From assembly GCF_032444005.1 (NCBI RefSeq), contig NC_091285.1, positions 482,360,001-482,424,000 of the forward strand: a stretch of DNA of 64,000 nt, written 5' to 3'. Positions 1 through 64,000 of this stretch are shown here, piece after piece. Position 1 is the first letter of the stretch. Each line of letters opens with the position of its first letter. Below the pieces are notes generated by a model that was not told where the DNA came from, did no database searches, and saw only the letters and a program-made list of their open reading frames with translations. The stretch comes from Ranitomeya imitator. Its lineage: Eukaryota. The translations under genes were made by a program, and so were the position numbers.

Positions 1-849
1 TATATAGTTTTATAAGAAAAGTTTTTTCTGGGTTAGAGTGTTGGAGAATTCGAGTTCCATTTCCAGTTCTAGTTCTGAGAGAAGTCTAGTCAGGTGTAAG
101 TGAGTGGAAACAAAGCTAGACATTATAGTACTAGCAGTTTCTAAGAAAAGTAGATGCAGCAGAGGCGCGAAGACTGTCAATTCAAATCTACTCACTGCAT
201 GAGGATACATCTGAAGCTTCATCTGTACGCCAGAAAAGCCTTGGGCCTGAGGTCCAGAAGAGGTATTGAGTGCCATACCTCTGTCCCCCCTGTGAGGAAG
301 ATGTCGGCCAGGTCGCAGAAAAAGGGAAGGGTGGTGGTCCTCAGGGAAGCTGTTATGCTGGAAGGAGGGTCCTAGGGTCAGCAAGGACAGTTGAGCTGGG
401 GTCAAGTCAGGCACAAGAGAGAAGAAGATTGATATGACAGAAAACAAAGAGAACATCACTAAACAGGGACTCTGCTTTATTATGTATGCTGCAGCCATGT
501 GTAACCAAACTGCACAGTAAAGTTGGGCCTGTTATCCCGGACCCAAAGTCTCCTGTCTTATCTGAAGCTACAGCCGGATCCGCTAACATGGAAGGGGAGG
601 TAACCAGAACTCCTGAAGGAACAGTGAGTAAAGAACAAACTATACAACACCCTACACCTATCTTACTCCTGTTTAGAAGAGAGGTTTCAGGATAAGGAAA
701 ACTCAGTTAAGGACCACAGTCTTCCGGCTTTGTACTTCCCCTTCATGCTCCCCACACAGCATTCCGTGCACTGCCCAAGATTAAGACCACAATCCACAAG
801 CCGTATTGAACATTGTTGCGTTGGACTTTTATCTTTATAATTGTACATA

Positions 850-1100
850 GGGAGGCTATGTGGGGATATGGGGGCTCATGCTAAATATAGGGGGCTATGT
901 GAACGCTCATACTGTATATAGATTGCTATGTGGGGGCTCATATTGTATACTGTTGGACTATTTGTGGACTCATTCTGTATATAAGGGGACTAAGTGAGGG
1001 CTCATACTGTATATAGGGGAACTGAGTGGGAGCTCATACTGTACATAGGAGGACTGTGTGTGGGCTCATATGGTATATAGAGGAATGTGAGTATACTTAA
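850..1100. repeat. Degenerate minisatellite (GGCTCATACTGTATATAGGGGG-like units)
   Basis: About 8 diverged copies of a GGCTCATA(C/T)TGTATATAG motif; similar to the cargo minisatellites of the hAT elements further on. Confidence 0.6.
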
Positions 1101-3244
1101 TTCTACTCAATATTAATTGATACAAATAATAGCAATATACAATAATAAATATAAGTAATATGTTAATATTAATATTGAGGAGAAATAATTTCCCAAACAA
1201 CAGTTATAGTTTCTCATGTGGCCTCTCAGGAAAATTAATTGCCCCACCCCGATCGACATTATATTGACAAAATGTCATTGGAACTCTATTATATTTACCT
1301 GACTGATGTCTGACTCTCAAAAGAACAAATGATGGCCAACTATGAGCCTGCCTGCTAGGGAAGCAAATGGAAATCCAACTTCAGATACTCCTACAGAAAA
1401 AACATCTCAGACTAAGAATACTTTGTTTTTGGTTTAAAATTCTATTGTGTAACAGCGCTCGTATTCTGCAAAACATTTCATAGCATAGCAAAGTCGTGAA
1501 AACCGCAGCACGTGTGGCAATAATAACCCTTATTTGTTACATTGAACAGGTACATCACAACTTAATCTTTATTCTTTTATCTTTCAAATCGTTCTGGTGA
1601 TTAAACGTTTATTTGAGTCCTGTAAAATTTAATGAAGCCACATTTTAGCGAGGCCCATACATCTGATTACTCACAATGTAGCCAACGCACAATTATTTTT
1701 AATAGGTTCTAGCATATATTTTTTTACAGCAGAACTTTACTTGAATGCTCTCCGGGGGAAAATGTTTTTTTTTTTTTAGGAATATAGAAATATCATTAAA
1801 AAAAAAAGAAAAAATAATTGCTTGCAGTGCTGGCCAATATAATAATCATATAGGAACAATGTTTAAAGCCTTAAATTATCCTTACACTTAGACGGCAAGG
1901 GCATGAAAAATAAAATAGCTTAGCTTTTCGCAAAGTCCTGTTGTTGGATTAATTTAAGCCTTTGAGCTTCCGGTAAAAGACAAGAACCACGTGCTGTACT
2001 TAGAGACAAGATCTGTAAATTTTATATGGTGAAATAATGACAGAATACATATAAAAATGCCCTGGAATAAAGGAATGAAAATAAGCAGATCTACAGATAG
2101 ACTGTGGATATGTATAACATAGTTCTACTGGACGGCCGTCAACACACAGTTGATCCAGCAGCAGGCTTGCTTACCGGATAAAGGACTTATTTGCGGAAAT
2201 GCAGGGTCTCAATGAATGCTAATGTGTCTAGAAAGGGTGTTAATTCAGCGGGAAATAAGGAATGTCTGAAAATAGGATAAAAAGCAGCACACAGAGCAGT
2301 AAGTAGGAGAAACAGGTTTAAATGCAAATACAAGTTAAATTGCACATCGCCCCGTAAAGCTGCATCCTGCTTTAGATTTTCCCAAGTCTTCCTGTTCTGT
2401 AAATTGCAAATCATGGGCGCTGAAATTGAATTCCATTCTGCCTTTTGAACATTATTTTTTCTAGCAAGCCAAATAAATAAAGAAAGGATAAGCAAATCAG
2501 GCCATGCAAGCAACCATCTAAAGAGAGAGAAAATAGCACTGATACGCTGTTCTCTGAGCCTCAGTCCATTAATTTCCAGCCCGGGTGGAACCACAAACCT
2601 CACATTAGTAACCTGCGAGATTTGTTTAAGACTTTAGCCTTCATATTCCCAGATGGGTGTTTTAATGTTGACAGCTGTTATAATTCTCAAAGTGGAGCTT
2701 AGGATCTGTCTATCCCTCCGAACAGACACCTGTAATGTGATTCATTTGTTTTCTCCGCTGCTCCTTACGCTCATTTAAAAGTCATTTGCATCTCTTGCCA
2801 TATTGTAGCGTGAACCCTCCCGATGCTGGAGAGGACTGGTTTTGCAGAATTTTCTGGAGAATATCATGGGAAAAACTGATACAAAGCAGATTTCATCTAG
2901 AATAATGCTTAGGATGTGTTCACGCTGAGGTTTTTTTTTAGGGGTTTTTGGAGCAGAAAGTCTCAAACTCTCCAATCAAAACTCATGGGTTTGGTTTTAG
3001 GAGAGTTTCTGCTCCAAAAACTCCTGAAGAAAAAAAAAAACTCAGGGTGAACATACCCTTAGGGCACAAAGCTAACACTAAAATCAGTGCCATCATCCCA
3101 TACCAATCAAAATAAAGTATTCTTCCTAGAAATAAGAAGGTCAGCATCACTACGGATGGCTGCCAAAGCTGGAAAATTACTATTCAGCTATTTCCTGCTC
3201 ATTTGTAGAGCATTATAAGACAATTGTGGACTATCATTATTTAA

Positions 3245-3586
3245 AGAGGACCTGTCACCTCACCGGACCAAAAGTGGCACGTTTTTGGTTTTATTTTATT
3301 TCTGCTGCTCCCATAAGTATTCAATTTGTCATTCATTTTAATCCACCATACAGTTCCAGAGTTATAGGCCACTTTATTTAGTGCTACTTTTTAAGGTCTT
3401 TTACCAAGTGGGGGTTGCTCAGACAGAACAGCCTGAAGACAAGCCCCTACAGAACAGAAGACCATAAATATTAACACTAAAAGACCCAATTCACTGGAAG
3501 TGTAAAAAACCATGAATAGTCAGGAACGTAGTAAGAATAAAATTGGAGCAAATTCCGTCCACTTTTGACCTGGTCACAGGTCCTCT
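3245..3586. mobile_element. T2/Kolobok-type MITE
   Basis: TTAA at 3241-3244, then AGAGGACCTGTCACC...GGTCACAGGTCCTCT terminal inverted repeats; the right TSD is mutated to TTAG. Confidence 0.75.
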
Positions 3587-4874
3587 TTAGGGGAGAGTAT
3601 TTAGAACACATTTTAACCTTATAAAGTCTAGTACTATAGAAGGATGAATTTGTAAAGTGGAGGTAAACTAGCCAACTAACCATTCAAGATAGTATATGGC
3701 TCTGTTAGCCTATTCCTCAAAATATTGGCGCCAAGTCTTTTTTCTAAAGTTAGGTCTAAACAACAATTTATGTTACTTATTGTGTGACTTTGGCATCGGA
3801 AACCAAGGCAGTCAAGCTGCATCACTTTTACATTTATTTCTACTGAGAAGTCACTCAAGCACGGAAAGTTGATTCCTCCAAACCATGAAAAAACTGCATC
3901 ATACCAATGAGGTTGCATGACCTTCCTGGATCCTAATAAGTATAGGAGAATAAATATGTCCCATATACATTATTTCTCTCGTTACGATCCAGCATAAAAA
4001 TAAATATAAAATCCACCAAATGACACTTTGTGAACTTGTCCCTAAAATTATAATTTTCTCTGAAAAATGGCCAAAGAATGTTGATTTGTTATTAAACACA
4101 GAGTAATAAGAGTGGCAGAAATTTCCCCAACCTATTCATATAAATGGGACATATAAAAATGTATCAGTTTTCCTTCAAAATAATCCCTGTAAATTTTATG
4201 TACCGTAACTGGTTTTCAGAGAAATCTTTTTTGCAATAATGTGAATATATTCTCTCCAAGGTTCCTATCTGTGGTCACACAATTATTTTTCTGTGAGCAT
4301 TGCATTCTTCTCTCATGTAGTTTGTGGTACATGGAATGGAAAAAATTTGAAAAAACAAGTCCCGAGTGACTGATTTAGTAAACAATAAGTAGGACAGTGC
4401 TGTGCTGCCACCTGCAGTTGTGCTGCTATATAGTTATCTAAAGATGCTACTGTTTACTATCTAAATATCCAGTATTACAAATATGTTAATGAACTTGGTG
4501 TCTCATAGCTTTCTACATCTTGCATTTTTCACATATTTCAGAGATGCCCAGCCAATCTAAACCTTAAGACTACTATCTTTTGTTTTCAACCTGTGCATCC
4601 AGTATTGATCCGAAGTGTTCCAAATAGTAGTGCTCATTGCAGTCTGTCCTCACACTAGGGCCTTCTTGGTGGAAAAACTTTACCGAAATTTCTCTCTGTT
4701 GTGCAACTGAAGAAGTGTAAGTGAAACAATAATATCAATAATATCAACATAAACTTGACATTAGCATTGATCTGTCCATAACATTGTGCCAGCCGATACT
4801 AATGTTCATAAAGCTTCTCTATTTCTATAGTAATTTCTATAGAGTAGTTACTCCTATGAAAGCATCCATATTAA

Positions 4875-5495
4875 AGGGAACCTGTCACCCCTAAAATCGA
4901 AGGAGAGCTAAGGCCACCGGCATCAGGGGCTTATCTACAGCATTCTGTAATGCTGTAGATAAGCCCCCGATGTATCCTGAAAGATGAGAAAAAGAGGTTA
5001 GATTATACTCACCCAGGGGCGGTCCTGCTGCGGTTCTGGTCCGATGGGCATCGCGGTCCGGTCCTAGGCCTCCCATCTTCTTACGATGACGTCCTCTTCT
5101 TGTCTTCACGCTGATGATCCGGCGCAGGCGTACTTTGTCTGCCTGTTGAGGGGAGAGCAAAGTACTGCAGTGCGCAGGCACCGGGAAAGGTCAGAGAGGC
5201 TCAGATCCTGCGCACTGCAGTACTTTGCTCTGCCCTCAACAGGGCAGACAAAGTACGCCTGTGCAGGAGCCACGGCAGGAAGACAAGAAGAAGACGTCAT
5301 CCTATGAAGATGGAAGGCCCTGGACCGTGATGCCCATCGGATCGGACCACCCGCTCAGTTGAGTATAATCTAACCTCTTTTTCTATCTTTCAGGATACAT
5401 CGGGGGCTTATCTACAGCATTACAGAATGCTGTAGATAAGCCCCTGATTCCGGTGGGCTTAGCTCACCTTCGATTTTGGGGATGACAGGTTCCCT
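4875..5495. mobile_element. T2/Kolobok-type MITE, near-complete 620-bp palindrome
   Basis: TTAA TSD at 4871-4874 and 5496-5499; AGGGAACCTGTCA termini; the arms are complementary over almost the whole length. Confidence 0.9.
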
Positions 5496-5727
5496 TTAAC
5501 TTGACAGCCATAATGCATCTTAAAAGTCCTAAACTGCTTTGTACTTCTCTAATTTTACCAGATATTTTTCCAGTGGTATAAAAATGCCTTCTTCACTGGG
5601 GGAGCGACAATCTTAGCATTTTACAGCGTCTCTCCTGCAAGAAGGCGGAAACTAAGCAGGTCGAGAAACACACTTCCTAGTTTAGTGTAGCCCGCACAGA
5701 TCTTGGTCTGTCTGTGCTTTGGGTTAA

Positions 5728-6856
5728 AGGGAATCTGTCACCAGGCTTTGGCTACCTCATCTGAGAGCAGCATAATATAGGAGCAGATTCCATCCATATA
5801 CAAGTGCATCTCACAAAATTAGAATATCATCAAAAGTTCAGTTATTTCAGTTCTTCAATACAAAAAGTGAAACTCATATAGAGTCATTACAAACAGTGTG
5901 ATCTATTTCAAGTGTTTATGTATGTTAATGTTGATGATTATGGCTTACCACCAATGAAAACCCAAAAGTCATTATCTCAGTAAATTAGAATACTTTATAA
6001 CACCAGCTTGAAAAAAATATTTCAAAATCCAAATGTTGGCCTACTGAAATGTATGGTTCAGTAAATGCACTCAATACTTGGTCGGGGATCCATTGGCATC
6101 AATTAGTGCATCAATACGGCATGGCATGAAAGCGATCAGCCTGTGGCACTGCTGAAGTGTTATGTAAGCCCAGGTTGCTTAGATAGCAGCCTTCAGCTCG
6201 CCTGCATTGTTGGATCCGGTGTCTCTCATCTTTCTCTTGACAATACGCCATAGATTATCTGTGGGGTTAAGGTCAGGTGAGATTTCTGGCCAATCAAGCA
6301 CAATGATACTGTTGTTTTTAAACCAGGTATTGGTACTTTTGGCAGTGTGGACAGGTGTCAATTTCTGCTGGAGAATTTAATTTCCATCTCCAAATAGCTT
6401 GTCGGCAGAGGGAAACATGAAGTGCTCTTAAATTTCCTGGTAGATCGCTGCGCTGACTTTGGTCTTGATAAAACACAGTGGACCTACACCACCAGATGAC
6501 ATGGCTCCCCAAACCATCACTGATTGTGGAAACTTCACCTATGACACACTTATAGGAGGAATCGTTACAGTAGCATTTGCTGTTTGCGCGGTAATTCTGT
6601 GTTCTGTTTATAGGACCTCATTCTGACAATCAGTTTGATCAACCCCTTTGCTCTGATCCACTATTTTCCTGGTATTCTGACCTTGGACCGTGACCAGACT
6701 TTGCCTTCTCCCTTTGTTTACTAGGTGCTCTCTTGGTATCTGACCCCAAAACGTTTGACTACCCTGCCTCACGGTTTGTCCGTAAGTGGTGACTAGTGCT
6801 ACACTACCTCATTCTGTCCTCAGATTACATTGCAAAAACCTGATAACAGATCCCCT
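5728..6856. mobile_element. Kolobok-type MITE split by a Tc1 fragment and an LTR-like fragment
   Basis: Left end TTAA-AGGGAATCTGTCACCAGG at 5724; matching right end CCTGATAACAGATCCCCT at about 6856. Confidence 0.6.
5801..6538 (-). mobile_element. Degenerate Tc1 fragment (transposase C-terminus plus one TIR)
   Basis: TA then CAAGTGCATCTCACAAAATTAGAATAT TIR; minus-strand translation gives WPEISPDLNPTDNLW and QSVMVWGAMS-type Tc1 motifs with stops and frameshifts. Confidence 0.85.
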
Positions 6857-8859
6857 TTCAAAGAAAAAAAAAACCTCTAATATTAAGTAATTTAGAAAAA
6901 ATTATTACACTGCAAAGTCCTGCACTATAATCGTTTTTCTTTTGAAAGCAGAGATAAGTTTGAAGCTTACACATCAGGGCACAGTTTAACACTGTTTATT
7001 AATAAGTGCAATTGTATGATATTTCATGCACAATCGAACATATTTTTGTATTTGTAAGACAACCACTTTAAAAGCGAATTGCCAGTCAGTGGCCACTAAA
7101 ATGCAGGTATCTCTTCTTGTGCCAATGTCGCCAGCATCAGAGTAGAAACAACGTAAAAAAAGGTGACAGATGTGTTGCACTTGATCCTGAACATATGTTG
7201 GTACGTTTGTAGCCACACTGCTCATACTTATAGAGTTATGGACATATTATTTTGGATGTTGCCACATTTCCTAAATTAACATTTACAGGTGTAAATGGCC
7301 ATTAGTCATTTTACTCCTGCACGCCACTAATTCCTACTCACAGCAAGGCAAGAGTTGGCAGAAGCAGAACATTTTACTTATAAAGGGTTAGCCAACTAGT
7401 AGCCTTAAGGCACCTCATTGTGAGCTCAAGGGACCTCGAATGTTTCCATCGGCACTATTAGACCAGATAATATTTTAATTGGATCTGGCACAAGGACGCT
7501 CATTTACAACACATGAAATGTTTGCACAACACTGATTTGCAGTAACAGTATTATCCATCATATTAAATAGATGCGCGCCGGAGCTGGCCAATGGTTAAAA
7601 CCTTTTTGCAAAGTAAACAGGAGAATTATTAAGACACAGTACAGTGATTTTTGTTCTTGAGACAGTTTGTGGATTAATGGGGCACTTTCCCTTATCATCC
7701 TTTCTCCCATACTGCTCCCAGCTATGAACAAACTGCTGATGGAGTCAGCACTTCCAGGGCGTGATCCTGGGTCCTCAGCACAATATTTCACAGCCTTATC
7801 CTCATAATGAATTACTTTTTTAATGATACTTCTGCAAACATATGGTGAGTGGAAATGTTGAACAAACAAGACTGTTTCTCTTAAGTGATCGCTCCAGTTA
7901 ACCCTTTATGCCACTGACTGCTGCAGATTTACAGCTACTCACCTGGTGAATTATTCAAGATTTCATACATTTGTTGGAAGAGAACTGCCATCGCTTTCCT
8001 GGCAGCTTATACTCAAATAAATGATGTTTCCAATTAAACTGATGTTAAAAATTTAACAGTATTAGGCTGATCATGTCTTTCTGTTTTCTCATAGACATAT
8101 GGTAAGCATAAAAGTATCATCTACAGAATAGGTCTACCCTGCAACGTTTATCACTGTCACCCCAGATATTCACCAGCGCATAAGAATACCACATTTTGTC
8201 ATGAATAACATTTAATTGGATGTGATAACACATGGCCACAACATAGTGACTGAAAACATGTAGGGCCCCATAGTATAGAGGGGAAGATAATCCAAAGCCA
8301 CCTGTTTCATGGTGACATGTAGATCTATCTGTAGAACACAGGCCCACCACTAACATAATAATATACATCATGGTGCATACTTCTTGGTTTCCTCCATAAA
8401 CAAATATAAAGATTCACTGGAGCTAGCTTCATTGAATAAATAGAAATGTGATATATTATTTATCTATTATTTGCACTCAGTAGCAACAAGCAGACCCAGT
8501 CATCTGAATAGGACTAGCGGAAAGCAATAACTTTGCTGTGGGAAGAACCCCAGCCATATGTGTGGGACACGAACTCTGCAGCTTGTGAATAGACGGGGTA
8601 AAGTTTCAGTGTCGGACTAAGAAGCCAAGGGCCCACCAGTAACATTGACTAAGGGGCCTACTGTTCAGCTACATACAAATATTACATTATTCTAATTTCC
8701 GAACTTACCTCTGCTTCTATATAATAATAAGCTGGGTAGTTTGCTACATGAATGATGAGATGACACCTGTGTCTGTACAAAGTGAATCACGAGTAAAGTG
8801 CTAACTACTGTTTATGTAAAGGGGTTGGAGGCCTATTCTTACACAGGTGTGCATCGGGA

Positions 8860-9276
8860 TAGTCACTCGTTTCCCTGAGAGCCCCGCTGCCAGGAGGAAA
8901 TTAACTTTATTCCTCCCTGGCAGCCTCCGGCTGGAGGTGCAGCCGGCGTGGCTTCAGTCACGGCTCAGTACACAGTGACCAACGACTGTAACCATCCGGG
9001 ACTGACAACCATCTCAGCATTAGAGCCAGCTGTCAATCAGTGGTGGGGCGTGGTTACAGCCACTGCTCACTATGTACTTGGTGGTGACAGAAGCCACACC
9101 GGCGCCTCTACTGTGACTGAAAGCCCGAGGCTGCTGGGAGGAATAAAGTTCACTTCCTCCTGGCAATGGGGCTCTCAGTGCTGGCACCAGGCAGCTACAG
9201 AAAGCCAATAACCAGCAGATTAGCTCCATATCTGCAGGCAAATAGAAGTTTTTTTTACATGATAGGTTCCATTTAA
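8860..9276. mobile_element. Truncated palindromic Kolobok-type MITE
   Basis: Internal inverted repeat GAGAGCCCC...CCAGGAGGAAATTAACTTTATTCCTCCC / GGGAGGAATAAAGTT...GGGGCTCTC; right end GATAGGTTCCATTTAA. Confidence 0.55.
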
Positions 9277-10263
9277 ATGAATAATGACACAGTGTAATTT
9301 GTTATGTGGTGTTGTTCTTCTAAGGTTGTATTTATCTAAGATTGTCTAAGATCCTTATAATTTTTTTTCCATTATATCCTGATACATAACACCATGGAAT
9401 TCAAAGAGGGAGTACTTATTGATAGACTGGATTTATCTGTGTTTCTTTAAATGAACAAATTCCGTATTTCAACCAGTTTTTGTAAGTACCGTAATTACGA
9501 TTTTAATTATGTGTTTTCACTTTGTTTCACTATTGTATTTGTAAAATAATGTTGTCATTAACCTATAAAAGGAAATGACATCACGTAATTACACACCTGG
9601 ACCCGTTGAAGCATCAAGCAGGCGAAACGGCCATCGTCCGTCTGTGTTCCCCGCATTCCTCTACACATCTGCCCACACCCCCGGTCTCCTTGTTCAAGCC
9701 TTGGATGGCATCATAAAGGACTCTGGTTAACAGCAATCCGGTGAGTGCTGCACATTTTTTTCTGCAAACACTAGTGTACTTATTTTTTTTGCATGACTGT
9801 ACTTTTAAGTATGTGAAAAATGGACAAATTATAGAAATGGTCTTGATGTAACAATATTAATATTATATTCACACAATGGAAAAAATATATCTATATGGCT
9901 AAAATAACTGTATACACTTTTTACAAAAGTATTTGGAAATGTTGTTATTTGAAACTTTGATGGATGGCGCCCTCTTCTGTAAGGCTCTCCAAACTACATT
10001 TCTAAGCTTTGTTGAATTCTGTCATCTAGATAACACACAAGGTATTTTGGTCAGACATGAAGAATAAACAGAGGAAACTATAATTTTGAGATGCAAATAC
10101 TGCATAATGTTCCCAGCTGTAACTGGTAAGTAATGAAGGGGATACGGCACTCACCAGAGACTGTCAGATGATTGGTGAGAATGCTGGGAGATGGACTCCA
10201 TCAGCGTCGGACTGGAGCACCTTGGGTCCACCAGAGAAAATCGCTCTTGGGGCCCATTATGTA

Positions 10264-11857
10264 CAGTGCCTACAAGTAGTATTCAACCCCCTGCAGATTT
10301 AGCAGATTTACACATTTGGAATTAACTTGGCATTGTGACATTTGGACTGTACATCAGCCTGGAAGTGTGAAATGCACTGCAGCAAAAAAGAATGTTATTT
10401 CTTTGTTTATTTTTTTTTTAAATTGTGAAAAGTCTTTTCAGAGGGTCATTTATTATTCAACCCCTCAACCCACCAGAATTCTGTTTGGTTCCCCTAAAGT
10501 ATTAAGAAGTAGTTCAGGCACAAAGAACAATGAGCTTCACATGTTTGGATTAATTATCTCTTTTTCCAGCCTTTTCTGACTATTTAAGACCCTCCCCAAA
10601 CTTGTGAACAGCACTCATACATGGTCAACATGGGAAAGACAAAGGAGCATTCCAAGGCCATCAGAGACAAGATCGTGGAGGGTCACAAGGCTGGCAAGGG
10701 GTACAAAACCCTTTCCAAGGAGTTGGGCCTACTTGTCTCCACTGTAGGGAGCATCATCCAGAAGTGGAAGGCTTATGGAACTACTGTTAGCCTTCCACGG
10801 CCTGGACAGCCTTTGAAAGTTTCCTCCCGTGCCGAGGCCAGGCTTGTCCGAAGAGTCAAGGCTAACCCAAGGACAACAAGGAAGGAGCTCCAGGAAGATC
10901 TCATGGCAGTGGGGACATTGGTTTCAGTCAATACCATAAGTAACGTACTCCACCACAATGGTCTCCGTTCCAGACGAGCCCGTAAGGTACCTTTACTTTC
11001 AAAGCGTCATGTCAAGGCTCGTCTACAGTTTGCTCATGATCACTTGGAGGACTCTGAGACTGGCTGGTTCAAGGTTCTCTGGTCTGATGAGACCAAGATC
11101 GAGATCTTTGGTGCCAACCACACACGTGACGTTTGGAGACTGGATGGCACTGCATACGACCCCAAGAATACCATCCCTACAGTCAAGCATGGTGGTGGCA
11201 GCATCATGCTGTGGGGCTGTTTCTCAGCCAAGGGGCTTGGCCATCTGGTCCGCATCCATGGGAAGATGGATAGCACGGCCTACCTGGAGATTTTGGCCAA
11301 GAACCTCCGCTCCTCCATCAAGGATCTTAAGATGGGTCGTCATTTCATCTTCCAACAAGACAACGACCCAAAGCACACAGCCAAGAAAACCAAGGCCTGG
11401 TTCAAGAGGCAAAAAATCAAGGTGTTGCAGTGGCCTAGTCAGTCTCCTGACCTTAACCCAATTGAAAACTTGTGGAAGGAGCTCAAGATTAAAGTCCACA
11501 TGAGACACCCAAAGAACCTAGATAACGTGGAGAAGATCTGCATGGAGGAGTGGGCCAAGATAACTCCAGAGACCTGTGGCGGCCTGATCAGGTCTTATAA
11601 AAGACGATTATTAGCTGTAATTGCAAACAAAGGTTATTCCACAAAATATTAAACCTAGGGGTTGAATAATAATTGACCCACACTTTTATGTTTAAAATTT
11701 ATAAAAATTTGACTGAGCAACAAAACATTTTGGTTTGTAAGATTTATGCATCTGTTAATAAATCCTGCTCTTGTTTGAAGTTTGAAGGCTCTAACTTATT
11801 TGCATCTTATTAAACCTGCTAAATCTGCAGGGGGTTGAATACTACTTGTAGGCACTG
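10264..11857 (+). mobile_element. Full-length Tc1 element, IR/DR type
   Basis: TA TSD at 10262-10263 and 11858-11859; 42-bp perfect outer TIR CAGTGCCTACAAGTAGTATTCAACCCCCTGCAGATTTAGCAG; inner TTATTATTCAACCCCT repeats near 10430 and 11660; the empty site is visible in the sister hAT copy near 18750. Confidence 0.97.
10630..11652 (+). CDS. Intact Tc1 transposase, DD34E (340 aa from MGKTKE; ORF open from 10621)
   Basis: Paired-like HTH N-terminus, GRP-like motif (PGQP), WSDETK, QQDNDPKH, SPDLNPIENLW; 34 residues counted between the second D and E; no stops. Confidence 0.95.
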   Translation: MGKTKEHSKAIRDKIVEGHKAGKGYKTLSKELGLLVSTVGSIIQKWKAYGTTVSLPRPGQPLKVSSRAEARLVRRVKANPRTTRKELQEDLMAVGTLVSVNTISNVLHHNGLRSRRARKVPLLSKRHVKARLQFAHDHLEDSETGWFKVLWSDETKIEIFGANHTRDVWRLDGTAYDPKNTIPTVKHGGGSIMLWGCFSAKGLGHLVRIHGKMDSTAYLEILAKNLRSSIKDLKMGRHFIFQQDNDPKHTAKKTKAWFKRQKIKVLQWPSQSPDLNPIENLWKELKIKVHMRHPKNLDNVEKICMEEWAKITPETCGGLIRSYKRRLLAVIANKGYSTKY

Positions 11858-11984
11858 TAGCTACATAGAAATAAATTCAAGACCATCAATTGGGTGGTAA
11901 AACACGCTAATATCAGGGTATAATATAAGGTAGTACACGTCTTAATTATGTAGCAGGGGTTGGGGTAGCCCCCTCATAGAATAT

Positions 11985-13770
11985 AAAGTAGCTCCCCTCA
12001 TAGAATATAATGTAGCCTTCCTCATAGAATATAATGCAGACCCTTCATAGGGTATAGTACAGCACCCCGCATAATATAATGCAACCCCCTCATAAGGTAT
12101 AATGCAGCCCCCCCCAGAATATAATGAGGCACCCTCAAATGGCATAATGAAGCCCCCCTCATATAGTATAATTGCAGCCCCTCCACAAAATATAATGTAG
12201 CCCCCTCAGAGTATAAGGCAACCCCCTCCTAAGGCAGCTCCCATAGAATATGGGAATAAAAGAGGTCTGGATACACATGATGAGAGCATTATACTGCCTC
12301 TGTACAAATCCCTAGTTAGAACGCACATGGAGTACTGTGTCCAGTTTTGGGCACCGGTGCTCAGGAAGGATATAATGGAACTAGAGGGAGTACAAAGGAG
12401 GGCAACAAAATTAATAAAGGGGATGGGAAATCTACAATACCCAGATAGATTAGCGAAATTAGGATTATTTAGTCTAGAAAAAAGACGACTGAGGGGTGAT
12501 CTAATAACCATGTATAAGTATATAAGGGGACAATACAAATATCTCACTGAGGATCTGTTTATACCAAGGAAGGTGACGGGCACAAGGGGGCATTCTTTGC
12601 ATCTTGAGGAGAGAAGGTTTTTCCACCAACATAGAAGAGGATTCTTTACTGTTAGGGCAGTGAGAATCTGGAATTGCTTGCCTGAGGAGGTGGTGATGGC
12701 GAACTCAGTCGAGGGGTTCAAGAGAGGCCTGGATGTCTTCCTGGAGCAGAACAATATTGTATCATACAATTATTAGGTTCTGTAGAAGGACGTAGATCTG
12801 GGTATTTATTATGATGGAATATAGGCTGAACTGGATGGACAAATGTCTTTTTTTGGCCTTACTAACTATGTTACTATGTTACTATGTTACTAATATACTG
12901 GAGCCCCCTCATAGGGCATAATGCAGCTCCCCTCATATAGTATGATGTAGCCCCCTGAGAGAATAATGCAGTCCCCTTCATATAATATAATGCAGCCTCT
13001 CCACAGAATATAATGTAGCCCCCTCAGAGTATAATGCAACCCCCTCATAAGGCAGCCCCCCATAGAATATACTGTAGCCCCCTCATAGGGCATAATGTAG
13101 CTCCCCTCATATAGTATGATGTAGCCCCCTAAGAGAATAATGCAGCCCCCCACAGAATTATAATGTAGCCCCCTTATAGGGTATAATGAAGCCCCCCTGA
13201 AAGGGAATAATGCAGCCCCCCTCCACCACCATCATTGTTCTCCCCCTCCACCCCCATCATTGTACTCATCACCACCTACATCATTGCCTCCTCGCCACCA
13301 CCATTGTCCTTTCCACCACTACGATCTTTGTCCTTTACACCACAACCATCATTGCTTTCTCCCCCACCACCCCATCATTGCCCATTCCAACACCTCCATC
13401 ATTGCCTCCCCCCACCACCATCATCATTGTCCTTTCCATCACAACCATCATTGCCTTCTCCCCCACCACCCCATCATTGCCCATTCCATCACCTCCATCA
13501 TTGCCTCCCCCACCACCATCATCATTGTCATTTCCACCACAACCATCATTGCCTTCTCCCCCACCACCCCATCATTGCCCATTCCACCACCTCCATCATT
13601 GCCTCCCCACCACCATCATCATTGCCTCCCCCACAACCATCATCATTGACTCCCCCACCACCATCATCATTGCCTCCCCCACCACCATCATCATTGTCTC
13701 CCCCACCACCATCATCATTGCCTCCCCCCACCACCATCATTGCTTTCTCCCCCATCACCCACATCACTGC
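11985..13770. repeat. Minisatellite blocks inside the hAT element (about 24-bp CAGCCCCCTCATAGAATATAATG units, then CCATCATCATTGCCTCCCCCA units)
   Basis: Visible tandem periodicity, interrupted by the CR1 at 12252-12891. Confidence 0.85.
12252..12891 (+). mobile_element. 5'-truncated CR1 LINE (ORF2 C-terminus, 3' UTR, microsatellite tail)
   Basis: ORF 12327-12776 has CR1 motifs EYCVQFWAP, LEGVQRRATK, LEKRRLRGDLI and TRGHSL; (CTATGTTA)n tail at 12866-12891; possible AATAT TSD. Confidence 0.93.
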
Positions 13771-14608
13771 CAATCTCTAATATCTCCAATAAACATACAA
13801 CACCACTATAACACATACAGCACCATACACAGACAACACCGCACCACTCTCTCACACACACAAAGCACCACACCACACTACATACACACACAGCCGCACA
13901 CACGCAGGCAGGCAGGCAGGCAGAGAGACACACACACAGCACCCACACACCTCTCCGCACGTTCCCAGCAGCCGCAGCACATCCCGGCAGCTTCCTCTCT
14001 GAAATAGCGGCGCTGAATGATGACGTCATCCAGCCACGCTGAGTCAGACAGGAAGTGCCGGGCAGGAAGGAGGACAGCGTCAGATCCCTGCAACTCCGCT
14101 CCGTTCCCAAGCTGCAGGGATCACAATCAGGGTTCGCCACTCTTTAGGAGCCCACATCTGGGGCCCTGATTCACCAGCATCAGCGTGCAGTGTTAGCCTC
14201 AGCCTGCAGCTAACGCTGCCCACTATTAAAGTGAAAAGACAATTCACTCTTCTCCATGCCCATGGGGGCGTGGGGAAGCGTGAATATTAATTTCTCTTTA
14301 GCAGCGGGGACAGGTTCCTGTCTCCAGCTGCTGCTCTCTGGCATCGGGAGGGCCCCCCTTGACTCAGGGGCCCCATAGCAGCTGGGTGTGCTGCTATTAG
14401 CAACATGCCACTGGCTGGGGGGCCCCTCGAGCAGTGAGGGCCCTAGGCAGCTACTGGCTAATATGCTAGCAGGTGTCAGTGCCTGGGCCCACCGGAGAAT
14501 TCTCCGGTGGGCCAGTACAACCCTGGACTCCATTGTAAATCCATAACTTAGAAGATTGTTGATTTTTCCTCCTTTCTTCTCTCCTAAAATTTAGCAGATG
14601 CCCTGTTA

Positions 14609-14901
14609 GGCTATGCGCCGGCGACGCAGCGGCGACGCAGCGGCGACGCGCCCCTATGTTTAACATAGGGGACGCGTGCGTTTTTAGGGTGGCGTTTTTC
14701 GACACTTGCGTCGTTTCCGACGCTAGCATCGGACGCAAGAAAATGCAACAAGTTGCATTTTCTGTGCGTCCGATTTTGGTCAAAAAACGACGCACGCGTC
14801 GCAAAACGCGCGCGTTTTTGCACGCGTTTGCGCGCGTTTTTTCGTGCGTCGCGCGTTGCGTCGCCGACGCAGGGCGGCGCAACGCTAGTGTGAACGTAGC
14901 C
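14609..14901. mobile_element. PIF/Harbinger (Tourist-like) MITE, left end partly deleted
   Basis: TTA at 14606-14608 and 14902-14904; right TIR GTGTGAACGTAGCC; palindromic CG-rich interior. Confidence 0.75.
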
Positions 14902-16043
14902 TTACATAATGCTGATAAATGATCATTTATTTATAACAAATTTGCTCAATGAAAAACGAGTGAAATCTCACTGATTTTACAATCCCTGCTCATGTTTACA
15001 TTTACTTTGAAAATTAAATGAAAAATTTTACTCGATGTTGATAATCGTTATTTGTAAAATGCTCTTAAACTAAACATGGTGACAGAAGTGATAATGTTCG
15101 TAATTTGTGGGGCTGTGCTCTTTGAATCTGAAATAATCACCTTCAGTCATAGATTAGGAATAATACAATGTATGCAGTAGTGTGAAAATGTGTTAGTCAG
15201 GTATAGAAATAATGCTGCAATGTAAGAATGCTGTGAAAAATAGAAGTGTTAATAGTTTATTTTTTATCAATGAACAAAATTTCAAAGTGAATGAACAAAA
15301 GGAAAATGTAAATCAAATAAATGTCTGATGTGACCACCCTTTGTCTTCAAATAGAATCGGCTCTTCTAGGTACACGTGCACACAACATTTGAAAAAACTC
15401 AGAAGAGACGTTGTTGCACAACATCTTGGAGACTAACCATATATCTTCTGTGGCTGTACGCCGGTAGAAAGCCTTCTGTCTCTTTATGTAATCCCAGACA
15501 AACTTGATGATGTTGAGATCAGAGCTCTGTGGGAACCATAGCATAACTTCCAGGACTCCTTGTTCTTCTTTACACAGAAAATAATTCTAATTGACAGTGA
15601 CTGTATGTCTGGAGTTATTGTCCAGATACCTCCTTGTAGGTAATACATGGTGGATAAGTATCTGCCCGTATTTCTCAGCATTTAGACACCATTTAGCCAG
15701 ACCAAATTCCTAACTCCAATTGTTGAAATGTAACCCCAAACTTGCAAGGAACCTCCACCATGCCTCACTGTTACCTGAATATGCATGTAAAGAAGCTGCG
15801 GAGACACCATCACGTGTTTCTCGACGCAAGCAGTGAATAGCCAGGCCTTTCCCCGGGAAGGAACAACCACGGGAAGGGCAGCATCCTATGAAGGAAAGCC
15901 ACCTATGCCAAGCATGGTATCCATTCACAGACAGCTGTTTCGGGGTAAAAACAGATGTTGGATGTTTTGGTCTCCCCGAGGCCAATCATCTGTGCCTTTA
16001 TAGCCTTTTTACTAGGCACTGCTCCTAATAGCCAGATTCCTAC

Positions 16044-16088
16044 TCCACACTGATGAGGGGCAAAAACCCCGAAACAGCTGTCTGTGGA
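16044..16088 (+). ncRNA. Type I hammerhead ribozyme, copy 1
   Basis: TCCACA CTGATGA GGGG caaaaa CCCC GAAA CAGCTG TC / TGTGGA: 6-bp helix I, canonical core, 4-bp helix II, short palindromic helix III (ACAGCTGT); predicted GUC cleavage after 16082. Confidence 0.93.
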
Positions 16089-16397
16089 TGGATACCATGC
16101 TTGGCATAGGTGGCTTTCCTTCATAGGATGCTGCCCTTCCCGTGGTTGTTCCTTCCCGGGGAAAGGCCTGGCTATTCACTGCTTGCGTCGAGAAACACGT
16201 GATGGTGTCTCCGCAGCTTCTTTACATGCATCTGCCTATTTCCCATAAGGGATGGGGGCAGTGTTCTGGAATCACTTACGTTGAGAAACACGTGATGGTG
16301 TCTCCGCGGTGTTGGATGTTTTGGTCTCCCCAAGGCCAATCATCTGTGCCTTTATAGCCTTTTTACTAGGCACTGCTCCTAATAGCCAGATTCCTAC

Positions 16398-16442
16398 TCC
16401 ACACTGATGAGGGGCAAAAACCCCGAAACAGCTGTCTGTGGA
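16398..16442 (+). ncRNA. Type I hammerhead ribozyme, copy 2
   Basis: Identical motif; predicted cleavage after 16436. Confidence 0.93.
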
Positions 16443-16750
16443 TGGATACCATGCTTGGCATAGGTGGCTTTCCTTCATAGGATGCTGCCCTTCCCGTGGT
16501 TGTTCCTTCCTGGGGAAAGGCCTGGCTATTCACTGCTTGCGTCGAGAAACATGTGATGGTGTCTCCGCAGCTTCTTTACATGCATCTGCATATTTCCCAC
16601 AAGGGATGGGGGCAGTGTTCTGGAATCGCTGCGTTGAGAAACACGTGATGGTGTCTCCGTGGTGTTGGATGTTTTGGTCTCCCCGAGGCCAATCATCTGT
16701 GCCTTTATAGCCTTTTTACTAGGCACTGCTCCTAATAGCCAGATTCCTAC

Positions 16751-16795
16751 TCCACACTGATGAGGGGCAAAAACCCCGAAACAGCTGTCTGTGGA
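16751..16795 (+). ncRNA. Type I hammerhead ribozyme, copy 3
   Basis: Identical motif; predicted cleavage after 16789. Confidence 0.93.
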
Positions 16796-17103
16796 TGGAT
16801 ACCATGCTTGGCATAGGTGGCTTTCCTTCATAGGATGCTGCCCTTCCCGTGGTTGTTCCTTCCCGGGGAAAGGCCTGGCTATTCACTGCTTGCGTCGAGA
16901 AACACGTGATGGTGTCTCCGCAGCTTCTTTACATGCATCTGCATATTTCCCATAAGGGATGGGGGCAGTGTTCTGGAATCACTGCGTTGAGAAACACGTG
17001 ATGGTGTCTCCGCGGTGTTGGATGTTTTGGTCTCCCCGAGGCCAATCATCTGTGCCTTTATAGCCTTTTTACTAGGCACTGCTCCTAATAGCCAGATTCC
17101 TAC

Positions 17104-17148
17104 TCCACACTGATGAGGGGCAAAAACCCCAAAACAGCTGTCTGTGGA
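17104..17148 (+). ncRNA. Type I hammerhead ribozyme, copy 4, with core mutation GAAA to AAAA
   Basis: CCCC AAAA CAGCTGTC at 17127-17142; G12 changed to A at 17131. Confidence 0.85.
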
Positions 17149-17456
17149 TGGATACCATGCTTGGCATAGGTGGCTTTCCTTCATAGGATGCTGCCCTTCC
17201 CGTGGTTGTTCCTTCCTGGGGAAAGGCCTGGCTATTCACTGCTTGCGTCGAGAAACATGTGATGGTGTCTCCGCAGCTTCTTTACATGCATCTGCATATT
17301 TCCCACAAGGGATGGGGGCAGTGTTCTGGAATCACTGCGTTGAGAAACACATGATGGTGTCTCCGCGGTGTTGGATGTTTTGGTCTCCCCGAGGCCAATC
17401 ATCTGTGCCTTTATAGCCTTTTTACTAGGCACTGCTCCTAATAGCCAGATTCCTAC

Positions 17457-17501
17457 TCCACACTGATGAGGGGCAAAAACCCCGAAACAGCTGTCTGTGG
17501 A
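17457..17501 (+). ncRNA. Type I hammerhead ribozyme, copy 5
   Basis: Identical canonical motif; predicted cleavage after 17495. Confidence 0.93.
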
Positions 17502-19742
17502 TGGATACCATGCTTGGCATAGGTGGCTTTCCTTCATAGGATGCTGCCCTTCCCGTGGTTGTTCCTTCCCGGGGAAAGGCCTGGCTATTCACTGCTTGCG
17601 TCGAGAAACACGTGATGGTGTCTCCGCAGCTTCTTTACATGCATCTGCATATTTCCCATAAGGGATGGGGGCAGTGTTCTGGAATCACTGCGTTGAGAAA
17701 CACGTGATGGTGTCTCTGCGGTGTTGGATGTTTTGGTCTCCCCGAGGCCAATCATCTGTGCCTTTATATCACTGTTACCTGAAGACACTCATTACTATAC
17801 TGCTCTCCTTCAGAAAAGAAACTGCCTTCCGTAACAGACAAATAATTTATATTTTAGTTCATCACCTCCTGCTATTTTTCTATATCCCAGTTACTATGTT
17901 TTCATGCATCGATGAGTCATTTGGCCTTGTTTCTTTGTCAAAGGTAAGGTTTTTTGGCTGAAATTCTTCCATGATGACTACTTCTTGTCAGACTTCTATG
18001 AACGGTAGATAGGTGTAGCTGGGTCCACTGGTTGCTGCCAGTTCTGAGCTGATGGCATTGCTGTACATCTTCCGATTTCGAAAGAGAGTAAGCATGATGT
18101 ATCTGTCATCTGCTGCACTACGTTTTCCTTGACCACTGCATCTATAGTTCTCAGTGTTGCCCATTTCTTTATGCTTATTCAAATGAGCTAAAACAGCAGA
18201 TAATGAAACCACAGTCTTCTTTGAATTCTTTGCATGGAAGATACATTGCTGATGCAGTATAACTACCTTGTGTCTTATTGCTGCCCTAAGTCTTGCCATG
18301 ATGTATGACCGGTGATATGAAACTGTCTTCCACAACTTCACTTTTGTACCAGAGTTTGGCTGCTCGGTCACTGTTTTAAGCCCTCTATCCAGTTGTTTCT
18401 GTATTAGATAATGTCAACCTACATATGAAAATGGTTATCATTATCACCTGTTAGCTATAATTGGTTACTCATATACCTGACAATAATCTTACAAAAATTC
18501 CTGACTGTGTGCAAGTGTACATGCAAGAATTGATGCTGTTTTGAAAGCAAAAAGTTCTCACACCAAATATTGATTTGATTTAGATTTCTATTTTGTTCAT
18601 TCACTCTGCATTTTGTTAATTGATAAAAACAAACTATTAACACTTCTATTTTTGAAAGCGTTCTTACTTTGCAGCATTTACTCTACACCAGCGTCGGACT
18701 GGAGCACCTTGGGCCCACCAGAGAAAATCATTCTTGGGGCCCACTATGTAGCTACATAGAAATAGATACAAGACCAACAATTGTGCGGTAAAAAGCGCTA
18801 ATATCAGGGTATAATATAAGGTAGTTCACGTCTTAATAATGTAGCAAGGGTTGGGGTAGCCCCCTCACAGAATATAATGTAGCCCCCTCATAAAATATAA
18901 TGCAGTCCCCTCTCATAGAATATAATGCAGCACCCCACAAAATATAATGCAACCCTCTCAGGTATGACACAGTCCCCACCATAGAATATAATGTAGCACC
19001 CCATAGGGTATAATGCAGCCCCCCCCCATATAGTGTAATGCCACCCACCACAGAATATAATGTAGTCCCCTGAGAGAATGCAGTTCCACCACAGAATATA
19101 ATGCAGCCCCCCCATAGAGTATACTGTAGCCCCCTCATATAATATGATGTAGCCCCCATAATATTATGTAGTCCCCTGAGAGAATAATGCAGCCCCACCA
19201 CAGAATATAATGCAGCCCCCCATAGAGTATACTGTAACCCCTCATAATATAATGTAGTACCTTGAGTATAATGCAGTCCCCCCACAGAATATAATGTAGC
19301 CCCCCAGGGCCGTATTTAGAGTTTCTGCTGCCCTAGGCACTTTTAGCTCTGCCTTCCCTTTTGGTGAGTATGACACTATCGGCAGTGACTTTGGCAAGAA
19401 TCGCTGATGTGAAAGTCGCCTTTTGCAGCAGATCGGGCAGTTTTTCTGCATCTGCCGCGTAACGGATCACTTACAGCAACACTGCGTTCGGCCTCATTCA
19501 TTCCCTATGAGATTTGCGGCACTTGCCGTGATCTGGCAAATGAGGTACCATACCTCCCAACTTTTGAAGGGAAGGAGGTATTAAGTTTGCGGCGCGCGTA
19601 GTGCGCCGCGGCAAATTTTAGGCCACGCCTCTGACCAGACCCATTTCACAACTAGTCACACCCATATCCACGTCCCAACCACAGCCATTTAGCACTGCTG
19701 ATCACACTGTTTTATATACAATAATTATAAGCAAACAAAAAT

Positions 19743-20240
19743 ATGGCCACACATGATGTTCCATCCTGTATAATGGCCACACATGATGCTCAATACTGTA
19801 TAACGGCCACCACACATGTTCCATACTGTATAATGACCGCACATGATGCTCCATACTGTATAACGGCCACACATGATGCTCCACACTATATAATGGCCAC
19901 ACATGATGCTCCATACTGTATAATGGCCACACATGATGCTCCATACTGTATAACGGCCACACATGATGCTCCATACTGTATAATGTCCATTGGCCACACA
20001 TGATGCTCCATACTGTATAACGGCCACACATCATGCTCCATACTGTATAATGGCCACACATGATGCTCCATACTGTATAATGGCCACACATGATGCTCCA
20101 TACTGTATAACGGCCACACATGATGCTCCATACTGTATAATGGCCACACATGATGCTCCATACTGTATAATGTCCATTGGCCACACATGATGCTCCATAC
20201 TGTATAACGGCCACACATGATGCTCAATACTGTATAATGA
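19743..20240. repeat. 30-bp minisatellite (GGCCACACATGATGCTCCATACTGTATAAT)
   Basis: About 16 near-identical tandem copies. Confidence 0.92.
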
Positions 20241-20244
20241 CCCC

Positions 20245-20930
20245 CCTCCTGTATGCATGGCTCATCTCCCTCCTATCCCATATACATAGCTCATATTACC
20301 CCCTCCTGTATGCATGACTCATATCTCCCCATGTATTCATGGCTCATATTCCCCCCCCCCTGAATTCATGGCTCATATTCCCCCTGTATGCATGGCTCAT
20401 ATTCCCCCTGTATGCATGGCTCATATTCCCCCTGTATGCATGGCTCATATTCCCCCTGTATGCATGGCTCATATTCCCCCTGTATTCATGGCTCATATTC
20501 CCCCTCCCCCTGTATGCATGGCTCATATCCCCCCCCCCCTGTTTGCATGGCTCATAGTCCCCCCTGTATGCATGGCTCATAGTCCCCCCTGTATGCATGG
20601 CTCATATTCCCCCCTGTATGCATGGCTCATATCCCCCCCCCTGTATGCATGGCTCATATTCCCCCCTGTATGCATGGCTCATAGTCCCCCCTGTATGCAT
20701 GGCTCATATTCCCCCCTGTATGCATGGCTCATATTCCCCCCTGTATGCATGGCTCATATTCCCCCCTGCATGGCTCATATATATTCCCCCCTGCATGGCT
20801 CATATACATTCCTCCCTGCATGGCTCATATACATTCCCCCCTGCATGGCTCATATACATTCCCCCCTGCATGGCTCATATACATTCCCCCCTGCATGGCT
20901 CATAAACATTCCCCCCTGCATGGCGGCTTA
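20245..20930. repeat. 24-bp minisatellite (CCCCCTGTATGCATGGCTCATATT)
   Basis: Tandem copies with variable C-run length. Confidence 0.92.
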
Positions 20931-21595
20931 TCTCTCTGCACCAGCACCCGCTCCTGCTCGGCGCGCCGGCTTATGTCCTCCATCCCCCCCGTCCCCCCGT
21001 CCCTCATACTCACCTGTCCCACTGCACGGCCGTGCCGACATCCCTCGCGCTCTGTCCCGACTCCAGGCGGCGGCGCCGGCGCAGCACCTTCTTCCTGCTT
21101 GAGCGGTCATGTGACACCGTTCATTAAGATCATGAATATGCGCATATTCATGATCTTAATGAGCGGTGTCACGTGACAGCTCGTTCAGGACGAGCTGCGC
21201 CTGCAGTGCAGACGCCGAGACCATCGCTGGAGCAGGCAGGGTGAGTATTCAAGGCGGGCGGCGGTGGGGGAGGGGGCCCTGGAGCGGGGGGAGGCCCTGG
21301 AGCGGGGGGAGGCCCTGCCAGCAGGTGTCAGTGCCAGGGCCCACCAGAGGATCCTCCGGTTCCCCGGTGGGCCAGTCCGAGCCTGCTCTACACCTCCCTA
21401 AAAGTTTAGCACAGTCCTGAATATTTTAGCTCATTTCATATACTCCTGAAACAGCTGAATAGTAGTGATGAGCAAACGTGCTCAGATAAGATGTTATTCA
21501 ACCATGCTCGGTTGCTAACAGAGTGACTTCGATGTCCTCAAAAAATATGCTCGAGTCCTCGCGGCTGCATATCTTTTGGCTGTTTGTTAGGCCGG

Positions 21596-22408
21596 TGTTG
21601 TGAATTCTGTGGCAGAGCTCCCTCCTGTGGTCACAAGTGGTACTTCGGCTGATTCTCTCTGTGAGCTTCCGTTAGTGGAGGAGAGTGGTACTGCGGCTTC
21701 TGAGTTTCCTTCCTCAGGTGATGTGGTGAAGTCGTTAGGTGCTGCTCTATTTAACTCCACCTGGTGCTTTGATCCTGGCCTCCAGTCAATGTTCTAGTAT
21801 TGGACCTGTTTCCTCCTGGATCGTTCCTGTGGCCTGCTGCTCTGCATAGCTAAGTTCTGCTTTGCTATTTTGTTTGCTGTTTTTTCTGTCCAGCTTGTCT
21901 ATTTGTTTTTCCTTGCTAGCTGGAAGCTCTGGGACGCAGAGGGTGTACCTCCGTGCCGTTAGTTCGGTACGGAGGGTCTTTTTGCCCCCTTTGCGTGGTT
22001 GTTTGTAGGGTTTTGTGTTGACCGCAAAGTTGCCTTTCCTATCCTCGCTCTGTTTAGTAAGTCGGGCCTCACTTTGCTAAATCTATTTAATCTCTACGTT
22101 TGTCTTTTCATCTAACTCACAGTCATTATATGTGGGGGCTGCCTTTTCCTTTGGGGTATTTCTCTGAGGCAAGGTAGGCTTATTTTCTATCTTCAGGCTA
22201 GCTAGTTTCTCAGGCTGTGCCGAGTTGCATAGGGAGCGTTAGGCGCAATCCACGGCTGCCTCTATTGTGGTTTGAGAGGATTAGGGATTGTGGTCAGCAG
22301 AGTTCTTACGTCTCAGAGCTCGTTCTATGTTTTTTGGGTTATTGTCAGATCACTGTATGTGCTCTGACTTTTATGTCCATTGTGGTACTGAATTATCTCA
22401 GCATAACA
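21596..22408. mobile_element. Solo LTR (813 bp) inserted in the TIR of a Harbinger MITE
   Basis: TGTTGTG...CATAACA termini; GGCCGG duplicated at 21590-21595 and 22409-22414; excision restores TTA-GGCCGGTTTCACATTTGCG. Confidence 0.85.
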
Positions 22409-22715
22409 GGCCGGTTTCACATTTGCGGTTGTGTCCGCAGCGTTTCTTCCACAATTATCCGCATGCATTGTGTTTTCCTATATTTAACATTAGGGATGCA
22501 TGTGTCTGCGATCGGTTGCGTTTTGCCGTGTTTGACGACGCATGCGTCATTTCGTCGTCTGCGGTTTGGAGCGGTAAACGCAGCATGTAGTAATTTTAGA
22601 GGCGTCAATTTGCCGCCTAGAAACGTATGCGGTTGTTAGCGCATGTATGTGTTGCAGCTGTTGAAAATCTGCGAGACATGCAGCCACGGGGACTAACCAT
22701 ATTAGAGGAACAAAG

Positions 22716-23330
22716 AATTTAATTCGGCACACCCATCCTGGTAAAATTTTTATGTTTTTATTAGTTCATGCTAATCATAGGATGTCAGGGGAAAAAATGT
22801 GAACACAGGTGATTTTACTCACTGTGCATTTTTTTGCTTTAAAAAAGTGCCTTATCCCAAATGTGGTGGCAACTGGCAAAAAAAAACTTGATCTTAGGGA
22901 GGCATACTGGATTCTATGTTTAAACACCAAATTTCCTAATGGGATGAATTGCAGAAATGATTTGTATTACATTACTTAACCTTCAATGCTTATTTTGCTG
23001 TCGTCATTAGTCTGCTCCACCTGCGTGCATCTTCAAGGTGATTCTTGTTTGGTGATTGGTTATTTTCTCTTTAAATGTTTGTTGACATTTTTTTCCCTGA
23101 CATGCTATGACTAACGGGGCGACTTTACGCCAGAAACGCGTCAGGCTTCTTTTAATTTATTTTAGCATGAACGAATAAACTTTTTACCAGTATGGGTGTG
23201 CCGAATTAAATCCTTCATTCCTTCACTGTGGCTGCACTCACCAGCTGGATCAGCACCCTCAGGTGTGATTCTCATTACCTCTGAAGATTTCTACATGCTA
23301 CGTTGCATCTCCCATTCCTCCCTCCTCTCG
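22716..23330 (+). mobile_element. Old Penelope-like 3' end (pLTR) with a short inverted arm and a decayed hammerhead
   Basis: Inverted copies of TTTACCAG.ATGGGTGTGCCGAATTAAAT near 22716-22770 and 23162-23211; GGCG acttta CGCC-AGAAACGCGTC motif near 23115-23142. Confidence 0.5.
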
Positions 23331-23349
23331 GCTCGAACATATTACTTCA

Positions 23350-24831
23350 AGGGAACCTGTCACCCCCCTGGCAGATTTAAGTAAAAGAGCACATTTCAAA
23401 AACCTGACCGGCACATCCAACATAGACTAAGTGTGAACAGGTGCTGAACCTAGAGTCGCCAACTCGTATATAGCTAAGTAAATAAGGCAGCACACTGCAG
23501 CGCTAGAACATGCAAACTTGAAACACGAAATTTGAACTGCATTACTGCACTAGAAATATGAAAAATGAGAGCGTTTAGCGCATAAAAATGGCCAATTTTA
23601 TGTGTACCTGGTAGCCCCTTTACGGCATCTCTCTTATACCAGGTCCTACACTTGCCTTACCTCGCTGAGAATAAGCGTCTCCATCTGAATGGGTACATGT
23701 GAAACCTCTTCCTAGACTAAAATTCTCTCTCTCTGTGGAGGGGTATTGGACCTGCTGTAATTAAAACACCTGTGGCTAGTAGCCTTCTGATCGTGCACTC
23801 CGCCTCCTAGCCACAGGTGTTTTAATTACAGCAGGTCCAATACCCCTCCACAGAGAGAGAGAATTTTAGTCTAGAAAGAGGTTTCACATGTACCCATTCA
23901 GATGGAGACGTTTATTCTCAGCGAGGTAAGGCAAGTGTAGGACCTGGTATAAGAGAGATGCCGTAAAGGGGCTACCAGGTACACATAAAATTGGCCATTT
24001 TTATGCGCTAAACGCTCTCATTTTTCATATTTCTAGTGCAGTAATGCAGTTCAAATTTCGTGTTTCAAGTTTGCATGTTCTAGCGCTGCAGTGTGCTGCC
24101 TTATTTACCTAGTTAAGTAAAAGAGCCACCTTGTGCAGCACTAATGCTGCATTCTGTGAAGGTAGCTCTTCTTTTTGAGCTCCCTTCTAACGATGCAATA
24201 TTAATTTTTATAATTTTCGTGCCATACCTTTAGTCTGTCCGGAGGGCATGTCTTTTCCCCTGGACACAACTCCCAGCCATCAGTCAGCCCCTCAGTGCAC
24301 TGGGCGCCGCCTCTGTTTTCAGTCATGTATCCGGCGCCTGCGCTGGATTTTCCTTTTTCAGGCATGTGCCATTTGCGCTGCCCTTCAACTCACATCACCT
24401 GATGTATTCATCTCGCGCCTGTGTGTAGCTGAGGCCCAAGATCCCACCCCGCAGTGTGTTCTGATTTATTCACACTGCGGGGCGGTATATCGGGCATCGG
24501 CTACACGCAGGCGCGAGATGAATACATCAGGTGATGTGAGTTGAAGGGCAGCGCAAACGGCACATGCCTGAAAAAGGAAAACCCAGCACAGGCCCCGGGT
24601 ACGTGACTGAAAACAGAGGAGGTGGTGCCAGGTGTAAGGAGGGGCTGACTAATGGCTGGGAGGCGGTTGTGTCCAGGGGAAAAGACTAAAGGTATGGCGC
24701 CAAAATTATAAAAATTAATATTGCAGCTTTAGAAGGGAGCACAAACAGAAGAGCCACCTTCACAGAATGCAGCCTTAGCTGCAAAGTGGCTTTTTTACTT
24801 AAAAACGCCAGGTGGGGGTGACAGGTTCCCT
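23350..24831. mobile_element. T2/Kolobok-type MITE interrupted by a fold-back insertion
   Basis: AGGGAACCTGTCACCCCC...GGGGGTGACAGGTTCCCT-TTAA termini; palindromic interior at 24113-24831. Confidence 0.85.
23391..24112 (-). mobile_element. Fold-back insertion (306-bp inverted arms, 27-bp spacer), probably a Penelope-like 3' end
   Basis: Arms 23474-23779 and 23807-24112; 14-bp TSD TTAAGTAAAAGAGC at 23377-23390 and 24113-24126. The family assignment is inferred from topology only. Confidence 0.75.
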
Positions 24832-26637
24832 TTAAGCAAGCCAGAGTCACTCGGTTAGCACCCGAGCATGCTCTGATAACATCTTATCCAAGCACGTTCG
24901 CTCATCATAACTGAATAACCAAGGTTTAATTCTAATATCTGCTAATTTGATGCATCTGTTCGTCTAAGCTAGGACTTTAGAATTTTTTTTATTTAAATGG
25001 TTTATATTGATTGGATATAATAATAGAATATTACAACTTAGGCAAAAGAAGGAAAGTATAGCTATCATTGACATTTTCATAGGTACCAAGTTCTTTCCTA
25101 ATGGAAGTAAATCCCAACTCTTCCAAACACCCTTCATCCCAATAACTTTTAGTAATATTGGTTAGTTGCTATTTATTACTGCTACATCTCTTACCACCTA
25201 CGAGAGTAATGATGCCTTTAGGCAGCACATGTTGGTTTATTGCCCTAGCATATCCATAGAAAAAATAGCATTAGTGGTCACATTTTTGTATGAATGTGCA
25301 ACTTATCTCTTACTTTATACAGCCGTTGATTGTATCTGCTTTGCTATATAAAGTATTCAATCCCATCTTGACTGCACAAACGTCCACCCTGTGAATATAC
25401 TAATATCACTATTATGTAATCTATTGTAACTTATAAAGGCAATTTACATTTTGCCATCATTATCAGTTGAAAACCTGGTCTAAATACATGCGTCTCATGC
25501 TCGGTGTCAGCTAAGCGTAATGCAGAAGATTAATGTCCTAGCAAACTCCCAAGGCTATTTTATCTATAGACTGACACAGTGTTATCTCTGCTAGGGCAGA
25601 ACCTGTGAAATGGTGTATTATCCTCATCAGCATTTAATTATTCATCAACTATGGCAAATTAAAACTTTGCATTCTTAATCCTTGGTTTGGCCAATGAGAA
25701 CACACAGTAATAATAAAGATTCCTGGACTGGACGGCTCGGCTCGATATCCTGCCGGTGACAAATTCATTTAGAGACGTTTCCAGATTTAGATCAGTAGGT
25801 TGTAAATAAATAATGTCTGTTAAAGTGGATTGATAAGAGTTAATAAAAGTACGGAGGATTTCCACCCAAATGGTATTTAAGTGTGGAATCAATCAGAATA
25901 AATATTGCATGTGATGCATTTTTCCACTATTTGTCTCAATGATGTTGTTGGCTGGATGTCAGATCTGAACTTGAGAATTGGAAACCAGAAATCTGGAAAC
26001 CCCTTATGGAAGTTTGGGAATATAAAAGCGGTATCCGGCGTGAATATCTGTTAGGGTACTATGAACTCAAATTTCTTTTTATTTATAAAAAGATGCTTTT
26101 TTATATCTTATGATCCAATAAGTCCAAATCTATATTTAATAATGGTACTTCCCGAATAACTGAAAACAACCACAAGATGGCGGTAAATAAACCGTCACCC
26201 CAAAGAAGCCGACCATAAATAAAAATTTTAATAAATTTTATTAAACACACAAAAAATGAAAAACAATACATATACATATGTTAAAAAAGCTACATACTTT
26301 TTTCCGGGTAATACCCCATGGGAACGCCAGAAGCAGACACTATGTAATCCTTAGACCAATAAAGTACATATCCAAAGATCCAAAACAAGCCCCCTCATGG
26401 AACACATGAAGCTGTATATACGGTGCTATCTGCATCCACTTAATGTTAAATGTGTCCACGGGAATACGGCCCTCTTATACACCACTCCATAATTAACATA
26501 CTCCCACCTCCTAAAGATCCCACCATATAGATAGCGACAAGCTAATGAAAACAATATGGGAAAGGTGGATAGCATGAATATCAGTATTACCTCCAGCAGG
26601 TCCAGGATACAGTGTGTCCACCCAGGCTTATTCCCAG

Positions 26638-26677
26638 CGCCCCAACGCGCGTTTCGCCCTTGCTTCTTCCGGGGGCG
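26638..26677 (-). ncRNA. Minimal hammerhead-like motif, non-canonical core
   Basis: Minus strand reads CGCCCC CGGAAGA A GC aagg GC GAAAC GCGC GTT GGGGCG; U4 is G and the cleavage triplet is GUU. Confidence 0.55.
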
Positions 26678-27964
26678 TGCCTATACCCAGGTAAGGTGAC
26701 GTTTAAATAGTAGCTAAGCACCTATCACAGATCGCCAGTACTGAAGAGTTTCTTTCGCCGGTTCCATAAATGACCTTACCGGCGCATGCGGAGATTCACC
26801 CCGCTCCGGATGTAATATCACTTGGACGCGTCCGCCCGGTGGACCGCAAGCCGGAACGCAAGCCGGTCTCACCAATGGCGCCGTCACCAAGTGTACGGCC
26901 AGGGGGACCCACGCATGCGCACTATCATCAGGAAGGACGGCACCACTTAGAAAGAATATCACCACAAGTATTTAAAGCCGGCTTACCACCGTTATTCAGA
27001 ACACACCACTGCAGAAGGACCGAAATAGAGGATCTATGTGACCAATCCAAGGATATAATGGTGAAATAAATGTATTAAACATATCTACACGGTATTTATT
27101 TACTGGATGTCCCAATAAATGCCTTACTTAGTAAATCTATCCATATAGTGTATATAATATCTGCCATACCAACCGTGCATATACTACCTACAGGGAACAT
27201 ATATCTATATAATGGGAACCTCTGCATAAACTACATTGGGGAATAAAGTGCATGATGGAAACATAGACTAAACCAAAGTAAAAAGATTAAAATGCATCTC
27301 ACATAGTTTTATGCAGTATATGCATTCTCATAAAACTATGTGAGATGCATTTTAATCTTTTTACTTTGGTTTAGTCTATGTTTCCATCATGCACTTTATT
27401 CCCCAATGTAGTTTATGCAGAGGTTCCCATTATATAGATATATGTTCCCTGTAGGTAGTATATGCACGGTTGGTATGGCAGATATTATATACACTATATG
27501 GATAGATTTACTAAGTAAGGCATTTATTGGGACATCCAGTAAATAAATACCGTGTAGATATGTTTAATACATTTATTTCACCATTATATCCTTGGATTGG
27601 TCACATAGATCCTCTATTTCGGTCCTTCTGCAGTGGTGTGTTCTGAATAACGGTGGTAAGCCGGCTTTAAATACTTGTGATGATATTCTTTCTAAGTGGT
27701 GCCGTCCTTCCTGATGATAGTGCGCATGCGTGGGTCCCCCTGGCCGCACACTTGGTGACGGCGCCATTGGTGAGACCGGCTTGCGTTCCGGCTTGCGGTC
27801 CACCGGGCGGACGCGTCCAAGTGATATTACATCCGGAGCGGGGTGAATCTGCGCATGCGCCGGTAAGGTCATTTATGGAACCGGCGAAAGAAACTCTTCA
27901 GTACTGGCGATCTGTGATAGGTGCTTAGCTACTATTTAAACGTCACCTTACCTGGGTATAGGCA

Positions 27965-28004
27965 CGCCCCCGGAAGAAGCAAGGGCGAAACGAGCGTTGG
28001 GGCG
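27965..28004 (+). ncRNA. Minimal hammerhead-like motif, mirror copy
   Basis: CGCCCC CGGAAGA A GC aagg GC GAAAC GAGC GTT GGGGCG; the helix III palindrome is broken by one substitution. Confidence 0.5.
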
Positions 28005-28684
28005 CTGGGAATAAGCCTGGGTGGACACACTGTATCCTGGACCTGCTGGAGGTAATACTGATATTTATGCTATCCACCTTTCCCATATTGTTTTCATTAG
28101 CTTGTCGCTATCTATATGGTGGGATCTTTAGGAGGTGGGAGTATGTTAATTATGGAGTGGTGTATAAGAGGGCCGTATTCCCGTGGACACATTTAACATT
28201 AAGTGGATGCAGATAGCACCGTATATACAGCTTCATGTGTTCCATGAGGGGGCTTGTTTTGGATCTTTGGATATGTATTTTATTGGTCTAAGGATTACAT
28301 AGTGTGTCTGCTTCTGGCGTTCCCATGGGGTATTACCCGGAAAAAAGTATGTAGCTTTTTTAACATATGTATATGTATTGTTTTTCATTTTTTGTGTGTT
28401 TAATAAAATTTATTAAAATTTTTATTTATGGTCGGCTTCTTTGGGGTGACGGTTTATTTACCGCCATCTTGTGGTTGTTTTTTTTTATATCTTAGGCAAG
28501 AAATCAAAAATATATTCTGTTCAGTATACATTTATGATTGTAGATAATAGATTTATGACACTGTACAATACTATATGTGGAAGGCATACATCAAAAATAT
28601 CCCTATAGAATGAACATACACTGTACAGAGCCTTACAAAGAATCTTCATCCAAGATAGTAATCAACATAAAAACAACACTTAAA

Positions 28685-29100
28685 AGGGTATCTATCACCA
28701 GGTTTTTGATACCTAATCTGAGAGCAGCCTAATATAGGGGAAGAGCCTCTGATTCCGGCTATGTGGATAAAATCACAGGTTTATCAGCAAGAGATTACCA
28801 TTAGAGGTATAGTAAATCTGCTGCCATGTAGTCATCCATATTCATGAAATCTGTATAACCCCGCCCCATCACTGATTGTCAGCTTTCTGCCTATGCACAG
28901 TGTTCACACAAAGCTATCAATCAGTGATGTGGGCAGGGTTATGCAGCCTTCAGAAAACTGCTAGATCTGCAGTAGATAAGACAGTGATTGAATCAAAACT
29001 GCAACAAGGAGCCCGATGACACCAGGCTGGAATCAGGTTCTCTGCCCCTACATCATGCTGGTCTCAGATAGAGTAGCAACAACCTTGTGACAGATTCCCT
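28685..29100. mobile_element. Kolobok-type MITE
   Basis: AGGGTATCTATCACCAGG...CCTTGTGACAGATTCCCT-TTAA; same family as 5728-6856. Confidence 0.7.
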
Positions 29101-29532
29101 TTAAAAGCCTTGGGGGATCACTTTATTATGGTGAACTATAAAGTCCTGACCCTCCCAAAAGTTATTAAAATCAGAGGCTTGCTTTCAAAAGTCCCATGTG
29201 GCCATTCAGATCTATGAAATCTATTTTCAGTCACACAAGCTTCTGCAAAAAAACAAACAGTAATGTGTATATACCCTAACAGTATACCCTAACCAGCCTA
29301 ACAGTATCTGCACACCCAGAGTAACAACTAAGCTATAAAACCGTCCTACAGGTCTGAAAAGAAAAAAAAAAATCCATATGTGTTACATGTGGATTTTGCT
29401 GTCAAATTTAGCTGTAGATTTCTTCGTTTTCCGCAAGATATTTGGTGGATTTTTTTTTATTTGAAAATCAGCCGCGCACCTACAATCTGCAGTGGATTTT
29501 TTACAATATAAGTGAATGTGGTTTGTTAATGG

Positions 29533-30757
29533 TGCAGCGCCCCAGAGATCTGGTCGTTGCAGTATGACACTCTGCCACTAAGGGGAGTGATGGTACGTCT
29601 GATGGCACTGAAGGAATTCTACTGACCAGGTATCACCAGAACACATTACACTTCACACTCCGGCCACTAGGGGGAGAAAAAGGCTTTATTTATTGGGCCA
29701 CTCCTCACACTGGTAAAATTAGGGGTTGGATAGGAAGTTAGTCAGAAGCTGACTGGGTTGGATTCAGGCAACATCCTGTGGCAGGGGGTGTTGCAGGGAG
29801 AAGACACAGGGGGGTCCCTGTCAGGCGTGGGAACCTGCCTAGCGAACAGAGCAGAACGTAATGGAACCGCGCCTGCACACCCCGCGGCGGTATCCTAAGA
29901 GAAACGAGATCAAGCACAAAGGAGAACCAGTAGGAGTCGTGCCGTGAGACCGAGGCAACATCCTACTGAGGCGCGTAGCCGGTGGCCGGAACACCGCGGG
30001 AGTAACTGACTCTAGGCCTTACTTTGAACTCAGCAGGACAGTTAATTATAGGTTGGCTGTCTACCTTAAATTTCCTACGAAGACATAGGGGGGCAACGCG
30101 TGGAGAGGGGTGTCTCTAGGGTCCTGGAAGAGCTCCGAGCCTTCCCGTCATACGGGTGCGTCCTAGCCATAACATACTGGGGGATGAGAAACTAGTAACA
30201 TCTGGAACAAGCGAGAGAGAATTAGAAAGAACGAACGAACGAGAACAGCAGTTGTGAGGACTATTCCGAATGCTCAGCAGGGTAGCACTACAACACACAG
30301 GTGCTACTGGTAGGCACTGATTTTCACCTGCAAAGGGAACTCTGGAAGTGCCCATCGGACCGGCCAGTCTCAGATAGCCCTGTTAAGCGTGCTCTGGATT
30401 GAGGATCCTGAAGTCTTCAGTAAAGAGGTAAAGAGACTGCAATCTTGTGTCCTCGTTATTGACTGCACCTCACACCATCACCATCCACCTTACTGGGAAG
30501 CTCTGGGGACATACTTCACCTGTGGGAAGGTATACCATCCAGCTGCCATTCCATCACCCCAGTGGACCCCACAGCAGCGTCGGTCACCCTGACCGAACAC
30601 CACAGCTGGCGTCACGAATCCCCGATAGACTGTACCACCTTTATTGGACGCCCCTTAGCAGGGTCGCGGACCGGGTCTAGCCACCGTGACAGCCTCAGAA
30701 CTGAACCAGAGAGGCCCGGTACCGAGAACTCGTGGCCCTGTGTCTGGGGGTGCTCCA
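29533..30757. mobile_element. Solo LTR, Gypsy-like (1225 bp)
   Basis: TGCAGCGCCCC...GGGGGTGCTCCA termini; 4-bp TSD ATGG at 29529-29532 and 30758-30761. Confidence 0.85.
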
Positions 30758-30794
30758 ATGGCAACTCTGCCACATGTACATAATGTGTTATTAA

Positions 30795-31445
30795 TGTCAC
30801 AACCCAACAGGGGTCAGGCCAGTGGATGACACAACACACACACAACGGGATGAAAAAATTGAGAGGAAGGCCCTAACAATAAGGATCGAGGGATGGGGCA
30901 ACTGTGCCTATCCCTAACAACCTGTGCCTATCCCTAAGCTCCCCTAATGCCCTATGCGGGTCCTTCCCCCTGCCGCCATCACATGCCTAGTCCCTAGCTG
31001 TTACCTCACTATACCCTGGCTAGTGCAATAGCTGGCAAGGATGCTAGACTCACCATTGCAGATGGTATCAACACAGGGGGTAGTGACAAGCACGAGACAG
31101 ACAAGGAAAGGAACAATAAAAACTTAGCTCAAGCTTCTGCTGCAAGCTTCACACAGCTTAGTATACGGAATCAGGACCTCAAGCAGCTGAAACACTGCTG
31201 GGACCAGAGAGCTCCCAACTCCTAGGCTTGTCTTCAGAGACAAACTCTATTACCAACAGTCAACTGATGCGTCATGTGACTATTTAAAGAATGGTGGGAG
31301 TGGTCACCATCCACATCAGCTGACCAGCAACACAGCAGTTGCCAACAAGGAAACTGACATTAACCCTTGCTGGCGCAAAAGTAAAAACCACGTTTAAATT
31401 AAAGCAGAACCAGAGCTGTCACGACTCCAAAAATGACTCGTGACA
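30795..31445. mobile_element. Probable solo LTR
   Basis: TGTCAC...GTGACA termini; flanks ATTAA / ATTCA differ by one base. Confidence 0.55.
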
Positions 31446-31824
31446 ATTCAACCTTGAAGGAAAGCTTTCAGGGGAAACTGATGTCAAATAGAGATGAGTG
31501 AATCAATTAGATGCAAATCTATTTTGTGATGAATTTCGTGAAATTTGAAAATCTTGGGTACCTTGAACAATTTGCAATTTGCTCAACTTGCCAATCTCCA
31601 GAAAGAAAATAATTGATTCAATTGAATAATAATTGTGGTTGAAAATTTTTGGAAAACATTAATTATACTTGTGTATAAAATGTATGGTAAAAAAAAAAGT
31701 TGCCTTTCGTCCATACCTTCCATCCCTTCATGCCAAAAATTGAAGCTGTCATTAAGAAACACTGGCCATTGCTAGCTAGAGCATACCCTAACATTGACAG
31801 CTTCTCCCGTCCCGTCCAGCTCTC

Positions 31825-32364
31825 ATGTGTAACAGGCGGGCGCCCAATGTCAAAAACCGGTTGGTCCGGGCTGACATTGGAAGCCCACGTCCCACTACTA
31901 ATCAAAGCGTACTCTCAACACGCCGCCACGGAACGTTTCCCTGCCTTAACTGTGCCTCCTGTTCAAATATTATCAAGTCTGACAGTGTCACTCACCCCAG
32001 AACGGGGAAATCCTACCCCATACAGGGCTACTACACATGTGATTCTAACTTCGTGATTTATGTAATAAAATGTCCCTGTGGCCTCCTCTACATGGGGGAA
32101 ACGACACAACATGTCAAGGACTGGATAGCGAGCCACAAATCAACCATCTGCTGTGGGAAAACGTGGCTACCCATCCCGGAGCACTTTATCAAATCCAGAC
32201 ACATGGTAGCACAATTAAAATATCAGATAATTGAACAGGTATCCAGACCCAGGAGGGGCGGGGATCACATTAAACAACTTACACTAAGGGAAACATTCTG
32301 GATCCATAAACTGGAGACGTTAATCCCCAAAGGTCTTAATACAGAAATAGATTGGCTATTGTAA
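31825..32364 (+). pseudogene. GIY-YIG endonuclease domain of Penelope-like ORF
   Basis: TCDSNFVIYVIKCPCGLLYMGET, HKSTI, RETFWIHKLETLIPKGLN are typical PLE endonuclease motifs; the upstream frame is 31700-31830. Confidence 0.9.
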
Positions 32365-32892
32365 TACTCCACTAATCTTTTGTTTTCCTTCCTTTAATTA
32401 CCCCTTTCATTTCCAACGCACATTCCTTAGCTTCATAATATACCTATTTCCTTCTAACATATGTTCCTCCCACATACGTGTTCGCCTCTACCAACCTCCC
32501 GATAGTCCGGATCCTATTGTCCTTATTTATTTTCCTTTTTATATATGTCCACGTGTTTATGATCCTTTTCTTTCGAACATCCCCATCTCCACAACATTGG
32601 TACCGTACATCCATATATATATTGGTACCGTACATCCATATATATATATATATATATATATAGGTACCGTACATCCATATATATATTTAGATTTACACAG
32701 TATCCTACTCCTTCCAGACACCCCCATGTCCACAGCACTAGTACCGCATGCCTTCAGTGGTCCTCCCACTCTTCCAACACAACCAACCTCTTACGTTCCT
32801 ATGCCCATACATATGCAGCACCGCATAACCTTATTGCCCCTCCCCTTTACATGTGACCGCTCTTTGCACACACCCATCTTCTGGCATACCTA

Positions 32893-34543
32893 CAGTTAGG
32901 GCCAGAAATATTTGGACAGTGACACAATTTTCGCGAGTTGGGCTCTGCATGCCACCACTTTGGATTTGAAATGAAACCTCTACAACAGAATTCAAGTGCA
33001 GATTGTAACGTTTAATTTGAAGGGTTGAACAAAAATATCTGATAGAAAATGTAGGAATTGTACACATTTCTTTACAAACACTCCACATTTTAGGAGGTCA
33101 AAAGTAATTGGACAAATAAACATAACCCAAACAAAATATTTTTATTTTCAATATTTTGTTGCAAATCCTTTGGAGGCAATCACTGCCTTAAGTCTGGAAC
33201 CCATGGACATCACCAAACGCTGGGTTTCCTCCTTCTTAATGCTTTGCCAGGCCTTTACAGCCGCAGCCTTCAGGTCTTGCTTGTTTGTGGGTCTTTCCGT
33301 CTTAAGTTTGGATTTGAGCAAGTGAAATGCATGCTCAATTGGGTTTAGATCTGGAGATTGACTTGGCCATTGCAGAATGTTCCACTTTTTGGCACTCATG
33401 AACTCCTGGGTAGCTTTGGATGTATGCTTGGGGTCATTGTCCATCTGTACTATGAAGTGCCGTCCAATCAACTTTGCAGCATTTGGCTGAATCTGGGCTG
33501 AAAGTATATCCTGGTACACTTCAGAATTCATCCGGCTACTCTTGTCTGCTCTTATGTCATCAATAAACACAAGTGACCCAGTGCCATTGAAAGCCATGCA
33601 TGCCCATGCCATCACGTTGCCTCCACCATGTTTTACAGAGGATGTGGTGTGCCTTGGATCATGTGCCGTTCCCTTTCTTCTCCAAACTTTTTTCTTCCCA
33701 TCATTCTGGTACAGGTTGATCTTTGTCTCATCTGTCCATAGAATACTTTTCCAGAACTGAGCTGGCTTCTTGAGGTGTTTTTCTGCAAATTTAACTCTGG
33801 CCTGTCTATTTTTGTTATTGATGAATGGTTTGCATCTAGATTTGAACCCTTTGTATTTACTGTCATGGAGTCTTCTCTTTACTGTTGACTTAGAGACAGA
33901 TACACCTACTTCACTGAGAGTGTTCTGGACTTCAGTTGATGGTGTGAACGGGTCTTCTTCACCAAATTAAGTATGCGGCGATCATCCACCACTGTTGTCA
34001 TCCGTGGACGCCCAGGCCTTTTTGAGTTCCCAAGCTCACCAGTCAATTCCTTTTTTCTCAGAATGTACCCAACTGTTGATTTTGCTACTCCAAGCATGTC
34101 TGCTATCTCTCTGATGGATTTTTTCTTTTTTTTCAGCCTCAGGATGTTCTGCTTCACCTCAATTGAGAGTTCCTTTGACCGCATGTTGTCTGCTCACAGC
34201 AACAGCTTCCAAATGCAAAACCACACACCTGGAATCCACCCCTGACCTTTTAACTACTTCATTGATTACAGGTTAACGAGGGAGATGCCTTCAGAGTTAA
34301 TTGCAGCCCTTAGAGTCCATTGTCCAATTACTTTTGGTCCCTTGAAAAAGAGGATGCTATGCATTACAGAGCTATGATTCCTAAACCCTTTCTCCGATTT
34401 GGATGTGGAAACTATCATATTGCAGCTGGGAGTGTGCACTTTCAGCCCATATTATATATATAATTGTATTTCTGAACATGTTTTTGTAAACAGCTAAAAT
34501 AACAAAACTTGTGTCACTGTCCAAATATTTCTGGCCCTAACTG
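32893..34543 (-). mobile_element. Full-length Tc1 (DD34E) with a single frameshift
   Basis: TA TSD at 32891-32892 and 34544-34545; 35-bp perfect TIR CAGTTAGGGCCAGAAATATTTGGACAGTGACACAA; transposase 34184 to 33148 broken only near 33955. Confidence 0.95.
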
Positions 34544-35937
34544 TATGCTCATACATGAGCGCTACTACCAGCGCTCACCGTGCATGCGCAGTGTGCTCCA
34601 ACACAGCGACGCGACGTCATTTCCGGTCCAGCGGCCGCACTTCCAGTCTGGCGATACCATGGGCGGCATAAAAACCCGCCACCTGTCTCCATCCAAACAC
34701 ACCACTCTGAGCAGGGCACGGGAGCGCCGCTCTTTTCATGAAGTCCAGGACATTTCAGGTATCCTTTTTGCCTCTTTACACTGCGCCACCACTGCTTCCC
34801 CACCTTTACCTGATACTATCTTACCCACAGGTCCAGCACGCCTGGTGCAGCTATATCATTGGGTGTTACTAGATCCGCCATCCCCGTCATCCTAGTGCAT
34901 CATACCCAACTTGGCACGGATGTGCCATTATTCCAGGACACCACAGGTACCCCATTTTTTGCGCTGAGCTATTCTCACTATATACGGCCATTATTGCTAC
35001 CCATATACACCTTCCCTACCTCACACTATACGGTCTTACCTACAGGTCCAGCTCATTTAGTCCAGCAATACTATTGGGGGCAAGTAGATCCGTCACCCCC
35101 CTTTACCCTAGTGCACCTTATCAGACTGTACACGGATGTGCCGCTACTCCAGGACACCACAGATATCCCACCCTTCTGTGCCCGCTGTGCCACCACTGTC
35201 TTTATTCCAGCTCCACAACCACACATGTTATTCCTTTGCAGGCCCAGCAACTGTGATACAACTCTACCTCAGGCAGCTTATAAATTCGCCATCTACCCCT
35301 AACATAGCACACTACATCCTACTGGGCACTGGAACGTCACCTCTATAGGTTTTCTAGGATACCACAGGTACCTCAGCCGTCCTCCTATACTGCACCACCA
35401 CTGCTTCCCTTATCCCTTCATAATATGCAGTCATTTACCTACAGGCCCATCACAGATGTGACGGCCATTTCTCCTGGTTTTCTACTACATAGTAGGATTT
35501 CTATGTCCTATCAACAACTTTTACCAAGGTATACAACTAATACCATCCACTAGGGAACCTTTCTTTCCCCCCCCCCCCCCCCCCACCTCCGTCCTTCTTT
35601 CCTTCCTTGCCATTTAGATACGCACTTCTGGAAACCAAGGTAATCGGCCTACACTACATCTGTCGCTTCCTACATTTCCCTTCCTTTCCTATAACCCTTT
35701 TTCAGGGGTATCCTACAAGTGAACATGCATTTTCTTTGAAAGTAATTTGTGACTGCCTCTCACTTTATATTGTACATATGTTATTCATTATCTTTGAATT
35801 TGTTTTTATTTGTACATAGACCTTGGTGATTGTATACTTAATTCTTTTGACCCTCCTTCACTGTATATTTGCTTCTTTTTGTTATATTGTTGCCATACTA
35901 CGACTAGCTATTTATACTGTTTCTTTATCTCCTCAGT

Positions 35938-35978
35938 AACCCCATGAATAAGACCCTAGTGGGTCGAAACGTTGGGTT
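35938..35978 (+). ncRNA. Decayed minimal hammerhead of the PLE pLTR
   Basis: AACCC catgaataa GACCC tagt GGGTC GAAAC GTT GGGTT: helices I and II intact, core CUGANGA damaged. Confidence 0.5.
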
Positions 35979-36834
35979 TGGTTTCGATTCACACGTACTG
36001 CTCGTATTATCCTGTGGCAACCTTTTGTGTTATGACAATAAAATTGTTGAACACTTTTGCATCACATCAAGTCTGAGTGTGCGGTATTTTTGGTATATGA
36101 TGTTATGGGCCACTTGGTCTGTCTTACCAGCACCTCTATTGTTTTGACCTGAATGCATACCATTATTCTCCTCCAGCAGGGTATCAACGTCACCAGCCAT
36201 CATATTAGTAGGAGCACATAATGAAATATATGGCACAACACTCTTCTGTTTTTTTGACATTTCGCAACTACTTCTAAGAGTAAACTTATTGAATGAAATG
36301 TTCAGTCAGCTATTGTATTTGGATGGCACCGGGTCGGAGTAGATGGGGACACAATTCAAACCCGGTTTTGTCAATTGGATTATTAGGGGCACAGCCTCCA
36401 TTATTTCTAGCAGAAAGACGTGCCCAGTCTGTACTTTCATGTTCAGAACGTGAACACTCTCTCGACTTGTCTTTGAGCTCTGAAGTACAGTGCCTGATAG
36501 ACATATGGCGTAGCTACTCTGTACAAGGACAGTACATATCTTTCATGCCTACTGGGAACATTTTTTCAGCAGCAGATATGTATGACCACAACCAGGACAG
36601 GTGGTAAAGACTAGAGATGAGCAAAGTTTTCAAAATTCGGTTCCGGTTACTACACTGTGTTCCAAATTATTATGCAAATTGGATTTAAGTGTCATAAAGA
36701 TTTAATTGTTTTGTTTTTCAAATAAACTCAAGGATGGTATTGTGTCTCAGGGCTCAATGGATCACTGAAATCAATCTTAAACACATGTGATAATTAGTTT
36801 TCCAGGTGATTCTAATTTAAGGAAAACTACTTAA

Positions 36835-37099
36835 AGGGACACTGTCACCTGAATTTGGAGGGAACAATCTTCAGCCATGGAGGCGGGGTTTTGGGGTTTT
36901 TGATTCACCCGTAGTACACGCCTGCACAAGGTAATCTTGCCTTGCGCAGGCGTGTACTATGGAGGACAGAGAATGAACTTCAATCCAATATTGCAGCCAG
37001 CATGCAGCTAGCGGGTAAGGAAAGGGTGAATCAAAAACCCGAAAACCCCGCCTCCATGGCTGAAGATTGTTCCCTCCAAATTCAGGTGACAGTGTCCAT
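36835..37099. mobile_element. T2/Kolobok-type MITE
   Basis: TTAA TSD; AGGGACACTGTCACCTGAATTTGG palindromic arms. Confidence 0.85.
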
Positions 37100-37889
37100 T
37101 TAAAAATTATGTTCCACATTATTAAGCAGGCCACAGGTTTCAAGTAATATAGGAACTAAAAAGGATCTCTCAGCTGCTGAAAAGCATTAAATAGTGCAAT
37201 GCCTTGGACAAGGTATGAAAACATTAGATATTCCAAGAAAACTTAAGAGTGGTCATCATATTGTGAAGAGATTTGTGACTGAAACAGAGCACAGACAGAG
37301 TTCATGCAGATAAAGGCATAATGAGGAAGGTTTCTGTAACGGGGTCTACCAAGCTGGGGTACCTCTTTCAGTACCACCCCGTGTTTCAGGAGGTCCACTC
37401 TGCTTTTGCTGGATTCTGAATGAAGGACGCTGGCTGGAATTCCTTGATTACGTGAGAGCATATAAAAGCTGACTGCTACTCCACGTATTTCCAGTCTAAA
37501 AGAACACACTTTATTCACCGCACACAGAATATATAACACAGATACACAGGGCAGGCCAATAGAAAAAGCAGGCCAGACATTTATTACAATAGCCTCAGGG
37601 GGCCGGAGCCTGCTGATATTTACTGTGGGAATTACAAAGGTGGGGGAGGACAGAAGGGGGATATCGTGTCCTCTCTGCCCAGGGGCGCAGCCTGTGGACT
37701 GATGCATTTCACATGGAACCTAGTATGCAGAATATATACTGCATAACATATTCTTGGTGCTGGGGGCTCTGTAACACGGCTCCCCTTTTCAGCGACGCGA
37801 TCGGCATACACAGTCTGATCCTTAACGGATCAGTTTGAGGATGACCGAAGTTTATGGGGTTGGTACAAGTTCCGTTTGTAGACTTAGCC

Positions 37890-39100
37890 CATCGGCATTA
37901 CCGTTTTGTTTGCCGGGTCTGTAGTGGATGGTGAAGTCCAGAGGTTGTAGGGCTAAACTCCACCGCAGTAATCTGGCGTTGTCTCCGGAGACCCGATTAA
38001 GCCAGACTAGGGGATTATGGTCCGTTAGGAGGGAAAACTGTCATCCATACAAATATGGTTGTAACTTTTTGAGTGCCCATACTATTGCCAGGCACTCCTT
38101 CTCGATGGCCGCATAGCTCACTTCATGGGGCAGTAGTTTCCGACTCAGGTAAGCTACCGGGTGTTCTTGGCCGTCCGGCCCGACTTGGCTTAGTACTGCC
38201 CCCAATCCAAACATAGAAGCGTCTGTGTGAACAGGAAACATTTAGTTGGATCGGGTGCGGCCAATACAGGGGTATTGGTGAGGGCGTCCTTTAGCTGTCG
38301 GAAGGCTTCCTCACACTCTGGGGTCCAGGTTACCTGGCGGGGTTGGTTCTTACGGGTCAGATCAGTGAGGGGCTTGGCCACGCTGCTGTAATTGGGAACG
38401 AATTTCCTGTAATACCCCGCTGTCCCTAGAAACGCCATGACCTGGGATTTAGTGCGTGGGGTGGGCCATTTGGCTATGGCCTCAATCTTGGCTGGTTCTG
38501 GTCTCTGTTTCCCACTTCCCACCCAATGCCCTAAATACTGAACCTCTGCTTTGCCCACGTGACACTTGTTTGGGTTCAGGGTGATTCCAGCCTTGTGTAT
38601 TCTGTCTAATACTGTCTCTAGGTGATTTAGATGCTCTTCCCATGTCGCGCTGTAGATGGCGATGTCATCCAGGTAGGCACACGCATAGTCCTGGAGACCA
38701 TCCAGAAGCCGGTCAGCCAGCCTCTGGAAGGTCGCCGGGGCAGTCTTCATCCCGAATGGCATAACTCGAAACTGGAATAAGCCGAACGGGGTGACAAATG
38801 CCGACTTGGGAATAGCATCAGGACTAAGGGGAATCTGCCAGTAGCCTTTGCATAGATAGATGGTGGTCAAATACTTTGCCCCTGCCAGCCAGTCTAACAA
38901 GTCATCCACACGCGGCATGGGATACGCATCCGTCACTGTTTTCTCATTGAGCTTACGATAGTCTACACAAAACCGTGTAGTTCCATCCTTCTTGGGCACT
39001 AACACTACGGGGGATGCCCAGGGACTATCTGACTCTTCAATGACCCCTAAACGCAACATCTCTTGTATCTCTTGTCGCATCCCTTCTCGTACAGACTCAG
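37890..39100 (-). pseudogene. Reverse transcriptase and RNase H, frameshifted
   Basis: [59 protein letters not shown]. Confidence 0.92.
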
Positions 39101-39119
39101 CGACGCGGAAGAGGGGTTG

Positions 39120-41528
39120 TCACAGGGGGGTCTGATCCTGGGTCTCAACCTTGTGTTGTGCCAGGTGACTGTACCTGGGTTTCCCTGAAAACATCCTCTG
39201 TCGCTGCCTCAACAACTCCTCCGCCTGCTGTCTCTCCCGGGGACCTAAGTCTTCACCCCAGTGTACCTGGTCCCATGTTTTAGACTGAGTCCTCTCCCCT
39301 AAGACATCAGGCAAGGGAAGTCCGGCTAAATCCTCTGCTTCAGGTGCACAGATGGCCACTACCTCTTCAGGGCGCTCCCGATAGGGCTTCAGCATATTCA
39401 CGTGGAACATGCGGATAACCCTGGGGTCGTCACAATCGGCGACATTATAGGTGGTGTCGGCTATTTTCCCCACTACCTGGTAGGGCCCCTGCCATGCAGC
39501 TTGGAACTTGTTCTGCCTAGTGGGCTCTAACACCAGGACCTTCTGCCCTATTTCCAAGGTGTGCTCTCTGGCCCTCCGATCGTACCATACGCGTTGGCGC
39601 CGCTGGGCCACCTGCATGTTCCCACGTACAGCCTGGGTTAGCTCCTGTAGGCGGTCCCGGAATTCCAGCACATAGGGTACAATAGGTACCCCTTCTATGA
39701 TGCCCTCCCCTTCCCAGTGTTCTAGCACTAAGTCTAGGGGTCCCCTTACCCGTCTCCCGTATACCAGTTCGAATGGGGAGAACCCCGTGGATTCTTGGGG
39801 CACCTCTCGATAGGCAAACAGTAGGTGAGGCAAGAATTTCTCCCAGTCCCTGTAGGTCCTGGTAAAAGTCCCAATGAGTTGTTTTAACATCCCGTTAAAG
39901 CATTCACACACCCCATTGATTTGCGGGTGGTACGGGGCGCTTCTAATGGACTTTACGCCGCACAGCTTCCACAGTTGGTTGGTCACCTCTGCTGTAAACT
40001 GGGTACCCTGGTCCGAGATAATTTCCCAGGGAAATCCTACCCGTGAGAAAACCTGGAGAAGGGCGGCCGCCACCGTCTCTGCCAGTATGTTAGGTAACGC
40101 AACCGCCTCTGGATACCGTGTGGCATAATCTACCACTGTAAATATATACCTTTTCCCTGACGGACTGGGTTTGGCTAACGGCCCTATCAGATCGACCGCT
40201 ACTCGGCTAAATGGTTCCTCCACAATGGGGAGGAGGCGTAATTTGGCCTTGCATCGATCTCCCCTCTTGCCAATGCGCTGGCAACTGTCACAGGTCTGGC
40301 AGTATTGACGAACATCATAGGTTACCCCCGGCCAAAAGAAGTTTTGTGTCAGACGATGCCTGGTACGACTGACGCCGAAGTGCCCGGCCAAGGGTATGTC
40401 ATGAGAGATTCGCAGTAACTCCTGCCTATATTTCTTGGGAACTACCCGCTGTTGTTTTATAGTGGGGCTTGTCCCTGTGTGGTGCTGCTCTGTGATCCGG
40501 TAGAGGAGTCCCTGCTTCCATATAAACTGTTCCCCTTCCAGTACCCCTCTCCTGTCCTGTGCCTTCCAACGATATCCCTCCAATGAAGGATACTCAAGTA
40601 ACTCCCTCTTAAATTCATCTGGGGTGGCCCAAGAAATGTGTCTGGCTATGGGAATACGTGTAGGGCTGGGATGTCTTACCTGGGCCTCCTCTGAGTGTGA
40701 TTCCGCCTCCGCAGCTCGAGCTTGTCTCCGGGTGGTCACAGGATATGTCTCAGCCAGAGGGGCAACCGAGAAGGCAGACAACATGGGCCCCAAGTCATTT
40801 CCCAGAAAAACGTCTGCAGGCAAATCCTCCATCAAGCTGACCTCAACAAGGCCATCCCCAACTCCCCAGTTCAGGTGAATCCTGGCAGTGGGTAGTCGAT
40901 GTATGGCTCCCCCTGCTACACGGACTGCCACTGTTCGGTCCGTCTTCTCTTGGTCCCAGACGAGATGAGGCTTCACAAGGGTCAAAGTTGCTCCGGAATC
41001 TCTTAGTCCCTGCATGCGTTTCCCATTAACCCACACGAGCTGTCGATGCTGTTGTTGATTATCTGCCCGGGCTGCCTGCACGGAGCCTACATCATGCAGC
41101 ACTTCCTCCATGTCTTCCACCCCTTGGTTAGTTGTAGCCCCCAATGCCAGGTCAGCTTCGCCTTGGTAGCAGGGTACAGCGGCCCGGCGGAAGGTAGCTG
41201 TTCCCGCCTTTGGCCACTGGGTATGCTGAGTCCGGTTGGGACATTGTCTTTGCAGGTGGCCCAGCTGATGGCAGGTGTGGCATCGCGCCCCAGGGGAACT
41301 GTGGTAGGCCGGGTTTCTAGCTGGTCCCCCTACAATCTTCGGTGGTTTGGGGCTTTCCAGGTCCATGTGCGGACCCCTATTGACCATCTTTGATCCGGAC
41401 AACTGAGGCCTCCTGGCGTCATGATGTTCATCGGCCAGACGAGCGGCTTCCTCAAGAGTCAATGGCCGCCTGTCCCGAAGCCATTTCTGTGTCTCGGGGT
41501 TTAGTCCATTAAAGAATCGTTCTAACAA
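39120..41528 (-). pseudogene. Gag C-terminus (CCHC) - protease - integrase polyprotein segment
   Basis: CHTCHQLGHLQRQC knuckle, RDSGAT protease, HDIPLAGHFG/CDSC zinc motif, VDLIGP...ISDQGTQF...NGVCE integrase core, followed by the start of RT. Confidence 0.92.
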
Positions 41529-42312
41529 GAAGAGCTGGAGGACGTCCTCCTTAGTGGTTGCTTGGCTCCCTTGTACCCAATGTAGCAGTGACCGCCGTAA
41601 TTTACATGCCCATTCAGCGTGGGTATCGGAACCTTTGGCGGTATGCCTCTGGTGTCAGCGCATACCGGGCCAAGATCACTTCTTTGATCCGCTCATAGTC
41701 CATACAGTCCTCATCAGATACCGTGCGATAGGCGTCCGCTGCCCGGCCTGTCAGCTTGCTGGCCAGAATCTGAACCCGTTCCTCCGGCTTCACTTGATGA
41801 AGGGCACACTGCCGCTCAAAGTCCTGCAGAAAGCCATCAATGTCTTCCTCTGCCTCCCCCAACTGTCGGAAGGCATTATACTGGATCTTTTTGTGGCTTA
41901 CTGTTGAAGGTACCTGGGTGGAGGCCAGAGGTCCCCTTGCTCGCTGACTCTCCTCTCTCCGCTCTGCCATCTCCATCTTGGCCAGCTCCACTTTGGTCCG
42001 CTCTGCCATCTCCATCTTGGTTAGCTCTATCCTGGTCCGCTCGGCCATCTCTTAATTCAGATCAGTACGCACATCAGCCATCACCTCTCGTATGATCTCT
42101 ACTGCAGGGTTTGGGCCATAGAATGCCAGTCTGTTCTTTACCTCCCTCTGGAATTCAGTCTCCTCCACGTTCACATTGGGGAGCGCTGCACTGTCTTGTT
42201 CCATGATAGCTGCTATCAAATCCGCATTTGTTTTGTTGCTGGCGATTAACCCTCGGGCTTCCACCAGATCTTTTAATGTAGTCCTCTTTAACTTCTGGTA
42301 GTTGTCTTCCAT
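41528..42312 (-). pseudogene. Gag with SAP/HeH-like N-terminus, 10-aa repeats and SCAN-like capsid region
   Basis: LKRTTLKDLVEARGL; repeated EMAERT.IEL.KM; DIDGFLQDFER...ILARYALTPEAYRQRFR; in-frame TAA at 42052 and a frameshift near 41614. Confidence 0.8.
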
Positions 42313-44706
42313 TCATTCCTTTCCTCCTGTAGAAGGGGTATCCCGCTGTCTGCCACCAGTGTAACGAGGTCTACCAAGCTGGGGTACCTCTTTCAGTACC
42401 ACCCCGTGTTTCAGGAGGTCCACTCTGCTTTTGCTGGATTCTGAATGAAGGACGCTGGCTGGAATTCCTTGATTACGTGAGAGAATATAAAAGCTGACTG
42501 CTACTCCACGTATTTCCAGTCTAAAAGAACACACTTTATTCACCGCACACAGAATATATAACACAGATACACAGGGCAGGCCAATAGAAAAAGCAGGCCA
42601 GACATACATTACAATAGCCGCAGGGGGCCGGAGCCTGCTGATATTTACTGTGGGAATTACAAAGGTGGGGGAGGACAGAAGGGGGATATCGTGTCCTCTC
42701 TGCCCAGGGGCGCAGCCTGTGGACTGATGCATTTCACATGGAACCTATTATACATAATATATACTGCATAACATATTCTTGGTGCTGGGGGTTCTGTAAC
42801 AGTTTCTGCCAGACAAATTCATGGGATTAAGAGAGCAGCTGCAAAAATACCATTACAAAGCAGCAAACAGTTATTTGAAGCTGCTGGTGCCTCTGGAGTC
42901 CCTTGAATCTCGAGGTGTAGGATCCTTCAAAGGCTTGCTGTGGTGCATAAACCTAATATTCAGCCACCCTTAAACAGTGTTCACAAGCATAAATGGTTAA
43001 AGTGGGCCCAGACATAGATGAATACTAATTTCCAAACAGTCTTGTTTACTGATGAGTGTCAAGCAACCTTGGATGGTCCAGATGGATGGAGTAGTGGATG
43101 GTTGGTGGATTGCCACCATGTCCCAACAAGGCTGCGACATCAGCAAGGAGATGGAGGAGTCACATTTTAGGCCAGAAACACAGGGAAACAGCTGGTAGGA
43201 CGCTTTAAGGTTCCTGAAGGTGTGAAAATGACCTCTGCAAAGTATTTAGAGTTTCTGACTGACAACTTTCTTCCATGGTCTAAAAAGCAGAAACGTGCCT
43301 TCAGGAGCAAAATCATCTTCATGCCTGACAATGCACCATCTCATGCTGCAAAGAATACCTCTGAGTCATTGGCTGCTATGGGCATAAAAGGAGATAAACT
43401 CATGGTGTGGCCACCATCTTCACCTGACCTCAACCGTACAGAGAACCTTTGGAGTATCATCAAGCAAAAGATCTATGAGGGTGGGAGGCGGTTCACATCA
43501 AAACAGCGGCTCTGGGAGGCTATTCTGACTTCATGCAAAGAAATACAAGCAGAAACTCTCCAAAAAATCACAAGTTCAATGGATGCAAGAATTGTGAAGG
43601 TGATATCAAAGAAGGGGTCCAATGTTAACATGTAACTTGGCCTGTTCGGAGGTTTTGGAGTTAAATAGCTGTTTTGTTAGTGAATGTGACCTCCTAATGC
43701 TGCAAATTCCACAAATGAGCATTTTCAGTTCTTTAAAACGTATCAAATGTATAGAAATTCTACTGTGCCTAATAATTTGGAACAGTGCATTTTGAGTTTT
43801 TATTTATTTTGGAGATTATACTGTTATCATTGGCATTTGGAGGTTTCTTCAATAAAATTCGATGTATAATCTAACGGGTGATGACTTATTAGACTGACTG
43901 TCATTTGCACCGACCATTTAGGAAAATCCGAGAAAAATATAATTTGCATAATAATTTGGAACACAGTGTATTGGCGGTGAATATTGTTTTTGCAATATTC
44001 GCCCAATTGACTCCACACGTCATTGGAGTCAATGGGAGTAGAAATGATCGAATATGTTCGGAATCGATCATCACACATAAATTCGGCGTGATTAAAGTAC
44101 CAATATGGTACGAATATGGCAAATTCAGATTCAGAGACCAATTCCAAACATATTTGCTCGACACTAGTATAGACGCCACCATTGGGCATTACGCCTGGTT
44201 CCACCAACAGGCGACGGTTATCTACTTCCTTCTATGCCTTTGCATCATCCTCAATAGATATGACCTCATCAACCACAACTTGGGCACAAAGTTATATTCA
44301 TCTACCTGCTCTCAGTCCTTTTGTTAATGTGAGGTAAAGCAAATGCCAAGCAGTTTTACAGCTTATAAGAACGGGTGACAAAACTTGTTTTCACAGATAC
44401 CACAAGTACCCATTATAACCTGCTACTATGCAAATGCAAAACACACATAGACATGTCCTTTTTTCAGGCAGCACAGATGACAAGGGCCAATACAAGTCTT
44501 TGGATTGGTGAAAAACATGTACAGCAAACAGATGTCATCTATGTGGCATTGGTGTGGGGTCTGTGTTTAACATTGCAAAGTATAGGAGAAGCTTTGTAAT
44601 TTAATTTTTTCTTTATCCATCCGTTAAAAACACTGATGACACACGAATCACACACTGATGGAAAGCTCTCATGGCACCAGTACTGGTTTTTGACTTACAT
44701 GTTTAA

Positions 44707-45207
44707 AGGGAACCTGTCACCTGAATTTGGCGGGCTCTGTTTACGGTCCGATGGGCGGTGTTTTCGGTTCTGTCATGCACCCCTTCCTTTCCCAGTGGCC
44801 GCAATATTGTCTTGAATTTGATTAGGTTTCCTCCGTAGTACACGTGTGCGCAATGCAATCTCGCCTTGCGCACACGCAGTATGCTTTGCCCAACTGCGGA
44901 CAAAGCCGAAAAGCATTAGTGCACATGCGCCGGCGCACTATGTCTCGGAATACAGCTAAATACTTCCGGGACATAGGGCACCGGCGCATGCGCACTAATG
45001 CTTTTTGGCTTTGCCCGCAGTTGGGCAAAGCATACTGTGAGTGCGCAAGGTGAGATTGCATTGCGCACGCGTGTACTACGGAGGAAACCTAATCAAATTC
45101 AAGACAATATTGCGGCCAGCGGGAAAGGAAGGAGTGCATGACAGAACCGAAAGCACCGCCTATCTGACCGTAAACAGAGCCCGCCAAATTTAGGTGACAG
45201 AGTCCCT
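44707..45207. mobile_element. T2/Kolobok-type MITE, palindromic
   Basis: TTAA TSD at 44703-44706 and 45208-45211; AGGGAACCTGTCACCTGAATTTGGCGGG arms. Confidence 0.9.
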
Positions 45208-45894
45208 TTAAACACGGACATGTGAAAGAGGCCTTAGGAAGGTGTCTGGGCACTTCAGCCGTTCTTACATGGTGACACAAGGTCTCTAGGATTTGCGAAA
45301 AAAAATTATCTGATTTGCATCTTGCTGGGATTCAACCCTAAATATACTGCATTAGCGCATCTGTATGATCTGTGATAAACAAGCAATGTCACTTGTAGAG
45401 AATGAATAAGCAATTGTTTCTTCTGTTTGCACATGTATAGATCATGTTGCTGATGAAAACCACAGTTGTCCAAAAATGTACATAGCTCTGCCATGCTGTG
45501 CAAAAGTTAATTCTGTTGTTGATCACAAAAAATTTCAATAGAAAGAAAATACAGCAAATGGCAACCATCCTGAGGCTTCAGATAAAAAGTCGTTGAGGAG
45601 AACTGGGGTGCACACAGTAGCAGATGCGAGGTGCAGGCGGAAGGGGGTACATAAAGCCAGGAAATTTCATCACAAACTCTTACTTCTAAATGCAAATTAA
45701 TTTATTACCAAACCAATTGTAGGTAGGCAGATATATGTTTAGAGAAGACATTTTGTTGCAGGATATTGAGGCGACATGCATAACGTTTGTGTCTTATTCG
45801 CACAATCACTCATGGAAGCTTTTTCCTTGAATATGTAATGTGACTATGTAGCCACTGCTGGGGAGAGATAGTGGGTATAACCTTGAGAGGGGAA

Positions 45895-46535
45895 GAGTTC
45901 TATTTTACCCTTATCAGTCCACTGGACCCGTTTCCAAAATGAATCAGGCTTGTTTAGATGTTCCTTTGCATTCTTCTGACGCTGAATTCTATAGTGAGAA
46001 TGCAGGAGAGGTTTTCTTCTGATGCCTCTTCCATGAAGGCCATATTTGTATAGGTGTCTCTGAACAGTAGAACAATATACCAGAACTCACGAGTCTGCTA
46101 AATGTTTCTGAAGGTCTTTTGCAGTCAAGCGGAGTTCTGATTCGCCTCTCTAGCAATCCTACAAGCAACTCTCACTGGTCTTCCAGACCATATTTTGACC
46201 TCCACTGTTCCTGTTAACTGCCACTTTGCTATCTTCCTAAGAGGAGGTTTAAAAATACAAGGAAAAAAAAGAGAATATATACAAATGCTGCATCAGACGA
46301 TCAGAACAGCATCACTAATGGATTCTTGTATAACTCATTCTGCAGTCAGCAATAGAGAGTGCTGGCATGTAAAAGCATGGGCACCCCTGGTTAACATTAC
46401 TGTGATTGTGAACAGTTAAGTAAGTTGAAGATGAAATGATCTCTAAAAGGCCTAAAGTTAAAGATGACACATTTCATTTGTATTTTCGAAAAAAAAAAAA
46501 AATTAAATATTTTATATTTTAAAAATTACAAAAAG
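45895..46535 (-). mobile_element. Degenerate Tc1 fragments
   Basis: Minus-strand translation TAKDLQKHLAD...RRKPLL...HLNKPDSFWKRVQWTD, plus a Tc1 TIR-like CATGTAAAAG..TGGGCACCCCTGG near 46365. Confidence 0.75.
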
Positions 46536-46539
46536 GAAG

Positions 46540-46830
46540 CCAGGAGGACTTGGGTATTCTCGTTACAAGTAAGCTGAGCAGCAGTACTCAATGTCAAGCT
46601 ACAGCCGCAAAAGCAAAGAAGATTTTAGTATGTATAAAACGTATTATTACCCCTTTGTAAATCACTGGTGAGGCCACATCTAGAATATGGGATCCAGTTT
46701 TGGGCTCCACATTTCAAAAAGGATATTCAGAATTTAGAATCAGGTCAAAGGCAAGGCAACTAGATGATTACGAGGGATGGAAGACCTCGCATATGATGAA
46801 AGCTGGGAAAAGTTGGGCTTGTTTAGCTTG
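46540..46830 (+). mobile_element. Degenerate CR1 ORF2 fragment
   Basis: EDLGIL...[21 protein letters not shown]-type translation with frameshifts. Confidence 0.8.
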
Positions 46831-48139
46831 TTTTGCATACCCTCAGAAACGGGTCTGAAACTAGCGAATCCACACAGTGCATGCGCTGGGGGATTCATAA
46901 GTCACTAAAACAGAGCGACTGCAGACTTATCGGTTTTGACCGGACAACCCCCTTAATTATCCATTTTCATCATATTGAAAAACACATTATTGGGTACAAA
47001 CTTTTCCGTTTTCAAAGTCCATAGCACAGCACATTCTGATGTCCGCTATTCGCTCTCGCTGAGCTATCCCTTTACTCACTGGCATCCCTGGCACCGGGGA
47101 TACTCCGACTCTGCAGCGTCGATGAGTCCCGACCCAACACCCTTATGTGATTCCTTATCCTGCTTCTTTTCCTGGGAAGATATTGCCCAGTCTGCTCCCC
47201 CCACTTCCAGCATCAGCCCTGACTGTAACCTGGAGTGTAGGGCTTATATTTCAAGCATACTCCAAAAATTCTAGAAAACCATGCTAGGGATAATTTTCAG
47301 GGCAGATCTTATTTTTGAGGAAACACGGTAGTAACTGCAGACAGACTGCAGCATTGCCAGAACACTAAATTATACAACTCCATTTATTGCTTGCAATAGT
47401 GTTATCCAGATATCAGCAACAAGCCTTACTATGTGTTACATTAGATATTAGAACATTCCAGCGTTCTTGATTAATAGTAAATGTTCTGGAACATCTGCTG
47501 GAACAAAGAAAAAAACTAAAAGAAAATATCTCCAGTAATAAAATTGCTGATATTTACTGGCCACAAGGAGGAATATGAACATGTAGAAACTGCAAAAGCT
47601 CCAGAGAAACTCCAGAGAGTGTAAACTAAGGGAATCAGGATGCAGGAAGCAGCACATCCTGACAGATCTCCTCCTAAAGGCAGCCATTAATATAAATCAA
47701 CACTAGCAATTTGGTTTGATCATTTATTTGCAGGAATCATTAAGGTTTATTAGCATAATTATTCCCTGTGGGGATTTGTCACTTAAGTGAAAAATGGTGT
47801 TATCAATATATTAAGGATATGTGTGTTATGCTCAGAGAGCGCTCCAGAGTCCTCTGCGGGTTGTGTCCAGCTGGAGGAAATGACAGGAGATAGGGGGCAT
47901 TTCAGTTAAATGTTAAAACATTTTTTTTTGTTTTAATTTGCTGATATTTTAGGCTTAGAATAATTTTGGATCAATTATTGAAAGCTGGTTTTATGGATAA
48001 TAGACATGAGCACATTTTATTCTCCATCATGTTGATACACTGCTCAGTGAGTATGGGACAAGAATACTTCGAGAAGCTAAGCTATTCAGCCAGACTTGGT
48101 CAACAGTGTCTCTTTATAAGGCTGGGGCTACTGCAACAT

Positions 48140-50210
48140 TACAGCATAATGCAGGTGGTGGGGGTATCATTGTGACCACAGCATAATGCAGGTGACGGGG
48201 GTATCATTGTGACCACAGCACAATGCAGATGACGGGGGTATCATTGTGACCACAGCATAATGCAGGTGACGGGTGTATCATTGTGACCACAGCATAATGC
48301 AGATGACGGGGGTATCATTGTGACCACAGCATAATGCAGGTGACGGGGGTATCATTGTGACCACAGCATAATGCAGGTGACGGGGGTATCATTGTGACCA
48401 CAGCACAATGCAGATGGCGGTGGTATCATTGTGACCACAGCATAATGCAGGTGACGGGGGCATCATTGTGACCACAGCATAATGCAGGTGACGGGGGTAT
48501 CATTGTGACCACAGCATAATGCAGGTGACGGGGGTATCGTGACCACAGCATAATGCAGGTGACGGGGGTATCATTGTGACCACAGCATAATGCAGGTGAC
48601 GGGGGTATCATTGTGACCACAGCATAATGCAGGTGACGGGGGTATCATTGTGACCACAGCACAATGCAGGTGACGGGGGTATCATTGTGACCACAGCATA
48701 ATGCAGGTGACGGGGGTATCATTGTGACCACAGCATAATGCAGGTGACGGGGGTATCATTGTGACCACAGCACAATGCAGGTGACGGGGGTATCATTGTG
48801 ACCACAGCACAATGCAGGTGACGGGGGTATCATTGTGACCACAGCATAATGCAGGTGACGGGGGTATCATTGTGACCACAGCATAATGCAGGTGACGGGG
48901 GTATCATTGTGACCACAGCATAATGCAGGTGACGGGGGTATCATTGTGACCACAGCACAATGCAGGTGGCGGGGGTATCATTGTGACCACAGCACAATGC
49001 AGGTGACGGGGGTATCATTGTGACCACAGCACAATGCAGGTGGCGGTGGTATCATTGTGACCACAGCATAATGCAGGTGACGGGGGTATCATTGTGACCA
49101 CAGCATAATGCAGGTGACGGGGGTATCATTGTGACCACAGCATAATGCAGGTGACGGGGGTATCATTGTGACCACAGCATAATGCAGGTGACGGGGGTAT
49201 CATTGTGACCACAGCACAATGCAGGTGGCGGTGGTATCATTGTGACCACAGCACAATGCAGGTGACGGGGGTATCATTGTGACCACAGCATAATGCAGGT
49301 GACGGGGGTATCATTGTGACCACAGCACAATGCAGGTGACGGGGGTATCATTGTGACCACAGCACAATGCAGGTGGCGGTGGTATCATTGTGACCACAGC
49401 ACAATGCAGGTGACGGGGGTATCATTGTGACCACAGCATAATGCAGGTGACGGGGGTATCATTGTGACCACAGCATAATGCAGGTGACGGGGGTATCATT
49501 GTGACCACAGCACAATGCAGGTGGCGGTGGTATCATTGTGACCACAGCATAATGCAGGTGACGGGGGTATCATTGTGACCACAGCACAATGCAGGTGGCG
49601 GTGGTATCATTGTGACCACAGCATAATGCAGGTGACGGGGGTATCATTGTGACCACAGCACAATGCAGGTGGCGGTGGTATCATTGTGACCACAGCATAA
49701 TGCAGGTGACGGGGGTATCATTGTGACCACAGCACAATGCAGGTGGCGGTGGTATCATTGTGACCACAGCACAATGCAGGTGACGGGGGTATCATTGTGA
49801 CCACAGCATAATGCAGGTGACGGGGGTATCATTGTGACCACAGCACAATGCAGGTGGCGGTGGTATCATTGTGACCACAGCATAATGCAGGTGACGGGGG
49901 TATCATTGTGACCACAGCACAATGCAGGTGGCGGTGGTATCATTGTGACCACAGCATAATGCAGGTGACGGGGGTATCATTGTGACCACAGCACAATGCA
50001 GGTGGCGGGGGTATCATTGTGACCACAGCATAATGCAGGTGACGGGGGTATCATTGTGACCACAGCACAATGCAGGTGGCGGGGGTATCATTGTGACCAC
50101 AGCATAATGCAGGTGATGGGGGTATCATTGTGACCACAGCATAATGCAGGTGACGGGGGTATCATTGTGAACACAGTATAAAGCAGGTGAAAGGGGTATC
50201 ATTGTGACCC
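48140..50210. repeat. 37-bp minisatellite (CAGCATAATGCAGGTGACGGGGGTATCATTGTGACCA), about 56 copies
   Basis: Exact 37-bp period; flanked by inverted AGGCTGGGGCTA (48119) / TAGCCCCAGCCT (50432). Confidence 0.96.
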
Positions 50211-51066
50211 ACAAAGTACCATGACAAGCAAGTTGCAATAAGTGTGAACCAGCTGGGCTATTTGCTAATCATTGTGGTGATGGTAGCATGGATGGGGGTG
50301 GTGGCTGGGATGGGAAGGGGGTCACAATGCTATTTCACTCCCTTGCAGTATCCTATGGAGAAGCAGCAGAATTCAGTGGTCTTTGGTGGAGTAATCTGTG
50401 TTGATGCCAAATTTGCCGTATAGCCCCAGCCTAATATTGAATACAATTTAAATTAAGGACAAGCAACATCTGGCAATTAGACTGATGCCATGCAGATCAA
50501 CGTATTTGGGAGGCCTCTGGATGCTTTCCAGAGGCTATAAAAAATACATACCGGGTTATTTCCTGATTCTGTACGTATTGCGGCATCTTGTGTTTAACGT
50601 GAGCCTCTAGAGAAAAACACAGAGCATGTATACCACTATGCAATTGTATGTGGACTTCACCTATGCGTATATTAGCTCTTAAATATTATCTTGCCGGCCC
50701 CCTGAACTGTAGCTGGCATTTTAAGAAATATGGCTACGGGGACATTTACATTGCAAGATATTCTTTGTTAAAAATGCAAGTTTCTTGATTATCTTTGTAA
50801 AAGGAGAGGGTTTTCCTCCCCAATTTACTAAACTTATAGTTACCAAAAGGGGGAACTCTCCCTACACCTCTATTGAGGTCCGATATCAACTATTAACGAC
50901 AAAATTGACTACTAATAATTAATATCCACTTAATACCAAAACGTTATCTTTACCTTATGCCATATACTAACTGAGACAAAACAGTGTAAAAATAAAGGGT
51001 ATTTATTACACACACACACAAGTCTACAGACTATAACATACATATATATTTATACCCAAGCTGGCG

Positions 51067-51110
<44 letters not shown>

Positions 51111-51113
<3 letters not shown>

Positions 51114-51948
51114 GGTGCGGTGACCCACGTTACAGCCAGGGGGCGCTGTGTGTGCACTTCAGGATGCACTTGGAGGCATAGTTGTGATGAGACAAAGTCC
51201 AGCAGAATTGTAGATGGCCAGTATGTGTGTCGCAGAGGAGGTCACTCTGTGCTGTCAGTCTACAGTTATGTTGTGGTCTGGGACCTGTAGTCCCAGATGT
51301 AAATGTGTAAGTTCTAATGGGAGATTGTCAGGGCTAGTTATGTGAGATGGGCGGGACAAACTAGCCACACACATCCACACTCCCACCCAGGGGAGTGTCA
51401 CATGTTCCTGTGTTTGGATCTGAATGGTCCAAGTGCAAGGCCCTGGAAGCCTGTGTTGGAAATCCTGGGAATTCCTGAATAGCACATGGTTGGGCTTTGG
51501 CACTGAGTAGCCTGTGTGCTGTAGGTCCTGGTCGGTCAGTGTTGGAGGCTCCTGGGAGTGGAGTCGTCCTGGAAGCACTGTGAGACCATCGACCTGGATG
51601 GTCCTGTTGTGGACCTTGGACTGGCGTGGAGTCAACCTGTGGAGCAGGAGCTCCTAAGAGGTAACCCCTGGTATGGTGAAAAGAACTGTGTGCGCTAAGA
51701 TAGGACAGTTGCTGAACTGTGCAGTCACCCGGTGACTGGAGAGATACCAGTGTGACCACTGAAGGATTTGTAAAGCCATATATGATGAACTAAAGGACTA
51801 TGTGAGGTCTGTGATATGTAACATGGCCTACAGTGCTGAGAGTATAATAAACCACATGGACTGTCTATCTGAAAAAACCGTGCCTGTCTATGATTATTCT
51901 GCTGCTAAGCGAGTGTCCCCCAAGACACGTAGTGGGTGAAACACTACA
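51111..51948. mobile_element. Solo LTR inserted in a TA/TACA microsatellite
   Basis: TGTGGTG...CACTACA termini, internal AATAAA near 51846, flanks ATAT / ATAC. Confidence 0.75.
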
Positions 51949-52422
51949 ATACATACATACATACACAACACAGAGCAAGGAATGGAGTATAGATATCACC
52001 AACACGTAAATTCAATAAAAGTAATTTTATTAAACATGTAGACTGGCTCTTACATGAGTCCAAGGGCATCAGTAGTAATGGAACTTCTGTTCACATATGA
52101 GTATGTGCTCTGCCAAGTCCTATTAATGGAGCGGTGATCCTCTTTTTGAGTGTTCAGCTGTTGTTTTTTTCTTTGTGTCTTTTATACTTTAATGTTATAT
52201 GTCATTACAATTGCATGTTTAATAAAATTACTTTTATTGAATTTACGTGTTGGTGATATCTATACTCTATTCCTTGCTCTGTGTTGAAAGTATTTTGGAG
52301 TATGTCACCTGGCAATATGCCATTTTGATATGGAGGAAAGGTCTTGATATTTTTGAAACCTTTGGCCCTAATAAATATGAAGTGCTGGATTTTATTTGTT
52401 TGTATACATACACACACACACA

Positions 52423-52989
52423 CCGTATTTTCTGATGTATAAGACAACTGGGCGTATAAGACGACCCCCAACTTTTCCATATAAAATATGGAATTTGGGA
52501 TATACCCGCCGTATAAGACTGGGGTCATCTTATACGCCCAGGCATCTTATACGGCGTGTGGTTCCCAGGGTCTGGAGGAGAGGATATTCTCCTTCAGGCT
52601 CTGGTATCTATTTCATGTAAAAAATAAAGAATAAAAAAATATGGATATACTCACCCCTCTGACGGACCCTGGCTCTCAGCGCTGCTATCGTCTGCCTCTG
52701 TTCCTAAGAATGCAGTGAGTGAAGGACCTTCGATGACGTCGCGGTCACGTGAGCGGTCAGGTAGCGCTGAGAGCCATGGTCCATCAGAGGGGTGAGTATA
52801 TCCATATTTTTTATTTTTATTCTTTATTTTTTACATGAGTATGGGTCCCAGGGCCTGAAGGAGAGTCTCCTCTCCTTCAGACCCTGGGATCATCCAGGAT
52901 CGCTCCGTGCACACGCCGTATAAGACGCCCCCGACTTTTGGGACAATTTTTTAGGGTTAAAAAGTCGTCTTATACGCCGGAAAATACGG
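52423..52989. mobile_element. Tc1/pogo-type MITE
   Basis: TIR CCGTATTTTC...TATAAGAC / GTCTTATACGCCGGAAAATACGG followed by TA; palindromic interior. Confidence 0.8.
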
Positions 52990-54195
52990 TATATATACAT
53001 ACAAATATACAGATATCACAACTCTGATATGGAAATATCACTACAGTATACAGTGATATCCCAACAGTATCACACAGTAACAACCCACAATAACCAGTAA
53101 TATAACAATATCACACAATATAAAACCCTGCAATTAACTGTCCGATTACCCAAATCACACATACAATATCAGCAATCCCACCTATGGCTAGCTAACTCTA
53201 ATACCTAAGAGGTTACAGGGCCTAGTAAGAAAAGGGGATACAGAGTACTTATCCACCATGTGGGTCCATGATATTCCCAGCAAGCCAGAGAGCAAAAGAG
53301 GCAGAGCACAAGTGTTTTGAGCCTTTTATGAGACCAGCTAAAAGAGGTGTGTCCAGCCCTGGTGTGTGAGATGAGTTCACGGTCTATTGTCCACTAAGAT
53401 ACACCCCCTCAGTCCTAAATGAAACTTTTTTTTTCCAGCTCATGGCATCTTTGTTTTACAGCAGGCTGGAAGGGGGGGGGGGGCTTTGCTCCATGTGGTA
53501 TACATGTGGGGGATATACCCAAAACATGCACTAAACACATCTCTATGTAAAGATGTACATTTTGGGTGCACTTCTCTTCTACAATCTTGCTTGTGGATGA
53601 TTACATACCGCTCAGTGTGCATCATGTACTTTGTGTTAACAGGCTATTAAACGATCGCCAATTGGTAAAAGCTTACTGATGGGTGGTTGTATCGTGCCAC
53701 CGATCGATCTATGTAAACGGACCTTACGAGTAGAGGAGGCGAGTTGAGGATCGGATTGAAATGGGAGGGTAAAGGCCACATATCACCAATTTGCTCACAA
53801 AAAGCAATGTTTTAATCAACTATTATTAGAAATGTTTCTACATTGTAAATTATTGTATGTAGTTGCAATAATAAGATGCGGGCACGGCCTGCTAAGAAAT
53901 GGGTCAGATTGGGTAATCACATGTCATCACCCTGAGAAATATTGGATTTTCAAGCAAACATGTTTTAACGTGGGATGTGGTTTGGCCATGCATGTGAGCG
54001 GTCACGCACCAGGAAAGCTCCAGGAACAGAGGCCTGTATGGGACTCCCCTGGGCCCCTACGAATCTGTACTTTGGCTACAAGAGCTGCTGAATATCCCCT
54101 GCATATCCTGACACCCGTTGGCAATGTGATTATGGCCGGAGGTGCAGGTAAAAAGCTCCAGGAAGCAGCTCACACAACGGGAAGAGAAATCAAAG

Positions 54196-56130
54196 ATGGC
54201 ACCAAAGTGCCTTCGGCAACTACCAGGGTAGAAAAAACAATGACAGCTACTGCGGAGGTGAAGTCATCTAGCTTTGCTAGGATAATAGAGACCCCTCAAC
54301 ACCTAAAGGGAATACAGGTAATATGATGAACATGGTCCTGAGGTTCTCCCTGCCTCACAACCCCAAGCTGGAGCTGCCTCTGTTGCTAACAGCCCAGAAC
54401 AGTGGGAGAATGAGCCTTCATTGAAAGATGTATTTGTTGCGGTAACTGCAGCTGTGCTATATCCTCAATTAACACCCAGATGAATTTGCTGAAGGATGAA
54501 TTTCCCTATATGCGGCAAGGTCTGCAAAAAGTTTCTGAACGTATTACAGCAGCAGAGGGGAGAATCAGTGACCTGGAGGATAAAATACTCCATAGAGAAC
54601 GGGACTCACACAGACATTATCAACAAATCTCATCTTTAAGGTTCAAAGTGGAAGATTTGGAGAAGAGGCTCAGGAGAAACAATATAAGGATAGTGGGAAT
54701 TCCGGAGAAAACTGAAATAACCCTACAGAGCACTATGAAAAGTAGGTTCGCACATTATTTTGTGCTGAATCCTTGACCCCGCTTTACAATGTAGAGAGAG
54801 CACATAGGGTACCTACCAGGCCACTACCACCAGGGGCCCCTTCATGTCCAGTTCTCATTAAGCTGCTCCATTATCAAGACAGAAAACACCATCCTCAGAG
54901 CTGCCCGCACTAAAGGGAGATTTCTCCATCAATGGTCATAATTTTTTTTTCCAAATTACTCCATTGAAATCTCAAAATGGAGAGCACAATTCCTAGACAC
55001 AAAGCGTTCTTTACGAAATTTGCAAATTTACTATTCTTTGCTATACCAAGCAGCACAGTGGCTGCTTTAAGAGAGACCTGTTTCTTTTCCTGCGCTCCCA
55101 GCGCCTTGCAGCCTCCTCCTCTTACAGATCCGGTGTGCTTATGTACAAATGGACTCTGGCATCTTGCGAGTGTGCCTGTTGCAGGCGGGCGCATGACAGT
55201 GACGTCACTGTCACTTGCGATGGGTGCATGCACACAAGTCAGCTGGCTGCCTTTGAATGGTCGGTGGCCTATTGCGAAGAGGCAATACATTTAAACTGAA
55301 TGTGCGTCCGAGCACATGCGTCCATGCGAACCTCCTCTGCATCCTGCTTGAGGGCCTATCAAAGACCCGGGGTCCACCGGAGAATTCTCTGGTGTCCTGG
55401 TAAGCCAGTCCGACCCTGATTTCAAGTCTCATGAAGCGCTATGACGCATTGATTTGGCCATGGGCTTGGAACATATCCTTCCTCCTACCTCGAGTCTTAT
55501 CAGACCTTTTGCCTCTTCTGACATCCTTATGTATTTTACCTAGACCAATAACATCTTTCATTTGATGGGCTTTTAATCCTTTTTGGCTCCAAATCATAGA
55601 TGACAATCTGCTGTCATCCACTCTCAAATATTATTTTCAGGAAAACTCAGTTTCGCCTAACTTTACGTGGGGTGTTTGAAGGCGTGCTAAAGAGGGGCAT
55701 TAATACAGGCTATTAGTAGGTCTAAAACCAATGCGAGACAGTTCGAGGAATTCCTCCAAGATCGTGTTAAAACTGTGAAGGAACGGTTCATTTTAACAAG
55801 AGCAGTGGGGAATTTGAGGAGTTGGAAGGATGCACAGAAGACATTCAATCTGCATGTGAGTGAAAAAGCAAAAAATAAAAGCATGCTTTCTCAGCAACAG
55901 TTTTTTTTGTGGAGGGGCAAAAAGTGGGGCACATGCTAAGAGTGATTGCAAATGCTCAAGTGGGGTCCTCCTTTATAGGAGCCTTAAGGTATAAAGAGGC
56001 TATGAAAGTAAATATGACCAGATACAAAACATTTATTAAGAATAGATCCAAGCTTTTTGAAAAAGAACAGATTTGGGCGTATTTGGCTGAGATTGATCTC
56101 TCCAGATTGTCAGAGGCTGACCGCAATTAC
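54196..56130 (+). mobile_element. Degenerate L1-clade LINE (ORF1 and ORF2 remnants), interrupted
   Basis: ORF1 coiled coil and RRNNIRIVGIPE (54480-54776), ERAHRVP; ORF2-like EGQKVGHML near 55910; a hAT right-end fragment at about 55350-55418 and a T2 fragment from 56136. Confidence 0.8.
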
Positions 56131-57651
56131 TTTAAAGGGAACCTGTCACCTGAATTTGGCGGGACCGGTTTTCGGTCATATGGGCGGAGTTTTCAGGTGT
56201 TTGATTCACCCTTTCCTTACCCGCTGGCTGCATGCTGGCCGCAATATTGGATTGAAGTTCATTCTCTGTCCTCTGTAGTACATGCCTGCGCAAGGCAAAA
56301 AATACACAACATTTACACTACATGTGAACAAGGTCTAAATGTTGAAGCAACGTGGATATGATGTCATGAAATCTCAGCCCCCTGTAGTCTAAATACACTA
56401 CTGAACTCTGCGATTTTGATGCATTTATTCTCTGTAGGCTTCTTCTGAAAAAAAAAAAATGTATGAAAAAAACGCTGTTACATTTTTAAGTGCAGAATCA
56501 AAGCTTTTCCATACTACTAAAAAATCATTTAAGACTCTGCTTCATATATTCATATCTGCACCAAAATTGCATCAAATAAGCAGGAAAATTCAACAGTTCA
56601 TATACAACAGTCATAACAAAGTTACAATAATGAAAAAGAGAATGACGATGACTGTTATGGTGGATGGATGCTGAGGCATCCATCCTATCTGTGAACACTG
56701 TTGGGCACATTCCTCCTGTGCGTATGCACCCGACAGAGGGCACAGATACAGTTGGATCAACCGTCAAGAGAATAGGTCACCCCCAAAATGGAAATTAAAC
56801 CCTTTATAAAATCATATAATTATACTTGTGGTAGAGATTTTAACTATTTTGATCTATGGAAAAAGTTTTATTACATATGTAAAAGGATCTTTGGTGCACC
56901 TGTGGACTGGCCAAGTGCTCGGTGCACCATTCCGTCCCATCCATTACCATCCTCTGCCCCTCCCCCTTTTGATGATTAACAGCGGTGCTTGTACTGAATC
57001 CTGTATGTACTCACTTGCAGGAGTGGAGAGATCAGTGTCCGAATGCGTGTGTTCTCCTCCCCTTCTCCTGTCAGCATTGGCCACCTGCTGTCCGGTCCTA
57101 TGTACCACAAATGGTCACTGCAGACAAGACAAGGGGATCAGTGGGCACCCGCTGACATTGTGTGAGCTCTTGAAATGTCTGTAGGTGCAAAGCAGAGGAA
57201 TCGCTAAAGGCAAGGCTCCCTGGAGCGCTGTCAATTTTCACAAGGAGAGGGGCAGAAGATAATAATTGAGGGGGCAGAACAGGGTCCCAAGTACTGGTCC
57301 ACTCCAAGAATGCACTGAAGCCCTTCATGTATACGAGTGTAATAGAACTATTTTGACATTAAACAAAGCAAGTAGAATCTGTATCACAATATAATTTCTA
57401 AAGGGGCCATGCTCCCTATATAAGTGTATAAATGGTTCAATTTAATTTGTGGGGGTGACATATTTCCCTTAATGATTTCAGAGTTCTCTAGCAGCACTGA
57501 ATGTGAAAGCAGCCTCCATAGTCACATTGGTAGCAGTAACCAGTATTTTTAACCCCGCACACCCACTAAGAAACTCTTGTAAATACTTTTTTCACCAGTA
57601 ACATTTTTTTTTTTTTAGCCCTTATGTATTTCTATTCCACTTCTACTGATG

Positions 57652-58125
57652 TTATACTGTATTATGTTCATCTATCATAGGTTCAGCACATTTCTTCTGG
57701 TTTCTTTTAATTGGAATTGATTTGACGCCAAAGGACTGTTGGACCAAATGAGTCTTTTGGTGTCTTATCATGTTCTTTTTGAGCAAGAACTTTTTCCCAC
57801 ACTCATAGCAAGTGAAGTCCTTTACTCCCAGGTGAGTTTTCTGATGCTGCTCGAAGACTGAGCTCTCAGACATCCGTAGGCCACATTCCTTACAGGAAAA
57901 TCTCTTCTTCTCTCTGGTCGATTCTTGTAACAATTTCTTACTTTCTTTATGTCTGAATAAACGGGATTTATTAGCAGCGCACACTTTTTTCTTGTGCTTG
58001 CCACGAACATTTCCTTTGGCTACTAGTCTGGCAGATTTGTTTGGTTCATCATTCTTGGAAGAACGCGGTTCACTCCCAATATCCATCAATAAAAGGCTTG
58101 ATATTTCCGTGTGGACTGTGGTTAC
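57652..58125 (-). CDS. Terminal coding exon of a C2H2 zinc-finger gene (two fingers)
   Basis: Acceptor TTTTGTTTCTTAG at 58126-58138; open frame to TAA at 57652; CKECGLRMSESSVFEQHQKTH and CYECGKKFLLKKNMIRHQKTH; first ATG at 58086. Upstream coding exons were not identified. Confidence 0.8.
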   Translation of the reverse strand, partial: VTTVHTEISSLLLMDIGSEPRSSKNDEPNKSARLVAKGNVRGKHKKKVCAANKSRLFRHKESKKLLQESTREKKRFSCKECGLRMSESSVFEQHQKTHLGVKDFTCYECGKKFLLKKNMIRHQKTHLVQQSFGVKSIPIKRNQKKCAEPMIDEHNTV

Positions 58126-58427
58126 CTAAGAAACAAAACTGTAAAGACAACAGAAAAAAAGTCATTAAAATCTTTTCAAAAGCTTTAAACATTTCATTAT
58201 TGAAAATTGCCAGCTACATTTCATCAGATCCAGCCAATCACCATTGTTACTGGTGCTTAGAGATTCTCCTCCGCAGAGAAGGACCAAAAAAAAGAGACGG
58301 ATCAGGCAGAATTAATTTAACCAAACCAGGCAATTTTACGTTTTTGTTTTTTCTGCCCCTTCTTCTAAGAGCATATTTTTTTGTTGAAGTACAACTATGG
58401 ACGCAGTTTTGATAGAAGTAATTATAA

Positions 58428-58703
58428 GGGTGCATTCAGACGCCCATGCAAATCGGTCCGAGATCGGACTGCAAAGCACTGACTAGCCTCTGGTCTCTCG
58501 ACCTGAGCATACCAGCTTCATAGACATATATGAAGTTGTCACGTTCATTCACAGGTTTTTTTCTCTCCAACAAACTTATGTTCAGACCAATTTCCTATAT
58601 TCATGTTTTGCGGTGTGACTATGAAACATAATGCATGGACCGTCAAGTTCGGGTCAGGAGAACCCGTACTAAGAACGTGATACACAAATGTGTGAATCTG
58701 GTC
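58428..58703. mobile_element. Degenerate Harbinger-type MITE
   Basis: TAA-GGGTGCATTCAGAC...GTGTGAATCTGGTC-TTA. Confidence 0.5.
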
Positions 58704-59985
58704 TTAGCAACATAACTGACCCTTTTCCTAATCATTTTAATGTTCCATTAGGTTCAAAAGTCAAATTTTAAAATAAAGTTTGGTAATTTTTAAAAATGTT
58801 GCCATTGATTACTACTAACCTTGGTATTACCATATTAACCCCACCAGGTGGAACTCCCCCGCTATCAGATATTTGACCCAAGATACAAACAAATGTGATG
58901 TGATCGTCAAAAGACTGTTCCTATAAAGACGTGTTGTTAAATCCCCCATGAAACCGTAAAGCGTTCCAGCAATGCTCACTTGGCATCAGGAGGCAAGTGG
59001 CGCTGAGGACGTTCCATTGGTGGGTGGCTGCCAGGACTTGTGCATCATCGGCAGGTATAGTGTACCTGTGCTATTTATTATAATAGGTGGTTTATTAGGA
59101 ATACTAAAATGGCACCGACAGTAAGGTTCCTAGCTTCCAGAGTACCCTGCTATTGTGCTGGGTGATAGAAGGAACCCCCTTCTCTCTGTCTAACTACTCA
59201 GATTCTTCAGCCACTATTGACCATGGAGAATAATCATCCCCATCTGGTTGCTGATCTGCCAAGTGCACAGACAGCAGCCGGGAAATCACGATTACAAAAA
59301 CGTAGGTCATAAAGTAGGAACCAAAATCAGACCCTGATGTATATTGCGGTCATAGACAGTGAGCTGTTAAAAGGGTCTTTTAGAAAACTGGACCTCAACA
59401 GATAAGATTGTAATAAAAAAGAAAAAGCATTCATCCTCCCTTGGTCCTGCGTTACCTCCGGTTCCAGTGTTTTGGCTGCATGGGTGATGTCACACATACA
59501 AAGCAAATCACCGCTGCAGCCAAATACTGAGCTCGGCAGCTCATACCATAAACAACAGCAGAGATGCAGAGGTCAATAATTGGCGGCAGCGGAGATGTGG
59601 TCTGTACTTGTGACATCACCACCACAGAGGCAGGCCGCCAGTGCTAGATTGAAGGACGGCAAATACTCTTATTATAATTATTATATTTCTTATATTACAA
59701 TCTACCGTAATCAGTTTGGATCCAAATTTCTAAAAGTGGAGAACTCCTTAAAAGGCTTGATCCTGCTCACTTCTGTATGGGAAGGCGAGAAGGGCCGGTG
59801 ACGTTGGGTATACGGATACTTGGCAGGGCGCGATCAGGAGGCATTGTGCGCCTGCCTACTAGAATATGTGGTGCAGGTGAATGATGCCTGCTGATCCCAT
59901 CCTGGCAGGTATCAGTGACATACAAGGGGTGAGGGTGGCTCAGAGGCCTCATTACTTGTAGTGCAGGTTATGTGCAGTGCTCTTA

Positions 59986-60266
59986 GGCTACGTTCACATT
60001 TGCGCCGCTCCCGGCTGCGTCGGGCGCAGCAACGCACGCCCCTATATTTAACATGGGGGCGCATGGACATGCGTTGCATTTGCGTTTTGCGACGCATGCG
60101 TCGCTGCAGCGCATGCGTCAGGGAACGCAGCATGATGCAGTTTTTCCTGCGCCCAAAACCATGCAAAAAGCAACGCATGCGTCATAAAACGCAGCGTTTG
60201 TGCATGCGTTCATATTTGCGTTGTGTCGCCGATGCAGCGCCGCACAACGCAAATGTGAACGTAGCC
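59986..60266. mobile_element. PIF/Harbinger MITE
   Basis: TTA TSD; perfect 19-bp TIR GGCTACGTTCACATTTGCG. Confidence 0.92.
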
Positions 60267-60679
60267 TTACTGGAGCTTCAGGTTTACTGCACTTAGTCTG
60301 CTGCTTCCCCGCATACAGCTGCAGCACTTACCATGGGCTGAATTTCATTTCAAATTGAAAGCAGGCCTGGGTCCCTAACGTGGTCGACACCAACGGTGCC
60401 TGATCATAGGGTGCATTGTTTTACCGCCATTAACACTATTTATTTTTTGATAATTTACAAATTCTGTGCCAACAAAAAAGATGTGAACGGAGCGACCTGT
60501 GAATCCAGCATTGGGGGTCCGCCTATTAATAGATTTCCAGGCATGGAGGGGCACAGTGGGGGAGCAGACCTGTTAAAGTCATAGTCCTGAATACTATATT
60601 TTGGTGATACGCTTTTCACGTTTATTAACTGTAGATTTTATTTTTATTCTTAACAGTGCATTCCTGCTCCTCTTACTCC

Positions 60680-62640
60680 CATGTACACACAGTGCCCTCT
60701 CACATACCAACTTCTGAGCCGCCCTCACCCCCTGTACACACAGTGCCCCCTCACATACCAACCTCTGAGCCACCACCACCCCTTGTACACACAGTGCCCC
60801 CTCACATAGCAGCCTCTGAGCCACCATCATCCCCTGTACACAGTGCCCCCTCACATACCAGCCTCTGAGCCGCTATCATCCCCTGTACACACAGTGCCCC
60901 CTCACATAGCAGCCTCTGAGCCACCATCATCCCCTGTACACACAGTGCCCCCTCACATACCAGCCTCTGAGCCGCTATCATCCCCTGTACACACAGTGCC
61001 CCCTCACATAGCAGCCTCTGAGCCACCATCATCCCCTGTACACAGTGCCCCCTCACATACCAACCTCTGAGCCACCATCACCCCTTGTACACACAGTGCC
61101 CCCTCACATAGCAGCCTCTGAGCCACCATCATCCCCTGTACATAGTGCCCCCTCACATAGCAGCCTCTGAGCCGCCCTCACCCCCTGTACACACAGTGCC
61201 CCCTCACATACCAACCTCTGAGCCACCATCACCCCTTGTACACACAGTGCCCCCTCACATAGCAGCCTCTGAGCCACCATCATCCCCTGTACACAGTGCC
61301 CCCTCACATAGCAGCCTCTGAGCCGCTATCATCCCCTGTACACACAGTGCCCCCTCACATAGCAGCCTCTGAGCCACCATCATCCCCTGCACACACAGTG
61401 CCCCCTCACATACCAGCCTCTGAGCCGCTATCATCCCCTGTACGCACAGTGCCCACTCACATAGCAGCCTCTGAGCCACCATCATCCCCTATACACGCAG
61501 TGCCCCCTCACATAGCAGCCTCGGAGCCACCATCATCCCCTATACACAGTGCCCCCTCACATACCAGCCTCTGAGCCGCTATCATCCCCTGTACACGCAG
61601 TGCCCCCTCACATAGCAGCCTCTGAGCCACCATCATCCCCTGTACACAGTGCCCCCTCACATAGCAGCCTCTGAGCCACCATCTTCCCCTGTACACAGTG
61701 CCCCCTCACATACCAGCCTCTGAGCCGCTATCATCCCCTGTACACACAGTGCCCCCTCACATAGCAGCCTCTGAGCCACCATCATCCCCTGTACACACAG
61801 TGCCCCCTCACATATCAGCCTCTGTGCCGCCCTCACCCCCTGTACACACAGTGCCCCCTCACATACCAACCTCTGAACCACCATCACCCCTTGTACACAC
61901 AGTGCCCCCTCACATAGCAGCCTCTGAGCCACCATCATCTCCTATACACAGTGCCCCCTCACATAGCAGCCTCTGAGCCACCATCTTCCCCTGTACACAG
62001 TGCCCCCTCACATACCAGCCTCTGAGCCGCTATCACCCCTTGTACACACAGTGCCCCCTCACATAGCAGCCTCTGAGCCACCATCATCTCCTATACACAG
62101 TGCCCCCTCACATAGCAGCCTCTGAGCCACCATCATCCCCTGTACACAGTGCCCCCTCACATAGCAGCCTCTGAGCCACCATCATCCCCTGTACACACAG
62201 TGCCCCCTCACATAGCAGCCTCTGAGCCACCATCATCCCCTGTACACACAGTGCCCCCTCACATACCAGCCTCTGAGCCACCATCATCCCCTGTACACAG
62301 TGCCCCCTCACATAGCAGCCTCTGAGCCACCATCATCCCCTGTACACACAGTGCCCCCTCACATAGCAGCCTCTGAGCCACCATCATCTCCTATACACAG
62401 TGCCCCCTCACATAGCAGCCTCTGAGCCACCATCATCTCCTATACACAGTGCCCCCTCACATAGCAGCCTCTGAGCCACCATCATCCCCTGTACACACAG
62501 TGCCCCCTCACATACCAGCCTTTAAGCTGCCATCATCTCCTGTATCAGCCTCTGAGCCATTATCCCATGTACACAGTGCCCCCTTCATATACCGGCCTCT
62601 GAACCGCCCCCCTCACCCCCTGTACACACAGTGTCCCCTC
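60680..62640. repeat. 49/51-bp minisatellite (GTACACACAGTGCCCCCTCACATAGCAGCCTCTGAGCCACCATCATCCCCT)
   Basis: About 38 copies; unit length varies by a CA indel. Confidence 0.95.
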
Positions 62641-62799
62641 AGATATCAGCTGGGTACACTATCAGGATAGGTTGCTCCACAAATACCACGTGATCTTACC
62701 GTGCGTCCAGACCTTAGGCCTTAAAACAGGGCCGAGAGACTACAACACACGGGTTGTCTTTGTACCTAACGCAGGCCGCACACTAGGTGGCGCTAATAA

Positions 62800-63300
62800 A
62801 ACAAAATATCATCATTTTGAGCGCTCATTTGCTAAGCAACCAAAAACATGGCGGCCGGATCGCTTTGTAGCGACAGCTTTCGAAATGTGAGCTAGTTAGC
62901 AGGTCACGTGAGGAAAAAGAGGGCATGGATGGGCGGAGAATATCCTTGGAAACTCGGTTACCTGAGTAACGTGGGCAAACAGCAGCGGCGGCTGAGGAAG
63001 AAGTGGCGGATCTGGGAGAAGCGCGGGCTCTGAGCTGTAACAATGATGGTGAGGAAGGACATTGTCTGACTGAGGGGTCGTCTGCACTGATGTGTTGTGT
63101 CACGTACTGCAGCACACCGCGCACATACTATCCTGGAGCCCGATACAGACCACAACTACAGGACTGTACAACATGGCTGCACAGCGCCGCCCCGTCCTCC
63201 GGTGATGGCAGGTAGTGCATCTTAGCTTCATTAAAGCGAATGGTCCCGAGATGTAATACCACACACGACCTGTGCGCGGGGGGCAGTAAGCAGCCATGTT
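62800..63300. promoter_or_regulatory. CpG-rich promoter / first-exon region, possibly bidirectional
   Basis: YY1-like AACATGGCGGCC (62845-62856), GGTCACGTGA E-box (62902-62911), GGGCGG GC box (62931); minus-strand donor CAG/GTAACC at 62962/62961; plus-strand donor-like AAT/GTGAGC near 62886 and GATG/GTGAGG near 63048. Confidence 0.6.
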
Positions 63301-63391
63301 GGTGGTAATTTTTGGACACCTTTTTAATATCATATACATGTAGTACTGCAGCACAGCCCTTGTCTATAGGATTTTACCCCCTTCCCTCTAA

Positions 63392-63573
63392 GCCCACGTT
63401 CACACAGTCAGTATTTGGTCAGTATTTTACATCAGTATTTGTAAGCCAAAATCAGGAGGGAACAATCAGAGGAAAAGTGTAATAGAAACATATGCACCAC
63501 TTCTGCATTTATCACCCACTCCTGGTTTTGGCTTAAGGATACTGATGAGACACACTGATGTGTGAGCGCGGCC
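63392..63573. mobile_element. Harbinger-type MITE
   Basis: TAA-GCCCACGTTCACAC...GTGTGAGCGCGGCC-TGA with an internal palindrome. Confidence 0.55.
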
Positions 63574-63774
63574 TGACTCTTGGGCCGGCGCCATGAGCCC
63601 CTTCCACCAGTGCAGGACTTGCCCCAAACACAATGCATTGGATGGTAAGAACTGATTGCTCTGTAGCCGCTCGGTTTTTCTGCTTTTTTGATCAAATCCA
63701 ATGTTTATATTGTTGTAATATTTACTTGTTGCATGTTTTGTTTGGTTTTCTCTGCTGTTAACCCCCAGCCCTAA

Positions 63775-64000
63775 GGCTATGTGCACACGTTGCGGATTGG
63801 GGTGCCGAGTTTTCCGCACAAAATCCACATCTCATGGCAGAAACCGCAGGTGCGGATTTGCCGTGGGTTTTGTGCGGATTTTGTGTGGTTTTCTGCGGTT
63901 TTTACCCCTGCGGATTTCTATAATGGAAGGGTGCAGAAACGCTGCAGTTCCGCACAAAAGAAGTGACATGCTCTTCTTTTCAATCCGCAGTTGATTGAAA
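63775..64000. mobile_element. Harbinger-type MITE cut by the window end
   Basis: TAA-GGCTATGTGCACACGTTGCGGATT start; GCGGATTT repeats. Confidence 0.65.

What the first reader, a model, noticed from the sequence alone, without database searches (positions are those of the whole stretch)
15780..17768. Hammerhead-ribozyme tandem array (frog retrozyme) preserved as a discrete, TSD-bounded insertion
Seen: five 353/354-bp units, each carrying a type I hammerhead (CUGAUGA core, GAAA, GUC site). Four are canonical. The array is bounded by an exact 15-bp duplication of host Tc1 sequence, so it arrived as one event. Neither end coincides with a cleavage site, and the sequence runs through the sites repeatedly. 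Established: newt satellite 2 and metazoan non-LTR retrozymes are non-coding monomers of roughly 170-400 nt with type I hammerheads that self-cleave and circularise. Inference: this multimer is a reverse-transcribed copy of a circular 353-nt RNA (rolling-circle RT), or of an uncleaved multimer. It may be an undescribed anuran retrozyme family.
Basis: partly seen in the sequence, partly recalled or inferred. Interest (0 to 1): 0.92.

Follow-up and report, generated by a model that had tools for sequence, protein, structure and literature searches.

The report
Frog hammerhead retrozyme array, Penelope-style insertion
This is a genuine young insertion of a small non-coding mobile repeat that carries self-cleaving hammerhead RNA motifs. 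The kind is already described in frogs and salamanders, so it is a clean example that shows how it was pasted in, not a discovery.

Summary
The insert 15780-17768 lies between an exact 15-bp duplication. Removing it plus one duplicate restores a Tc1 transposase reading frame. It is not five plain units. It has one orphan base, a 166-nt inverted partial unit (15781-15946), a 9-nt filler, then 5.1 direct 353-bp units (15956-17768).

There are five type I hammerheads, four with an intact core. The fifth has GAAA changed to AAAA at 17131. Helix III is only a palindrome, ACAGCUGU. Two motifs co-fold into the classic double hammerhead.

A tandem array, a 5' inverted truncated copy and a long duplication together match the published insertion signature of Penelope-like elements, which nick and extend both DNA strands. 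I therefore read this as a non-autonomous non-LTR retrozyme multimer laid down in one reverse-transcription event that passed six uncleaved ribozyme sites.

Whether the template was a circle or a linear multimer is unresolved. Units 2 and 4 share three changes that the others lack, which a monomeric circle alone does not explain. Expression is unproven.

Frog retrozymes linked to Penelope elements are already published. This scan also holds 67 notes on such elements elsewhere in this genome. Interest is low to moderate.

The parts
15765..15779 (.). Left copy of the 15-bp target-site duplication (TCACTGTTACCTGAA)
   Evidence: Exact direct repeat D3. It lies inside the Tc1 transposase frame.
15780..15780 (.). 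Single orphan base (T) between the duplication and the insert. It matches neither the unit nor the target.
15781..15946 (-). Inverted 5'-truncated partial unit (unit positions 337 of one unit to 149 of the next, counted from the cut site). It contains the 3' half of a hammerhead and its cut site on the minus strand.
   Evidence: Inverted repeats I1-I5, 96-99% complementary. BLAST 98.2% over 166 nt. Alignment. Unit positions.
15947..15955 (.). 9-nt filler (AAAAACAGA) at the inversion joint, which lies inside the helix II hairpin of the ribozyme
   Evidence: Contigs from other loci continue with unit sequence on both sides of it (loose ends at 15947 and 15956).
15956..17768 (+). Direct tandem array of 5.1 units of 353/354 bp. 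It starts at unit position 227 and ends at unit position 273 (...GCCTTTATA).
   Evidence: TRF; the repeat finder; BLAST
16032..16103 (+). Hammerhead 1 (type I), intact core, cut after 16082
16386..16457 (+). Hammerhead 2, intact core, cut after 16436
16739..16810 (+). Hammerhead 3, intact core, cut after 16789
17092..17163 (+). Hammerhead 4, core damaged: the first G of the GAAA box is A at 17131 (CpG to CpA). Expected to be inactive.
   Evidence: Not found by Rfam or by the descriptor.
17445..17516 (+). Hammerhead 5, intact core, cut after 17495
17769..17783 (.). Right copy of the 15-bp target-site duplication
15347..18550 (-). Decayed Tc1-type transposon that hosts the insertion (approximate extent, from transposase fragments)
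   Evidence: tblastn with the in-window Tc1 transposase

Best explanation
A non-autonomous, non-coding hammerhead retrozyme (353-nt unit) was copied from a multimeric RNA, or a rolling-circle equivalent, into a decayed Tc1 element by target-primed reverse transcription.

The target was cut on both strands 15 bp apart. The bottom-strand 3' end primed at unit position 273 and copied about 5.1 units, giving the direct array. The top-strand 3' end primed at unit position 149 and copied 166 nt, giving the inverted cap. The two cDNAs were joined with a 9-nt filler, and gap repair produced the 15-bp duplication.

A Penelope-like element is the most likely source of the enzyme. The ribozymes are the weak-helix-III kind that cleave as pairs. 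In a tandem transcript, neighbouring motifs would form a double hammerhead and release 353-nt monomers.

Shown: the anatomy, the duplication, the restored host frame, the motif and its predicted dimer fold, and the very high abundance of the family.

Inferred: the RNA intermediate, the Penelope-type enzyme, self-cleavage and circles.
For: - Exact 15-bp duplication and a Tc1 frame restored across the empty site.
- Tandem array plus an adjacent inverted 5'-truncated copy. This is the layout described for Penelope-like insertions (PMC8557442). A Penelope-like enzyme has been shown in vitro to cut and extend both strands, to start reverse transcription internally, and to prefer unprocessed RNA (PMC11167929).
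- If one RNA served both primers, only 77 nt (unit 150-226) are missing between the two cDNAs, and the copied span is 2055 nt across six ribozyme sites. That is the twin-priming pattern.
- No poly(A) at either end.
- Complete hammerhead core: helix I 6 bp, helix II 4 bp, helix III 2 bp with the palindromic loop AGCU. This matches the published 'canonical metazoan' type I motif (PMC4209133, PMC7229834).
- The minimum-energy co-fold of two motifs is the double hammerhead, -43.5 against 2 x -19.0 kcal/mol.
- The unit folds better than shuffles, z -3.7.
- No coding signal: ORFs are 101 aa or shorter and have no relatives.
- Family abundance: 5136 contigs laid in one DNA run. Summed depth is about 1e6, against about 5e3 for the Tc1 flank and about 8 for low-copy flank. 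The unit is also present in runs of at least five coded organisms.
- Contigs from other loci leave the unit within 1-2 nt of both of this insert's outer ends (table 7).
- Non-LTR retrozymes related to Penelope pseudo-LTRs are published for frogs (10.64898/2026.07.22.740005).
Against: - No Penelope-like element, and no homology of the unit to a Penelope pseudo-LTR, could be tested here. None lies in the window, and the genome could not be searched.
- The target is not the AT-rich ATT site reported for the one enzyme studied (PMC11167929).
- Rfam gathering scores are not reached.
- No run is on record as RNA. In the runs guessed to be RNA, the unit-to-Tc1 depth ratio (about 70-80) is no higher than in DNA (about 200), so transcription is not shown.
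- Eight of nine frog retrozyme dimers tested in vitro by others did not cleave (10.64898/2026.07.22.740005).
Confidence: 0.75

Rival explanations
1. One reading: rolling-circle reverse transcription of a monomeric 353-nt circular RNA produced all the units at once.
For: The copy runs through six ribozyme sites without a break, and neither outer end is at a cut site. Circular retrozyme RNAs of 170-400 nt are documented in animals (PMC7229834).
Against: - A monomeric circle predicts identical units. Units 2 and 4 share three linked derived changes (16511/16552/16600 and 17217/17258/17306) that are absent from the other units, from the inverted cap, and from over 90% of genome-wide depth at the two of these sites that the laid stretch covered. 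An extra event is therefore needed: a duplication, a gene conversion or a dimeric circle.
- In vitro, a Penelope-like enzyme used unprocessed multimer RNA (PMC11167929).
- No circle has been shown here.
Confidence: 0.2
2. A shorter insert (for example 3 units plus the cap) arrived by reverse transcription. It then grew in place by unequal crossing-over of a 706-bp two-unit block, or was patched by gene conversion.
For: The shared triple change in units 2 and 4 is what a two-unit duplication or a conversion tract of about 90-250 bp would leave. The duplication at the ends would survive. Tandem arrays do this, and local amplification is the model proposed in 10.64898/2026.07.22.740005.
Against: The partner A unit of a duplicated A-B block carries no shared derived change, although the B unit carries three. 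This is about a 5% chance at equal rates, on small numbers. Most other differences are private CpG transitions, consistent with simple decay after one event.
Confidence: 0.3
3. A LINE (L1-like) enzyme, not a Penelope-like element, mobilised the RNA. Classical twin priming produced the inverted 5' segment.
For: 15-bp duplications and 5' inversions are typical of L1 twin priming (established knowledge).
Against: There is no poly(A) or A-rich tail at either end. The tandem multimer layout and the hammerhead content match Penelope-like elements (PMC8557442, PMC4209133). The target is not an L1-type TTTT/A site.
Confidence: 0.08
4. DNA-level origin: a piece of satellite DNA or an extrachromosomal DNA circle was captured at a staggered break.
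For: The family is extremely abundant, so fragments would be available.
Against: A precise 15-bp duplication, an inverted cap whose outer end is a recurrent terminus, and a near-shared right terminus in other loci all fit primed synthesis better than random capture.
Confidence: 0.04

Closest known systems
Metazoan non-LTR retrozymes (Cervera & de la Pena 2020, PMC7229834; frog families in Li, Clavereau & Pollet 2026, bioRxiv 10.64898/2026.07.22.740005)
   Same: Non-coding tandem unit within 170-400 nt. A type I hammerhead in each unit. No LTR. Duplication longer than 4 bp. Amphibian-style weak helix III that needs a dimer. Very high copy number.
   Different: RNA, circles and cleavage are not shown for this family. 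GC is 51% rather than below 50%. None of the nine published Xenopus test elements matches it by primer comparison, so it may be an unnamed family or from another frog.
Penelope-like element insertions (pseudo-LTR tandems with an inverted 5'-truncated copy; PMC8557442, PMC11167929)
   Same: Partial tandem plus an adjacent inverted truncated copy within one duplication. Hammerhead in the repeat. Evidence for internal, recurrent start points.
   Different: No RT/GIY-YIG gene, so it is non-autonomous. The hammerhead is the canonical form (helix II 4 bp, helix III present), not the minimal Penelope variant with a 7-8 bp helix II (PMC4209133). The 30-40-bp 'tail' could not be assessed.
Newt/salamander satellite 2 and axolotl HHR_Amex repeats (330-350 bp)
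   Same: Unit length. Type I hammerhead with helix I 6 bp, helix II 4 bp and a tiny palindromic helix III. Acts as a double hammerhead.
   Different: No sequence comparison was made, as I held no satellite 2 sequence. Here the copy is a dispersed insertion flanked by a duplication, not a long satellite block.
Rfam Hammerhead_HH9 (RF02275) / hammerhead clan CL00010
   Same: Core and helix layout align over the full model (positions 1-77).
   Different: 24.3 bits against a gathering score of 52, so it is not a member of that family by Rfam's rule. HH9 is the conserved amniote intronic motif.

Membership tests
Hammerhead ribozyme, type I | Conserved core CUGANGA ... GAAA ... UH cut site, with helices I, II and III in the type I order | tested here: met
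   A descriptor with pairing rules finds 4 hits in the array, 0 elsewhere and 0 in 200 shuffles. Alignment to a hammerhead model over all positions. The fifth copy fails through G>A at 17131.
Hammerhead ribozyme, type I | Reaches the curated Rfam gathering score of a hammerhead family | tested here: not met
   No hit at gathering. Best is HH9 at 24.3 bits against 52. The short helix III costs score. I file it as a hammerhead by motif, not as a member of any Rfam family.
Hammerhead ribozyme, type I | Self-cleavage after GUC | not testable with these tools
   Only thermodynamic support: the double hammerhead is the minimum-energy dimer. Others found 8 of 9 frog dimers inactive in vitro (10.64898/2026.07.22.740005).
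Non-LTR retrozyme | Tandem non-coding unit of about 170-400 nt with a type I hammerhead per unit, without LTR | tested here: met
   353-bp unit x 5.1. ORFs of 101 aa or shorter without relatives. No terminal direct repeats other than the units. PBS and PPT were not looked for.
Non-LTR retrozyme | Mobile: dispersed copies with target-site duplications longer than 4 bp | tested here: met
   15-bp duplication and restored host frame. Thousands of contigs, with junctions to unrelated flanks, in other runs. Scan notes list further duplication-flanked copies of a 353-bp family (unchecked).
Non-LTR retrozyme | Expressed as linear and circular RNA of unit length | tested here: inconclusive
   No run on record as RNA. 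All runs are contigs, so ends and circles cannot be seen. There is no enrichment over Tc1 in the runs guessed to be RNA.
Penelope-like-element-type insertion (non-autonomous) | Partial tandem with an adjacent inverted 5'-truncated copy inside one duplication | tested here: met
   Feature as defined in PMC8557442.
Penelope-like-element-type insertion (non-autonomous) | Sequence relationship of the unit to the pseudo-LTR or 3' end of an autonomous RT/GIY-YIG element in the same genome | not testable with these tools
   No Penelope-like ORF in the window. The only RT is Ty3/Gypsy. The genome cannot be searched. Scan notes report Penelope-like elements elsewhere in this genome (unchecked).
Penelope-like-element-type insertion (non-autonomous) | 30-40-bp 'tail' extension / defined internal start site of reverse transcription | tested here: inconclusive
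   Other-locus contigs leave the unit at 16000 and 16001, next to this insert's right end (equivalent to 16002). Others leave at 15782, next to its left end at 15781. These are only a few of 208 loose ends, so selection is possible.

The most novel reading that the evidence does not exclude
This insertion may record two things not yet documented for animal retrozymes.

1. The mobilising enzyme may start reverse transcription at two fixed internal sites of the unit, each just 3' of a CUUUA motif (unit positions 149 and 273), one on each cleaved DNA strand. Retrozymes would then have defined ends despite being 'endless' tandem or circular RNAs.

2. The template may have had a two-unit (706-nt) period, for example a dimeric circular RNA left by pairwise double-hammerhead cleavage. 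The A-B-A-B-A pattern of the units would then be a direct print of it.
Probability: 0.15. Interest if true: 0.5.

Novelty: new member of a known kind. Interest (0 to 1): 0.25.

Why it matters
The published frog work leaves the mobilisation mechanism of non-LTR retrozymes open and proposes local amplification by unequal crossing-over. This copy shows that a multimer can go in as one primed event with the two-strand priming scar typical of Penelope-like elements. The template had also passed through six ribozyme sites uncut or re-ligated. It is therefore a useful, well-preserved specimen for a genome-wide census of retrozyme termini and for picking constructs for cleavage and circle assays. It does not change what is known about the class.

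Tried and rejected
- Rfam at gathering threshold: nothing.
- A weak H/ACA snoRNA hit at 17755-17789 (E 3.6) is chance.
- Expression: both run searches returned only contig-level runs, none on record as RNA. The single read-laying run could not show ends, strand or circles. No contig bridged the left junction, so presence or absence of an empty allele could not be judged.
- Paralogous empty site by DNA: no other copy of the host Tc1 family lies in the window. The test was replaced by the protein-level frame test.
- Other copies by protein look-up of unit ORFs: not on record, and no homologues.
- Exact-pattern scans of metagenome contigs for the ribozyme: empty.
- Comparison with the 18 primers of the nine published Xenopus retrozymes: best match 15 of 23, which is chance.
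- The Rana temporaria tandem-repeat paper mentions no such unit.
- A-B-A-B-A as proof of a 706-bp period: downgraded, because only 1 of 10 placements of two B units alternates (p about 0.1).
- Depth ratio as a copy number (about 1e5 units): kept only as an order-of-magnitude hint, since the tool warns that summed contig depth is not a copy number.
Full report
**What is there**

Tandem Repeats Finder reports one array of period 353 with 5.1 copies and 98% matches at 15956-17768. The repeat finder gives unit spacings of 354, 353, 353 and 353. It also finds an exact 15-bp direct repeat, TCACTGTTACCTGAA, at 15765-15779 and 17769-17783.

Bases 15781-15946 are the reverse complement of the units, 96-99% over 166-171 nt and 98.2% by BLAST. 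Base 15780 fits nothing. Bases 15947-15955 (AAAAACAGA) are filler.

The insert is therefore: orphan base, inverted partial unit, filler, then 5.1 direct units.

**Unit coordinates**

Counting each unit from the base after the ribozyme cut:
- The inverted piece runs from position 149 back through a cut site to position 337 of the preceding unit.
- The direct array starts at position 227.
- The direct array ends at position 273.

No other copy of the unit lies in the 64-kb window.

**The insertion is real**

I removed the insert and one copy of the duplication and translated the minus strand. A Tc1 transposase frame then runs straight across the joint (…QVTVRHGGGSLQVWG…). It aligns to residues 175-214 of the intact Tc1 transposase encoded at 10621-11652 of the same window (E 3e-8). 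A second fragment aligns further on.

The host is a decayed Tc1 of a different family from that intact copy, since there is no DNA-level match.

**The ribozyme**

Each unit carries CUGAUGA, then a 4-bp helix II (GGGG/CCCC with loop CAAAAA), then GAAA, then ACAGCUGUC. The flanks form a 6-bp helix I (UCCACA/UGUGGA) that can extend by four more pairs past an internal loop.

A descriptor with pairing rules finds the motif four times in the array, nowhere else on either strand, and never in 200 shuffled windows. The fifth copy has G>A at 17131 in the GAAA box, a CpG transition.

Rfam calls nothing at gathering score. The best match, Hammerhead_HH9, scores 24.3 bits against a cut-off of 52. This is a hammerhead by motif, not a member of a curated Rfam family.

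Helix III is only two pairs with the palindromic loop AGCU. Alone, the 72-nt motif does not fold into a hammerhead better than chance (z -1.5). Two motifs co-fold, as the minimum-energy structure, into the classic double hammerhead: an 8-bp intermolecular helix III and helices I formed in trans (-43.5 against 2 x -19.0 kcal/mol).

This is the 'canonical metazoan' type I architecture. It depends on dimers, as described for amphibians (PMC4209133; PMC7229834). The whole unit folds more stably than shuffles (z -3.7 linear, -2.4 to -3.4 circular). It holds only short ORFs without relatives.

**How it got there**

The layout is a tandem array, a 5'-truncated inverted copy next to it and one long duplication around both. 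This is the insertion architecture described for Penelope-like elements (PMC8557442). In vitro, a Penelope-like enzyme cuts and extends both target strands, starts reverse transcription at internal sites of the RNA, and uses unprocessed multi-copy RNA (PMC11167929).

Read that way:
- The right end (…GCCTTTATA) is where the bottom strand primed.
- The left end (…CTTTACATGCAT, inverted) is where the top strand primed.
- The two cDNAs met at the filler.

If both used one RNA, only 77 nt (positions 150-226) are missing between them. The copied span is 2055 nt across six ribozyme sites.

Neither end has an A-run, which argues against an L1-type enzyme. The identity of the enzyme is inferred. No Penelope-like gene lies in the window, and the only reverse transcriptase is Ty3/Gypsy. 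I could not search the genome.

**Circle or multimer?**

The copy passes every cut site, so the template was either uncleaved or re-ligated.

Units 2 and 4 share three linked changes, at 16511/16552/16600 and 17217/17258/17306. These are absent from units 1, 3 and 5 and from the inverted piece. Two of the three sites fall in the stretch I laid reads on. There the B letters did not reach 10% of the genome-wide depth in any run.

A monomeric circle predicts identical units. Something more is therefore needed:
- a two-unit template period (a dimeric circle, or a donor array with that pattern),
- a later 706-bp duplication, or
- a short gene-conversion tract.

The alternation itself is weak evidence, because one of ten placements of two B units alternates. 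A later duplication is mildly disfavoured, because the partner A unit shares no change while B shares three (about 5% at equal rates, on small numbers).

The remaining ten or so differences are private. Half are CpG transitions, so the insert is young, at about 0.5% divergence.

**Other copies and expression**

The unit's sampled words occur in runs of at least five coded organisms.

In the largest DNA run, 5136 contigs were laid on the stretch. Summed depth over the unit was about 1e6, against about 5e3 over the Tc1 flank and about 8 over low-copy flank. The tool warns that this is not a copy number, but the family is plainly very abundant.

Contigs from other loci continue with unit sequence exactly where this insert breaks (15781, 15947, 15956). 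This confirms that those breakpoints are peculiar to this locus.

A few contigs leave the unit for unrelated sequence at 16000 and 16001 and at 15782. These lie within 1-2 nt of this insert's two outer ends, which hints at preferred start sites. However, 188 loose ends were not shown.

No run is on record as RNA, and all are contigs. In the two runs guessed to be RNA, the unit-to-Tc1 ratio is no higher than in DNA. Transcription, ends and circles therefore remain untested.

**What is known**

- Hammerhead tandem repeats in Xenopus and their link to Penelope elements were reported in 2014 (PMC4209133).
- Animal non-LTR retrozymes and their circular RNAs were described in 2020 (PMC7229834).
- A 2026 preprint finds them in all seven amphibian genomes sampled. 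It defines 57 Xenopus families, relates them to Penelope pseudo-LTRs, and states that the mobilisation mechanism is still open (10.64898/2026.07.22.740005).
- None of that paper's nine test elements matches this unit.
- The scan's own index holds 67 notes on hammerhead retrozymes and 196 on Penelope elements in this same genome. They include other duplication-flanked copies with inverted caps. I did not check those notes.

**Verdict**

The feature is real and the anatomy is correct apart from the missed inversion. It is a new member, or simply another copy, of a known kind. Its value is as a clean specimen of Penelope-style, two-strand-primed insertion of a retrozyme multimer, and as a lead on fixed start sites and a possible two-unit template.

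Noticed in passing
window 10621-11652 (+): Uninterrupted 343-aa Tc1/Sleeping-Beauty-like transposase ORF (HTH_SB, HTH_Tnp_Tc3_2, DDE_3). It is possibly an intact autonomous copy, and belongs to a different family from the decayed Tc1 that hosts the retrozyme.
   Followed up: partly
window 38190-41528 (-): Ty3/Gypsy pol remnants in two ORFs: RVT_1 plus RNase H (296 aa), and integrase H2C2 plus rve plus SH3 (802 aa). There is a weak SCAN-domain hit at the N-terminus of the integrase ORF.
   Followed up: partly
window 18858-19306 and 19743-19989: Two minisatellites just downstream of the host Tc1: a 23-mer x 20 (67% matches) and a 30-mer x 8.2 (87% matches).
   Followed up: no
window 16186-16214 and 16279-16307 (and the same places in each unit): Each retrozyme unit contains an internal ~30-nt direct repeat 93 nt apart (GCGT[C/T]GAGAAACACGTGATGGTGTCTCCGC). 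Each copy has a CACGTG palindrome and a small local hairpin. It could be a protein-binding or promoter element.
   Followed up: no
window 15942-15955: The inversion joint sits in the helix II hairpin of the ribozyme. GGGGTAAAAAC is 10 of 11 identical to the plus-strand hairpin GGGGCAAAAAC, so the strand switch may have happened within the hairpin.
   Followed up: partly
window 13210-14007 (+): Long ORFs rich in P/S/T/H/I arise from a low-complexity repeat. They are probably not genes.
   Followed up: no
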